NCBI GenBank assembly: GCA_030264375.1 | Contig: JASCQW010000105.1 | Span: 54,742,269 to 54,806,268 of the forward strand | DNA from: Carcharhinus longimanus | Lineage: Eukaryota | DNA length: 64,000 bases | Direction: 5' to 3' | Part shown: positions 1 through 64,000 of the stretch, in pieces | Layout of the letters: every line of letters begins with the position of its first letter | Numbering within the stretch: position 1 is the stretch's first letter | Position numbers and translations under genes: made by a program | Notes under the pieces: model-generated | What the model was told of the DNA's origin: nothing | Seen by the model: the letters and a program-made list of their open reading frames with translations, nothing else | Databases searched by the model: none

Positions 1-950
1 CTTACTTTCTTCATGAGCCTACCATGGGGAACCTTATCAAACGCCTTACTAAAATCCATGTATACGACATCAACTGCCCTACCTTCATCTACACACTTAG
101 TTACCTCCTCAAAGAATTCAATCAAATTTGTGAGGCAAGATTTACCCTTCACGAATCCGTGCTGACTATCCCGGATTAAGCTGCATCTTTCCAAATGGTC
201 ATAAATCCTGTCCCTCAGGACCTTTTCCATCAACGTATCGACCACTGAAGTAAGACTAACCGGCTTATAATTAGCAGTGTTATTCCTATTTCCTTTCTTG
301 AACAGAGGAACAACATTCGCCACTCTCCAGTCCTCTGGCACTATCCCTATGGACAATGAGGACCCAAAGATCAAAGCCAAAGACTCTGCAATCTCATCAC
401 TTGCCTCCCAAAGAATCCTAGGATATATCCTATCTGGCCCAGGGGGCTTAATGACCCTTAGGTTTTTCAACATTGCTAATACATTTTCCCTCAGAACATC
501 TACCTCCTCCAGCCTATCAGCCTGTATCACACTCTCATCCTCAAAAATGTGGCCCCTCTCCTTGGTAAACACTGAAGAAAAGTATTCATTCATCACCTCT
601 CTTATCTCTTCTGACTCCGTGCACAAGTTCCCACTACTATACTTGATCGGCCCGAACATCACCCTGGTCATTCTTTTATTTCTCACGTAAGAGTAAAAAG
701 CCTAGGGTTTTCCTTTATCCGACCCACCAAGGACTTCTCATGCCTCTTCCCAGCTCTCCTAAGCCCTTTTTTTTATTTAGCTCATCCCTTTCTACCTTGT
801 AACCCTCAAGCGACCCAACTGAACCTTGTTTTCTCATTCTAACATACATCTCCTTTTTCCTCTCGACAAGACATTCAACCCCTTTTGTGAACCATGGTTC
901 CCTCACTCGGCCATTTCCTCCCTGCCTGACAGGGGCATATCTATCAAGGA
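1..950 (-). mobile_element. CR1-clade LINE ORF2 (reverse transcriptase) fragment
   Basis: The minus strand near 1-70 reads DVVYMDFSKAFDKVPHGRLMRKV, and REPWFTKGVECLVERKKE occurs near 900. The + strand ORF 277-690 is its antisense shadow. Confidence 0.9.
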
Positions 951-1717
951 CTGAGAACCTGATATTTTTTGATATTTTCTGGCAAGGACTAAACGCAAGC
1001 TTGGAATAACAGTTTGTGTTGCTTCTGAGCTTTCAGTATTTTGTTTCAATAAAATTAGATGGACCCATCCCTGGCCCCTTCCTAGAGACAAGTACCTTCA
1101 CTTTTTTGTGTTTTCTCACTGGCATGTTCTGCGTCAAAAACCATCTTCTGTCCTATTGAATTGTGTGTTTCTATTTCTCAGCAAAGCTTGTGCTCTCAGT
1201 TGCCTATTTTTCTCAAAACTGGCCACTTTTAGATCTAAGTCTGTATGTTCTTTTATTGATTCCAGCTCTATTATCCTTTCAGTACTGCTAGATCCACAGG
1301 ATTTTTTCACATCCCATTTCTCCTTCCTCGATTCATAATTTCGACCTTTCTAATGGTCTCTGCTTTCCCATTAGTCTATGCACAACACAATGCAATAACA
1401 AAGCACCTAATATATGTACTTTTATACTTCAACTGCATTCTACTCAAGCCCCCTTGACTGCTCCAATCCCCCCACATGTTTCATACTGCTATTTCCCCTC
1501 CAGAGCCCTGAACAACTTGTCTGATTTCTAGCAGACACCTCTGCCTCCCACTTCCTTTAAACACTTGTTTTGTTGAGGATACTTTATTTTTTTCCGATTA
1601 AAGTAGATGTTGGTTTGACTCTAGTTGTTCAAAATAATACAAATGGTCATTTTAAAGAAAGTACACAAGGAGCAAAGGCAGATTTGCACTCTTGGGGGCC
1701 CTGCTCTCTGGCTCTTT

Positions 1718-2080
1718 AAGAAATCTGACAACACCCGGTTTAAGCTGAACCAGTTTATTTGATAGTAATCCCACAAGCTTTCGGAAATGGTGTTCCTTCG
1801 TCAGGTGTGTGGAAGGTTCTGATTAGAGGCATATAAAAACACGCACAGTTTACAGAATACTGATTAGAATGCAAGTCTTTGCAGCTGACTTGCTATTCAA
1901 GTCTTAAAGATGCAGACAGTGTGAGTGGAAATAGCATTAGCATAGGTTAAAGAGATGTGTATTGTCTCCAGACAGGACAGTAACTAAGATTTTACAAGCC
2001 CAGGCAAGTCATGGGGGTTATAGATAGTGTGACATGAACCCCAGATCTCTGGCTCTTTGCCAGGGTCTCATTTGAGCCTG
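1718..2080 (-). mobile_element. Penelope-like element 3' end (GIY-YIG C-terminus plus pseudo-LTR)
   Basis: Minus strand 2050-2018 encodes RDLGFMSHYL-stop, typical of the Penelope/Poseidon ORF end. It is followed by a 3' region with a hammerhead motif and the ggtgttgtcagatttctt terminus shared with 48605-48872. Confidence 0.8.
1772..1807 (-). ncRNA. Minimal type I hammerhead ribozyme (Penelope-associated)
   Basis: The minus strand reads CAC-CUGACGA-A-GGAA caccau UUCC-GAAA-GC-UU-GUG. The core boxes are intact, with a 4-bp stem II, a palindromic AAGCUU stem III and a 3-bp stem I. Confidence 0.75.
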
Positions 2081-2209
2081 TNNNNNNNNNNNNNNNNNNN
2101 NNNNNNNNNNNNNTGCTGTCGCAGCTACTCAGTTCTCCACCCCGCATTCATTGGGCAGGGCTCCGTACTGCAGCACTTTGTTTCATTGCAAGTCTGCCTC
2201 TGTACAAAA

Positions 2210-2580
2210 GAAACATATAGAAACATTGAAAGTAGTAGCAGGAGCAAGCTATTTGGCCTTCTAAGCTTGCTTCGCCATTCATTTTGATCATGGCTGATCA
2301 TCAAATTCAATATTCTCATCCCATCTTCCCCTATTTCCCTTGATCACTTTAGCTCCAAGAGTTATGTTTATTTCTTGAAATCACACAATGTTTTGGCCTT
2401 AACTACTTTCTGTGGTAGTGAATTCCACAGAGCCATCACTCTCTGGGTGAAGACATTTCTCCTCACTCAGTCCCAAAAGGTTGACCCCTTATCCTCAAAC
2501 TATGACCCCTTGGAACTCCCCTACCATTGGGAACATTCCTTCTGAATCTACCCTGTATAATCCTTTAAATTATTTTGTGT
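2210..2580 (-). mobile_element. CR1 LINE 3' end, decayed
   Basis: Tail-like agaaacatatagaaacat repeats and the reverse complement of the CR1 3' region (gaattccacag...actctctgggtgaagacatttctcctca). Confidence 0.7.
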
Positions 2581-2613
2581 ATGAAATGAGAAGGAATGGT
2601 CCTGGAAAACATT

Positions 2614-3313
2614 GGGCGCAATTCTCCCAGCCCATTAGAGTTCCTCTGTCCCTGTGGGGAGCTAGGTGGAATGAAGGGGGGCTATGGAAACCCCCCAGGG
2701 TGTCAGAGGTAAGGGGAGGTTCCCCCTGGGTATTGCCAGCTTGGCAGTGTAAGCCTGGCCCCCTGGCACTACCCAAGGGACAAAGTGGCAATGCCAAGCT
2801 TCAGGAAGTACCAAGGTGACTGAGCCAGAGGGAGCTGGGACCCATTGGGGGCAGGGGCTCTGTGTTAGGGAGATCAGACAGAGGGAGGGAGGCCAGTGAT
2901 TGGGATTGGCCGTTGTGATAGGGGTCGGCCTGCCGGAGGTGTGGTGGCTGGGGAAGGGGGGTTGGGATTGTGGCATGGGCATGGTCGCGGCTGGTCCAGA
3001 CACATCCTGGGGGCTAGGGATCGGTGGGGCAGTGATGTGTTTGCTGTGCTGGCCAGCAATCGGGAGGCCAGCAATACAGGGCTCCTGTACATGCGCTGAT
3101 CTCGATGCTGACAGATCAGTGAATGTGCAGTGGCCCACCCAGTGCCATGCTGCCAGCCTCTCCAGCGGGAATAGGCCCCACTCTTTGTTTTTCACAAGAT
3201 TCATGCTCGTGCACTCTGCAGTTTGAAAATCCCGCTTGAAAAAAACCCACTAGAATTTACTCCAATTTTTACACTAAATTGACGCTTTGAATTTTTTTGG
3301 GAAAATCTCACCC
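2614..3313. mobile_element. GC-rich non-autonomous DNA transposon (PIF/Harbinger-type MITE)
   Basis: Imperfect TIRs (GGGCGCAATTCTCCCA against the reverse complement GGGTGAGATTTTCCCA). ATT lies on both sides (2611-2613, 3314-3316). The interior resembles 48975-49767, 51171-52111 and 56421-57114. Confidence 0.65.
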
Positions 3314-3316
3314 ATT

Positions 3317-3465
3317 GAGTCAACTTTAAGGGCATTCAAATGGTCAGTGGATAGGCAAATGGATAACATTGGAATAGTTTAGGTTAGAGGGTCATGAGAT
3401 TGGTTCCACTGGTCGGCGCAACATTGAGGGCCGAGGGCCTGTACTGCGCTGTAATGTTCTATGAG
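3317..3465 (+). mobile_element. CR1 LINE 3' end
   Basis: ggtcggcgcaacattgagggccgagggcctgtactgcgctgtaatgttctatg is a CR1/HER1-like 3' terminus. Confidence 0.7.
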
Positions 3466-5100
3466 TCTGTTGATGTACCATCATACCAGTTAATTAATAC
3501 AACAGTTGCATTGGGCAGAGCCATAAGAATTAGTTTGTGAATTCTGAAGGTTCACTTGAAGTTACTGACTCCCATTATCCAATGCAAATGGAAACATAGG
3601 GAGGAAGTGGGTATACAAAAATTATTCCTGAAAGCCATATAGGGGCTCTATGTGAATTGAATTTGTCAATTTCAACTCCGTTTCCTTCTGGTTCCACTCA
3701 GATTTTCCTTCTGTTTGTCTTTGGGCCATGAAAATATTTTGCTTGTATTGCTTTGGATTATGTAATTGAAATGTTTACTCAAAAGAATTAAGACCCAATA
3801 ATCTCTGTATCTACTATGGCTGCTTTAATTACAATATTAGATGATATGAGGTCTTGCACAAAGGCTGTGAGATTAAATCATTAAATTGAGTAATAATAAT
3901 AGTGAACAATCAGATGAACTGATTAAACTTCGATTAAATGTGCAATGCTACATGTCAATGAAGAGAAATAGGCATGTTTAAATTGCAGGCTGGTTTATGT
4001 TGTAGTGCGATGGGAAATGTTGGTCCGCCCTGTAGATTTGAATTTGTTGGCTTAGTCTTTCATTTTCTTAACTAGTCTTAAAACCCTAGTTTTTTTTTTA
4101 TCCACCTTTGTCCCTCCTTCCCAATTTATCTCTGTCTTCTTGAGCAGCTTTCACTTCTATTGCTCTTCCCACCATGATAAATTAGCGCGGGTTTATCAGA
4201 GCACAGCACCATCACACACCTTTTTGCAGCTCCTGCTGCCAAGTTCATCAAAGACCCAAATGCGACAGTTTAAGAAGACTATTCTCCTTTGCATATATTA
4301 ACTAATTTTAGGTTGTAGCAATTGATTTGGCAGCACCGTTAAGATCAGCACTATGGAGACTGCCAGTTGAATCATTGAAGGTAAATGTGTATTGCCTTTA
4401 GAATTTATCTGAAGAGGTGGGAGGAAAGTTGTGATAATTCACTCAACCGTACCGTTCTGTGACTGTATTGGGCAGCTGTAAAAATGTTTGTGATGGTGGA
4501 TACACTAGTGTGCCATCTCAGCTTGCCAAGAATTGTTTCTGGCTGCTTCTTCTGAGAGAAATGATTGTCCTGTTTTATGCAATTTTCATTATTTGCAAAA
4601 TAAAAGCAACTTACCTGTGACAATCAAATCCTATGATTTTTCCATTTTTACCTGCAATTTTTGCCCTATGAATTTCAAGTCAAGTCCCAATGAATCAGTT
4701 TACTTTCAAACATTATAAAGAATGATTACAGGCACACTCATGGGCACTAATCAGCCAGATCAAATGTTCTGTAAGGTTGCAATATATTTACTGTAACAGT
4801 AAAAATGCAGAGTGCAGTAAAAAGGGGAGGGCATCGAGGTACACATTGAATTTAAACATTAATACTTTGAATACAGTATCTCTCTCCATCCCTCCCAGGC
4901 CTCCGATATTGTCTGTTGCTTGGTATGCTAGTTGATCCATGTAATTATTTTGTACATTTAATGCCTTGCTTATTAGTGTGGAATGTTTGTAATAGCTTCT
5001 GATGAAAAAATTAAGTGTTGTACACAGTTTATAAATTGGAATGAAAAAATCACTGACTGCTCTCAGCTTGGGTTTACTGAAATCTTGCTGGCACCGTTTC

Positions 5101-5452
5101 ATAAGAACATAAGAACATAAGAAATAGGAGCAGGAGTAGGCCATCTAGCCCTTCGAGCCTGCCCCGCCATTNNNNNNNNNNNNNNNNNNNNNNNNNNNNN
5201 NNNNNNNNNNNNNNNNNNNNNNNNNNNNNNNNNNNNNNNNNNNNNNNNNNNNNNNNNNNNNNNNNNNNNNNTGGGGCACTCCACTAGTCACCAACCGCCA
5301 ATCCGAATAGCACCCATTAACCCCCACTCTCTGCCTCCTATTTGACAATCAATCCTCTATCCACGCTAACACCCTACCCCCAACTCCATGCCCCCTTACC
5401 TTCTGCAATAACCTCTTGTGAGGTGTCTTGTCAAAAGCCTTCTGAAAATCAA
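5101..5452 (-). mobile_element. CR1 LINE spanning an assembly gap
   Basis: (ataagaac)n tail with aggagcaggagtaggccat at 5101-5170. After the gap the minus strand carries the RT region (DFQKAFDKTPHKRLL-like). Confidence 0.8.
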
Positions 5453-5906
5453 GAAAGAATATCATGCTGAATATCATGAAAACTAAATGTAGAGAACCTC
5501 ACCCTGCCCATTTTAAAAAAAAACATAGCACAGGACTAGAAGTACAGATGGGAGGTGCCAAGCAATAAGATTAGAGCTGCAGGTAAATGACACGCTGGTG
5601 CAAGGTCCTATCTTAATATTATTTAAAGTCAAAACTGCTGATACTCAGTCAGTTATTTCTTTGACATTGGCTTGCATTCTCTGGGTCTGCTCATTAGAAA
5701 TTCTGCATTTCTGCATCAGAGGCACTGTACATCATGTTTAGAATATGCCCTCCCCTTCTTCCTTCAGATGAAGCTATTTTTAGATTCCCATAGAATCTAA
5801 ATAGAAGATGCTGAACGAAGACAAAAACATCTTGCTTTGTACAATCATCTTTGTTCATACGTATGCATTGTATACGCACAATGATCTATTCAGCCATCGC
5901 TTCAAT

Positions 5907-6210
5907 CAGGTGGCACAGTGGTTGGCATTGCTTCCTCAGTGCCAGGGACTCTGGTTTCATTTCAGCTTTGGGTGACTATCTGTGGGGATGTTCTCTCTGT
6001 GTCTATGTGGGTTTCCTTTGGATATTCTGGTTTCCTCCCACAGTCCAAAGATGTGCCATTGGATTAGCCATGCTAAATTCCCCATTAATGTCCATTAGCC
6101 ATGATAAATGCATGGGGCGGAGTGGAGGGCCTGGTGGGATGCTCTTTCGGAGGGTCAGTGCAGACTCGATGGCTGAATGTCCTCTTTCTGCATTGCAGAG
6201 ATTCTATGGT
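5907..6210 (+). mobile_element. tRNA-derived SINE (HE1-like elasmobranch family)
   Basis: ggtggcacagtggttggcattgcttcctcagtgccagggactctggttt head, tcctcccacagtccaaagatgtg core and CR1-like tail. Confidence 0.75.
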
Positions 6211-7494
6211 TCAATCCCAGCTCAACCTTTCCCTCAGACATTATGACTCTGGTGTTTACCTTCATGTCAAAAGAAACCAGTATCAGCCTGGGACTTAGTC
6301 ATGAAAGTGGAAGACCACGTGTAAAACTGCCCACCTGTCATCCTGAATTACACATTCAATTAAAATAGACTTAACTACTTAGTATGTAGATAGATTTATT
6401 GTGGAGGTAACCTTGCAAAGTCAGTACTTCCGTTTGTGTGGTGCTCAATTATGTTGTTATATATTCAACATAGTATATTGTGACTTAATTATTTTAAAAT
6501 TTATTTCCAGGGCCCCTCATTAATTTCATGAATTGAAGAAGGTCTGGAATCTTTAGTTATAAGGAATGAGCAATATAGCGTTGCTGGTAACTTCTTTGCT
6601 ATGATGTCAATATCTGCCATGTACTCCACCTGAACGCAGCAGGTGAAGTGTTGTTTGATCTCAACGTCAATCTGCAAAGGTATGGTTTTTATTGGCATTT
6701 TATATTTCTCTTTTGAGTTGCAAGGTTAGATGTATTGGTGAGAATTTAAGTGTCATGTGCATGTTGCTTCAAAAGGCAAAAAGGAAGACGCATAAGCAAA
6801 TTTAAAAGCTGAAAGTTGGTAAAAATGAGTCACTGAAATGGTTTGCCTATTTGTGTTTTAGTCTATAATTTGGTAACTAATCTGAAATGGGAACATACAC
6901 TGAAATATTGCAAATTCACAGTGGACAACACTTCAAAATGTGTTTAATACATCTGAGGCATTTTTAAAAAGCAATATTTTTTTAAGTAAAAATAATCCTG
7001 AATTCTCAACACAGGTATCAAAACATAGTACAAATAACCATTATTTAGCCATACATTAGAAAGAAGTAGAAAAATAATTGACAGTGAACATTAAGCACAG
7101 TTCTCTGTTAATTCATTCTGATTGATCTGTATTTAATTTTTCCGTGGTGAAATGTTCCATTTGAACTACTAGGTATCAAGATTGCTGTACTATTAGCAGT
7201 GAAATATGTAAACTGTTCTTGAAAGTAACTTGGACCTTAAAATCTGATTTTTTTTTTATGTTTTGTTTTCTTAAATGCCTTGAATACATATCAACCAAAC
7301 GATTTTCAGTTGGACATGATTCCCTGTTAATGGGCATTCAGAAAGATATCCTTTATTTTACATCACTATGTCTGTTTTTGACAAGGTGGTTGCTTTCATT
7401 GAAAAATAAATAAAATTAATGGATTCTGGAAATATGAAGCAAAAGCAGAAAATTTGGGAAAGGGTCAGCAAGTTAGGTGTAGCAGCTAGTTTAA

Positions 7495-7749
7495 AGTTCA
7501 TTTATTGGTGTCAGAATGAAGTTGCCACAATCAAGTGCTGGCTCGGGTACACTGAGGGAAAATTTCGCATGGCCAATGCACCGAACCAGCATGTCCTTCG
7601 GACTGTGGGAGTAAACTGGAGCAGCCGGAGGAAACCCACACAGACATGGGGAGAATGTGCAGACTCCACACAGACAGTGACCCAAGCCAGGAATCAAACT
7701 CGAGTCCCTGGCACTGTGGGGCAGCAGTGCTAACCACCGTGCCACCATG
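7495..7749 (-). mobile_element. tRNA-derived SINE (HE1-like)
   Basis: The reverse complement begins ggtggcacggtggttagcactgctgccccacagtgccagggactcgagtttgattcc (A/B box-like). Confidence 0.8.
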
Positions 7750-8511
7750 TCAAAAAGCTAAGTTAGTACCTGCAATTTCCTACAAAAGTGATATAGATGA
7801 CGAATGCCTTAAATTAGAGCAGAAAATACATTAAGATAAACATAATGGTGCTACTGACTCAAAGTCAGTGCCAGACATCTGTGCTTTTACTCGGCTTTTC
7901 TCATTATGGTGCATGGCTCTGAAAACTTAGTCACATAGACGAATGGAAGTTACGCAAGGAAGTTTTACAATGTTGAGAATGCCATGTCAGCTACTGAAAG
8001 TGTGAAAAAAGGTGATTTTTTTGCTGTTAAATTAGACTGGTACTCTGTCTTAAGAGAAAATTATATTGTGTGGTTGAATAGAATTTTTGGCCCTGGGGTA
8101 AGGAGTGAAAGAGAGATATTGAACAGAAGTTCAGAACAGTGACAGTTTTTAATGACTGCTGCTTGTCTTTTTCATCACGTCCTTTTCCTAGAACCTGTAT
8201 TGTATAAGAATCAATTTGAATCTAATTATATTCCTCCCAATGCACTCTATAACTTGGATTCTGCAATAATAAACTATTTAGTTGTACATTATTTTGATTG
8301 TTTGTAACTTTGTGCAGCTTATGACATTTGAAAATCAACCCATTCTTGATCCAAGTTTAAGCCATTTGTTACTTTTGTCTGAAACTTTTTGATCTAGGGA
8401 GGTTTGTGTCAAATATTGTGAAGTTTTTCATTTTCTATTCTAATTCTCTAACAAGACTTTATCTTAAATTTTGAGAACTTATTCTTGTTCTTTCCTCAGA
8501 CATATCAAAAC

Positions 8512-9549
8512 ATGGGAAATTCAGAGAGTCAGAACGATAGCGAACGAGCATTTTCTGGAGATGAGCGTGCAGGCCTGACACGCAAGCACATGTCTCGATC
8601 ACTTCGTATTCCAACTAAAACCTCACGAAGAGCCAGGCCTGCCTCTGCAGTCAGGATTACGCACAGAAATTCTGAAACCAGCACTAAATCTAGCAGCACA
8701 CCCAGCATTCCACAATCACTGGCCCGGGATGGTCTGGACATCGGTAATCCCGGAGACCTTAATAATGTTTTGACTGAAGACTTTACTCACCCGTCTTGGG
8801 TTGGTAGAATGGGTAAAAATGTAAGGCCTGTGTCTTATCATACAGGCTCTTCGCTTTCCAATGCCAGGAGGAGGAGTGCTGTACAACCACAACGTTCTAG
8901 GGATGAACTTGACATTTGCTTGGACAAGCATATTGTCCAAGATATAGAGAATTTTGATGAAATTGGATTAGAGTCTGCTTGCCAGGCAAATCTTGGAGAT
9001 CTGCATCTAGTTACTGGAAATGGAACAACTGTTTTAGAAAGCACAAATATCAGGAAAAAACGTTCCAAATCTGCTGACATGTGGCGCCAAGATAGTATGG
9101 AATTTTCCTTGTCTGATCTAAGCCAAGATCGATTAACAAGCACGGAAGATCTGTTGGATAATAATGATGACAAGGACTATGCAGAAAGTAGGTTAATAAA
9201 TAGTAACTCCATGGACTTGGAACAACTGAGTGGAAACCAGCGAGCTAACTCTCTAAATGAACTATGCGGTCAGAAACTAACTGGTGCAAGCATGAACAAG
9301 ACACGGAGAAATAGATTTATGACTTACTATCGGAATTTAAGGGTCCATTCGCATGGCACAATGCTGCCAGAAAATACACCTGCTGTGACATGGTCTGCTG
9401 GAGGAGATGCAAGTATATCTTCATATGCTGCCTCTACACTTCCCTGCAGGAGGTCCCATTGCCTTTCTGAAGGAGCCTCTAAAGGCCGATTAAGCCACAT
9501 TAATGATGAGAGCAGAACTACACATGTCAGAAGGTCCAAAACAACACAG
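8512..9549 (+). CDS. TIAM1: TIAM1 first coding exon (N-myristoylation motif, PEST/regulatory N-terminus)
   Basis: Acceptor tttcctcAG ends at 8499. ATG at 8512 in aaacATGG. Encodes MGNSESQ...RKHMSRSLR...KSSSTPSIPQSLA...KKRSKSADMWRQDSMEFSLSDLSQ...TLPCRRSHCLSEGA...SKTTQ. Donor CAG|gtaatg at 9549/9550, phase 0. Confidence 0.95.
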
Positions 9550-10946
9550 GTAATGCATAGGATAAAAGGTAATGTTAGCTAGCTTTTATTCAGTGGTTAA
9601 ATAGTACAATAAATGGTAAAGGTTAATTGCAAACATTTGTAGGATAATAGTTTGATGACAAATAGTCAACAGTATTCTGAAAATGAGGGTTTGCCATTCA
9701 ATTTTTGTCTTATCTAGCTGTGGCCAGAAAGACCTTCAAATAGATTTTAAAGTGCTGAAGTTAATTAACATTTATCAGTATGCAGGTAATTATTCAGCTG
9801 CAGGAACAACCTTATGTGTGTTCTTGCAAACTGCAAATCCTTACCTCTGGCTAGTTAATTATATAACTGTGCTGTTGGACAGCCTGAAATGAATTTATAG
9901 AATACCTGTGATGTAGAATGATATTTGGTACTTGGACTGCTGTTATGCATATATAGTTTAAAGCTGATTTCATGTCAAGATAATCTAATCAAAATAACTT
10001 TGCAGTATACAACTGGCAGTTGAAAATAAATGGACAATCAGAAGCTATGTATGCTCTGCTTGTGAACTATGAATGTTGTGTTTCCTCACCATGAAAGCTC
10101 CCAACTGCTATACGTTAAAACCCCACAACTTAAAATTGTCACAAAACAATAGTTCAGGAAAATTAATTTCTGCAACCCACATGCACCTTAATCAATCATC
10201 ACCCCAGTTGAGGAACTCTTGTCACCAAACTTCCTGGATTTGGCTATATATTACTCTTTCTTCCTCCTTTTGTGGGAAGAATTTCCAGGTATCAGTTCTG
10301 CAATTGCAGTGCCCCATTATCTTATGTCATAGTTTAATTATGCAGAATCTCCAACCTCTGACCTACACCTATAGCCACAGTATTTATATGGCTGGACCAG
10401 TTCAGTTTCTCTTTCTGATGCTTAATAGCTCATGTTGAAATCGTTAACGTTCAGGAAAGATATCTGTTTATGCGACCCAGATGTGCATAATCAATGGGGG
10501 TTAATCCCCTTTGTTAACCCTTTAAGGCTTGTTAACCCTTTTGCTTGCGGGAGAGTGGGGGATGCATATTTCTTTTTTTTCCTCACTTAAGAGGCAATGA
10601 GCAATTTTTAGAAAGATGAGGTTTGACACACCATTAAACTGAATTTTAAAATTGTGGTATTAGGAAAATAAACACTTGCTGAGCAAAAACAAAATAAGCA
10701 AATAATTAGCTGATGAGGTTAAAAAATTTAAATTTAAGAGAAATTAATAAAAATAACCAGAGTGTGAGAGGGTCAGTGTGTGTGTATACTGGCTTGGTGC
10801 TCACTAACTCGTCCACGCCCACTGTGTATTGGTGCGAGTGTGAGTTGCTATGTGGTGATGAGAGTGAATGAGGAGCCTGAGACTGGGAAGCAGACATGCA
10901 TATGGGTCATGTGTGCGCACACGCACAGCACGTGCATGCATACACA

Positions 10947-11095
10947 CATTGGCTGTGTTAAATTGCCCCTTTGTGTCAGAGGGACTAACAAGGGTAAATA
11001 CATCAGATCACGGGGATAGGGCTTGGGTGGAATTATGGTAGGTGCAGGCTGAATGGCGCCCTTCTGCACTGTAGAGATTCTATGATCCTATGAAC
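10947..11095 (+). mobile_element. SINE 3' portion (HE1-like)
   Basis: attggctgtgttaaattgcccct...ccttctgcactgtagagattctatgat matches the 3' half of the copies at 5907 and 55097. Confidence 0.6.
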
Positions 11096-11699
11096 CCCTA
11101 TTGGGAGTGCACCTAGCTGAATATAAGGTGAGAATAGTATCAGGTTCAGTTGTGGTGGCTCCTGTAGTCAAAACAGTCAGTCAAATGTCACTCATTTATT
11201 TTAAATATTAATGAAGCAAATTAGGCAAAAGAGAGTTGCTGCTATCCATGGATTACTGGAAGGAGTCATCATCCTAGGAAAGGAAATGGGAGGAAGAAAA
11301 ATAACAGGCAAAATGTCCCAAATGTTGGTAATTTATTCAGGGAAAGGGTGAGAGGGAATGTACTTGGGATGGAGGCAAAGGCTAGAAAAATACTGTTTTT
11401 GAATATTTTTGATTGTGAAGATTTTTGACTGCGTGTATACAAGTTGAGTGCGGGTGTGGAATAGTGACATCTTGAACTGAGAATGGTTCAGGTTAATTGT
11501 AGCAGCAGCAGCAATCTCTTGCTGGTGTTTTTGTGAGGTATGTGCTTTTTTTAGATTGCTGATTATATTTCAGGATAAGTGGATGATGCCTGGAAGTGTT
11601 TGAAACAGCGTTTAAGAAGGAAGGAAGAGTGGGTCCAAGACTAGTATTTTAAACATCATGAAGGGAAATACCTGAAAATTAAAAGCAAGTTATAATTTA

Positions 11700-12010
11700 T
11701 TCGGAGGGGAATTGAAACAAAAGTAGGGAGATTATGCCTTAATTGTACAGTGAAACTATAGCTGGATTATTGTGTACACTATTGGTCGTTTATTTAAGGA
11801 AGGAAGTGAATGTGTTGGAAGCAGGTTTACTAGACCAGTAGCAGGAATGGGCAGGTTGTCTTATGTGAAAAGGTTGGACAGGCTGGGCTTGTATCCATTT
11901 CGGACCATTTCCTCCATCTTGACTCCCTTTTTCTTTTGGCACTCTCTTTTGTCACAATATGAAACTGAGGTGACAATCAGATCAGCCATGAGCATGTGTG
12001 ATGTGCTGAG
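11700..12010 (+). mobile_element. Old CR1 ORF2 3' fragment
   Basis: The translation RFTRPVAGMGRLSYVKRLDRLGLYP resembles the CR1 ORF2 C-terminus (RFTRLIPGMRGLSYEERLDRLGL). Confidence 0.65.
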
Positions 12011-12444
12011 AGGCCTACTTCTACTCTTACTTTAGAGTTTATGTTGAGCAGGTTTGTATTTGAAGGAGAGATGTCTCCAGATATTACTGACACATCTCTC
12101 GAAGATATAGATGACCTGACTATTTTGTTTCCCTGCTGCATAGCCTGGGAAGATGAATGGGAATAATTAAAGTAATAATTAAAATAATTGAGGAGGGATA
12201 GGTTTTGTAAATAGTATTCAAATTAATGTGTTCAAGAAAGAATCAAAATTTTGTCATAATAGGCTTGAGAATAGACTCTGCTGAAATAATTTTCAAACAG
12301 TGTAAAGAAGTGAAAGAGTAAATAAATATCATTGAACTTGTAATTGCCACAAGTTGTATATGGATTATTATTGTTTAGTATCTCTAACAATTGGAAAATC
12401 ATCTGATCAGCTGTAGTTGCAAATTAATGTGTGTTTCTATGTAG

Positions 12445-12886
12445 GATGTTACTACAGGAGATGGAAGTGAATGTGCAGACAGTGGTATTGATGGTGCGAC
12501 GACAGATAATGATCATCTATCCCGTTATTCCAATATTACCAGTTCAACATGCCATCCGCCCACTTTTAATCGTGGGTTAATTTGTAGTGAACTTGGCGCA
12601 GCAGGAGATGCACTTCGGCAAGGGGTGTATGAAAATTTTAGGTGCACGTTGGAGTCAAATGCTATCAACACAGAAAATCCAGAAGAAGCAGAGTCAGCTT
12701 TGAGCGATGAACAAAGCAGCGGTACCCTCAGCTCCCCAGGACAGTCAGATAGCCAATCTACGGACCAAGGGACTGTTCGAAAAGCAGGCTCACTTGCTGT
12801 GAAGAACTTTTTAGTCCACAAGAAAAATAAAAAAGTGGAATTGGCTACACGAAGAAAATGGAAATATTATTGGGTATCATTAAAAG
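12445..12886 (+). CDS. TIAM1: TIAM1 coding exon (DSGIDG degron, GVYENF, start of the N-terminal PH domain)
   Basis: Acceptor ttctatgtAG|GAT. Encodes [21 protein letters not shown]...GVYENFR...[16 protein letters not shown]...[40 protein letters not shown]. Donor G|gtacat, phase 1. Confidence 0.95.
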
Positions 12887-13304
12887 GTACATTTTAATCT
12901 CTATTTTGTTTCAGAAAACTCATTGTCTGAACCTTTAACTATGAAATGGATTAAAATGCTGCTTGCTACGTGTGCTATTTATGGTTGGAAATATTTTGGT
13001 ATCAGCTTTGGTATCACCAGTTATGCTTCATTCTAACATACAGCATTCTTTAAAAAGAAATCAACTTAAATTATACTGTATTCTAGGTTATATTATCCTC
13101 AGCCTTGCACCTATTTTTGGATGTAATATAGATGGAAAATCGTGGGAAATGTAATGGAGAAAAAAAGTTTGGCACAAAATGTCTGCTTATCTCGAATGGT
13201 TTTACAATTATCCGCCATCCTCATTCTTGGATCCTATAGCTCCTGGCTAACATCTGCTCTCACCCTGCAAATGGCAAAAAACGTATACAACATCCACCAT
13301 AACT

Positions 13305-13436
13305 TAAACAGAAAATGCTGAAGAAACTCAGCAGGTCTGACAGCATCTGTGGACAGAGAATGGAGCCAATGTTTTGAGTCAGGATGTGGCTTTGTCAGAA
13401 CTGTTTCAGGTTTCAGCAGCTGCAGTATTTTGCTTT
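13305..13436 (-). mobile_element. Penelope-derived short element with a decayed hammerhead
   Basis: gaaaatgctgaagaaactcagcaggtctgacagcatctgtgg motif, shared with 28553, 33423, 45100 and 57131. The minus strand reads CTGACAA...ctcAAAACATT. Confidence 0.65.
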
Positions 13437-14714
13437 ATCCAACGTAACTTTCCTCCCCCATAAAAAAGTGCCTTTAGGAAAGTGCTATTGCAGGTTGCTA
13501 GAGATGTTGGCAATCTGGAAGTGATGGCTGGTGGTCACTATAAAATTTTCTTTTGCTGAATGAAATCATTACTGTGAAAGCCCATAGCATGATACTGTCT
13601 AAAGTTCAAATTCGAGAACAGTTGGATTCTTGTTGAAGAAGTTGAAACTTTGATTTTGGCATTTCTGTATCCTTAAATCATTGCTTCACCTTTAATTATG
13701 CCTTTTCCCAGGTACCATTTTGAGAAGGAGATGATGAGGTTCATCAGGAAACTCTTTAGAATATGATATTCTTTGGTGGTATGGCAGCATAGGTGCCATT
13801 TGACATTAACCCACATATCCACTTTATCATTTATGTCAACCTAGAACTGATCTGAACTTGTGAAGGTGACACTGCAGCAGAAAACTGTATTTCCCCTGGA
13901 ATGCTGTTATGCCAGTAACAGATCTGGCGCCTATATCAAACTGAACCACTATACTACCAATGACCATTTAGCACAATCAGTCATTGTCAGGTACTCGAGC
14001 TCTACTTGCATAATATTTATAGCACAGGTACAGACCATTTAGCCAATAGGTTCACACTGGTACAACAGTTGATAGCACCTTTGTCATGCAAGTCAATTGA
14101 AGCATTATATTAACAAGGTAACGTACCTTTCACAGAGTAGTTTAATTATCTCTTTCCCAATGGGCAAGGCTCATCAACAATATTAGATAAGATGAGTCGA
14201 TAGAGTGATGAAGATTTTGTTAAGTTTGTCTGTAGTTGTACATGTTCTTTTTATTGTCAACTTTGTGAATTTCCTTCCTCCGTGCAGGCTTTTCCTTTTT
14301 TCTTATTTCATCAAAAGGATTTCTGCTGCAAAGTTGGGAATTTTGTGGCCTGATGAAACAACTTTTGACATCTTCTGCTATCTCTGAGTATTTAGAATTT
14401 GGAACCTCTTGCAGCTGCAGTCATTGGAACATTGCAACAGCATTGGATTTCACGCCTACCCAGAAGGAGGGTACTAACAGAGGGTAGAGATAACAGGGAG
14501 CCTATAAGGTGCTGTCAGTGGCACCTGACAATATGTCTTAGGTAGTGAGACAGAAGGGTCAACAGATGGAGAAACAATCAGTGAGAAGGAATGGTTTTGG
14601 ATTGCGGAACAGCTCAGAAGATAGCTCACTGAAAAGAAGGTTCTCTCCTATCTCTGAGTCCTGCAAAGAGGCAGACTTCATGGGTTCAGCTGTGAAAAGA
14701 ACACTATCGGCTCA

Positions 14715-14955
14715 TAAAAACATAAGAACATAAGAAATAGGAGCAGGAGTAGGCCATCCNNNNNNNNNNNNNNNNNNNNNNNNNNNNNNNNNNNNNNNNN
14801 NNNNNNNNNNNNNNNNNNNNNNNNNNNNNNNNNNNNNNNNNNNNNNNNNNNNNNNNNNNCCACATGTACCACAACGACCGGATTCTCACCCTCCCACTCC
14901 AGGTTCCTCTGCAGCCCAGATGCGACATCCCGGACCTGAGCACCAGGCACCCTTC
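14715..14955 (-). mobile_element. CR1 LINE (3' tail and ORF1 esterase) collapsed across a gap
   Basis: CR1 tail at 14715-14759. After the gap the minus strand encodes PGAQVRDVASGLQRNLEWEGENPVVVVHV, the SGNH-esterase motif of CR1 ORF1. Confidence 0.8.
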
Positions 14956-16387
14956 TCTCACTAGATGGAAGGCATGCCAATGAGTTGCAGCCGAGTGTCT
15001 GGAAAATTCTGCTACCAGCCTTCGTGATGTCATCTTGAATGACATCAGCACACTGGAGAGCATGTTTATCTTGCAGGCTGCTGCAACAGGTCCTAACTAA
15101 AATAGTCAATGTCACCAGTCTTTACAGAGCTTGTAGAAGTTTAAATGCAGGTTCTGGATTCCACTTTAAGACATTCTACTATGTTAGAGGCACTGTTGAC
15201 TGGTGAAGCAATTAGATAAGGATTTTCAAATGGTCAGTCATCGACTGTAGCCTGTTCTTCCAAAGAGTGGAAAAATGATGGTCTCCAGTGTTATGGGAGT
15301 GGCAATAGTGTGAGGATGTGCAATTGTTGTCCTTTTTCAGAAGTTCAGCTTGTTTGGTGCTGACAAGTTAGCAAGGCCACATTGTACCAGAAGCAGCTGA
15401 AATGCATCAGTCTTTGGCCAGGCCCTACCAAGCTTGATCAGTAGAAACCATTTAGCAGCTGAGGTAAATCCCTGCTAACCGTTGAGATCGGTAGAGAGGG
15501 TGATGTACCACTGAGCCACGATAAACAGGAATTTTATAACATCTTTTACACATCTGTGTGCTGCACTCACAGATGCAACTGATAACATAGCAGTTGTAGC
15601 AGACTGAAAGCCAACAGCAGCTCAGAAAGACTGTGGCAACTTTAACAATCACTAACTAAATGAGCTCCCTTAATTCAGTAGACAACAGATCCTTTTATAA
15701 GTGGCAGCAGAGGTCTGAGAAAAGTGACTTGAGGATGAATGGCCTTCTGAGTCACTGATATTCCAAAAAACCCAGACAAGAGACATTTGGAATATGGATG
15801 CTGGGTAAAGAGGTGCACTGTTCCCTCTGCTGTCTTTTGATGGGCGCAGTTACAGCTGGTGTTGGTTGCCGATGCTGCCCGTGTTTTCAGTAGTTCCTCC
15901 ATCCAGTGTAAACTAGCAGTAATAAGACCAGGCCAAGTAGAGGGTTTACTAAGGATAATAGGTCATAAAACTGAGAAAGAACTTATTTAGAAAACTTACT
16001 CGCAAAACAAATAGTAAATAGATCCTGTGTTCAGGTGAACATCCTTTAAGTACTCCAGTGGTATGGATAGGTAGCTAGAATAAAGCTGTGCACTTTCTTC
16101 TCTTTTCCCAATCCATTCTTGCATGCTGCTGATTTAATGACCAGGTTTTTAGTAGCATGGGTGTCTCATTAGTGTTTAGATGTTGTGGTCAGTGCCAGAT
16201 GCATCTGTAAAACCTGGGCGGCATGCAGGAACAGGATAAGAAGAGTTAAAATCTAGGCTACAGCTTCGGTGCCTCAGACATTGGTCCTATTAGGTTGATC
16301 TGGCTGGATCACTCACTGTTACTTCTCTAATTTTTCCCTGAAATGAAATTTAAGTAAAAATTGCATTGTTGGACCCTGATTTAATAT

Positions 16388-16799
16388 GTTCATGAGACCT
16401 CTGCTCACACATGGTGTGTGACTCTTCCAAAGCAAAAAAGTGCATGATTGAAGTCCCAGCAATGNNNNNNNNNCTGGAACTTATTGGAAAACCTGTGCCT
16501 GACATTTTAACCACATGCTCAACCTGTCCCTAATGGGTAGAGGGAGTTTAAACCTTGTATAAATCAAGAAGTTGAATACCACAACTAAGCTGATCTCAAC
16601 TGAGGCATTTAACAACTTCTTGATTTATATAAGGTTTAAACTCCCTCTACCCATTAGGGACAGGTTGGGCATGTAGTTAAAATATCAGGCACAGGTTTTC
16701 CAATAAGTTCCAGATGCCCACCCATTGCTGGGACTTCAATCATGCACTTTTTTGCTTTGGAAGAGTCACACACCATGTGTGAGCAGAGGTCTCATGAAC
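16388..16799. repeat. Long inverted repeat (about 187-bp arms, imperfectly self-complementary centre)
   Basis: 16388-16574 is the reverse complement of about 16613-16799, with about 4 mismatches by eye. Confidence 0.95.
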
Positions 16800-17226
16800 T
16801 CAGTTAGATTTGTTGCCTGTAGGCTGTGGGCAAAATCAGCTAGAGTTCAGGTTCCTAATTCCCATGCAGTGACCCCTTATGGAATGTACATCTTTTGATA
16901 AGCTTGACACAATCTTCCTAGTTTATCTGCATTATTTCACCTAGTAAAATTCTACTGCTATTTATCATGGAAGCTGATGCCTGAATAATGATAATTTGGA
17001 TGAGGTACTGGAAGGTATTCCAACAAGGAATTCCCATCTTCATAAGAGAAGGATATAAATTGACCAGGAAAAATACATAAATACTTGACAGCCCTAAGTT
17101 TATTTTCTTAAAAAGTACAAAGCTCTTATAAATGCTCATGAATTTGTCATTTAATTTAGAATGTTACAAAGAAGTTGATGTAAATTGAATTTCATTCAGA
17201 ATATTATTTGCCTTTCTCAACTTTAG

Positions 17227-17399
17227 GCTGTACCTTATTTTTTTATGATGGAGATGGGAGATCAGGAGTGGACCAGAATAGTGTATCAAAGCACATGGTT
17301 TGGATTGAAAATAGCATTGTTCAGGCGGTCCCTGAACATCCAAAGAAAGATTATGTATTTTGTCTCAGCAATTCCCTTGGGGATGCTTTCTTATTTCAG
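17227..17399 (+). CDS. TIAM1: TIAM1 coding exon (PH domain)
   Basis: Acceptor ctcaactttAG|GC. Encodes GCTLFFYDGDGRSGVDQNSVSKHMVWIENSIVQAVPEHPKKDYVFCLSNSLGDAFLFQ. Donor CAG|gtttgt, phase 0. Confidence 0.95.
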
Positions 17400-18014
17400 G
17401 TTTGTTTTTCTGGTACTTCTCATTTTATATGTTGATTAATTGCTAATGTATTATTATTACTGTCTCAAGCAATTGTACAATTGCACTAAACAGTATGTTT
17501 CAATTGCATGAACTAGTGTAAGAAGATTGTTATTTTGCACACGTTACTGAAAAACAAACTGTGTATGTTTTAATGCAGAATGGTTTGACTGATTTCAGGT
17601 TGAATTGAGTTGTCCTTCCTTCATAACTGTAAAAAGACTCTGGGCTGAAATGCAATGATTGCTTAAGTGTATTTTTGAATTTGTTTTTATTAATCTTTAG
17701 ACTACAAGCACTTCATAGAATTCTAGGAAGCCTTGAGTGATGAATAGGTTTTCAGTTCATTCGCCATGCCATGGTAAAAAAAAATCCCATAAAATGAATA
17801 ATGTACACTTGTTTTAGGTTGAAATGCATCATTATCAGTTGCCTGCCCACATTGTTAGGATCCAACTGCCCTTTTAAGTGATAGAACTTACATTGTAAAA
17901 GTTGAACTGTGTTTGCCCAACATCTGACCCTTGAGTCAAGTTGCAGCTGATCGGGGCTCATTATGAACATGATTTTGTCATATGGATCAACTGCGACTCA
18001 GTTGCTAACATTCA

Positions 18015-18320
18015 TAACTCTGAGAGGTACTTGGTTCAAGTCCCATTCTAGGATTTGGGCACAAAAATCAAGGCTGATATTTCAGTGCAGTCAGAGCTGC
18101 CATCTTTCAGATGGGGCATTGAATGAGGCCTCGTCTGTGTCTCAGGTGGATGGAAAAAGTCCCAAGGCACCATTTTAAGCACGATCAGGGGAGTTACTCC
18201 CCGTGTATTGGCCAATATTTATCTACCAAACAACACCACAAAAACAGATTATTGTTATCACATTTCTGTTTGTGGGAGGTCGCTGTGCACAAATTGGCGG
18301 CTGCATTTCCTACATTATAT
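18015..18320 (+). mobile_element. Deu-domain SINE (SacSINE1/AmnSINE1 superfamily)
   Basis: tRNA-like head ggttcaagtccca and Deu-type core (ggccaatatttatc...ctgtttgtgggaggtcgctgtgcacaaattggcggctgcatttcctaca). Confidence 0.65.
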
Positions 18321-18359
18321 CATGAATGCAATACCTGAAGCAAAGACAAGAACAGCTGG

Positions 18360-18502
18360 GGCTGACTGGCAGACTTTTTGTGCGAAATATTCCTGTCCCA
18401 CCCACCACAGGAATCACAGTGGGTGGAACGAAGACCATGCAAAGGTCCGTTGACCTCTGGTGGGATTTTCTGGTTTTGGGAGAGCACGACTGGAAAATCC
18501 TG
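18360..18502. mobile_element. Short MITE-like repeat
   Basis: GC-rich catgcaaaggtccgttgacct...gggattttctggttttggg...ggaaaatcc, with a terminus like the Harbinger-type TIRs seen elsewhere in the window. Confidence 0.4.
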
Positions 18503-21348
18503 AGGTTTTGGACAGAAGAGGAAAGAGTGCGGGAAGCCTCATAGAGAGATAAAGAATGCAGTTTGTGTGGTTAGCAGTGAGGACTATGCTACATTTCTGT
18601 GAATTACTAAACAGGATGCCGGACAGAAGGTAGTGACTGGTCGAAGAGATGTATTCCATGGCATTCTAAGGAATATGAGGATTTGCAGGGAGGAAATGGG
18701 AAGTGCTGATGTGGGCCTTCCAGCTGATAGTTGGTGTGCAAACTCTGAAAACTGAGAGCGGTGCCTTTTGGAGGTCACTTGACATTTCGATTTTCGCAAA
18801 ATGGTGAGAAGCGGACTCATTGGAAGCTGGAGTGATTTTGGCCTGATTCTTGTGAAAACTTTTATTCTGCAGAGAGTGGGATGTTTCATTTATCTGTGGT
18901 GCAGGGTTTTTGGCTGTGTTTAATGTTAAAGGAGAGGATATTTTTAGTGTATCAGTTGTTTGCTAAGTTTTGTTTATTTGTTACAGTAAAGGTCTTAAAC
19001 TTGAAATCTTGTTGTTTGGTTCAAGTTGATCACTGGGAATTTAAATATCTTTTTAGAAATTCTTGATCTCCAAAGAGGCCAAAATAATAACAATCATTAC
19101 AGCTCAAAAATAATCCATTGACTGGAAATTGTGATGTTTGGTGGTCATGAGGGATGCTACATAAATGTAATTCTTTCTTCTTTAATAGGCATAACAACAT
19201 CAACTTGTTGATTAGTTGCATTATGGCACAACGAGTAAATTTTGGCCCCCAAATGGGTAGGTTTGTGACATTTGGGAGGCTCAGAAGTAAAAAAAATCCA
19301 AAACATGAACTGAACTAGGCTCAAATCTGCTCATGTCTAGTTTTAACAAAGGCAGGTCGAGAGGTGGAAAATCAATCTGCTGTCAGAAGCTGTATAGAAA
19401 ACTTTTAAAGAAATTTAATTTGAGTGTTTTTACTTTTAACCATGTCAGACAGGTTTCCCAGCCAAGAGAAACCCAGCAGATAAAAGCAAACAGGAAATAC
19501 GTGATCAGTCATCAAAGTACTTGCTCCTGGACTGAGAGGAGCAAGACTGTTTCTTTCTGGCCAAATCAGCAAACCTGTAAAAAGAAATAAACCCAAATGC
19601 TTCCACAATTTGTTTCTGATTCCCACCAAATCACCAACACTTGATCTCTGTTCTGGGTTTCGAAAGAAAGTAAGATGTATGCCATTCAGGGAAACCCATC
19701 TTTCCAAGTTTCTTGATCATGGCTCCTTCCTGATGATTCAAAATCCTGCTGCAGTAAATATCAGGGCCACTGACTCATTGCCACTCGGAAACACTCCTAA
19801 TTATCAAGTTGTAAACAAATCATGGGTGATCCCAAAGCTTTTTACAGCCAATTAATTATAAAGTGTGGTCACCACTATGGAGGCGAATGTGAAACTTGTT
19901 TGTGCACAGCATGGCCCCAGAGCAGCAATAAATTCATTAAGCCAATGCTTGGGGCATTATTGTAAAAATTATGCTTTATATAGAAAAAAAGATCCTGACA
20001 ATCCTATTTTATATTCAGGAAAATCTGAGGAATCAAATGTGAGATTTATTGAAAATCACTTGCTTCTTGTGTGGTTTAGCCACTTAATTAAACATGTATG
20101 ACTATTTTAATGGTGATAATTGGGTCCAGGGGCCCTGTAAGTATCATTTAATATCAGCCATAAAGTTATATTTCAATTTAAATTAACATTACTCTCCTTG
20201 GCATACTAATTGCACACAGATCCAAAATAATATTTCATAGGAATGTGAATAAGTTTGTACTTGAAATAAGTAGTAGTTCATAGGTAAAATTTTAAGCAAG
20301 CTGTGGGACTGAGAACAATGACCGATTTCTGCTGGAGCCAACTTTTGAGCTTGTTCCATTGTGAATTGAAAACTGCATAAACAGTGAAACCTCTGAAACC
20401 TTTGTAACTGATCTTGGAAAAAAGAATATTATTTGGTGGCTTTATCTGGGTAGATTCCCATAAGAATTGCTATTGCATGCAGAATGCCTCCTAGGACCTT
20501 CCTCTTGCAACTTCTCCACTATTTCATTGAGTTGAGTGACCTACTTGTTAAAAATAGGCTGTTTCAATATATTATTGATAGAAAATGCCAAAACTACTGA
20601 GCTGATTCTTCTGCATCTGGAAGTGATGTTTTCACCTGTGACATCAAACTCTTGAACAGATGTTGACATACTTTCAGTATACATATTTTCAGATTTTCAA
20701 TGTTTGGGATTTTCCACTGTTCTATTATTCATTAAGTTAACTACAAATGATTTTAAAGACTGAGTTTATGTTTGAAATGTATAATTGCAGAACAAATTTT
20801 ATTACAAAGAACTTGCATCTTTCATTGATACGGCTGTTCCATTACTCTTCATCTGTCCACCTTTATATAGTGGACACTCTTCACGGGGTCACACTTCACC
20901 ACGCATCTCGGACTACCAGTATTCCGGCAATTGGAGATGAGCAGAAGCCGTGGCACCCAGCTGGAATCCCGCTACGCGCCCTCCGTTCATGTCTCCGCGC
21001 AGCGGGCTGGGAGAATCAACTCCCATTTGTTCCGCTGCACCATCAATGCTGCAAAAACAATACCTGCTATCAACTTGCACATGATTTTAAAACCCATTGA
21101 ATTTTCTGCAGGAAGTTGGGGTCAGCATTCAATAATGTAAGGACCATTTTAAATCACAAGGTTCACGTTCCTGCTGAGTCACTCAACCTCCAGGAACAGT
21201 TGAAACTGTGAAGTTTAACTTGCAGGTAATTTGTTCCTCAGTGTTTGTAAAATTTGACATTTAAATCTCGATTTTACTGGTCAACAAGATGCATTGTGGG
21301 TCCTGTAGTTCACAAAAGCCCCAGATCTCATTTCTAGCAATTAGCGGC

Positions 21349-21590
21349 ATAGAACATAGAACATAGAACATTACAGCGCAGAACAGGCCCTTCGGCCCAT
21401 GATGTTGCGCCGACCAGTTNNNNNNNNNNNNNNNNNNNNNNNNNNNNNNNNNNNNNNNNNNNNNNNNNNNNNNNNNNNNNNNNNNNNNNNNNNNNNNNNN
21501 NNNNNNNNNNNNNNNNNNNATGACACCCTTCCTCACAATCTACCACACCTCCGACTTTGGTGTCATCAGCAAATTTACTAATCCACCCAA
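21349..21590 (-). mobile_element. CR1 LINE spanning an assembly gap
   Basis: (atagaac)n tail before the gap; ISKFADDTKVGGVVDCEEGC (RT catalytic motif) after it. Confidence 0.85.
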
Positions 21591-21759
21591 CTATACATAA
21601 CAATTCTTGAGCTGAAACACAAGAACAAATTCTCAGACATGGGGCTTATTTTCCACAGTATTTCAAAACAAAAGTTAATTTAACATAATACTACTGATAA
21701 ACATGTTCACCCCTGAATATGGCCATTCTAAAAGAATTGCTTGAATAATCTCACACATG

Positions 21760-24000
21760 TCCCTGAATTTCGTTCTGCAACTGTCAGCTTGAACCCTGCT
21801 GAATTCCAGCCTCACCAACAAGAAGACCTCTTCAACATCTTTGTTATTAAGACCAAGAACATCTGTTCAGCTACTTCTGCTGTGTCCCTCCCTTCCATCA
21901 GCCCACTGAGCCAAGATTCCCCATGCCTTAACTCTAAAATTGCATCTTTCTTTTCTGTCTACCCTCTTAGCCTCTCCCATCTTATTTGTCCATGAAACTC
22001 ACTCCTGCTCCCTGGGTTCTATTTCCATTGAACTGCTGACCTTTCTGGTCCCCATTTTAGGTAGTACTGTGAATGGTTTTCTCTCTTCATGGTTTCCCCT
22101 CCTCTTTAAAGCTGCTATCATAGCCACTTTCCTCAAATGAACCCATGACCCACCGCCCTTGCAAACTTCTGCTCCCACTATGATCCCTTTAATCTCCACC
22201 TTCCCTCAATGTTTTGTCGCCTTCCCAAGTCTGTGAGCTCCTTTCCTGGAATCTTTGCAATCAGGTTTTCTCCAGCCGCAGTCCCCAAACGCTTTTATCA
22301 GAGTCACAAATGACATCCTTTGTGACTGTGACAAAGATAAATTATTCCTCCTCCTCCTTGCTCTAACAACAGCCTTTGCCATGGTTAACCACACCAGCCA
22401 CCTTCAGTGCCTTGCCAGTGTTCTCCAGCATCATTCAAAGTACATTTATCATTTTTGCATGTATGCTGATAACACTTAGGTCTACCTCACTCCCTTGACT
22501 CCTCCATTGTTGCTTAAGTATCAGACTGCTTATCCAACATCCAATACCGGATGAGCAGAAATTTTCTCCATTGGAAAACTGAAGCCCTTGTTTTTAGTCC
22601 TTGCAACACCGCCTCCATGCCTCTCCCTGACAACTATTTATTAAGACAACCTTAAGTCATATTTGACCTGAAGTGAATTTCCAACTACACATTTGTACCA
22701 TCCCTATTGTTTCCAGCTATGTAACATTGCCCAACTGCTTCCTTACTGATCCTGAAACTTTCAGCCATTTCTTTGTCATTTCTAGACTTGATTATTCCAA
22801 TGTATTCCTGGCTACCTCCTGGATTCTACACTCTAAACTTGAAGTCATCCAAAACTCTGCTACTTGTGTCCTAATTGACACCAAGTCCAATTCACCTATC
22901 ATCCCTATGCTTACTGACTGCCATTGACACTTGGTCAAGTGTCATCTTGATTTTAAAACTTTCAGTCTTGTTTTCAAATCCCTGTGTGCCGTTTTCCCCT
23001 CTATCTGTCTGATCTCCTGCAGCCTCACAGCACTCAATGGAGACGTTGCAGAACTTGGTGGTGCGGAAGGATCTGGATAACCTGGTACATGAATCGTAGA
23101 AAGTTAGTAAGTAGGTACAGAAAGTGATGAGGAATTTGTTGGAAGGGGACTGGAATTTAAAAGTGAGAAGTTTTGCACAGTATTGGTCTCATTTCAGAAA
23201 GGATATAATTGCATTTGAAACTGTTCAGAGAAGGTTCACATTTCTGATTTTTGGCATGAATAGGTTGTTTTCTAATGACAGGTTGGATTGTTGGGTCTGA
23301 ATCCATTGGAGTTGAGAGGTAATCTTATTGCAAAATATCAGATCCTGAGAGGACTTGACAGACTGAATACTGAGAGGATGTTTCCATTTGTGGAAGAGAC
23401 TAGAACTTGAGGATACAGTTTAAAAAGAAAGGGTCTCCTTATTAAGATGAAGATGAGTAAATTTTTCTTTGGGCATTGTTAGTTAGTGGAAATATCTTCC
23501 CCAGAAAGCATCAAAGGCAGGGCCATTGAATATTTTTATGACTGAGTTAGATAGATTCTTGATTGGTGATGAGGTTAAAGAATAATAGGGGACAGATAGG
23601 AAAGTAGAGGTCACAATCAAATTAGCTATCATCTTATCAATGGTGGAGCAACTTAAAGGGCTGAAAGGCCAACGTCTGCTGCAAATTCATATGTTCATAT
23701 ATCTGCGCTCCTCTTATTACAGCCACTTGAGTGTCTCCACTTTTAATTGTTCCCCCATTGGTGGCCGTGTCTTCAATTGTCTAGGTCCCTGGAAGTCCAT
23801 ATTTGCCCCTCTCCACCTTTCTATCTTGCTTTCTACTTCTAAGATTGTCATTAAAACCTTTCTATTTAAGCAAGCTTTGGTCATCTAACCTCATATTTCA
23901 TTATGTGGCTGGGTGTCATATTTTGTTTTATAATGCTCACGTGTAGTACCTCAACACATTTTATTACATTAAAGGTGTGATATAAATATAAGCTGTTATA
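21760..24000 (+). mobile_element. Decayed L2 LINE (RT region and 3' end), interrupted by a CR1
   Basis: QSGFLQPQSPNAFIRVTNDILCDCDKDKLFLLLL...MYADNT and SRLDYSNVFLA...LEVIQNSA. The L2 3' end resumes near 23700. Confidence 0.8.
23035..23695 (+). mobile_element. CR1 LINE 3' fragment nested in L2
   Basis: gttcagagaaggttcaca, gagttagatagattcttgatt and the tail aatggtggagca...aaaggggctgaaaggcc are CR1 3' features. Confidence 0.7.
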
Positions 24001-24164
24001 GGTGTTAACTTAGAACTGTCGTTTGTTCTTGTAGCGTGATACCATTGTGAGATTAGCTGTGATCACTATTGGACACTATGATTAACAAAAATAAATACAT
24101 CGTATTCCTTAGTTTTCCATCTGATTTATATTTACTCCAAAATGTTAATCAGAACAATGTCGAA

Positions 24165-24530
24165 TTATAGAGTCATTGAGTTTTACAGCACAAAAAGAGG
24201 CCATTTGGCCCACTGTGTCTATGCCAGCTTTCAAGCACTTGTCTATTCTAACCTCATTTTCCCGCACTTGGCCTGTGGTTTTGTATGCTGTGGTGTTTCA
24301 AGTGCTTATCTAAATGTTTCTTAAATGTTGAGGGTTCCTGCCTCTATCACCCTTGCAAGTGGTCAGTTCCAGTTTCTCACCACGCTTAGAGTGAAAAAGA
24401 ATTTCCTTAAATCCCTTCTAAATTTCATGCCCCTTACCGTAAAACTCTGCACCCCTGGTTATTGACCGGTCGACTAAGTGAAAAAGTACCTACCCTAAAT
24501 ATATCCCTCATAATTTTGTACAGCTTGATT
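24165..24530 (-). mobile_element. CR1 LINE 3' end
   Basis: Tail agagtcattgagttttacagcacaaaaagaggccatttggcc; the minus strand encodes IKLYKIMRDIFRV. Confidence 0.65.
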
Positions 24531-24568
24531 ATACGCACGCACGCACGCACGCGCGCACACACACACAC
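24531..24568 (+). repeat. (ACGC)n-(AC)n compound microsatellite abutting a gap
   Basis: atacgcacgcacgcacgcacgcgcgcacacacacacac followed by 100 N. Confidence 0.9.
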
Positions 24569-24669
24569 NNNNNNNNNNNNNNNNNNNNNNNNNNNNNNNN
24601 NNNNNNNNNNNNNNNNNNNNNNNNNNNNNNNNNNNNNNNNNNNNNNNNNNNNNNNNNNNNNNNNNNNNA

Positions 24670-24900
24670 ATTGAACTGGTTGGAGACTGGCACCTGAGAT
24701 GCTGGGGACCACTGGAGGAGGCCAAGATGGATCATCTACTCGGCAGTTCTGGCTGAAAATTGTTGCAAATACTTCAGTCTTTTGCACTGATGTGTTGGGC
24801 TCCTCCATCATTGACGATGGGAATATTTGTGGAACCTCCTCCTCCAATGAGTTGTTTAATTGTCCACCACCATTCTTGACTGGATGTGGAAAAATGTGGA
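24670..24900 (-). mobile_element. CR1/L2-clade LINE fragment (same family as 29240-32150)
   Basis: Minus ORF EPNTSVQKTEVFATIFSQNCRVDDPSWPPPVVPSISGASLQPVQ, similar to 30740-30960. Confidence 0.7.
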
Positions 24901-25339
24901 TGTGGAACTAATGATGCACAAAAGAGCAAAATATCCAGTTTAGATCACGGGGCAGTGCTATTGTTACACATCTGATTTATTCCATTGCATAATTAGATAC
25001 TGAGCTGCGTAGGGACGTTTCTGAATGGAAGGCACTTGCAACAGCTTATGGGAATGATTGCAACCTCTGTAACTTGAAGAATATCAGTGATAGACCTCAT
25101 TCCCAAGAACTCAATCCAGCACTGCTCCCTTCTTCATTTGGTAGAGAACGCATTGATTAAGAAAGCTCCCTGTAACATTTTGCAGTAATTTCTCCCCTTC
25201 TTTGCCCTTCATGGTCTATTCATAAAGTAACTGAAATTCACTGTAATCATTATTCTGTTCCTTCATTCATTATATGAGAAATCAATGGATTTTGATGATG
25301 TATAATCTCACTTGAATTTGTTTTATCAAAGTATCTCAA

Positions 25340-25620
25340 CAATAACAATAAGAACTTGTACTTATATAGCATCTTTAATGTAAAAACAATCTCAAGGCAC
25401 TTTACAAGATTATTCACAAAGCAAAATTTGACACTGAACCATATGACATGTTGGGGCAGATGACCAAAAGCTTGATCAGATAGGCAGGTTTTAAGGAATC
25501 TATTATAAGACAAGAAATAGAGAAATGGAGAGATTTACAGAGAAAATTCCAGAGCTTAGTTCCGAGGCAGGCAAAGGCATGTCCACCAATGATGGAACAA
25601 TAAAACTGAAGGTGCTAAAG
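25340..25620 (-). mobile_element. L2-type 3' end
   Basis: aacttgtacttatatagcatctttaatgtaaaaacaatctcaaggcacttt...gatgaccaaaagcttgatca is the reverse complement of the 23860-24000 type end. Confidence 0.6.
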
Positions 25621-26600
25621 AGGTAAGTTTCTAAGACTAAGTTTTAGCCAAAAAGTAAGGGATTGACTTGCACATGTAATGTTTTTGAGGGATTGAGATC
25701 CATTCTCTCCCACCGTCTCATTATTGCAGAGTTGCTAGGTTGGAGACTTTTCGTGCCATCCCCAAAGTAACACAAAAGGAGGCAAAAAGTATTTTTATCA
25801 GGTGTTGACATGCGCATATATGAGAAATTGAACAGCCTCCTTCACTGGTGTGCTGTGATTTTATCAATGAGTAGGTTTGTACCAGGGCGAGTTTGACTTC
25901 AATGCGAGCAGGTGGTAAATACAGAGAGTTTGGATTTTTCTGGCTGAATGTCAGGGCTCGGATCACACATGAGATATGATATACACTTTTGGCCTAACAT
26001 TGGGGCTCGACTTTTGCAAGAGATCGACCATTACTTGAGCATACCCAGTAAAAATTATCAAAGAAACAATTCGATGCTGATGAGAAAATGGAAGGACTTT
26101 CTAAGTCAATGAGCCTTAGTGATCTGTAATTATCTTGACTCTACCAAGGCTTCAAGATATCTCTCAATTTTCTTTTTATCTGTTTCAGCATCTTTCATGA
26201 AATATACATGCTACCCTGTTAACCTTTCCACCTGCAACGTTTTATATTTTACTGTTGTATATTTATACATCTGTCCCTTACTCTGTAGTTTCAGAGGTGA
26301 CTGCTTCAACTCCACTGTTCTTCCGAGTTTTGTGCCATCTGCAAATTTTACTGTATTGTGGCTATGTTTGTAGTTTTGGCATAAGGTCACCTCTTGGGTA
26401 CTTGACCAGGTCAAAAATGTTTACACCTGTGGTTCGTCCACAGTTGGTATCTTTGATAATGATTGATTTTCTCCCAACAATGGTTGACATTGAGCACAAC
26501 CATCTAAACAAAAAAAAAGATAAAATAAGAAGGAAACGTGAAGGAAGTGTTAAATATTACTGTCAAAATATTTAAAATGTTTTTTTGTTTTTCCTTTAAG

Positions 26601-26675
26601 CTGTTTGGTGATAGTGAAGCCACGCTGAAGAAATCCTTGGAAGGTATTTTTGATGACTGTTCAACAGATAGTAGT
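26601..26675 (+). CDS. TIAM1: TIAM1 75-nt coding exon (linker before the RBD)
   Basis: Acceptor ttttcctttaAG. Encodes LFGDSEATLKKSLEGIFDDCSTDSS (human VFGEGTEAVKKSLEGIFDDIVPDGK). Donor gtgagt. Phase 0-0; absent from the ORF track. Confidence 0.9.
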
Positions 26676-28552
26676 GTGAGTATGCATTGACCATATGCAC
26701 AGCTAATATGGAAAGTAGTTGAATCATATTGATGCTGTACTGTTTATAGTCACAAGGGCCATTTTATGCCTAATCGGATCATGAAAGAGCTAGTTTGCAT
26801 CAATACCAGATTTGAAGAGCAATAAAATTGCCAGGAAAATTTGTCTTTCTAAAGGAGCATTCTTTCCTGTTATAATAACTTTCGTACCTTTGTGGCCATT
26901 TATAAAAGATCTTCATTTTTGAGTTGCAGTTGTTTACTCTTAAAAAAGAGCGCACCCACACGCACACTCCCACCGCCAACAAGTAGCAGCATACAATTTT
27001 CTAGAAGAGTGCACACTTGTCATTAAATAACACCTAAGTGATCCGCCCCAGTCATTTCTATCTTCGAAGCAGCTAAGACTAGCATTTGCTGGAGGAAGCT
27101 GAGATGTGAATGTAGTTATGCACTTCGTATTTGTTCCAATCTACCAGTAAAGAAACCAAGATCACCTGAGCTAGCCCCTGGCAGTTGCAGTATGAAATAT
27201 GGCTCTTAGTCTAGTCACAGAATAATGGGACTATAAAAGGTTTATTTATAATTGTTGCTGCCAGATTAAGGAAGACAAATTGAGGAATGTAGTGCTGGAA
27301 GCTGATTGAAGCTGGAATCCACCCTAAATAAGTGTCAGTATAAAAGCACACCATATTCTATAACTGTATCAGCTGTATTATCCTACTGGTGCTCATTTCA
27401 ACTGTTATGTATAAATCAACATCAATATAATACTTAGAATTTGCTCTGTTTAATAATTGTAACCTGACTGATTATTTGAAATCATGAAGCAGCATTGTCA
27501 TTTCAGAGAAGTTGACATATTTGTCAAATCCATTGGTGAAACCTATGGGAAATGTCCTATTTGTTTACTGAAAAGTAGTTGTGTTGTGTCAATAGGATGT
27601 TCTATGATTCTATATCTAATATTCAAGCTCCCTCCTGTATCCCCTGCACCCCGGGTAGCTCCATAATTTATCTAATGAATACTTGAGGCACGTTGACGAG
27701 GAAAATCTACTTTCAATCTCAGCCTTGGGTATCACCATCTGGGTCACAAGCTGGGCTATTATATTTTGTTTCCCCCCAAATTAGGGAATTGAAAGTGGGA
27801 TAGTTGGCCAATCTCTGATAGGTGTGTTCAAATGGATATCAAAAGAGAACAGCATTGGTTTTGACTGTGGTGCTCACAATAAAATTCACCATCAAGCTTC
27901 AGAAATGAATACAGCCCATTTTGATGAAGAGCTGCTGGCTTACCTGTAGAATCTTACCTCAGTAATAGTTGGTTCTCTCATGGCATTGAAAAGTGGGTGA
28001 AAAACATCTGACTGATTCTAATTTATAGTTTGGGAACATTTTCTGAGTTTAAATTTTCCAAGTTTCACTTTATTTTGTGATCGTACCCATTTCTTCCCAT
28101 TTATTTTACTTTACTGCACAGTGAATAAGAAAGGTAACTTTATATTTTATGAAAAATATCCTTCATTTTAAGGAGAAAAATAACCCCATCCAAACTTTAA
28201 AAAATGTTAATTCTCTCAGATGCTCAGACACAGTTGAGATCACATTTTCTCCCTCTCACAGCCCATGACCTCCTCATCACAAAGCCAACAACTTTGCATA
28301 TAACCAACCAGTTGCATGATTTTCAGGATTTCTCCACCTTTACAATGATTGACACTGGCCTGAATTTCTGGTTTTAGGAGGGACCAAAGCTACTTTTCTA
28401 ACAGTGAAATGGAAAGCAGTCAAGCAGCTGAGGATATACACTGTTTTCCATTAAATACACATTAGAATAAAATTAGCAACATTTTAAAATCTCTTAGAGA
28501 CCAAATTCAAGTATGCTAATTTTAAGTAATGTAACTGGAGAGCTAGATTGTA

Positions 28553-28672
28553 CAAAAGCAAAATATTGCAAATGCTGGAAATCTGAAATAAAAACAGAAA
28601 ATGCTGGAAATGCTTAGCAGATCTGACAGCATCTTGGGAGAGAGCCACAGAGTTAATGTTTCAGGTCGATAA
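28553..28672 (-). mobile_element. Penelope-derived short element
   Basis: gcaaaatattgcaaatgctggaaatctgaaataaaaacagaaaatgctggaaatgcttagcag...gttaatgtttcaggtc; retains only the GAAAC half of the hammerhead. Confidence 0.65.
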
Positions 28673-29239
28673 TCAACTAGATTGCACAGCCATTTGGTAG
28701 CTCATACAGAAACAATTGATCTTTATGTATAATATATATACTTTGCTGTAATTTTTCTTCTAGTTGGCATAGTTAGAATTGACAACAAAACCTTACAGTG
28801 AATGTATATCCATAGTGATGTGTTTCATATAGAAAATGTGAAAGAGAAATGGGGTGATTTTTCCATACATTATATAAAGCCAGTGCAGGAGATTTTAGGA
28901 GATAATTGCTCAGGGTCCCAGCAATGAATGTGAATACCTAGCAACATATTAGGATTAGAAAGTATTGCTGCAAAAGCGAATTTTCTTTGGTTTAATCAGC
29001 AACTGTCACTTTTGGTAATTTGGTTTGTGTTTTTGGTGATGCAACAATCTCACAAGTCCTTCATAATATACTGACCTGGAATTTATTGTGGTAATAATGG
29101 TGAAACTGTCAGCATTCATTGTCATGCCATTGAAACTGACAGGGGCTCAAGTCCAGGACGTGCTGTCAGTGAGTCTACAATGCTTCCTATGATGCACTTT
29201 GGAAATTCTTCCTATAACAATCACTCTGATTATTTATTT

Positions 29240-32150
29240 ATGGGATTTGAGCATGGCTGGCTAGGTCAGCACTTTATGCCCAACCTAAATTTGCCTTTGA
29301 GAAGGTAGTGGAGCATGCTGTTGAACCATTGCAGTCTGTTTTGTAGGAATACCCACAATGTTGTTAGGAAAGGAATTCTGGAATTTTGACCCTGTGACAA
29401 TATAGGAGCAGCGATATTGTTCCAAGTCAGGACAGTGTGTGACTTGAAGAAAACTTCCAGGTGGTGATGCCCCCATGCATCTGCTGCCCTTGACCTCCTA
29501 GGTTCCATGTGAACTGCAATTGAACATGGATCAGTTGGTCCTAAGAGATGGGCCTTAGCGGGTTTGTCGAAAGATGCTGTTGAAGGAACCTTGGTGAGTT
29601 GCTGCTGCCATTCTGTCGGTGGAGGGAGCAAAAGTTGACTGTGGTGAATGAGCTGCCAACCAAGTGGGCTATTTTGTCCTGGATGATTTTGAGCTTTTAT
29701 TGCAGCTGCATTGATCCAGGCAATTAGAGTATTCCATCAGTATTTTGTAGAAGGTGGACAGTCATCGGTTCTTGTAGCCACAGCATTTATATGCTTGGTC
29801 CCATTCAATATATGGTCAATGTGCACAGCCCCCTGGATGTTGATAGTGTCAGTGATAGTAATGTCATTAAATGTTAAGGGGAGATGGTTAGATTTAGTCT
29901 TGTTGGAGATGGTCAATGCCTGGCACTTGTGTGGCGCGAAAATTACTTGTCATTTATCAGCTCCTAGCCTGAATATAGTCCAAGTCTTGTTACATGTGGA
30001 TCTGGACTTCTTCAATATCTGAAGAGTCGCAAAAGCTGCTGAACATTGTGTAATCACCTGCAGACATCCCAATTTCTGACTTCACGATGGAGGGAAGGTC
30101 ATTGATGAGGCAGCAGAAGGTGGTTGGGTCCAGGATATTACCCTTAGAAACTCTTGCTAGGATGCCTCAGAACTGAACTGATTGACTACCAACAACCACA
30201 ACCATCTTCCTTTGTGCTAGGTGTGAATCCAACCTTGTGGAGAGTTTATACTCTGATGCCCATTGACTTGAGTTTTGCTGGGGCTCCTTGACGCTACACT
30301 TGGTCAAATGCTGTCAAGGGCAGTCATTCTCATCTCACCTGTTGAATTCAGTTCTTTTGTCCATTATTGGACGAAGGTTGTAATGAGATTTGATGGCCCT
30401 GGTGGAACTCAAACTGAATGTCACTGAGAAGGTTATTACTGAGTAAGTGCAGCTTGATACACCCGTTGTGACACTTTTCATTGCTGCTGATGATCAGGAG
30501 TCAACTGATGGATCAGTAATTGGATTTGCCCTTTTTGTGGAGAGGGTGTCAGCAATTTTCTGCATTGCTGGCTAAATGCCAGTGTACTGGAACAGTTTTG
30601 ATAGCAGCATGGCTGGTTCTGGAACACAAGTCTGGAGTGCAATTGCTGAAATTTTGTCAGGGTTGTAGTGTTGTGTTATATCCAGTATTTATCCATATCT
30701 TGATATCATGTGGAGTGAATTGGATTGACTAAAGACTGGCATGTATGAAGCTGGAGACCATTGGAGAAGGCCGGTATGGATTATTCACTCAATATTTCTA
30801 CCTGAAGGTGGCTGCAGTTGTTTCAATCTTGCACTATTTTGCACTATTATGCTGGGCTCCCTCATCATTGATGGGGATATTTGTGAAAATTCCTCCTCCT
30901 ATTGGATGTTTAATTGTCCATCAACATTCAAGACTGGATGTGGCAGACTGCAGAAAGCTGATCTGATCCATTGGTTGTGATATTGCTTAACTTTGCCTAT
31001 TGCCTGCTATTCTTGCTGTTTGGCTTGAAAGTAATTCTCTGTTGTATCCTCACCAGGTTGACAGCTTGGTTTTAGGTATGCCTGGTGCTATTTCTTACAT
31101 GCCCTTCTGCACCAGGATTGATCCCTTAGCTTGATGGTAATGGTAGAGTGGAAGATATGCTGGGCCACAAAATTACTGATTGTGGTGATGTGCAATTTTA
31201 TTGCTGCTAATAGTCCACAGTGCCTCATGGAAGCCCAGTTTTGAGTTGGATCTATTTGAAATCTATCTCTTCTGGCATGATGGTAGTGCTAAATAATAAT
31301 TATGGAAGGTTTCCTTATTGTGAAGATGGGACTTCATCTCCACAAGGATTATGCTGTGGTCACTCCTACTGAGACTGTCATAGACAGCTGTATCTGTAAA
31401 CAGGTAGATGGATGAGGATGATGTTAAGTAGGCTTTCCCTACTTTTTGGCTCCCTCACCACCTTCCAAAGACCTAGTCTAGCAGCTATATCCTTTAGTAC
31501 TCGGTCAGCTTGATCAGTAGTGCTACGACTAAGCCACTTTTGATGCTTTCTCCACATGGTGTTAAACATGAAGGACTACTGATTCATCAGCAGAGTGGGG
31601 GGGATGGTATGTGGTAATCAGTAGGAGGTTGCCTTATCCATGTTTGACTTGATCTCAGACTTCGTGTGGTTCAGAGTTGCTGTTGAGGACTCCCATGGCA
31701 ATTCCCTCCAGACTATATTCCATTATGGTGGCACTACTGTGGATCTGCCCTGTTGTGGAACAGGACATAGCCAGGTATAGTGGTGTCTGGGACATTGTCT
31801 ATAGATAGGGTTCCATGAGTATTACTGTGCCAGACTGTTGCTTGACTAACCTGTAAGATAGCTCTTCCAATTTTAGCACAAACCCCCAGACGTTAATAAG
31901 GAAGACTGTACAGGGTTGACAGGGCCGGCTGCACGATTTCTCTTCCAGGTGCCTAGATCGATATTGAGTGGTCCATCTACTTTCATTCCTTTTAGACTTG
32001 ATAGTGACTTATACAACTGAGTGGCTTGCTAGGCCATTTCAGAGTCAACCACATTGCTGGTGGTCTGGAGTCACATAGGCCGGACTCGGTAAGGAAGGCA
32101 ATTTTTTTCCCTAAAGGATGTTAATGAATCAGATGGGCCTTTACACTGGA
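29240..32150 (-). mobile_element. Decayed CR1/L2-clade LINE (endonuclease, RT and 3' end)
   Basis: The minus strand gives HQKWLSRSTTDQADRVLKDIAARLGL (APE region), NILDPTTFCCLINDLPSIVKSEIGM (RT) and FAPHKCQALTISNK, with many stops and frameshifts. Confidence 0.8.
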
Positions 32151-32767
32151 AAATCTGTGCCTTGTTGAATGAGGCTTGGCTGGGTTTTTAGTGACATACT
32201 AACTTCATAATTCTTGGTAAACACTCTGATCCTGAAAAGTAATTTTGCATTTGTGGGATGTCCAATCTGTTCACAGAGTAAATGTTTCACATATTTAAAA
32301 ATATAATTTGGTTTCAGTTTAACTTTCTAACATAATGCAGGATACACATTTTGCTGTCTAAAAATATAAATTAAAAATTAATTATTTTGCATGCTTTTAA
32401 CCCATTAATTTGCTATGTTTGAACACTTTATGTGATTGCTTATCTGCTTTCTGATCCAATTGCATCTGCATACCAAGACATCCACTTGATTTGGCAACAG
32501 ATTGCTATTGGGAATGGCAAAAAAACGCACAAAAGACATTACTAGATCTTTGAAGCCCAGCACATGAACAATTCCTTCGCCACTAACCACAGAATTCAGG
32601 CCAGTATTACATGATGTCATCATCATCAAATACTGTTAACACGGGGCTTATTTATAACTAGCAAGAAATGTGAAAACTTCAATTCAAAATTCCATAATGT
32701 ATTGAACAATTTGGCTACTTGAGAGAATTTGCCAATTAGAACTGAATTATTGTTAGCAAGCTGCAGA

Positions 32768-32781
32768 TGCCACCTAGTGTT
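32768..32781 (-). promoter_or_regulatory. Candidate CTCF motif
   Basis: The minus strand reads ACACTAGGTGGCA, one mismatch from the CCACTAGGTGGCA core, in a repeat-poor intronic stretch. Motif match only. Confidence 0.25.
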
Positions 32782-33422
32782 TGAAAAGATAAAAAACTAT
32801 CAGTAGCAAGCCAGAAAAATAGATTATTCACCTCTGACACTTCTTCATATACGGCTTTCTCCGTGTACTGCTGGGGTGAACTGACATTAGGTTGCAGTCC
32901 TGGAGATGAAGCATGGCTTAAAGGATATTTTCCTGTTTGAGGTTTGTGATGGAACAGAAGAATAACCTATGTGACCTCTATCTGTTCTCAGAAAAAGCAA
33001 TTTTCCAGAGCACTTGTGTGACCAATTGCTCCTTATGATGTGGACTGCTATTTACACCCGTCTGCATTAAATTTCATCAGCCATTTTTCCGCCCAATTAC
33101 ATTAGCTTTGCAGCAATTTCAGATGTTGTTGCATCCTCAACAATGGGAGGAGATCATGAGCGTTGTCTGACCACCTCAGTCAATTAGCCTCTCTCACAAA
33201 GACAATTAAGGATGGCCAAAAGTACAGAGTAATGACACTAATTCAGGTGGTTTACATAGGTTGGCTTTGAGTAAAAATCATATTTGGCGAAAGTTGCCAA
33301 AGTTAAAAGATTGGATGTTACAAATTTGGGTTGTTGCAGGTAGTTTCTCAAATTAATTGGCAGTGGATCTCATGTCCCTTGCATGGTAGAATTAACTTAA
33401 ACTGCTTAATATTTACTTAGCC

Positions 33423-34050
33423 AACAGAATCCAAAAGAGAAAATGCTGGAAAATCTCAGCAAGTCTGGCAGCATCTATAAGGAGAGAAAAGAGCTGATGA
33501 GCAGATGATCCTTTGTCAAAGCTAAAAGGCATAGAAAGTAGGAGATATTTATACTGCAGGGTGGGGGAATGAATGATGAGTCATAGCCATGGAAACCAGG
33601 GGAAAAAGATTGCTAATGTCAGTCCACAGAGAGAATAAAGGATGTGAATGGCCAAACGGCAGAGAGTAAGCTGTGACAGATGAAGATGTTGTGTGAGGGT
33701 GGGGNNNNNNNNNNNNNNNNNNNNNACAGCGGTAACATTTAGAACAGGGGAAGAAAAGTAAGGGAAGGGGATAAAGGAGGGGGAAAGAGTGGGGAGGGAG
33801 AAGAAAAAATGAAGAAAGACAATAAAGAAATGGTAGAGAACAGTAAAAAATTAAATAAAATAGAATGAAAACAAAAGGGTTGGGGTGGGGTAGAGCTAAT
33901 CATCTTAAGTTGTTGAATTTGATGTTGAGACCGGACGAGCCGGAAGATGAATTATGCTGTTCCTCCAGTTTGCTTTGAGCTTCACTGAAACATTGTAGCA
34001 GGCCAAGGACAGACATATGGGCATGGGAGCAGGATTGTGTGTTAAAGATA
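33423..34050 (-). mobile_element. Penelope-like element 3' end (GIY-YIG C-terminus plus pLTR)
   Basis: FNTQSCSHAHMSVLGLLQCFSEAQSKLEEQH...GLNIKFNNLR resembles the Penelope GIY-YIG end. The pLTR at 33423-33520 has a hammerhead with a deletion. Confidence 0.8.
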
Positions 34051-34879
34051 ACAGAGTAACTGGGGGATGCAACTGCATGTCTCCCTTCAAAGATAAACTT
34101 GATGTTGTACATATCCTTCTGTGTGCTTCTTCACTATTTTAGAAGGTGCATCAAATTATTACTAGATATGGTGAGTCTGAAATTGATTGTTACATTGCTT
34201 TATTTCAGAGTCACATTAATACATAAACAGAAGGCCGCCTAACCATTGTTCCCTTTTTTATATTGCAGGGGCTATTGGTTTAAGTGCGCTGCCCCTTTAA
34301 TTTTTTTTTGGTGTGGCAACGTATGCATGGTAATTTAGAGGGGGTCAACCCTGTGTGCATAACTTGTGCAGGAAAATTTGGCTTGTCACAAGGCCACATG
34401 ACCAGGCAGCTTTCTGGGAGCATTACTTTCAAACTTTCAAGCATCTCTAACCTTTTTGCCTTGGCATAGGCCATCACATTACATTGCTTTGACAAATCTA
34501 ACTGCCTTTTCAGCCTTTTTGTTTCAAAAACTCTCTCTCTATTCCTGTGTCCTCTTCCCAGACAGATAAAAAGACTTTTGCTTTAGTGTCCTTTTAAAAA
34601 AAAGTAAGAGTATGCATGTTTCTTTTAAAATTTCAACACCAAAGATATCTCACTTTCCAAATCCTTTTAAGTGGGTAAAATAATAAGTGGGGAATCCTGA
34701 AGTGTTTTGACGAATCTTGCATTTTTTTAAGTAATGGAAAGTTCCTGATTTTTGCTGCTGACTTTACTGAAAACATTTCCTCAGCATGCCAGTGGAGCAT
34801 CTTCAGAACTGACCACTTGAATTCTAATGCACAATGTAAGTTTAGAAAGTAGGGTGGAACTTTCACTTATATCATGTTT

Positions 34880-35200
34880 TTCATATCCTCAGGATTCCCA
34901 AAATGCTTCATAGCCAAGGAAATACATTTTAAATATAATCACTGTTATGATGGCAAATGCAGCTGCCAGTTTGTTTTTTCTACTGTGGGAACTTATCTAT
35001 TCTTATTTGAAAAGTGATTTGGAAACATTTACTTGCACAGTATGTGCAGGTGGGGCCTCAGTTTAATACTAATCTGGAAAAGAAGGAATTTTGAAAATAC
35101 GGCACCTCTTCAGTACTGCACTGAAATGTCAACCTAGAGTGATGCCTGAAGTAAAGCTTGAACTCTCAAACCCCTAATTCAGAAGCAGCTATGCTACCTA
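34880..35200 (-). mobile_element. Decayed Deu-domain SINE
   Basis: ggcaaatgcagctgccagtttg, ggggcctcagtttaa and cagtactgcactgaaatgtcaacctag are reverse complements of motifs in 18015-18320. Confidence 0.5.
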
Positions 35201-36789
35201 AAAAGCAAGCTGACACTTGCTATCTACCAATGACGTACATAATAACATGAAGTATAATTAGGTAAAAAGTGCTGGAGGGGAAATCAAGCCCCTCTATTCC
35301 ATCTGTAATTCTGACACCAGGGTGGAACCCATTGTAACAAGGGAACTCCTACAAGTATCTATAAGTTACTAAGTAAGCATAGAATTAAGACAATGAAGTT
35401 AGTCTGGCTGCATGTAAACTAAAATAACAAAAATCTTCTGTAAGATATTTATGATGTTGTCAAAAAGTCTACAAATGTTTAACACTGTACTTAAAGTTAC
35501 TAACGTGTATCTGGATTAAAGATTTAACAGCTTAAAGCTCAAAAATAAAGAATTACCTGACTACTACCAAAAACAATGAATCTTTGAAATAAAATTTACT
35601 TTTTATTTCCTTTTGAACTAGGTATATGGAATGTTTTCTCCTAAAATTGACAAAAAAGTAAAGCTAAAACCCCAACACAGGCTTGACCTTGATTCAAACA
35701 TAAGAGATAAAAGAGGGGGACTTTTCTGATATGCCAATGTCACAACATCACAGACCTCTTAAAGGGGAAATTGCTTCCCCTATATTTTATTTTTGTTCAC
35801 ACGCAGCTGATTTGGTGCTGGTCACTTCAGCACTGTGGGTGATGTACATTGGATTACTTTAAGTACGCTGCATTCAATTTGCACTACTGCCAATACAGTT
35901 TTAAAGTCTGAGTTATTTTAAGTCCCAACCCAATGATTCCATGAGAATTGTCAAGGAAGTCGGGACTTCCGATGGGCAATTTCTCTGAAAAAGTCTCCAA
36001 CTCTGAGAGTTTGGACAGTTCCAACTCACTCACTAGAATAGTTATACAAGAAATGTTAGATTAAAACCTGGTGCAGCACCATACAACTCACATGCAATCA
36101 CTTCCACTGACCCCACACAACAGTTCTTGCCCCAACCCCAAATTCTCCTGTTAACCCAACCTGACTAGCGCGCCCCCCCCCACCCGACTCTTCAACTATC
36201 ACAACTATTCTACCTGATTTTGCCACCCTACGCATTTACCATACCCACCTGCCTCCTTAGCCACTTATTTTACCCCCTCACCAACCCTACCTCCTTACCA
36301 CTTACCTGACCAACATTACTCCACCTGTTTACCATTTACTTACCCACTTTCTTACACGTGTACATTCCCTCTCGAGCTTTTCAAAGAAGCTTTGGGACAT
36401 TGAAACTCTCCTCACCGTAAAAAGGAGGTGTGGTTTTCCCCAGACTCTTTCTGCTGCTCCCTCCAAAGTTTTTAGTGCCAAGTCAGTGTGGAAGAATTTC
36501 TCTCAGAAGATTGCTCTGAAATATCGGAGGAAAGTAAGTGTGTATATTTTCTGTCTGTTCAGGGTCAGAAATAAGGTTTTGACCCTGAACAAAAGATTTA
36601 ATTTTTGAAGTTTGAAAGAATGTCTTCCCCATGCTTTGCTGTTCCAAGGCATATACCAGTTACATTAATGGCTGATGCACTATTAAACCTTCGCTTGTAT
36701 CACATTAAGCTCACTGCCAATGTATCAGAAGATCCAGAATCGATCTTTGTTGTGAATTGAATTTTCTTACCATCTGAATAAGCAGCTGA

Positions 36790-38395
36790 CTTTTACATAG
36801 TGCTCCCTCACCATGTCATGCTTCAGACTTGGAGGCTGGTCCAGTGGATGACTGTGGTCACAAGCCTGTAGTGGGAAGACTGCAGTCATTGTGTTTGGTA
36901 CCCACCAGAAACTCCATTCCACTGTCTACAATTTCCAGCTTTGACCACTGTCTGAAGCTAAGCAAGACCACACAAAATCTTAGTATTGTACATGACCCTG
37001 AGATGAGTGTGTAACCATATACATACAATGTGGCCCAGACTTCCAAAGCAGAACACTACAGGCCATTTAGTTTGACATCTGTTATTGAGAAAAAGCTGGA
37101 ATCCACAAATAAGGAAGTGGTAGTAGTGCACTTGGAAACTCTTAAGACAATCGAGTAGAGTCAGCATAAATTTATGAAAGAAAAATTGAGTTTGACAATT
37201 ATTTTTAGCGTTCTTAGAGGATTTAACAAGCTGAGTGGATGAAGGGGAATCATTAGATGTGGTGTATTTGGATGTTCAAAAGGCATTTGGTAAGGTGTCA
37301 CACAAAAGACAGCAGCACAGGAAAAGAGTGGATGACACTGAACTTGGGACTGCTGTGGACTGTGAGGAAAATAATGATAATCTCAGGCAGATATAGATAG
37401 GCTGTTGGAATGGGTGGACATGTGAAATATGAAATTTAGTGAAGAGGAGTGTACTCAAGTACACAAGAAATAGGATCAGCAGTGGATCATATGGCCCATT
37501 GAGCCTGCTCCATCATCCAATATGATCATTAGCTGATTTTAGCTTCAACTGCCATTCCCCATACACCTCAGCTTCCTGAGAGATCAAAATGGTGCAAAGT
37601 GATGCATTTTGGTATGAATAATATGGAAAGGCAATACAAAATAATGGACGTAATTCTAAAAGGGGTGCAAGATCAGAGACATGTACATGTGCACAAATTG
37701 TTTAAGATGGCAGGGAAGGTTGATAAATTGGTTAACCAGACAGGATCCTCGGCTTTGTAAACCAAGCATAGAGTACAAAAACGAGAAAGACATGATGAAC
37801 TTTTACAAGACACTGGTTTAACCTCAATTAGAGTACTGTATTTAATTCTGGGTACTATATTTTTGAAAGGATGTAGTGGTTTTGGAGAAATGTCAAAAAG
37901 GGCTTGACAGGGTCAATGTTGAGTCGGTGCCAAAGAGCCAATGGTGACATGAGGAAAAGCATTATTACATAATGAATGATTAGGATGTGGAATATATTGC
38001 CTTAAGAGTATGGTGAAGGTAGATTCAGTTATGGCTTTCAAAAGAGTTGGATAAGCACCTGGGGTGATTTTCGAGGCACAGGGAAAGGGTGGGGAGGGAA
38101 CTAGCTGAGTTACTCTTGCAGAGAGCTGCCATGGATACGATGGGCCATTTAATGTCCTCCTATGATTCTATTCACCTTTGATTATCAGCTCTGGAATTCC
38201 CTCTTTTCAAGCTCTACCCCTCTTCTATTTCAAGATGCTCCTTTAAAAACCACCTGTTTGATCAAGTTTTTGGTCATCTGTCCTGATGGCCCTTTCAGTG
38301 GCAAGTTGGCAGTATGTTTTTATTGATATCACTGTTCTTAAGCACCTTGGCGCATTTTACTATGTTAAAGGCTTTGTCAAAATCTAGGTTGTTAT
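36790..38395 (+). mobile_element. L2 fragment split by nested CR1 fragments
   Basis: L2-like sequence at 36790-37040 and 38175-38395. A CR1 RT (DVVYLDVQKAFGKVSH) and 3' end occupy 37110-38170, with an opposite-strand CR1 tail at about 37465-37580. Confidence 0.65.
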
Positions 38396-38826
38396 AATGG
38401 CTTAGTGGAGTTTAAGATATTGATGAAGTTAAATTATCACAGATTAGTGGATCGTTTAGACACCCTGATCTTTTGACAATATCTTTGCAAATTTTTAATT
38501 CGGCAGTCTATAATTATTGGGTTCAGCAACTCCACCTAGCCAGTCCCCGAGAATATTGTCAGCAAACTTCTGGAACAAGAAAATGGGAAACATTAACAGA
38601 AGTAGAAAAAAGGTTGATATTCTGTTCTTTATAAAATGGTGATGATGTTAGGGTTTCCTCTTCATGTTGTGACATTATTTTTAAATAGTAATGAACTTTG
38701 TCAATCTACTGTATTGCACAAATTGCCTAAGCATGTTTCTGTATTGAAATGCAAGAAACCTTTTTTATATTGACTTAACTGTTAAGAAAGAATTTGAGTG
38801 TAGGTTATTACTGGCCTTTCCAACAG

Positions 38827-38994
38827 AGAGAAAAGAGCCTAACCATGAGTATTCATCAACAAACACGTGAAAGTGACAGCTGGGTTACTGATTTCCTCGT
38901 GCCTTCATGGGTCTGTTTACCAGATGATCAACCCATTTTGGTTGTTGTACATCCAGGGAACTCAGCACAGGAAATTCTTGAAGTTGCCTGTAAG
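38827..38994 (+). CDS. TIAM1: TIAM1 coding exon (Ras-binding domain, N-terminal part)
   Basis: Acceptor cctttccaacAG. Encodes REKSLTMSIHQQTRESDSWVTDFLVPSWVCLPDDQPILVVVHPGNSAQEILEVACK. Donor AAG|gtatgt. Confidence 0.93.
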
Positions 38995-41159
38995 GTATGT
39001 CCAAGATTAATTCTTCCTATACTTTCGACAAGTACTTATTAGAGGAGTTGACTACAGACAAAGTTACTTTGAAATGTAGCTGTTGGCGAAATAAAGGACC
39101 CCACAGAACTTTAAGAGATTGATTCCACAATGAAAGTATTTTATTAAAATTGAGAGCTGATTGTAAAAGCTTGATAATTATTTTTGCTTAATAAATCCTT
39201 TATTTAATTCGGTTGTTTAATATTGATTTTATTCCTCTTACTGAAATTGCTACTCTGTTCAAAGCTTTTAAATCACCTTTTGCATTATTACCTTTAAAAA
39301 CTTTTTTTCCTTCACAACAAGCAGCAACCAGCTTAATAATATCTGAAATACTCATTTATTTCCATGATTTTGATGTCCATTCCGCAACCCTGGTACGACG
39401 CCTGTTCGATTGTGTACCAGTATAATTTTGTTAGTGATTTGTATTTGTATTTATCCATGTGGTGGTTCAAAACACACAATTTCCATAGTCTGTGTTATAT
39501 AGAAAAGTGAATATCATCACTGAGCAAAGGAACATTTATCTGTATTGTATTGAATGCATTATATACTAAAGTAAATATTGTAGATCAATCCTCAGAAAGC
39601 AATCTGTACAAAAATAAAATTGTCAGTAGTAACTAGCACTGCCTGCAGTTTACGATTTCTTAAGTGCTGGGATGAAACAGAAGGTGTAATCCCAAAATCA
39701 ATGTAATTTCTTAAAGGTTTTCACTGACACAGTATTTCATAGTTTTTGTTATCCTTTAGTTTTTTTCAGCAGATTTTAACTTCTGAATGAATTTGAAATC
39801 AGCCATCAGGGAGTTTGCCACTTGTAAAATGAAGTATCTAAGAGAATAGTTCGTATTTTGTTTCACTTAATTAATTTTTTAAGCCAATTGCAATATAGTC
39901 AATGGAAAGTTTAAAGTACTTGTATCTATTTAATTTAAACAGAATGTATTTACATTTAGACAAGTTTATGATTACCAGTTAATGGTACTTCATTATTTTG
40001 GCATACAGAGTAATTCCTTATTTAAAAAAAAATCAGTCTGTGCTTCTTTTTGTTGAGGACAGTCACTTTTTTTCTTCACTTATGTGTTTGGTAACTCTTG
40101 CAGAGGGATTGATCCACAAGTGTAATTAGCCTTCTTGCCAAGTCGCAGTTAATCATGCATAACTCTAGACAGAGTCACCATGTAATTTGACCTTGAGGCT
40201 TGTCTCCAAATTATCTGTTCATGGATGTGAGCAATGTGGGTATGGCTGCATCCTGAATTGCCCTGAGAAGATGGTGGTTAGCCTGCTTGAATTGCAGAAT
40301 AGTCTGATGTCAGAAATTCCAGAAATTTGTCCCAACAGTACTGAATGAAAAATAATACCTGTTCAACTCAAGCGCTTCACTTTAAGGGAAAGCTTTGAGT
40401 TGATTTTGTTCCCATGATGTTCTAGTTCTTATCGTTCATAGTAGTTGAGATCACATAGCTTGAAGGTGCTCTTGGTAGTTGAATATGTTACTGCAGCTGT
40501 AGTGAGCTGGTGGTAAATGTGGCGGATACTGAGTCCAGTAACAGGCAAGCTAAAGCTCTATCCCGATTGGAGTTGGACTTGTATTGTTTGATCAGTATAG
40601 ACCCCTTAAGATTCTTGTTCTTGATACCAAGCAACCTGGCAAAGATCAGAGATCAAACCCAAAACATTTGTAACCAAGTATTGTAGTATGCGATGAGCTG
40701 AAAAATCATTCAAAATACAACTTAACTTCTTGTTGTACAAATGTACTATTAAAATGGTTTTTATATATATAAAAAGGTAGATGGATAGTTTTTTGAATAT
40801 ATAGAAAATGGTTAAGTTTCAAAAATGATTTGGGCAACTAAATAATGGGTTAATTCAATATTTATATTGCTGCATTCCTGTCATGATTGTGTGCAGCCAA
40901 TGCCTTAATGTTAGTCAGTGATTACATAAAAACAACTGCACAATAAAAATGGTATTTTGCTCTTTATGCTCAAGTGGATTCATTGTTATAAATATAAAAA
41001 TGATTTTCGGTTGTCTCTTAACCTTTACAGCATTTTAAAAAATCTTTTGGTCCAGATTCCAGGCTGACAAAAATAGTAAAACAATCCAACTCGATACATT
41101 TTATACACTGTTTTTATGTTTACCTATAGCTGACATTATTAAAATAAACAAAACATTAA

Positions 41160-41650
41160 GAAGAAAGCTTACACACTAGAATTGGGATAGGCCATTTGAA
41201 TTTCTCTTTATCTTCATCTTAGAAATCAGTCAAGTGAACCTTCTCTGTATTGCTTATAATGTAATTATATCCTTCATTAAGTAAGGAGACCAACACTATA
41301 CAGTAATCCAGATCGGTCTCACCAATACCCTGTATAATTTCTCTACTTTTATGTTTAATTCCCCTTGCAATAAAGGCCAGCATTCCATTTGCTTTCATCA
41401 TCACTTGCTGCAACTGCACACCAACTTGATGATTTATGTACCAGGACACCCAGATCCCTCTATGGTTATAAAGTTCTGCAATCTCTTTCCATTCAAACCA
41501 TAAACTGCTTTTCTGCCAAAGTGGGTGAGTTCACATTTTCCCATTTTTGCCCATTCAGTTAACTTAGCTGAATCCCTTTGCAAACCCTTTATCATATTGA
41601 GAGGCTACTTTCCCACTTATCTGTGTGTCATCAGCAAATTTAGCTACTTT
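41160..41650 (-). mobile_element. CR1 LINE fragment
   Basis: Minus-strand QVMMKANGMLAFIARGIKHKSRE and AKFADDTQISGKV. Confidence 0.75.
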
Positions 41651-41819
41651 TGATAACCTTCCAAGACTAGCTGCACATTCAAACTGAAGTGATGAGATGT
41701 TTGTTTCAATGTAAGGTGGACTGTGAGGGAGAAAAGCAGCATTAATAGACACAGAAGTGCAGATGCACTCAAAAATATACACAAGAATATATATGTACAG
41801 ATAATGGAAGAAAAAAACA

Positions 41820-42128
41820 TAATCATACAATCCCTACATTTCAGAAGGAGGCCATTCGGCCCATCAAGCCTGTACCAACTCTCCAAAAGAACATCCCATC
41901 TTGCCCCCCCTCCCCTGCCCTATCCCTGTGACCCCACACATTCAGTCTCCCTAATCTACACATCATGGGACAATTTATCATGGCCAATCTACCTAAGCTG
42001 TGCACCTTTGGACTGCGGATGGAATCCGGAACACCCGGAGGAAACCCATGCAGACAATGACCCAAGGCTGGAATCGAAACATGGTCTCTGATGCTATCAG
42101 GTAGCAGTGCTAACCACTGTGCCGGCCA
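41820..42128 (-). mobile_element. tRNA-derived SINE (HE1-like)
   Basis: The reverse complement begins ggccggcacagtggttagcactgctacc; CR1-like tail at 41820-41880. Confidence 0.75.
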
Positions 42129-45029
42129 CAAAAATGAACAAGGATAGATTGGTCACATTTATGTACAGCCATGAAAATATGCGTATTCAACATGAAAATA
42201 AAATTAGTTTCCTTTGGATTATCAAGATTGTGTTCTGATAAATTAGTTTTGCCCATTCTTAGAATTGTTCTTATACACTGTAAGTTATTCTCCTATTTTA
42301 TCCTCCTATTCTTAATTAGGGACAATGTGATTATTACTCAAATAATTATATAAACTTTACTCCTTAACATGTTTCTAATTTTGCTGATAGATTTGTTATA
42401 GACTTGTGATATGTGGAAATAAATGTGAAAATTTGCCATATTTTCAGACTTTAATTCAATTAATCTTCAATGTGAGAGGTGTTGTGATGAAAGCAAAGGT
42501 TATTGTAATTTTAGTCTTACTTTGTGATACAACTTTAGAGTAAGTGAAGCAACTTCAGGTAGAATGCACTTTTTAAAAGATCTATACTGCAATTGTTAGG
42601 GTAGAGGTAATGTTTCAGAAGGGTGGAGGTTGTAGTTTATTCATCACCATGCCATAAATGCAGTTTTTCTGAATATCACTAAAAATACTATCTTCCGAGT
42701 CCAAACAATTTAGGTTAAGTTGAAATATGCCTGTTAAGGTTTATATCATCATCAGCCGCACATCTATTGTGTATGCATATTTTGTCATTTATGGCTGTAT
42801 TCATTAAGTATACAAATGTGAATATAGTTTATGAATTGTTCCAATGCCTTCTTCCACTTTATAACTTCTTGTTACCTGTGTTTTCTCTCCTGTCTCCTGC
42901 ATCAGCTCATGCACATTTACCTTTTTGTTTGATCTGCATCTTCTCACTTCAAATCACAATGTGAGTTAAGAANNNNNNNNNNACAGTAGTATGATTCAGA
43001 TGTTAAGTAATCAAGCGTTTCATTACAGAGTTTTAAGAATCGGACAATCCTATTTTAAAGTACCCTTTTAAGTCATTTGTGGGGCAAGGGATGTGGATGG
43101 GGGAAACACCCACCTGTGACAATGGTTTCCAAATTTTTGTATGTAGCTGGATAATTAATGTCACTGAAGTAAGTGCATAAGTATTGAGTCTTTTCATTTA
43201 TTAAATCAACTTGAGTACTTTTAAAAGCCTGCAATGAAATTTAGGATACTGAATAGTTAACTTCACTAGATGCACTAAAACATTTCTGGCAAATGTTTTT
43301 CATATTATTAAATTTTTTTTCATTACTTAACCCTTTAACCATTTGCCGCATATCCTTAGTAGGTCACTTTGGAAATATAACTCATCTTCTCTGAAGTTGT
43401 ATACATAAATGATAGTTTAATATTTCCTTTATTTATATATTGTGCAAAGATTTGCCTCAATTATTTTTATAGCATTTTGCTGCTTTTTTGGTCAGCTGCA
43501 TTGTTATTTACTCTTGTTAGGAAAGCTAGGATGTGGAAGGTCTCAGTTTCGGAACTAATGAAAAATACTGTGAAAACTTTTGATTAACTTGCTTGTTTTG
43601 ATTTGTACAAAAAAAAATCATTAAGTGCATCATTTAACTAGATTTCAAAATCTTAATACCTAGTTAAGAGAGAGTGCCATCAAATCAAATAGTCTAATGT
43701 AACTGCCTGCTAAGACAAAATTGATCTAGAGCAGCAGAATGAGGCAAATTAGTGCTAATGGTTTGCTACACTTGGTATCCCATGTTTCAGAAATGCCTGC
43801 TGAGCACTATGAAATGAGCATGGAACAAAGCAATAGTTAAAAGATATCCAGCTATGTAATATTGCTGTGGGAATAATATGAAAAAAAACCTCATCTTCAA
43901 TAGAATTCATTCTTCATCCTATTGCATTCCAGATTCTTAGGATATTTTTAGGATTCTCGCACACTTTTGTGATTCTTTTGATTAAGTATTTATTTAATAC
44001 GATTGCAATTGGGACAAAATTTAAGTAAGCATTATTGTAGGAGATGTTCAAAGTTGTTAAATGCATTAAATGTTTAGAATATCACATGTTCTTTTTGGCC
44101 TTGTGCTATCTTTTTTGAGACAGTAGATTATATTTGGGAAACCACATTTAACTATTATTTGCTTCTGGCACACTAGTATCCCTGAACTTGAGTAAAATCA
44201 AAACAATGCTCCTTGTGGATGGGAGAATCATTTTATTTCTAAATTGTGTATTTATATTTGAATATTTTGTTTAAATAAAATAACTGAGTTATTTATTAAT
44301 TTCACAAGCAACCAAGTAAATGGCTCTCTGCGTTAAATTTTTACCTATCTTTGGAGGGGAAGGTCAGCAAAAGAAACAAAGAGTTAACTTTAATTTCTGA
44401 GTCATAGTTGATTGGGTTGATGACTATAGAAGCTAGCTATTGCTCCCAATTCATAGAAACTAGCTTGTATCCTTTTATTTATAGCGAGTACAGGTTTTCA
44501 GACTTCCATGAATTTAATGAGTTTTCATGATGCATTTGTACTTACCTTTTTGTGGCAATTATTGATTCTCAGGATGCCAATAGTTTCATTTGAGTTGATG
44601 TTGCATCATATGATCTAGTGTGCTTTGAACTCAATTTTGTGCAAATGTCAAACATAATTTTCAAAAAGAGTATGTAGTGCAGCTGGGCATCAAAAACTTC
44701 CTTTAATGTAAATCTTTAAATAGTATGCAAATAACAAAGCTTTTTCATGAAAATATAATACCATTGCTTAACGATCACACACAACTTTAGACAATATGGA
44801 TTTATTTCCCTTTCATGCCTGAGAATTTTAGTGCATTAGAACACACATGAGGAACAAATTTATTCTCAAATTTCATAGGTTTGAAGACTGACAGTGAAAT
44901 CTTAATGAACTGTATGTTTGTTTAACTTATTTGCATTCTAATACTTGAGTGTTGTCAGCTCAAATCAAAATACTGAAAGGTGACCAGTTACGGTTAATAA
45001 AGGAGTGGGGAGGAGTGAGAAAGGAGATT

Positions 45030-45850
45030 TATGAAGATGTTGCCAGGACTGGAAAATTTTAGCGCTGAGGAAAGATTGGAGAGGCTGGATAAAAACAAAT
45101 TTATTGCAGATGCTAGAACCTGAAACAAAAGAACAGAGAATGCTGGAAAATCTTAGCAGGTCTGACATAGAATCACTAAAGTTCTACAGTGCACAGGGAA
45201 TCCATTCAGCCCATCGCATCTGCCCTCACTCTCTGAAAATGTATCTTATCCAGCTCCCATCCTGTAACCCCACATATTTACAATGGTTAATCCACTAAAC
45301 TACACATCTTTGGACACTAAGGGGCAATTTAGCATGGCCAATTCACCTAAACTGCACATCTTTAGACTGATGAAGAGTTATCCAGACTTGGAACATTAGC
45401 TCTGTTCTTTCTTTGCAGATGCTCTCAGACATGCTGAGATTTTCCAACATTTTCTGTGATTGTGTTGGATAAGCTGGAGTTGTTTTCTTTGGAACAGAAG
45501 AGGCACAAAGGAGACTTGATTACAGTATATTAAATAATGAGGGGCCTAAATAGAGTGGATAGCAAAGACTTACTTCATTTGGTAGAGAGGTCTAAAATTA
45601 GGGTGTGTAAATTTAAAGTAATTATAGAAAGATTAAAAAGAAGTTGAGAATTTTTTTCACCCAGAGGGTGAACACTGCCTGAAAGGGTGTCGAGGCAGAA
45701 ACTCTCATTGCGTTTAGAAAGTATTTGGTTATGCACTTGAAGTGCTGTGATTGACCAAGCTATAGATCAAGAACTAGAAGGTGGGATTGGGCTGGATAAG
45801 TTTTCTTTGGCCAGCAAAGGCATGGTGGACCTAATGGCCTTCTGTATTGC
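45030..45850 (+). mobile_element. CR1 3' fragment containing a nested Penelope-derived element and a SINE piece
   Basis: CR1 at 45030-45092 and 45465-45850. Inverted Penelope-type ends at about 45100-45166 and 45367-45456. SINE 3' half (- strand) at about 45167-45366. Confidence 0.7.
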
Positions 45851-46175
45851 AACTGTCTCTGAGATCAAGATATTTTCTACTTGTGTTACTATTCTCACCC
45901 TTTTCTATATTACCTAATAAAGTCCACGTAGCAAAGGAGTTTGCAAACAGTTTCTTTTCCTACAATCACCTATTCAGAACAGTATTGGACCACAGAAGTT
46001 GTATAGAACGTGTAATGGAGCTAAGTAGTCTCAAGTATTTTTTCAGTGTATTTTGCAGTATGCATGAAATTATTTAAAAAATTGAATATTAGTCATTATG
46101 TTTCCATTAACCCTGGAACAGGAGGGTTTTTAAAAATTCTACACTTATAAATTTCTAGTGTTTTATATTTTGTAG

Positions 46176-46277
46176 GTACAAAATTTGGAGCCAAGTGATC
46201 ACTATGTGCGTTTGAAGTTTACAGTGGACAATCACATTCAATATTTTATACCAAAGCAAGAGGATATTCATGAACTG
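46176..46277 (+). CDS. TIAM1: TIAM1 coding exon (Ras-binding domain, C-terminal part)
   Basis: Acceptor tattttgtAG. Encodes VQNLEPSDHYVRLKFTVDNHIQYFIPKQEDIHEL (human THQLDHSAHYLRLKFLIENKMQLYVPQPEEDIYEL). Donor CTG|gtaggt. Absent from the ORF track. Confidence 0.9.
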
Positions 46278-47684
46278 GTAGGTAACCTGAGTCTAGGTTT
46301 ACACAACTGCGGAATGGTTATCAGCAATTTATGATTATGTGCAGATGAGAGTTCTTGACAATGTGGCATGCAAATTTTGAATCATAGAAATATTACAGGA
46401 ATAAAGGTTTTCTTTGTCATTGATTAAATTCTAAGAATATTAAACCAAGGAACGTTTGGAAACCTATTTATTATCTGCCATATTTAGTTTTTTTAACTTT
46501 AGTTGTGTGTATATCCCACAAAAAAGTCACTGATGAACAAATGACTTTTTAATGAAACATTGTTACTAGTCTGTTTTGATTATGAACCCTATCTTCTCAC
46601 CTTTGTCTTGTTTTTGAGTCTTTAAGACCAAGACCAAGATCAAAATCAATTGGTATAAGAGGGAAGGTGCTCATTTAAAGAAGAAATACATGGTTACTCC
46701 ATTCCCTATGGAAGGGAACAACTTAAAAAAAGAGTCCCTCATCTTCAGGGTTTGAGCCAGGATTTAGAGCCTCATTCCTCAGGTGACTCTCACCTGAGCC
46801 ATTTGAATTGCTTGTTTGCCTGTTTTGGCATTTGAATGCTGATCCTGCCCTGATCTACTATTAGGTCAGGAATGTGGGAACTTCCAGTGTAGGTATTCAA
46901 AGGCTCTTAGTCAACTAGCTATGTGAGGGGTGAGTGTAAGCTTCTTTGCTGACCAGGCTCAGAAAAATACCACCCTTGAAGTCGGATGCAGCATATGGCT
47001 GCAGCTTAATTTCAAGCCCTTCTTCTGCAATCCAGCTGGAGTGAGTTCCCTGATTTCTTTGAATGTTTTGCAGTGCAAGGCTGTGGTCGACTATAAAATG
47101 ATAGCACTTTGATGCTGGAGTTGAAATGATATTAATGGGAGATGTATGTTGTGTCAAGCATGGATTGAGGTCAAAATTATTCAGTTCTCTTTCTCCACCT
47201 AGTATGAAGTATGAAGAAAAGCACACTAAACAATGTCAAGTGCTATCAAGTAGGTGCAGGAAACATGCCCTGAAGATTGATCTGTGTAGATTCTATTGGA
47301 ATTTTTCTAGAACGGATGGGATGCAATGTTGTAAAACAATGGAATGTGTTTGCTTTCTGTTACTTTTATATTTAGCTTTTATATTTTGAGAGATACCTAT
47401 CCAATAGGTTTTGTTGGTTATATAAGTTATATGAATAAATCTGAAAACAAGAGTCCAGATGAGGATGGTTTAAAAAATTAAATTTAGAAATGATTGTCTT
47501 GACAATGCTAATTTTGGAAGATGTTCATTTGATATTCATGTATAATTTCCAGCAGTAAATTAGATAACCTATAACATTAGAAATTTATGTTCATTAAATG
47601 CGCATTGATAAATACTTCAATTGTAATTATTCTGAAGCAGTTTCTCTCTGTTTTGAAATTGACAAAAATATTTTGTTTTCTCAG

Positions 47685-47763
47685 TTATACCAAGAAATTG
47701 AAATTTGTCCTAAAGTTATTCATCGTGTTCAGTTTGACAAGTCTGATACTTCTGTTAGTTATG
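47685..47763 (+). CDS. TIAM1: TIAM1 coding exon (RBD end, PDZ start)
   Basis: Acceptor tttgttttctcAG. Encodes LYQEIEICPKVIHRVQFDKSDTSVSY+G. Donor G|gtaaga, phase 1. Confidence 0.93.
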
Positions 47764-48576
47764 GTAAGACTGTGCAAAATGCTGAAATATAAATAAATGT
47801 ATGCACAGATTTCCACAAATATTTCTATTCATCAATTGTGATTTTATTTTGCTTTGTTATTTTGGTAGCATTGGCAACCTGCTTTAAAAGAAAATATGAA
47901 ATTTTCCTAACATTTGTGCAAGTGGTCCACGTTGCAAAATTCTTAAGACAGTCAGAGGCTGAGTTATTTGTTTCAATGTGACTTTGAGATCATGATATGA
48001 TTAGAGGCTCGGCTATATACAATGTAAATTGAAATTGTATAATTTATCTCCACTGATTTTGTGCAAAAATGCCTCCTGGTTGTTTTGTTAAAATGCTTGA
48101 ACTGTTTGATTTTTGAAAGCAAACATTGACTTTGAATTAACTGGAGTAGACAACAGTGTTGATCATATTTTCCTACAACATTTTTCCCCTGGAATTTTTG
48201 GTTTGCCCATTTACTGGCCAGCCAGATTCTTCTTCTGTAAGAACAGGAAGTATGCTGCCAGAACCCAGCCAGCTTGCTTGCTGAGTTGTATTTGCTTACT
48301 TCAAGGTATTTGGCACTAACTTGGAAATAACTTCTTAGTTTCTTCCCTTACTCTGGACTGAGATTCGATCTTTAGTAGGGATTAAGCTTGTGTCCCTAGT
48401 CTTCCAATATCCACTGTGTTCCTGTCTATCACACCACTTGCTTTCAACTTTGGAATTAAGTATTAGTAGCATTAGTTGCTACATGTTAGTATATTAGTTT
48501 ATAATAATGTAATTGTATACTTTGAAAGAATAGTAGTTTATTTCAAGGCGATCAGATACTGGACACCTTCAGACAT

Positions 48577-48872
48577 GATGCCAGCGTTGGACTGGGGTAA
48601 ACACAGTAAGAAGTCTGACAACACCAGGTTTAAGTCCAACCAATTTATTCGATAGTAAACNNNNNNNNNNNNNNNNNNNNNNNNNNNNNNNNNNNNNNNN
48701 NNNNNNNNNNNNNNNNNNNNNNNNNNNNNNNNNNNNNNNNNNNNNNNNNNNNNNNNNNNNAAGAAGTCTGACAACACCAGGTTTAAGTCCAACCAATTTA
48801 TTCGATAGTAAACTCAAATAACTATCAAATAAATTGGCTGGACTTAAACCTGGTGTTGTTAGACTTCTTACT
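48577..48872. mobile_element. Fold-back Penelope-derived mini-element with a 12-bp target-site duplication
   Basis: accttcagacat at 48565-48576 and 48873-48884. 52-bp inverted arms with 3 mismatches and an 11-nt loop. Arms are homologous to 1718-1766. Confidence 0.75.
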
Positions 48873-48974
48873 ACCTTCAGACATCCCATTCATGGCTAAT
48901 TAATTGACGTGTGGACCTTGACTTTTTAATTTATTTTTTATTTGTTTGTGAAACGTAAACACTGTACAAACACA

Positions 48975-49767
48975 ATAACATTCACTCCAGCAGGGTTTGC
49001 CATACCTTCCTGCAAGCGGGGAGCTGATGGTCTGACCCTGTTGGAGTGAAGGACGGCCATGAAGGCCTTGCCCCCAAAGTGTCGGGGAAATGGGTGGGTA
49101 CTCCCTTGACTTTGCTAATTTGGCATTGCCACCCTGGCCCCTTGACACTCCCCAAGGGGCAAAATGGCAATGCCCAGGAGGCACTGTGGCACTCCCCACC
49201 AGGCATTGGGCAGTGACAAGGGGGTGGAGCCTCATTGCGGAGGGGCCTATAGGGGCAGGGCCCCTGGGGGTGATTGGTGGGGGAGGTGGGTCCCGCAGCC
49301 ACTCTGCACTCAGTGGCGACAGAGGCAGGGAGACCAGCGATTTGGGGCTGACCACCAGGGTTGAGGGGGATTGGGGGAGGGTCAAGGCAGCTTGGGTGTA
49401 GGGGTGGTGAGTTGGGGCTGGCCTAGACATGTCTGAGAGCACAGTGATTAAAGGGTGGGAGGGTCAGAAGGGTAGCATTGCGAGATTGTGGGGCAATTGG
49501 GAGGCCAGCAATGTGAAACTGCTGCACATGTGCCAATCTTGGCGCTGTCAGATCGGTGCATGCACAGTGGCCCATTTAGCGCTATCAAGTCAGCCTCTCC
49601 AGCAGGTATAGGCCCGCCCCCTGATTTTTAATGAGATTCATGCTGGGGCTCTCAATGATGCACAAGTGTGAGAGCTTAATTTTGTAAATCCCACTGAAAA
49701 AAAAGTGATTTACTCCAGTTTTTACACACATTCAAAACTTAGAGTTTTTTTGGAAAAATCCCACCCC
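48975..49767. mobile_element. GC-rich Harbinger-type MITE, same family and orientation as 2614-3313
   Basis: Shared motifs (cccaaggggcaaaatggcaatgcc, cagcctctccagc...aggcccgcccc, tttactccagtttttacac) and terminus ggaaaaatcccaccc. Confidence 0.6.
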
Positions 49768-51170
49768 ATGTTTTTTTGATTTGGGTGAAGGGAATACTTT
49801 ACCTCAAATTGCTATTAGTCAAGTTATTAGCAATTAACAATATAAAGGGATATTGGGAAATAGAGTACCAGTTACAACGCTGTGGTTTCCATAATTCTTT
49901 ATAGCAGAAGAAAAAATAACCACTATGTGGTGCTGCAGAATAATTGTCTCAATTATGAGCGCTTTAGTTATCAACATTGAACAAGAAAGAAGAACTGAAT
50001 TTTAAACTTTAAAATACAAGTGGTCTCCAGTTTAGTTATTCAAAAAATATCAGTTGATTTGTGGTGCACTAATTCATATGTTAGCTGTGCTAGCATGAAT
50101 TGCTGAGTAATGCCGACTTCAGGAATTCCGCAGTTAAGAGCGGGGAAAATCAGTCGAGGTTCTATCCCTGTTTGTAAAATTTTAAGGTTTCGAGTATAAA
50201 ACTTCTGATTAAAATCTCTAAGTTCCAAATTCCTAATTTGGTACTTAGAGATTTAACACTAAACACTAACTTAACACTAGGGCCCTCTGTTGTACCTGAT
50301 TGAATAAGGTACGACTAACTCGTACTTATGAATTCAGTAGAAATTATTAAACAACATTTGCATATACTTAACTAAAAACAGCGAAGCAGCATGGAGGTTC
50401 TTGTCCCTCAACACTGATCTTTTGCTTTAATTCCCCAAATCCTTGATTCTGAGATCAGAATTTCTATCTGGATTGGAAGAGTTTGTTTTGAGTCAGTGAG
50501 TGAACAACTAAGTGAGAAGAATAATGCATTAACAATCCTTGTTTCCTCTTTCCAATTTGATTGTGAATGTTTCAAATGTTAAATGGGATATTGGAATCCC
50601 GCAGTATTGATGACGTGGTTGCTGGAACTGACTTCTGCAGGCAGAGTGGTTCATTGTTCGGGCAGTTGCCGGAACTAACTGTTGGGGGGTGGAGGATGAC
50701 AACGTTCCGGGAGAAGTGGCATACTGGTAATGATTGGATCTCTTTGTCCTCTCAAAGCAGTGTTTGGGAGGAAGTGGAGTGCTGGTAATGATTGTTTTGA
50801 GGGAGCAAAGAGACCCAGTGTTTGGGGGGAAGTGGGGAGGTGGGTGCTGGCACTGATTGCTGGGGGGGAGGAGAGTTGCCAGCACTGGATCTGAGTCTGA
50901 ACTTGGGGGGGTGGGGCGGGGGAGAGCCAATTTTGATCGGGGTCATGAAGGGGAGTCCCTCAGACCTCTGTGGTGGGCTGGGGGGCAATTTATTCATGTT
51001 CTGATCAGAATGCCCTTTGCACATGGCACCCCGATTTTAATGAAGCCAGGCTTTGCCAGTGTGTTTAAGCCCCAAAGCCCTATATGACAACATGAAACAC
51101 ACCCAACTATTTCTTTGTGACTGTGAGATCTGGAGAGAAAACTGATGTGTTTCTCTGGCGACAAACACTC

Positions 51171-52111
51171 TGGCAGTGATTCTCCCAAAAAAATTCAGAG
51201 TGTTTAATTCATGTGAAAACTTGACGAAATCACATTGTGTTTTTTTCAGTGTGAGTTCAAAAATGAATCTCCTGCCTTCTGTGCACGAGTGTGAATTGTG
51301 CGAATAATCAGTGGGTGGGGCCTATTCCCACCCGGGAGGCTGAGCGAGTCTCTGCGCATGTGCTGATCTGTCAGTGTGAAGATCGGCGCATGCTCAGTGG
51401 GCCCTGTCTGTGGGCCTCCCAATGGCTGGCCAGTTTAATTGCTGGCCCAATCACTGGCCCCTCCATGTGTGTCAAGGCCCCACTCCCAACCCATCTCAAT
51501 CACTGCTCGATTATCCATTCAACGTCCCACCCTGCTGGCTAGCCCCGATCATTGACCTCCCTCCCTCTGCTTGTGATCTGTATGCAGAGTGGCAGCCAGA
51601 CCCCCCCATGATCGCCCCCAGAGGCTCTGCCCCCTGAGCATTACCACTTTGCCCCATGGGCAGTGCCAGGGGACATGGCTGGCACTGCCAGGGTGCCAAA
51701 GCCCAGGGGCACCCCCAACCCATCCCCACACTTGATCTCTAGGGATCTCTTGATTGCCCCTTCCCTTCAATCCAGTCAGGTGGGGCCACTAACTCCCTGA
51801 AAGTAGAGACCTGCTGTAATCCCTCTGGAGTGAAATACTCCAGTGGGCCTGGAGACTTTAGTCCTAGGTCCACTAATTATATTTAAATTAGATTTGCATG
51901 CTCCTTTGCATGCTTAATGGAGCTCTGTGCCTATTTCCGGTGCAGAACTGACAGCATTGGAAATCTGGCTCTAGGAGATGCACTCTGGGCCAGATGCTTG
52001 GTGCGGATCGCTCTAATCCAGCACCGCTGAAATCTCCCAGATGGGAGAATCGTCCCTTCTGTTTTTCTCACTGCAACCAACACTCTGCCAAATTCTGGTA
52101 AGATTGCCCCC
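51171..52111. mobile_element. GC-rich Harbinger-type MITE, opposite orientation
   Basis: Starts ggcagtgattctccc and ends ggtaagattgccccc. The interior is reverse-complementary to motifs in 2614-3313. Confidence 0.6.
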
Positions 52112-53559
52112 AATTAGTCAGGAGCAATATTCCCCCTAAAATGCTTAAGTGCACCTGGTTGTGCAGTAATCTAGAATGTGCCGTACATTGAAATAAACAA
52201 CCTCTTCTGCTCTTTGGGAGAAATTTCCAGCAGAGTAAGTCATGACCTTTAAAAACTAAAAGGCCTATGGCCAAAATGCTCAAAGGAGTTTGTCATCTGC
52301 CAAGAATAAAAAAAATTTAGAAGAAACATTGGCCACCAGTCATTTAAGACTCATCCAGCACTGGAGTACGTCATTGTGGCGAAACCAAACAAGACTGGAG
52401 TAATTCAAATGTACCCTACCTATTTCTACCAGCATAAGATAGCCACAAGATTTACAATTTAGTAGTGCCATTACCTGCACCTGATCTAGGTTTGTGTTGG
52501 GCGATTGTGAAATTTGTCTGTTTTTAGGTGAATATAGTGATGATGGATCCAGCATCTTTTTCAGAACCTCTTGGAAAGATTTGTCAGTGCTGGGTGGAGG
52601 AGGCACTGGAGCTGCCCCACTCAACTTTTCAAGAGTTTGCTGACATCTAACCAGGAATTGCTAACAAACACACATGTTCTTAACAGCTTATTCAATGTCA
52701 AACAAGGAGAAAACTGTACTATGGATCTGCACTGGCATGTGATCGCCCCTCCAGTTCGCATTCCAGCACTCTGCTGCTCTTCCTTCAATTTGTCCTTCCC
52801 TCCAGGCTTACCCGAGGGCAGTCAACACTGAGACAAGTGGCCTAAATTCCATCTGGTCACATTATGGCACTGCTTCTTGGAGGCCTGGCAAACTCAGAAT
52901 TAATTTCTGTTGAGGAAGCTTGTTCTGATTTCCTTGTTTAGTCATGTGCTGGAATCATGTATGATTCACCCACAGGTATAATTAGTGTAGTCTCCCAAGT
53001 GTCAAGGTAAGCTCCCATTATATGGATGTCTGCCAGTACCTCATTAAAAAACACCTCAATCACGACTTCAGTTGTATCATTACACAGTCTGAGTACCTTC
53101 TGATGTGTGGAGCTGCTTTCTGAATGATATTTAATTTGCTGTCTGGACTCAAAGATCGACCTTTGTACACCAACTTCCATTAATGCTATTATCAAATAGA
53201 TACGTCACTGAGCAATTATCCTTCACCAAGAAGCTTTGTTTTCACTTGTGTGGACACGAGATTTCCCATGCAACAAGATTGACATAGATTCATTTCTTTG
53301 TCAGTATAACAGGCAGAACACAACATCTGTGGTGAATGTCATTTTGAACAAAACATCTTTGTGTTTATAGACAATTTGACATTATTATCAAATCCACATA
53401 ATTGCTGTTTCAGTTGTTATAGAAAGGTTTTTACGACATTGATTTTGTTCAGAAACTCAAAGTGGAGAGTTGCTGGAAGTGGAGATGAAGGTATTTCTTA
53501 CTGTCCTATTTCCCAGGCTCCTCACCAAATTGGATAACGCCACGTTTCATTACATGCTC

Positions 53560-54890
53560 TCACCCACTCACACAATGTGTTTAAATCTTTCTGAAACCTC
53601 TTTGTATCATTTTCTGCTTATTTTATCACCTAACATTGTACCAAACTTGGATGCATTACATTAGGTTCCCTCATCTAAAACAATATAAATTGTGGAATAG
53701 CTGAGCGTACACATCCTTGTAATACATTGCTAGTTACATCCCACCAACCTGAAAATGCCCTGTTTATGCCTACTCGCTACTTTCTGTCTATTAACTCCTC
53801 AGTCCATATTAATGTATTACCCCCAGTCCCATGTGATCTAACTTTGTGTGTGGCACCTTATCAGATGCTTTGTGAAAGTACAAATACAGTATATCCACTA
53901 GTCCATTCATTGCCCTTTATCCATTCAATTAGTTACATCTCAAAAAAACACCTTGTTGTCTCTGCTTAATCATGTTATGATTTTCTAAGTACATTGTTAC
54001 CACATGCCTAATAGATTCTAGCATTCTGCCTGCTCCTGATGTTGGGCTAACTGATTTATAGTCTGCTGATATGTCTATTTGCTATCTTGGAAATTGTTCC
54101 AATCTGTAAGGAATTCTGTTAAATCAAAGCCAATGCAACTACTATTTCTGCAGCTACCTCTAGTAAAACCTTAAGATCCATGTTGTCAGATCCAGGGGAT
54201 TTATCATCACTTAGTCTCAAAAGTTTCTTCAGTACTTATACTGACTTCTTTAAATTCCTCATTCTCGCTGAAGTCTTGTTTCTGTGTTGTTTTGGAATGG
54301 TTTTCGTACATTTCACTGTGAAGAAGATTTGTCCATTATTTCTGCCATCCCCTTATTTCCCATTANNNNNNNNNNNNNNNNNNNNNNNNNNNNNNNNNNN
54401 NNNNNNNNNNNNNNNNNNNNNNNNNNNNNNNNNNNNNNNNNNNNNNNNNNNNNNNNNNNNNNNNNATCCCCTTATTTCCCATTATAATTTCACCTGTCCC
54501 TGCCTCTTTTTTGGCACTCATTTTCTTTCACTAATCTCTTCCTGTTTACATACCTATAGGAATGTTTAAAATCTGTCCTCCTTATCTCTTTCCCTTATCA
54601 AGTTCTTGACCCTCTTTTCATGAAATCTTAACTTCAGTCAATCCTCAGGCCTACTTTTTTGACAACAATATAAGCCTCTTTCCTTGACCTAATACTATCT
54701 TTTGCTCCTTCTGTTAGTCACGATTGTACCACTTTTTCTGTGAATTGTATCTTTTGATGCTAGCCGTTGCTTGTCTATTAACATATTTTTCAATGGAGTT
54801 TCCCAATATAGTTTCATCAACTCATCCCTCTTACCTACATAGTTTTCTTTATTTAGATTTAAAACCCTAGTTTTCAGACTTGCGGAGCAG
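53560..54890 (-). mobile_element. Old CR1 LINE ORF2 fragment
   Basis: Reverse-complement CR1 RT-region motifs (gtggcaccttatcagatgctt, gatgttgggctaactgatttatagt, gatccaggggatttatc), and the minus ORF fragment RVLNLNKENYVGKRDELMKLYWE. Confidence 0.6.
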
Positions 54891-55096
54891 GAAAGACCCA
54901 ATATCTCATTCACATTCGCATTTTCCATTATTGCCTGAGTGGAAAAGTAGTATGACAATCATTGTGAGTGAGATCTCCAAGCCTGCTCCACACTGCCTCC
55001 GCTCCTCCACTCAAAAGAAGAGTTCAAAAAATTAGATGCATATATGAGTTCAGTTACGTAAGGATTACAATTTGTAGAGTCGATTACGTAGCATGT

Positions 55097-55400
55097 TGGC
55101 ACAGTGGTTAGCACTGAGGTATCACAGCACCAGGGACCCAAGTTTGATTCCAGCCTGTCTTGATTCTGTCTGTGTGAATGTTGCATGTTCTCCCTGTGTC
55201 TACGTGGGTTTCCACTGGGTACTGTGGTTTCCTCCCACAGTCCGAAGTTGGGTGGTTTAGGTAGATTGACCATGGTGGATGTGTGGGGTTATGGGGATAA
55301 GGCAGAGATGAAGGCCTGGGTGGGATGCTCCTTCGAAACGTCGGTGTGAACTCAATAGGCTGGATGGCCTTTCTCTGCATGGTAGGAATTCTATGATTAA
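55097..55400 (+). mobile_element. tRNA-derived SINE (HE1-like)
   Basis: tggcacagtggttagcactg...cagcaccagggacccaagtttgattcc head, tcctcccacagtcc core and ggaattctatgat tail. Confidence 0.75.
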
Positions 55401-55658
55401 CTTTAACTCAGCTACAAGCAAACAGTGCAGATAGGCATGGCAATGTGCTTTTACCAATATGTGCAATGTGAAAAATAGGCCATACAAACCTTCCCACTGA
55501 TGCAAGTCTGTAGTTGATTAATTAGTCCAGGCCTTTGGAATAATAGACCAGTAAGATAACCAGTACACTACCGTGTTTCTATGTTTATTAAAGTTTTCGT
55601 TCGTTTTTCAGCAGGGTTTAACTTTATTTATATTATCTGTATCTCTTTCTCTGTTTAG

Positions 55659-55748
55659 GATTTTGTGTGTCATTAGTTGAAGAAGAGGGATCACATCAAC
55701 AGATGATTATCACTGATGTAAAAGAAGGTGGTCTGGCTTCATCTAAAG
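55659..55748 (+). CDS. TIAM1: TIAM1 coding exon (PDZ domain)
   Basis: Acceptor ctctttctctgtttAG. Encodes (G)FCVSLVEEEGSHQQMIITDVKEGGLASSK+G. Donor G|gtaatc. 90 nt, phase 1-1. Confidence 0.92.
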
Positions 55749-56420
55749 GTAATCTGGTTCTCTTCAAGTGCACAGTATTAACTTTGAAGTGTTTTCTTTT
55801 TGCCTATCTGTTGCAAAGATCATTTGCAGTTTCTTTCTATTTAGCACAGCATTGTAACTGAACATTATTTGCTTAGGATTCTTCCTTTATATATTTGGGA
55901 AAGATTTGGGGAAATGCAGTTTACTGATAAACCAATCTAAGTTTATGGTTATTGCTTCTTGGACTCAACTGCAGATGCTTATACAAAGCCAAGTTTTTAA
56001 TCTGATACTTCTAAAGAAAATCTAGTGTTATTTTTCAAATATGTTAAATTCTTGTATTCTTAATTTGATTCCTGTCTTAAGTTCATATCAGTACTTTTAT
56101 TCTGGTTATCATTATGGTTTTAATCATTGCAGTCCAACATGTGGCAGAGGCGTTATATAGTGGAAAAAATAGGAAGAAAGCCACTCTTATGAACAAAATT
56201 GAACATCTTTCCTATCTCCTCTGAATTTAATGACTACTAATCATCGAATTCCCAGTTTGATGTTTCCCAACTTAACAAGTCCTACCTGTGGCACAGAGTC
56301 AGAGGTTTACAGTACGGAAACAGGCTGTTCGACCCAACTTGTCCATGCTGCCCCTTCTGCCAAAGAGTGTGCATAAGTAGATGCATTGTTTGCAAATTTC
56401 AATAACTTCATGAATATTCT

Positions 56421-57114
56421 GGGCAGAATTTTCCCAGAAAAAAGTGTTGAATTCACGTGAAAACTGGAGTAATTCCCGCTGCTTTTTTCAGTGGGAGTTT
56501 AGAGAAGAATCTCCCACACTCTGTCACTGCAGAGGCCAACATCATGAATGTTATTTAAAAACTAGGGGGTGGGACCTATCCCCGCTAGAGAGGCTGAAAT
56601 CAGCATGCTGAACAGGCTACTGCGCATGCATCAATCTGTCAATGTCGAGATGCGCAGAGGCCCTGCACTGATGGCCTCAATTATGGCCAGCTCTGCTGGC
56701 TCTCCGCACCCCTTCCTCCCCCACGGCCTGGTCGCTGGCCCCCTGACCATTCCTGGCCAGCCCCGAACTCCTCCCTATTGGCCTGCCCCGATGCCCCGAT
56801 TCCCCAACCCCACACTGATCCCTATGCAGAGGCAGTGGTGCCCTGCTCCCATCTGCCTACCCCTTAGCACTGTCCCGTGCCTGATGGGCAATGTCAAGGT
56901 GTGCCTTGGGCATTGACACTTTTCCCATTGGGTACTGCCAGAGGCATAGGCTGGCATTGCCAGGGTACCAATGCACAGGGGTCACCCCCCACCCCGCTGC
57001 CCGACCCTCTGGGAACCCCCGATTCCCCCTTCACACCAACAGGGTCAGGCCGCTAGTGCTAGTGGTGAGTTACTGTAAACCCTGCCGAAGTGAACCATTC
57101 TGGCAGGGTGGTTG
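56421..57114. mobile_element. GC-rich Harbinger-type MITE (same orientation as 51171), ending at a gap
   Basis: Starts gggcagaattttccca; interior collinear with 51171-51840. Confidence 0.6.
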
Positions 57115-57130
57115 NNNNNNNNNNNNNNNC

Positions 57131-57236
57131 ACTCAAAGGGTCAGCTCTTTTTTCTCCTTGCAGATGCTGCCAGACCTGCTGAGATTTTCCAGCATTTTCT
57201 CTTTGGTTCAGATTCCAGCATCTGCAGTAATTTGCA
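57131..57236 (+). mobile_element. Penelope-derived short element end
   Basis: tcagctcttttttctccttgcagatgctgccagacctgctgagattttccagcattttctc is the reverse complement of 33436-33497. Confidence 0.7.
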
Positions 57237-58599
57237 TTCATTCATTTAAACAGCATCTTTAACATAGTTAAACTTCCTAAGGCATTTCAAAGGAGTATGA
57301 GCCAATAGAATTTGACGCTGACAACCTTCACGAGATATTGGATGAACCTTGGCCTTATCTATTCAGGGATATTTCTAATTCTTGTGTCAAGTTAGCACCA
57401 GTAGACTGGTGCTATAGCATTTCACCTCTTTGATCCCTACAGACTTCAACTTTATCATCTTTGCCACTTGTCCTTCACCAACCTGAGTATAAGGTTATCA
57501 AAGGATAGCTTGACAAAGATGGATTTTTGGTGAATTCCAGTGCAAAGAAGGGAGAGTGATGGCACATTAAGTATTGCAGACAATCTTAGTAGTGTAGGTG
57601 AATAAATCAATTAGTCTTTTTTATTTGTTCATGGGATGTACTGGCAAGATCAGCATTCTTTTACCCTCCTAATTTCCCTTGAAGGCACTTCTGAGCCACC
57701 TGTTGTGCACCTTTCACAGTCCTGTTAAGTTCCAGAATTTTGAGACCGCAACAATGAAATAATGGTGACTTAGAATGGAATTGGACATCTTGGTGTTCCC
57801 ATGTGTTGTTGTCAAAAATTACAACCACTCAAATAGTTCCAATCTTTGACTACAACAGTAACTGGGACTTTATTAACAAATATATTTGAGAGACATAACC
57901 CTGCTCCTCCAAAATATCTGACAGCTACCAAGTCTGAGTAACATATTTATACCTTTTGGTTATCATGCTTATACTATAAATTCTAATAAGCATCACTCTC
58001 CTGGTTGCAGAAGTAATTTAACTAACTGAAGACTGAAGTTTGTGCTTCTTAGCTCACTTCTGCTTACATTAAGTTTGTCATTGTTAGTTTCCCACACCAG
58101 CATGCTAAGAAAGGGCACTAATAACTATTATTTTAAAGCTGTTAATGCTCATTACTACATTTGCCTACTTCAAAGCCAAATGATTTCAATGACCCCACCT
58201 CCCATGTATCAGCTACTTTTGTCCTTTTAAGCTAGTAAAGGCATGGGGTTGGAAAGTGCCATTGATGAAATGTTGATGAGTTACTGCAGTGCATTTTGTA
58301 GATGGTACATAATGGAGATATGGTTCACTAATAGTGAAGGAAGTGAATGTTTAACGTGATAGATGGCAGCTAATCAAGCAAGCTGGTTTGTCCTGCATAG
58401 TGTCATTCCCTTTGGGTGTTGTTGAAGCTGTTCTCATCCAGCTAAGTGGAGAATATTCCATCACATTCCTGACTTGTGCCTTGTAGCTGGTAGAAAGGCT
58501 CCTCAAACTTAATACTAGAGTGAATCTAGAGCAGTTGGGAAAGTGAAGGCAGAGAAAGGATTTTTAAAAAGGGGAAGTTTCTCATGAAAAAAGAATATT

Positions 58600-59200
58600 G
58601 GATTGGCCTTACTTAACGTGTTCCGGATGTCTTGGAGTAAAGTCAATGACTACTGCAGCGCTGATGCTATGTTGGGTGGAAGGACAAAGGTAAATTTTGA
58701 ATTGGAGAGCCAATTGATGTAAGAATGGAAAGAGTAGGTGCTTTTTCAAAGGAAGAGAGCAATGTTTACAGGACTGGAGGTAAATTGGGAAGTGGAAACA
58801 AGGAAGTGAACTATATAAATGATCAGGATCAAGGCGATGCAAGATGTTGTGGATGATTGTGAAAGTGAATTGGAATGCTAGATATAATTTATGAGGACAG
58901 GAGGGCAAAAGGAGTGGAAAGAAATGGATTAGGGTCAAGTCACCAGTAATGTGATGGGCATTTGGCACAATGGCCAAGTGGTATGTAAAGAGCAAAGATC
59001 TAGACATGGAAGTTGTAGAATTGGGAGTAGATTGCTGGCAAAGTCATTGTATGATAAGTGGGGAGAAGCTGAGGTGCTCAAATAAGGAAAAGGTAATTCA
59101 GAGGCAGGGGGAAGATGAGATTGGTCATGATAGGAAATTGTGCACCTAATGAGGATGTATAGTGGACTCAGAGGGAAGTTTAAACTGTATTGATGGGCAG
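58600..59200 (-). mobile_element. Old L2-like fragment
   Basis: Purine-rich + strand resembling the antisense of an L2 RT region, similar to 21900-22500; heavily decayed. Confidence 0.35.
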
Positions 59201-60559
59201 CAGAGAGCTTAGGAAAACAAATAATCCCTTAGAATGACGATTTGAAGAATAATCATTGTGCCAGTTGAAACTGGGCTATTTTGAAGGTTAAGTTCCAAAG
59301 CTGAAATGATCATTTGTCAGATTCATTTTCATTATTGAATAATGCTGCTCTTATAAATGAAAGTCTTGTTGTTAGATTGTGATGTTATCTTCAGTGGGCA
59401 TGCTGTGTCTCATTATTAGTTTTAATTCTTTTTATACATTTTCCTAAATCTTTTTACTGCTTAATCATATACTTTAGGGTTCCACAACAAATGTAGTTTT
59501 CCTGTTCAAAAGATAATTGGAAACATCAATCCAGCTGCAAGAGACTACAGTTCTGCAGCTCCAAATTACAGCAAATACTGATTTCATTCCCAATCTTTTG
59601 GCGGTACACAATTCTAAACTTTCAAAAACCGATTATTCCCTAGAAGTAGATCATATGGATCAAAATGAATGTCAGTCGAGCACAGTGCAGACAGTGAAAC
59701 ATGCACGACCCCCACTGCTTCTGTAAACTGCCTGAGGCCAAATACTGAATGGAGCCTTTTTGTTCTGTAATGCTGTTGCCTGCTATCTTTAGAGTACTGG
59801 CTGTAGTACCCCATTGTGATATTCTACTTAATAGTCATTGAAATTTGTGTTCAGCTTAGCGTGTAGTGGAATCTTGTTCCATCGTGAAAATTGCAAGAAT
59901 TCAGGCCATTCTTTCATGCAGAGGTTGGAGAGCAACGACCTTGTGATTACAACAAACTTTTCAGGTCTTTAATTAATGAATTCCAATCCATTGCTTGAAT
60001 GGACAGTTTCAGCATGCTGGCTAATAATAAATGGGAATTCATTTCTGGGGCATTCTCCATATTCATCACACATGACTTTGGAAGATTTTCAGAAACCATA
60101 GAAAATGACAACAGACACAATTTGGTTCTGGAGAACAACATGGAGCGAAAACCCCAAGCTGTGATAAATAACAGAAGTACTGGAAATATTTGGTAGAGCA
60201 ACCTCTGTTGAGAAAAACAGAGTTCTTGTTTCAGGTCAATGATCTTTTATCAAAACTAGAAAAGGAAAGGGTTATGGTGGCAACAATTGGTTGCCTTGGA
60301 AAAGGATTAGGAATCACGACACAGGATTCATCTGTGTCTGTTCCTTCTGTTCAAGGCAGCAGATCAACTTTGTGCTATTTGCTAATTTATATGATGCAGG
60401 CAGCATTCTTCAGCAGATGGCCCAAAATTGGGAGTGCACCATATTCATTTAGGTGTTAGCACAATTTAAAAGTGGTGGTGCGTTGTGGCTGGAGCATGTG
60501 CTAAATGTCATTGTGGAACTCATTCTGGCATAGAAGAAGGCATGATAATGAAACAACAT

Positions 60560-61800
60560 GTGGATGTGGGGTCCCTAAGATTTTCCACTGCACTGAAGCC
60601 CCTGATCGATGAGCTGTAGAGAAGGAGATATTGGCTCTATCCACTGGGGCCAAGAGGTAGTGGGAACAGATAACTGGTGGTGAATGCCAGGAAGCAAGCC
60701 GTGAGGACATAGATTCAGTACTGCAAAATGTTCAATGATCCCACACTGGTGAGGTTCAGAAGTTTATCTTCAAATGCCACATCACTTCAACTACATTATT
60801 AACCTCAGCAATTGCTCAATACACCACAACGTCCCCACCCTCCCATCACTTACCAACATTCTCTATCAACCTGAATACATAGCTTTACTGTACACGCTTT
60901 GCTGCAAAACTCACACCCACATTTCATAGCTTGCGTACTGTACAACCATGAAAGCCAAGTCGCCCATGGAAATTGCACATCAGTGGTACATTTCCTTTTC
61001 TTTTATTGGACTGGGTAGAACAAAGGAATCGATAAGCACTTATCAGAGGCTTATGTGCTGCTGCATATTCTTAACCCGATGGAGGAGATGGTGCTGATCG
61101 TCAATGTCACAGCTACTGCTGAGGCTGTGGTCGGCAATGAGCCTTAAATGATAGAAGATGATAGTGTCTTCATTCTTGATCCTCCTCACAAAGCACTTGC
61201 AACACATTCCACCATCTCTTCTGATTTAGAAGTTGCAGGTGGTGAAAAATACGCCTCTTATTTCTCCATCGGACCCCCACTCCTCTACTACAGCCTTACC
61301 CATGTGCATTTCTTCTTTCAGATACCCAAGAACTGCAACTAAGCCAGGTAGTAATGGAACAGTAATAAGTGAAAGAACAAGACCACAGAAATAATAAAGA
61401 AACACCATCACACTATTTCTCACTCTCAGTCAACAGTTCCGATACTGATGCTGTGCAAAGTTTAGAGAAGATAACTAAGAGACAGGATCTGCACGTGGTG
61501 TGATCTGAGGTACCAATGACTTGCAGCCAGGCTTGTGGAAAAGGGGTGCCACTTTAGCAGAGGGGCGGGGTGAAGTTGCAAGTCCTTCTGCAGAAGATGT
61601 TGATGAGCACTTTGATAGAGCAAGCTACAGAAGAAAACTGATGGATATGCACAATCAAGTATTTGGTGCAGCAGTAGGTCTGCCCCCTTTGCATGAAATG
61701 CCAAGGATCATGAAGGTGTGCGGCACCAACCTTGCAAATAACTTTGCATTTTGTAGCATTTAAATGGGGACAAGCTCCCTTAGCACACTTGTGAACCCAA
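60560..61800 (+). mobile_element. Fossil PIF/Harbinger Myb/SANT-like protein gene
   Basis: Broken frames read LKPLIDEL*RRRYWLYP, WEQIT and VNARKQAVRT*IQYCKMFND (trihelix Myb/SANT pattern). Downstream is SAEDVDEHFDRASYRRKLMDMHNQV. Confidence 0.55.
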
Positions 61801-62879
61801 ACATGGTGCAGTGCCTGGTGGTTGATGTCTCTAGTTCTTCCCCAATTCTGCTCCAACACTGCAGCGCACGGTCTGAAGAAGACCATGGATATCTTGCTTT
61901 AATTCCTTGAAGGATTGACTTATTTGAATTCTTGCTCTGTTCTCCCTCAACATCTTTCTTTTCTTTGTTTGGAACTATCTCATAATTCATTTTGGTTCCA
62001 AGGTGCCATTGGGTTGGAGGCATTTGTTCCATTTTTCATGATATTTGGGGATAGAACAGCTTAGTGAAAGATTTTTGTCAACCTGTGACTGTAAATCTCT
62101 GTGTTCTGTTGTGGATATTTTGCAGCAGATGTATAACAAATCAGATGTGGCATTGAGAAACACAATAGGTGGATGAACACGAGCCATGGCTGAATTAGTT
62201 TCTTTTGTTCACCAGACACAATCATATGGCCAACAACTGAAGGGGGATTGCTCATGGCCTCTCTAGCCTTATATAGTTCAGGGCAAGGAACAGTTGTGAA
62301 ATCTGTTTGTGAATAAACTGGAAAGTAAATTGAGATCTCTATTACTGCAGCTCCCAGGGAAGACAGTGGATGGCAGCACCATTCAGTTATCACTTATTAA
62401 GCATTAATTTAATATCACGTAAGCTGTCCCATAAACCCCTTGGCTAAGAGACTGCTCTAAATTACGTGCAGTATGAGACTTCATAATCACTGTGACGTTG
62501 CTGTTCTGTATTAACTAAGAAGGTTGCGCTTCAGAGGTATCTGAAAAAGAATAAGGCACAAGGGGCAGAATTTTACAGTCCCATGCCGGTGTGTTTGCAG
62601 GCAGGGTACCTGCAAAGTTCCCCTCGTGGCCTTTCAGCTATTCTCCTGCTCTTCCTGACCTATCCATAATTTTACATAGGGCAGGTAAAGTTTAGGGCAG
62701 TCTGTCTTACCTTGTCCCAGTTGAGGCCTTGAGGGCCACTTCCTCATCTGCCTCAATTTTGAGGCTGGCAGGAGATGTTGAGATGATGGCGGGAAGCCTG
62801 GAAAGTCCCTGCTCAGGCTTTGGACAGAAAGGAGGTTAATGTGCCTCCCACAAGGGCCCCCTTTCCAACCAGGCATTGC

Positions 62880-63420
62880 CCTGAGGAACTCTGCAGTTGT
62901 GTCATGGAGCTGAGATGATTAACTCCCAACAAACACAACCATCTTCCTTTGTGCTTGATACATGGAGAGTTTTTCCCCTGATTCTCATCAACTCCAGTTG
63001 TGCTGGGGCTCCTTAATGCTCCTTCAGTTAAATGCTGTCTTGATGCGCAGGTAAATCACTCTCACTCTCACCTCTTTTGAACATGTTTGAACCAGGGATA
63101 TAAAGAGGCCAGGAGCTTATTGATCCTGGTGGAACGCAAACTGAGCATCAGTGAGCAGGATATTTCTGAGTAATTGCTACTCAGTAGCACTTTTGATGAC
63201 CCTCCGCCCTGCCTTCTATCACCTTGGTAATGAAGAGAGTAGACTGATGGAGCAGTCGTTTATTGGGTTGGATTTGTCCTGTTTCTTGTGTACAGGTCAT
63301 ACCTGGGCAATTTTCCACATTGTCTGGTAGATGCCAGTCTTGTAATATTACTGAAACAGCTTCAGTGGGGCACAGCTAGTATTGGAGCACAATCTTCAGT
63401 ACTATTGCGCAAATGTTGTT
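62880..63420 (-). mobile_element. LINE RT fragment (family of 29240-32150)
   Basis: acaaccatcttcctttgtgct and ggtggaacgcaaactgagcatcagtgagcagg align by eye with 30190-30720. Confidence 0.7.
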
Positions 63421-63906
63421 TGAACCCATAGCTTTTGTAGTATCCAGTATCTTTAGCCAATTCTTGATATTATGTGGGCTGATCCTTTGTTGTTCCTCAA
63501 CTCAAATCAAAAACCTCTTTTTGAACCACTTATATAGTTCTATCCTATACTCGAATGTTCAAGATGAGTAATAAAAAAGAACTAAATATTTGTCATAATT
63601 TTCTATGGATTGAGTTTCTGATGCCAGAGTGACATAGAAGAGTTATGATGCTGTCAGTCGAAATATTGAGAGGTGGATTTTTTTTTTCATGTAAAGCGAA
63701 ATCAGTGAGTGATCCACCCAAGGCTGCTGTCATATCTGCCTCACTCAGATTTTCTCCCAAAGATCTCCTGAACTGGTTATTTGCGTTTATGGCTGCTGAA
63801 ATGCATCTTGAGAGAATAATTTAAAAATAACAATTTTGCCTTTAAGTTTGTAAATTTAAAAACTTTGTAAATTTTTAACAGATTATCTTTTTGCTTCTGC
63901 ATTTAG

Positions 63907-64000
63907 GCCTAAAAGCAGGTGACGAAGTTTTGGAGATTAATAAAATGAAAGCTAAAGATTTGGTTGTTGCTGACCTGAAGGCTATCCTGTCTGCGCCTTC
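63907..64000 (+). CDS. TIAM1: TIAM1 coding exon (PDZ C-terminal part), truncated by the window end
   Basis: Acceptor cttctgcatttAG|GC. Encodes GLKAGDEVLEINKMKAKDLVVADLKAILSAP (human GLKAGDEILEINNRAADALNSSMLKDFLSQP). Confidence 0.92.

Follow-up and report, generated by a model that had tools for sequence, protein, structure and literature searches.

The window, which is the whole 64,000-nucleotide stretch of Carcharhinus longimanus DNA that was analysed, contains the minimal hammerhead of a 328-bp truncated Penelope-like copy, and this copy is very probably an inert fossil whose motif has stayed intact by chance. The motif is a real minimal hammerhead of a known class, carried by a shark-type Penelope family outside the 2014 lists in the accessible parts of PMC4209133. 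Two observations count against an inert fossil: all 16 core bases and the G10.1-C11.1 pair are kept, and the insertion has persisted in a related species as well.

Read on the minus strand from 1807 to 1772, the motif comprises 36 letters (CAC CUGACGA A GGAA CACCAU UUCC GAAA GC UU GUG), with the predicted hammerhead cut between U1775 (U17) and G1774 (G1.1). The core (CUGANGA and GAAA..UH) is complete, with all positions present; the extra A between positions 9 and 10.1 is 1797, and the G10.1-C11.1 pair corresponds to G1796 and C1783 (Table 1). On re-reading the sequence, the letters, the position, the extra A and the cut site were all as given in the preliminary description. As is typical of minimal hammerheads, positions 15.2-16.2 are palindromic (A-G-C-U, 1779..1776) and helix III is absent in the monomer. 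Stem III had been described as the palindrome AAGCUU, which is indeed present, but only its inner AGCU is usable as stem III.

Table 1. Positions of the hammerhead, of the insertion that carries it and of the nearby TIAM1 exons in the window
Feature	Positions	Strand	Basis
Target-site duplication, left copy, 13 bp	1705..1717	.	Identical to 2046-2058
5'-truncated Penelope-like end (last ORF codons and 3' pLTR), 328 bp	1718..2045	-	Genomic copies 89-92% identical
57 nt of element downstream of the cut site, AATAAA at 1759..1754	1718..1774	-	Stops at the short family 3' end; optional tail absent
Minimal type I hammerhead motif	1772..1807	-	Sequence and pairing descriptor; consensus in PMC4209133 Fig. 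S3
G12 A13 A14 A15.1, GC, U16.1, U17; AGCU (1779..1776) as would-be shared dimer stem III	1775..1782	-	
Stem II GGAA/UUCC, 4 bp, 6-nt loop, G10.1-C11.1 kept	1783..1796	-	Sequence; covariation across subfamilies
Core C3-A9 (CUGACGA) and extra A between 9 and 10.1	1797..1804	-	Sequence; extra base conserved among minimal hammerheads
Stem I 5' strand CAC, 3 bp only, partner GUG 1774..1772	1805..1807	-	Sequence, pair probabilities
Remnant of GIY-YIG ORF end and stop	2018..2045	-	Family ORF related to RT and GIY-YIG proteins
Target-site duplication, right copy	2046..2058	.	First bases resemble family sequence at 5' junction
Presumed first coding exon, ATG 8512, range to open-frame end	8512..9582	+	Pyrimidine tract and AG ending at ~8499
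Open frame holding TIAM1 exon with PH domain start	12445..12897	+	TIAM1 match

The window copy is a 5'-truncated Penelope-like 3' end. For the 328-bp insertion, 4942 candidate places were found genome-wide; the 39 others that score best as full matches show 89-92% identity to it. Relative to the majority of 29 copies, it carries 18 substitutions and one 4-nt deletion; an optional 3' tail is found in 10 of these 29 copies, and the window copy stops at the short end. The end of a Penelope ORF had been placed about 210 nt from the motif, and the stop codon at 2020..2018 lies exactly 210 nt from 1807. The ORF end had been read as RDLGFMSHYL; the ORF end and its stop are there, but the R codon and two bases of the D codon fall in the target-site duplication, so only about nine codons belong to the element. 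Because the copy holds sequence on both sides of the cut site, extending 57 nt beyond it, the template RNA was probably read through this site, either uncut or re-joined.

Longer relatives of the insertion run upstream into a frame with VVYLIRC...WYIGET. At locus L085, the same 3' end (90% over 101 nt) is contiguous with an open frame of 423 residues, the best database relatives of which are shark proteins. With Pfam, neither RVT_1 nor GIY-YIG was matched on the L085 ORF itself and the GIY-YIG fragment gave no informative match; a PDB sequence search toward the identity of the ORF likewise returned no match. The domains were reached through homologues: P0002, which is 77% identical to the L085 ORF, shows RVT_1 (E 4e-6) and GIY-YIG (E 8e-4), both just under the cut-off, and P0001 for RVT_1 and P0062 for GIY-YIG are above the Pfam cut-offs. 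By this homology, the family ORF appears to encode a reverse transcriptase followed by a GIY-YIG domain. Together with the agreement of the motif with the published consensus, this supports the proposal that a Penelope-like 3' end carries a minimal hammerhead of type I here.

By eye, the L085 ORF (one locus) shows a C-x4-C-x2-C linker, which is suggestive of the Neptune type. According to the accessible parts of PMC8557442, a CX2-5CxxC linker between RT and EN is a feature of the Neptune clade, and Neptune-type EN+ PLEs have the same C-terminal GIY-YIG after the RT; as in the shark family, they can be 5'-truncated, have inverted partners and carry an optional tail of 30-40 bp. In contrast to the elements described there, a full-length element with both pLTRs was not recovered among six loci, the longest candidates being broken by N runs. 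The long 'open frames' that were considered as a full-length element proved to be N runs.

The family is very large. With one pattern, 7445 + 7462 = 14,907 motifs were found genome-wide, which as the yield of a single pattern is a lower bound, and the reversed control gave 0. Covariation was analysed on the window motif and 27 of 30 pattern loci; L032 and L059 were excluded for an N next to the motif, and L035 for covering the same stretch as L034. In these 28 rows, stem II pair 20-30 is AU in 18 and GC in 5, and pair 21-29 is GC in 19 and AU in 7. Changes on both sides of stem II number 14, against 5.8 +/- 1.8 in shuffled alignments (0 of 500 shuffles reach it); since the rows are related, which inflates the counts, and the outer two stem II pairs are fixed by the search pattern, these represent a few independent subfamily changes and not 14. 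Stem II covaries between subfamilies, and the structure has therefore been maintained between master elements. Both the genome-wide count and the covariation, which the preliminary description had named as checks, thus came out in favour of the hammerhead.

Among 57 sampled loci, 45 have a motif match: the motif stands alone in 37, there is an inverted partner in 7, and a same-strand partner within 1.5 kb in 1. In the motifs of L031-L060, position 17 varies from subfamily to subfamily and is U in 12, C in 8, A in 4 and G in 2 (n=26). The number of contiguous stem I pairs varies from 0 to 6, and stem I is best formed in the short-loop GGGG/CCCC subfamily. At L034/L035 (1500-1600), two hammerheads stand head to head, 63 bp apart, in a palindrome-forming arrangement comparable to the inverted pairs at 7 of the 45 loci. 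Directly 5' of the motif, L043, L047, L049 and L050 carry the stem II region of the hammerhead a second time, as a short inverted copy, so inversion junctions seem to fall at the motif edge.

The preliminary description had proposed that this intact copy could still self-cleave if transcribed from the minus strand and dimerised; the analysis gave no support to the view that an intact core makes the copy notable or likely to cleave. The window subfamily was defined as the 928 copies matching a 34-base pattern that tolerates decay at three CpGs. G8 and G12 are both kept in 580 of them (62.5%; expected 65.6%), and one or the other was lost by CpG decay in the remaining 348. A hand count of the first 100 listed copies gave G8 to A in 24, G12 to A in 18 and the neutral loop G to A in 19, so that losses of G8 and G12 do not differ from those of the loop G (p 0.49 and 1.0); the whole 16-base core plus C11.1 of the G10.1-C11.1 pair is kept in 44 of these 100. 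In the 29 nearest copies, G8 is changed to A in 10, G12 to A in 3, C11.1 is changed in 9 and the loop G is changed to A in 10. The window copy has 18 substitutions in 328 bases (5.5%) and none in the 16 core bases, an outcome with a chance of 0.41 at that rate. We therefore regard its intactness as ordinary, since it is the majority state in the subfamily and the core would often remain unchanged at this level of divergence. There is no sign of selection on single copies, and G8 and G12 decay at the neutral CpG rate in the subfamily.

The copy probably arose as follows. The ribozyme would be selected only in active master elements, where a tandem precursor RNA would be cut as a strand-swapped dimer through AGCU/AGCU, likely helped by an element protein. 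Insertion would proceed by the element's endonuclease and RT, with target-primed reverse transcription halting after about 330 nt, and each copy would drift once inserted. The window copy lacks its own promoter and points away from TIAM1, and in the folding models its natural flanks lead it to misfold.

The copy could instead be catalytically competent but idle, cutting weakly in vitro as a dimer or with the element protein, and in cells only if an antisense read-through RNA met another family RNA. This reading and that of an inert fossil agree on biological irrelevance and differ on residual chemistry. All consensus features are present, the strand-swapped dimer is fully base-pair compatible, thousands of potential partners carry GAAAGCU, and protein-assisted cutting is reported for an anole PLE (PMC11167929). 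Against it, stem I is just 3 bp long: its pair probability is 0.86-0.91 in the trimmed 36-mer and 0.00-0.01 with the natural flanks, where the energy model predicts a shifted register that pairs the cut site. The six-base palindrome is also predicted to beat the 4-bp stem III. For a 50-mer dimer, the active fold has -9.7 kcal/mol, the six-base palindrome -12.3 and the minimum -23.3; full AAGCUU pairing, which is 2.6 kcal/mol more stable than the AGCU stem III, would tie up A14 and U17. Neither the tertiary contacts of the core nor proteins enter into these nearest-neighbour energies. The gap also does not single out the window copy, because most family motifs have a large one as well (5.1-30.6 kcal/mol among 25 others). 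U17 cut sites, moreover, are slower than C17 or A17. GUU is listed as active in the accessible part of PMC3138052, where a rate for CUU is absent.

The catalytic stem I register is predicted to be disfavoured in the window subfamily. We also considered an alternative stem I as a family-wide off-switch and rejected it, the catalytic register being well populated elsewhere (first-pair probability >= 0.9 in 6 of 26 motifs). No same-strand partner passing the descriptor was found in 114 kb, a further point against the expectation of cleavage. About 40 kb upstream of the window motif and on the same strand, L064 (1693-1795, minus strand) has a hammerhead from a different subfamily that has decayed: its G12 has become A and stem I carries a change.

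In published assays, minimal hammerheads showed no cleavage as monomers and low cleavage as dimers in the accessible text of PMC4209133, and in that of bioRxiv 2026.07.22.740005, Xenopus dimer elements showed no cleavage in 8 of 9. The anole PLE hammerhead needs protein and is dispensable for insertion in vitro, where unprocessed RNA is the main substrate (PMC11167929). An artificial dimer of the window motif might still cut weakly. Overall, we find residual competence of the copy possible but doubtful.

A role at the host locus is far less likely. An exon at 12445-12894 on the plus strand matches TIAM1 with E 3e-19 and TIAM2 with 8e-9, and we take the exon at 8512..9582 to be the first coding exon of TIAM1, from its position and N-terminus. 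The hammerhead lies 6.7 kb upstream of it. A splice-acceptor-like tract precedes 8512 and no CpG-island-like, promoter-like window occurs in 50 kb upstream plus the first 9 kb (59 kb), so the motif is probably in a 5' intron. Its description as antisense to TIAM1 is correct as to strand, the motif being on the minus and TIAM1 on the plus strand, and we infer that it lies inside the TIAM1 transcript. That the TIAM1 sense transcript cannot be cut was borne out, as the motif is on the opposite strand and the descriptor found no plus-strand hammerhead in 114 kb.

Two contigs from one sample of a related species (X18 and X20) run from unique flank, with a divergence of about 3%, across the 3' junction and 57 letters into the element. 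They end at 1774, short of the core, and at the 5' junction there are 24 letters inside, below the 31-letter rule. Because these flank-to-element contigs occur in the related species, the insertion predates the species split and has persisted.

If the copy had been co-opted, it would process antisense RNA transcribed across the 5' region of TIAM1 and would resemble the conserved intronic hammerheads of amniotes. The intact core, the 3' junction common to the related species and the precedent of domesticated intronic hammerheads (PMC6155905, accessible part) would fit such a role. Against it, intactness is the majority state in the subfamily, the motif has no helix III, recognisable tertiary contacts or partner, and the 59 kb contain no promoter-like CpG island. 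Domesticated hammerheads are recognised by lying on the transcribed strand of the host gene, and this motif lies on the other. We consider co-option very unlikely, and it is just as improbable that selection keeps the copy for cutting antisense RNA at the TIAM1 5' region via trans pairing with family RNA; if true, a minimal ribozyme of a retrotransposon would here be at work on a host locus while having no tandem partner. As described in the accessible parts of PMC6155905, the RECK, CTCL and DTNB hammerheads share with the window motif a location in or near a non-coding region of a host gene. They are canonical and conserved across whole vertebrate classes, whereas the window motif is minimal, multi-copy and antisense, with no sign of selection.

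The descriptor, which requires the core, a stem II of at least 3 bp, paired 15.2/16.2 and a stem I of at least 3 bp, matched the 1772..1807 site alone on both strands of the window and of 50 kb upstream, taken as five 10-kb stretches (114 kb in all). Without the pairing requirements the core pattern discriminates poorly: it matched 15 times, with some overlap among the matches, where 5.3 were expected. A chance arrangement of letters has a negligible probability and was rejected: the folding energy is not above chance (z -0.35 to -1.7) and an Rfam scan gave no hammerhead, yet none of 100 simulated 64-kb sequences passed the descriptor, the genome has 14,907 copies against none in the control, stem II covaries and the motif sits where expected in a PLE end. 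The preliminary description had looked to a hammerhead-model search, and here it was disappointed: no hammerhead model matched positions 1-6000 up to E 10 in Rfam. This miss is not counter-evidence, because minimal motifs lack helix III.

The closest known system is the minimal hammerhead of metazoan PLEs (Cervera and De la Pena 2014, PMC4209133). In the accessible parts of that work, these have the same CUGANGAH core, extra base and G10.1-C11.1, the same palindromic 15.2/16.2 with no loop III and a short stem I, and the same U-rich 5' and AU-rich 3' flanks, and their 5'-truncated copies likewise carry one motif, at the 3' end. For Chrysemys picta (turtle) and Philodina roseola (rotifer), a G-C-U-U end like that of the window motif is given there. 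The 4-bp stem II of the window motif is at the short end of the published range, and the shark copy number of at least 14,907 (one pattern) is above the numbers reported, such as about 4,000 per genome in coelacanth and about 9,000 in Xenopus. Cartilaginous fish are absent from Table S1 and Fig. S3 of that paper. We found no description of this shark family in the titles and abstract beginnings of the papers listed on shark hammerheads and Penelope elements; supplements of the 2026 preprint may hold it.

PAc, the Poseidon element of Anolis, has the same PLE pLTR hammerhead, and its insertions extend past the cut site, which fits an uncut template (PMC11167929). PAc was assayed with its protein, whereas the shark copy has no ORF or promoter. 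Non-LTR retrozymes carry the same type I hammerhead, related to that of PLE pLTRs, and are reported in one chondrichthyan genome, according to the accessible text of bioRxiv 10.64898/2026.07.22.740005. Retrozymes are tandem repeats, whereas the window copy stands alone, flanked by a target-site duplication and still carrying the remnant of an ORF. We rejected a retrozyme identity, as head-to-tail tandem units were lacking: the copy is solo, and a same-strand partner occurs at 1 of 45 loci.

The single copy is of little importance, and the family is more useful. In-cell cutting by minimal Penelope hammerheads is an open question in the accessible parts of PMC4209133 and PMC8557442 and in PMC11167929. 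Because the family contains both intact copies and copies broken at CpGs, it has a built-in contrast for a genome-wide test of in vivo cleavage.

Other repeats were observed in the window. At 48570-48870 there are three short fragments of the same Penelope 3' end, each from the part downstream of the hammerhead. Two are on the minus strand around an N run and may reflect an assembly duplication; the third is inverted, on the plus strand. Read depth indicates another very high-copy repeat end at 2250-2595, adjoining the Penelope insertion. The GC-rich stretch at 2759-2948 (minus strand) has a weak Rfam match to HOTTIP_3 (20.9 bits; gathering score 50), which is likely due to chance. An open frame of 233 residues at 3-701 on the minus strand presumably resembles the reverse transcriptase of CR1/L2-type LINEs.
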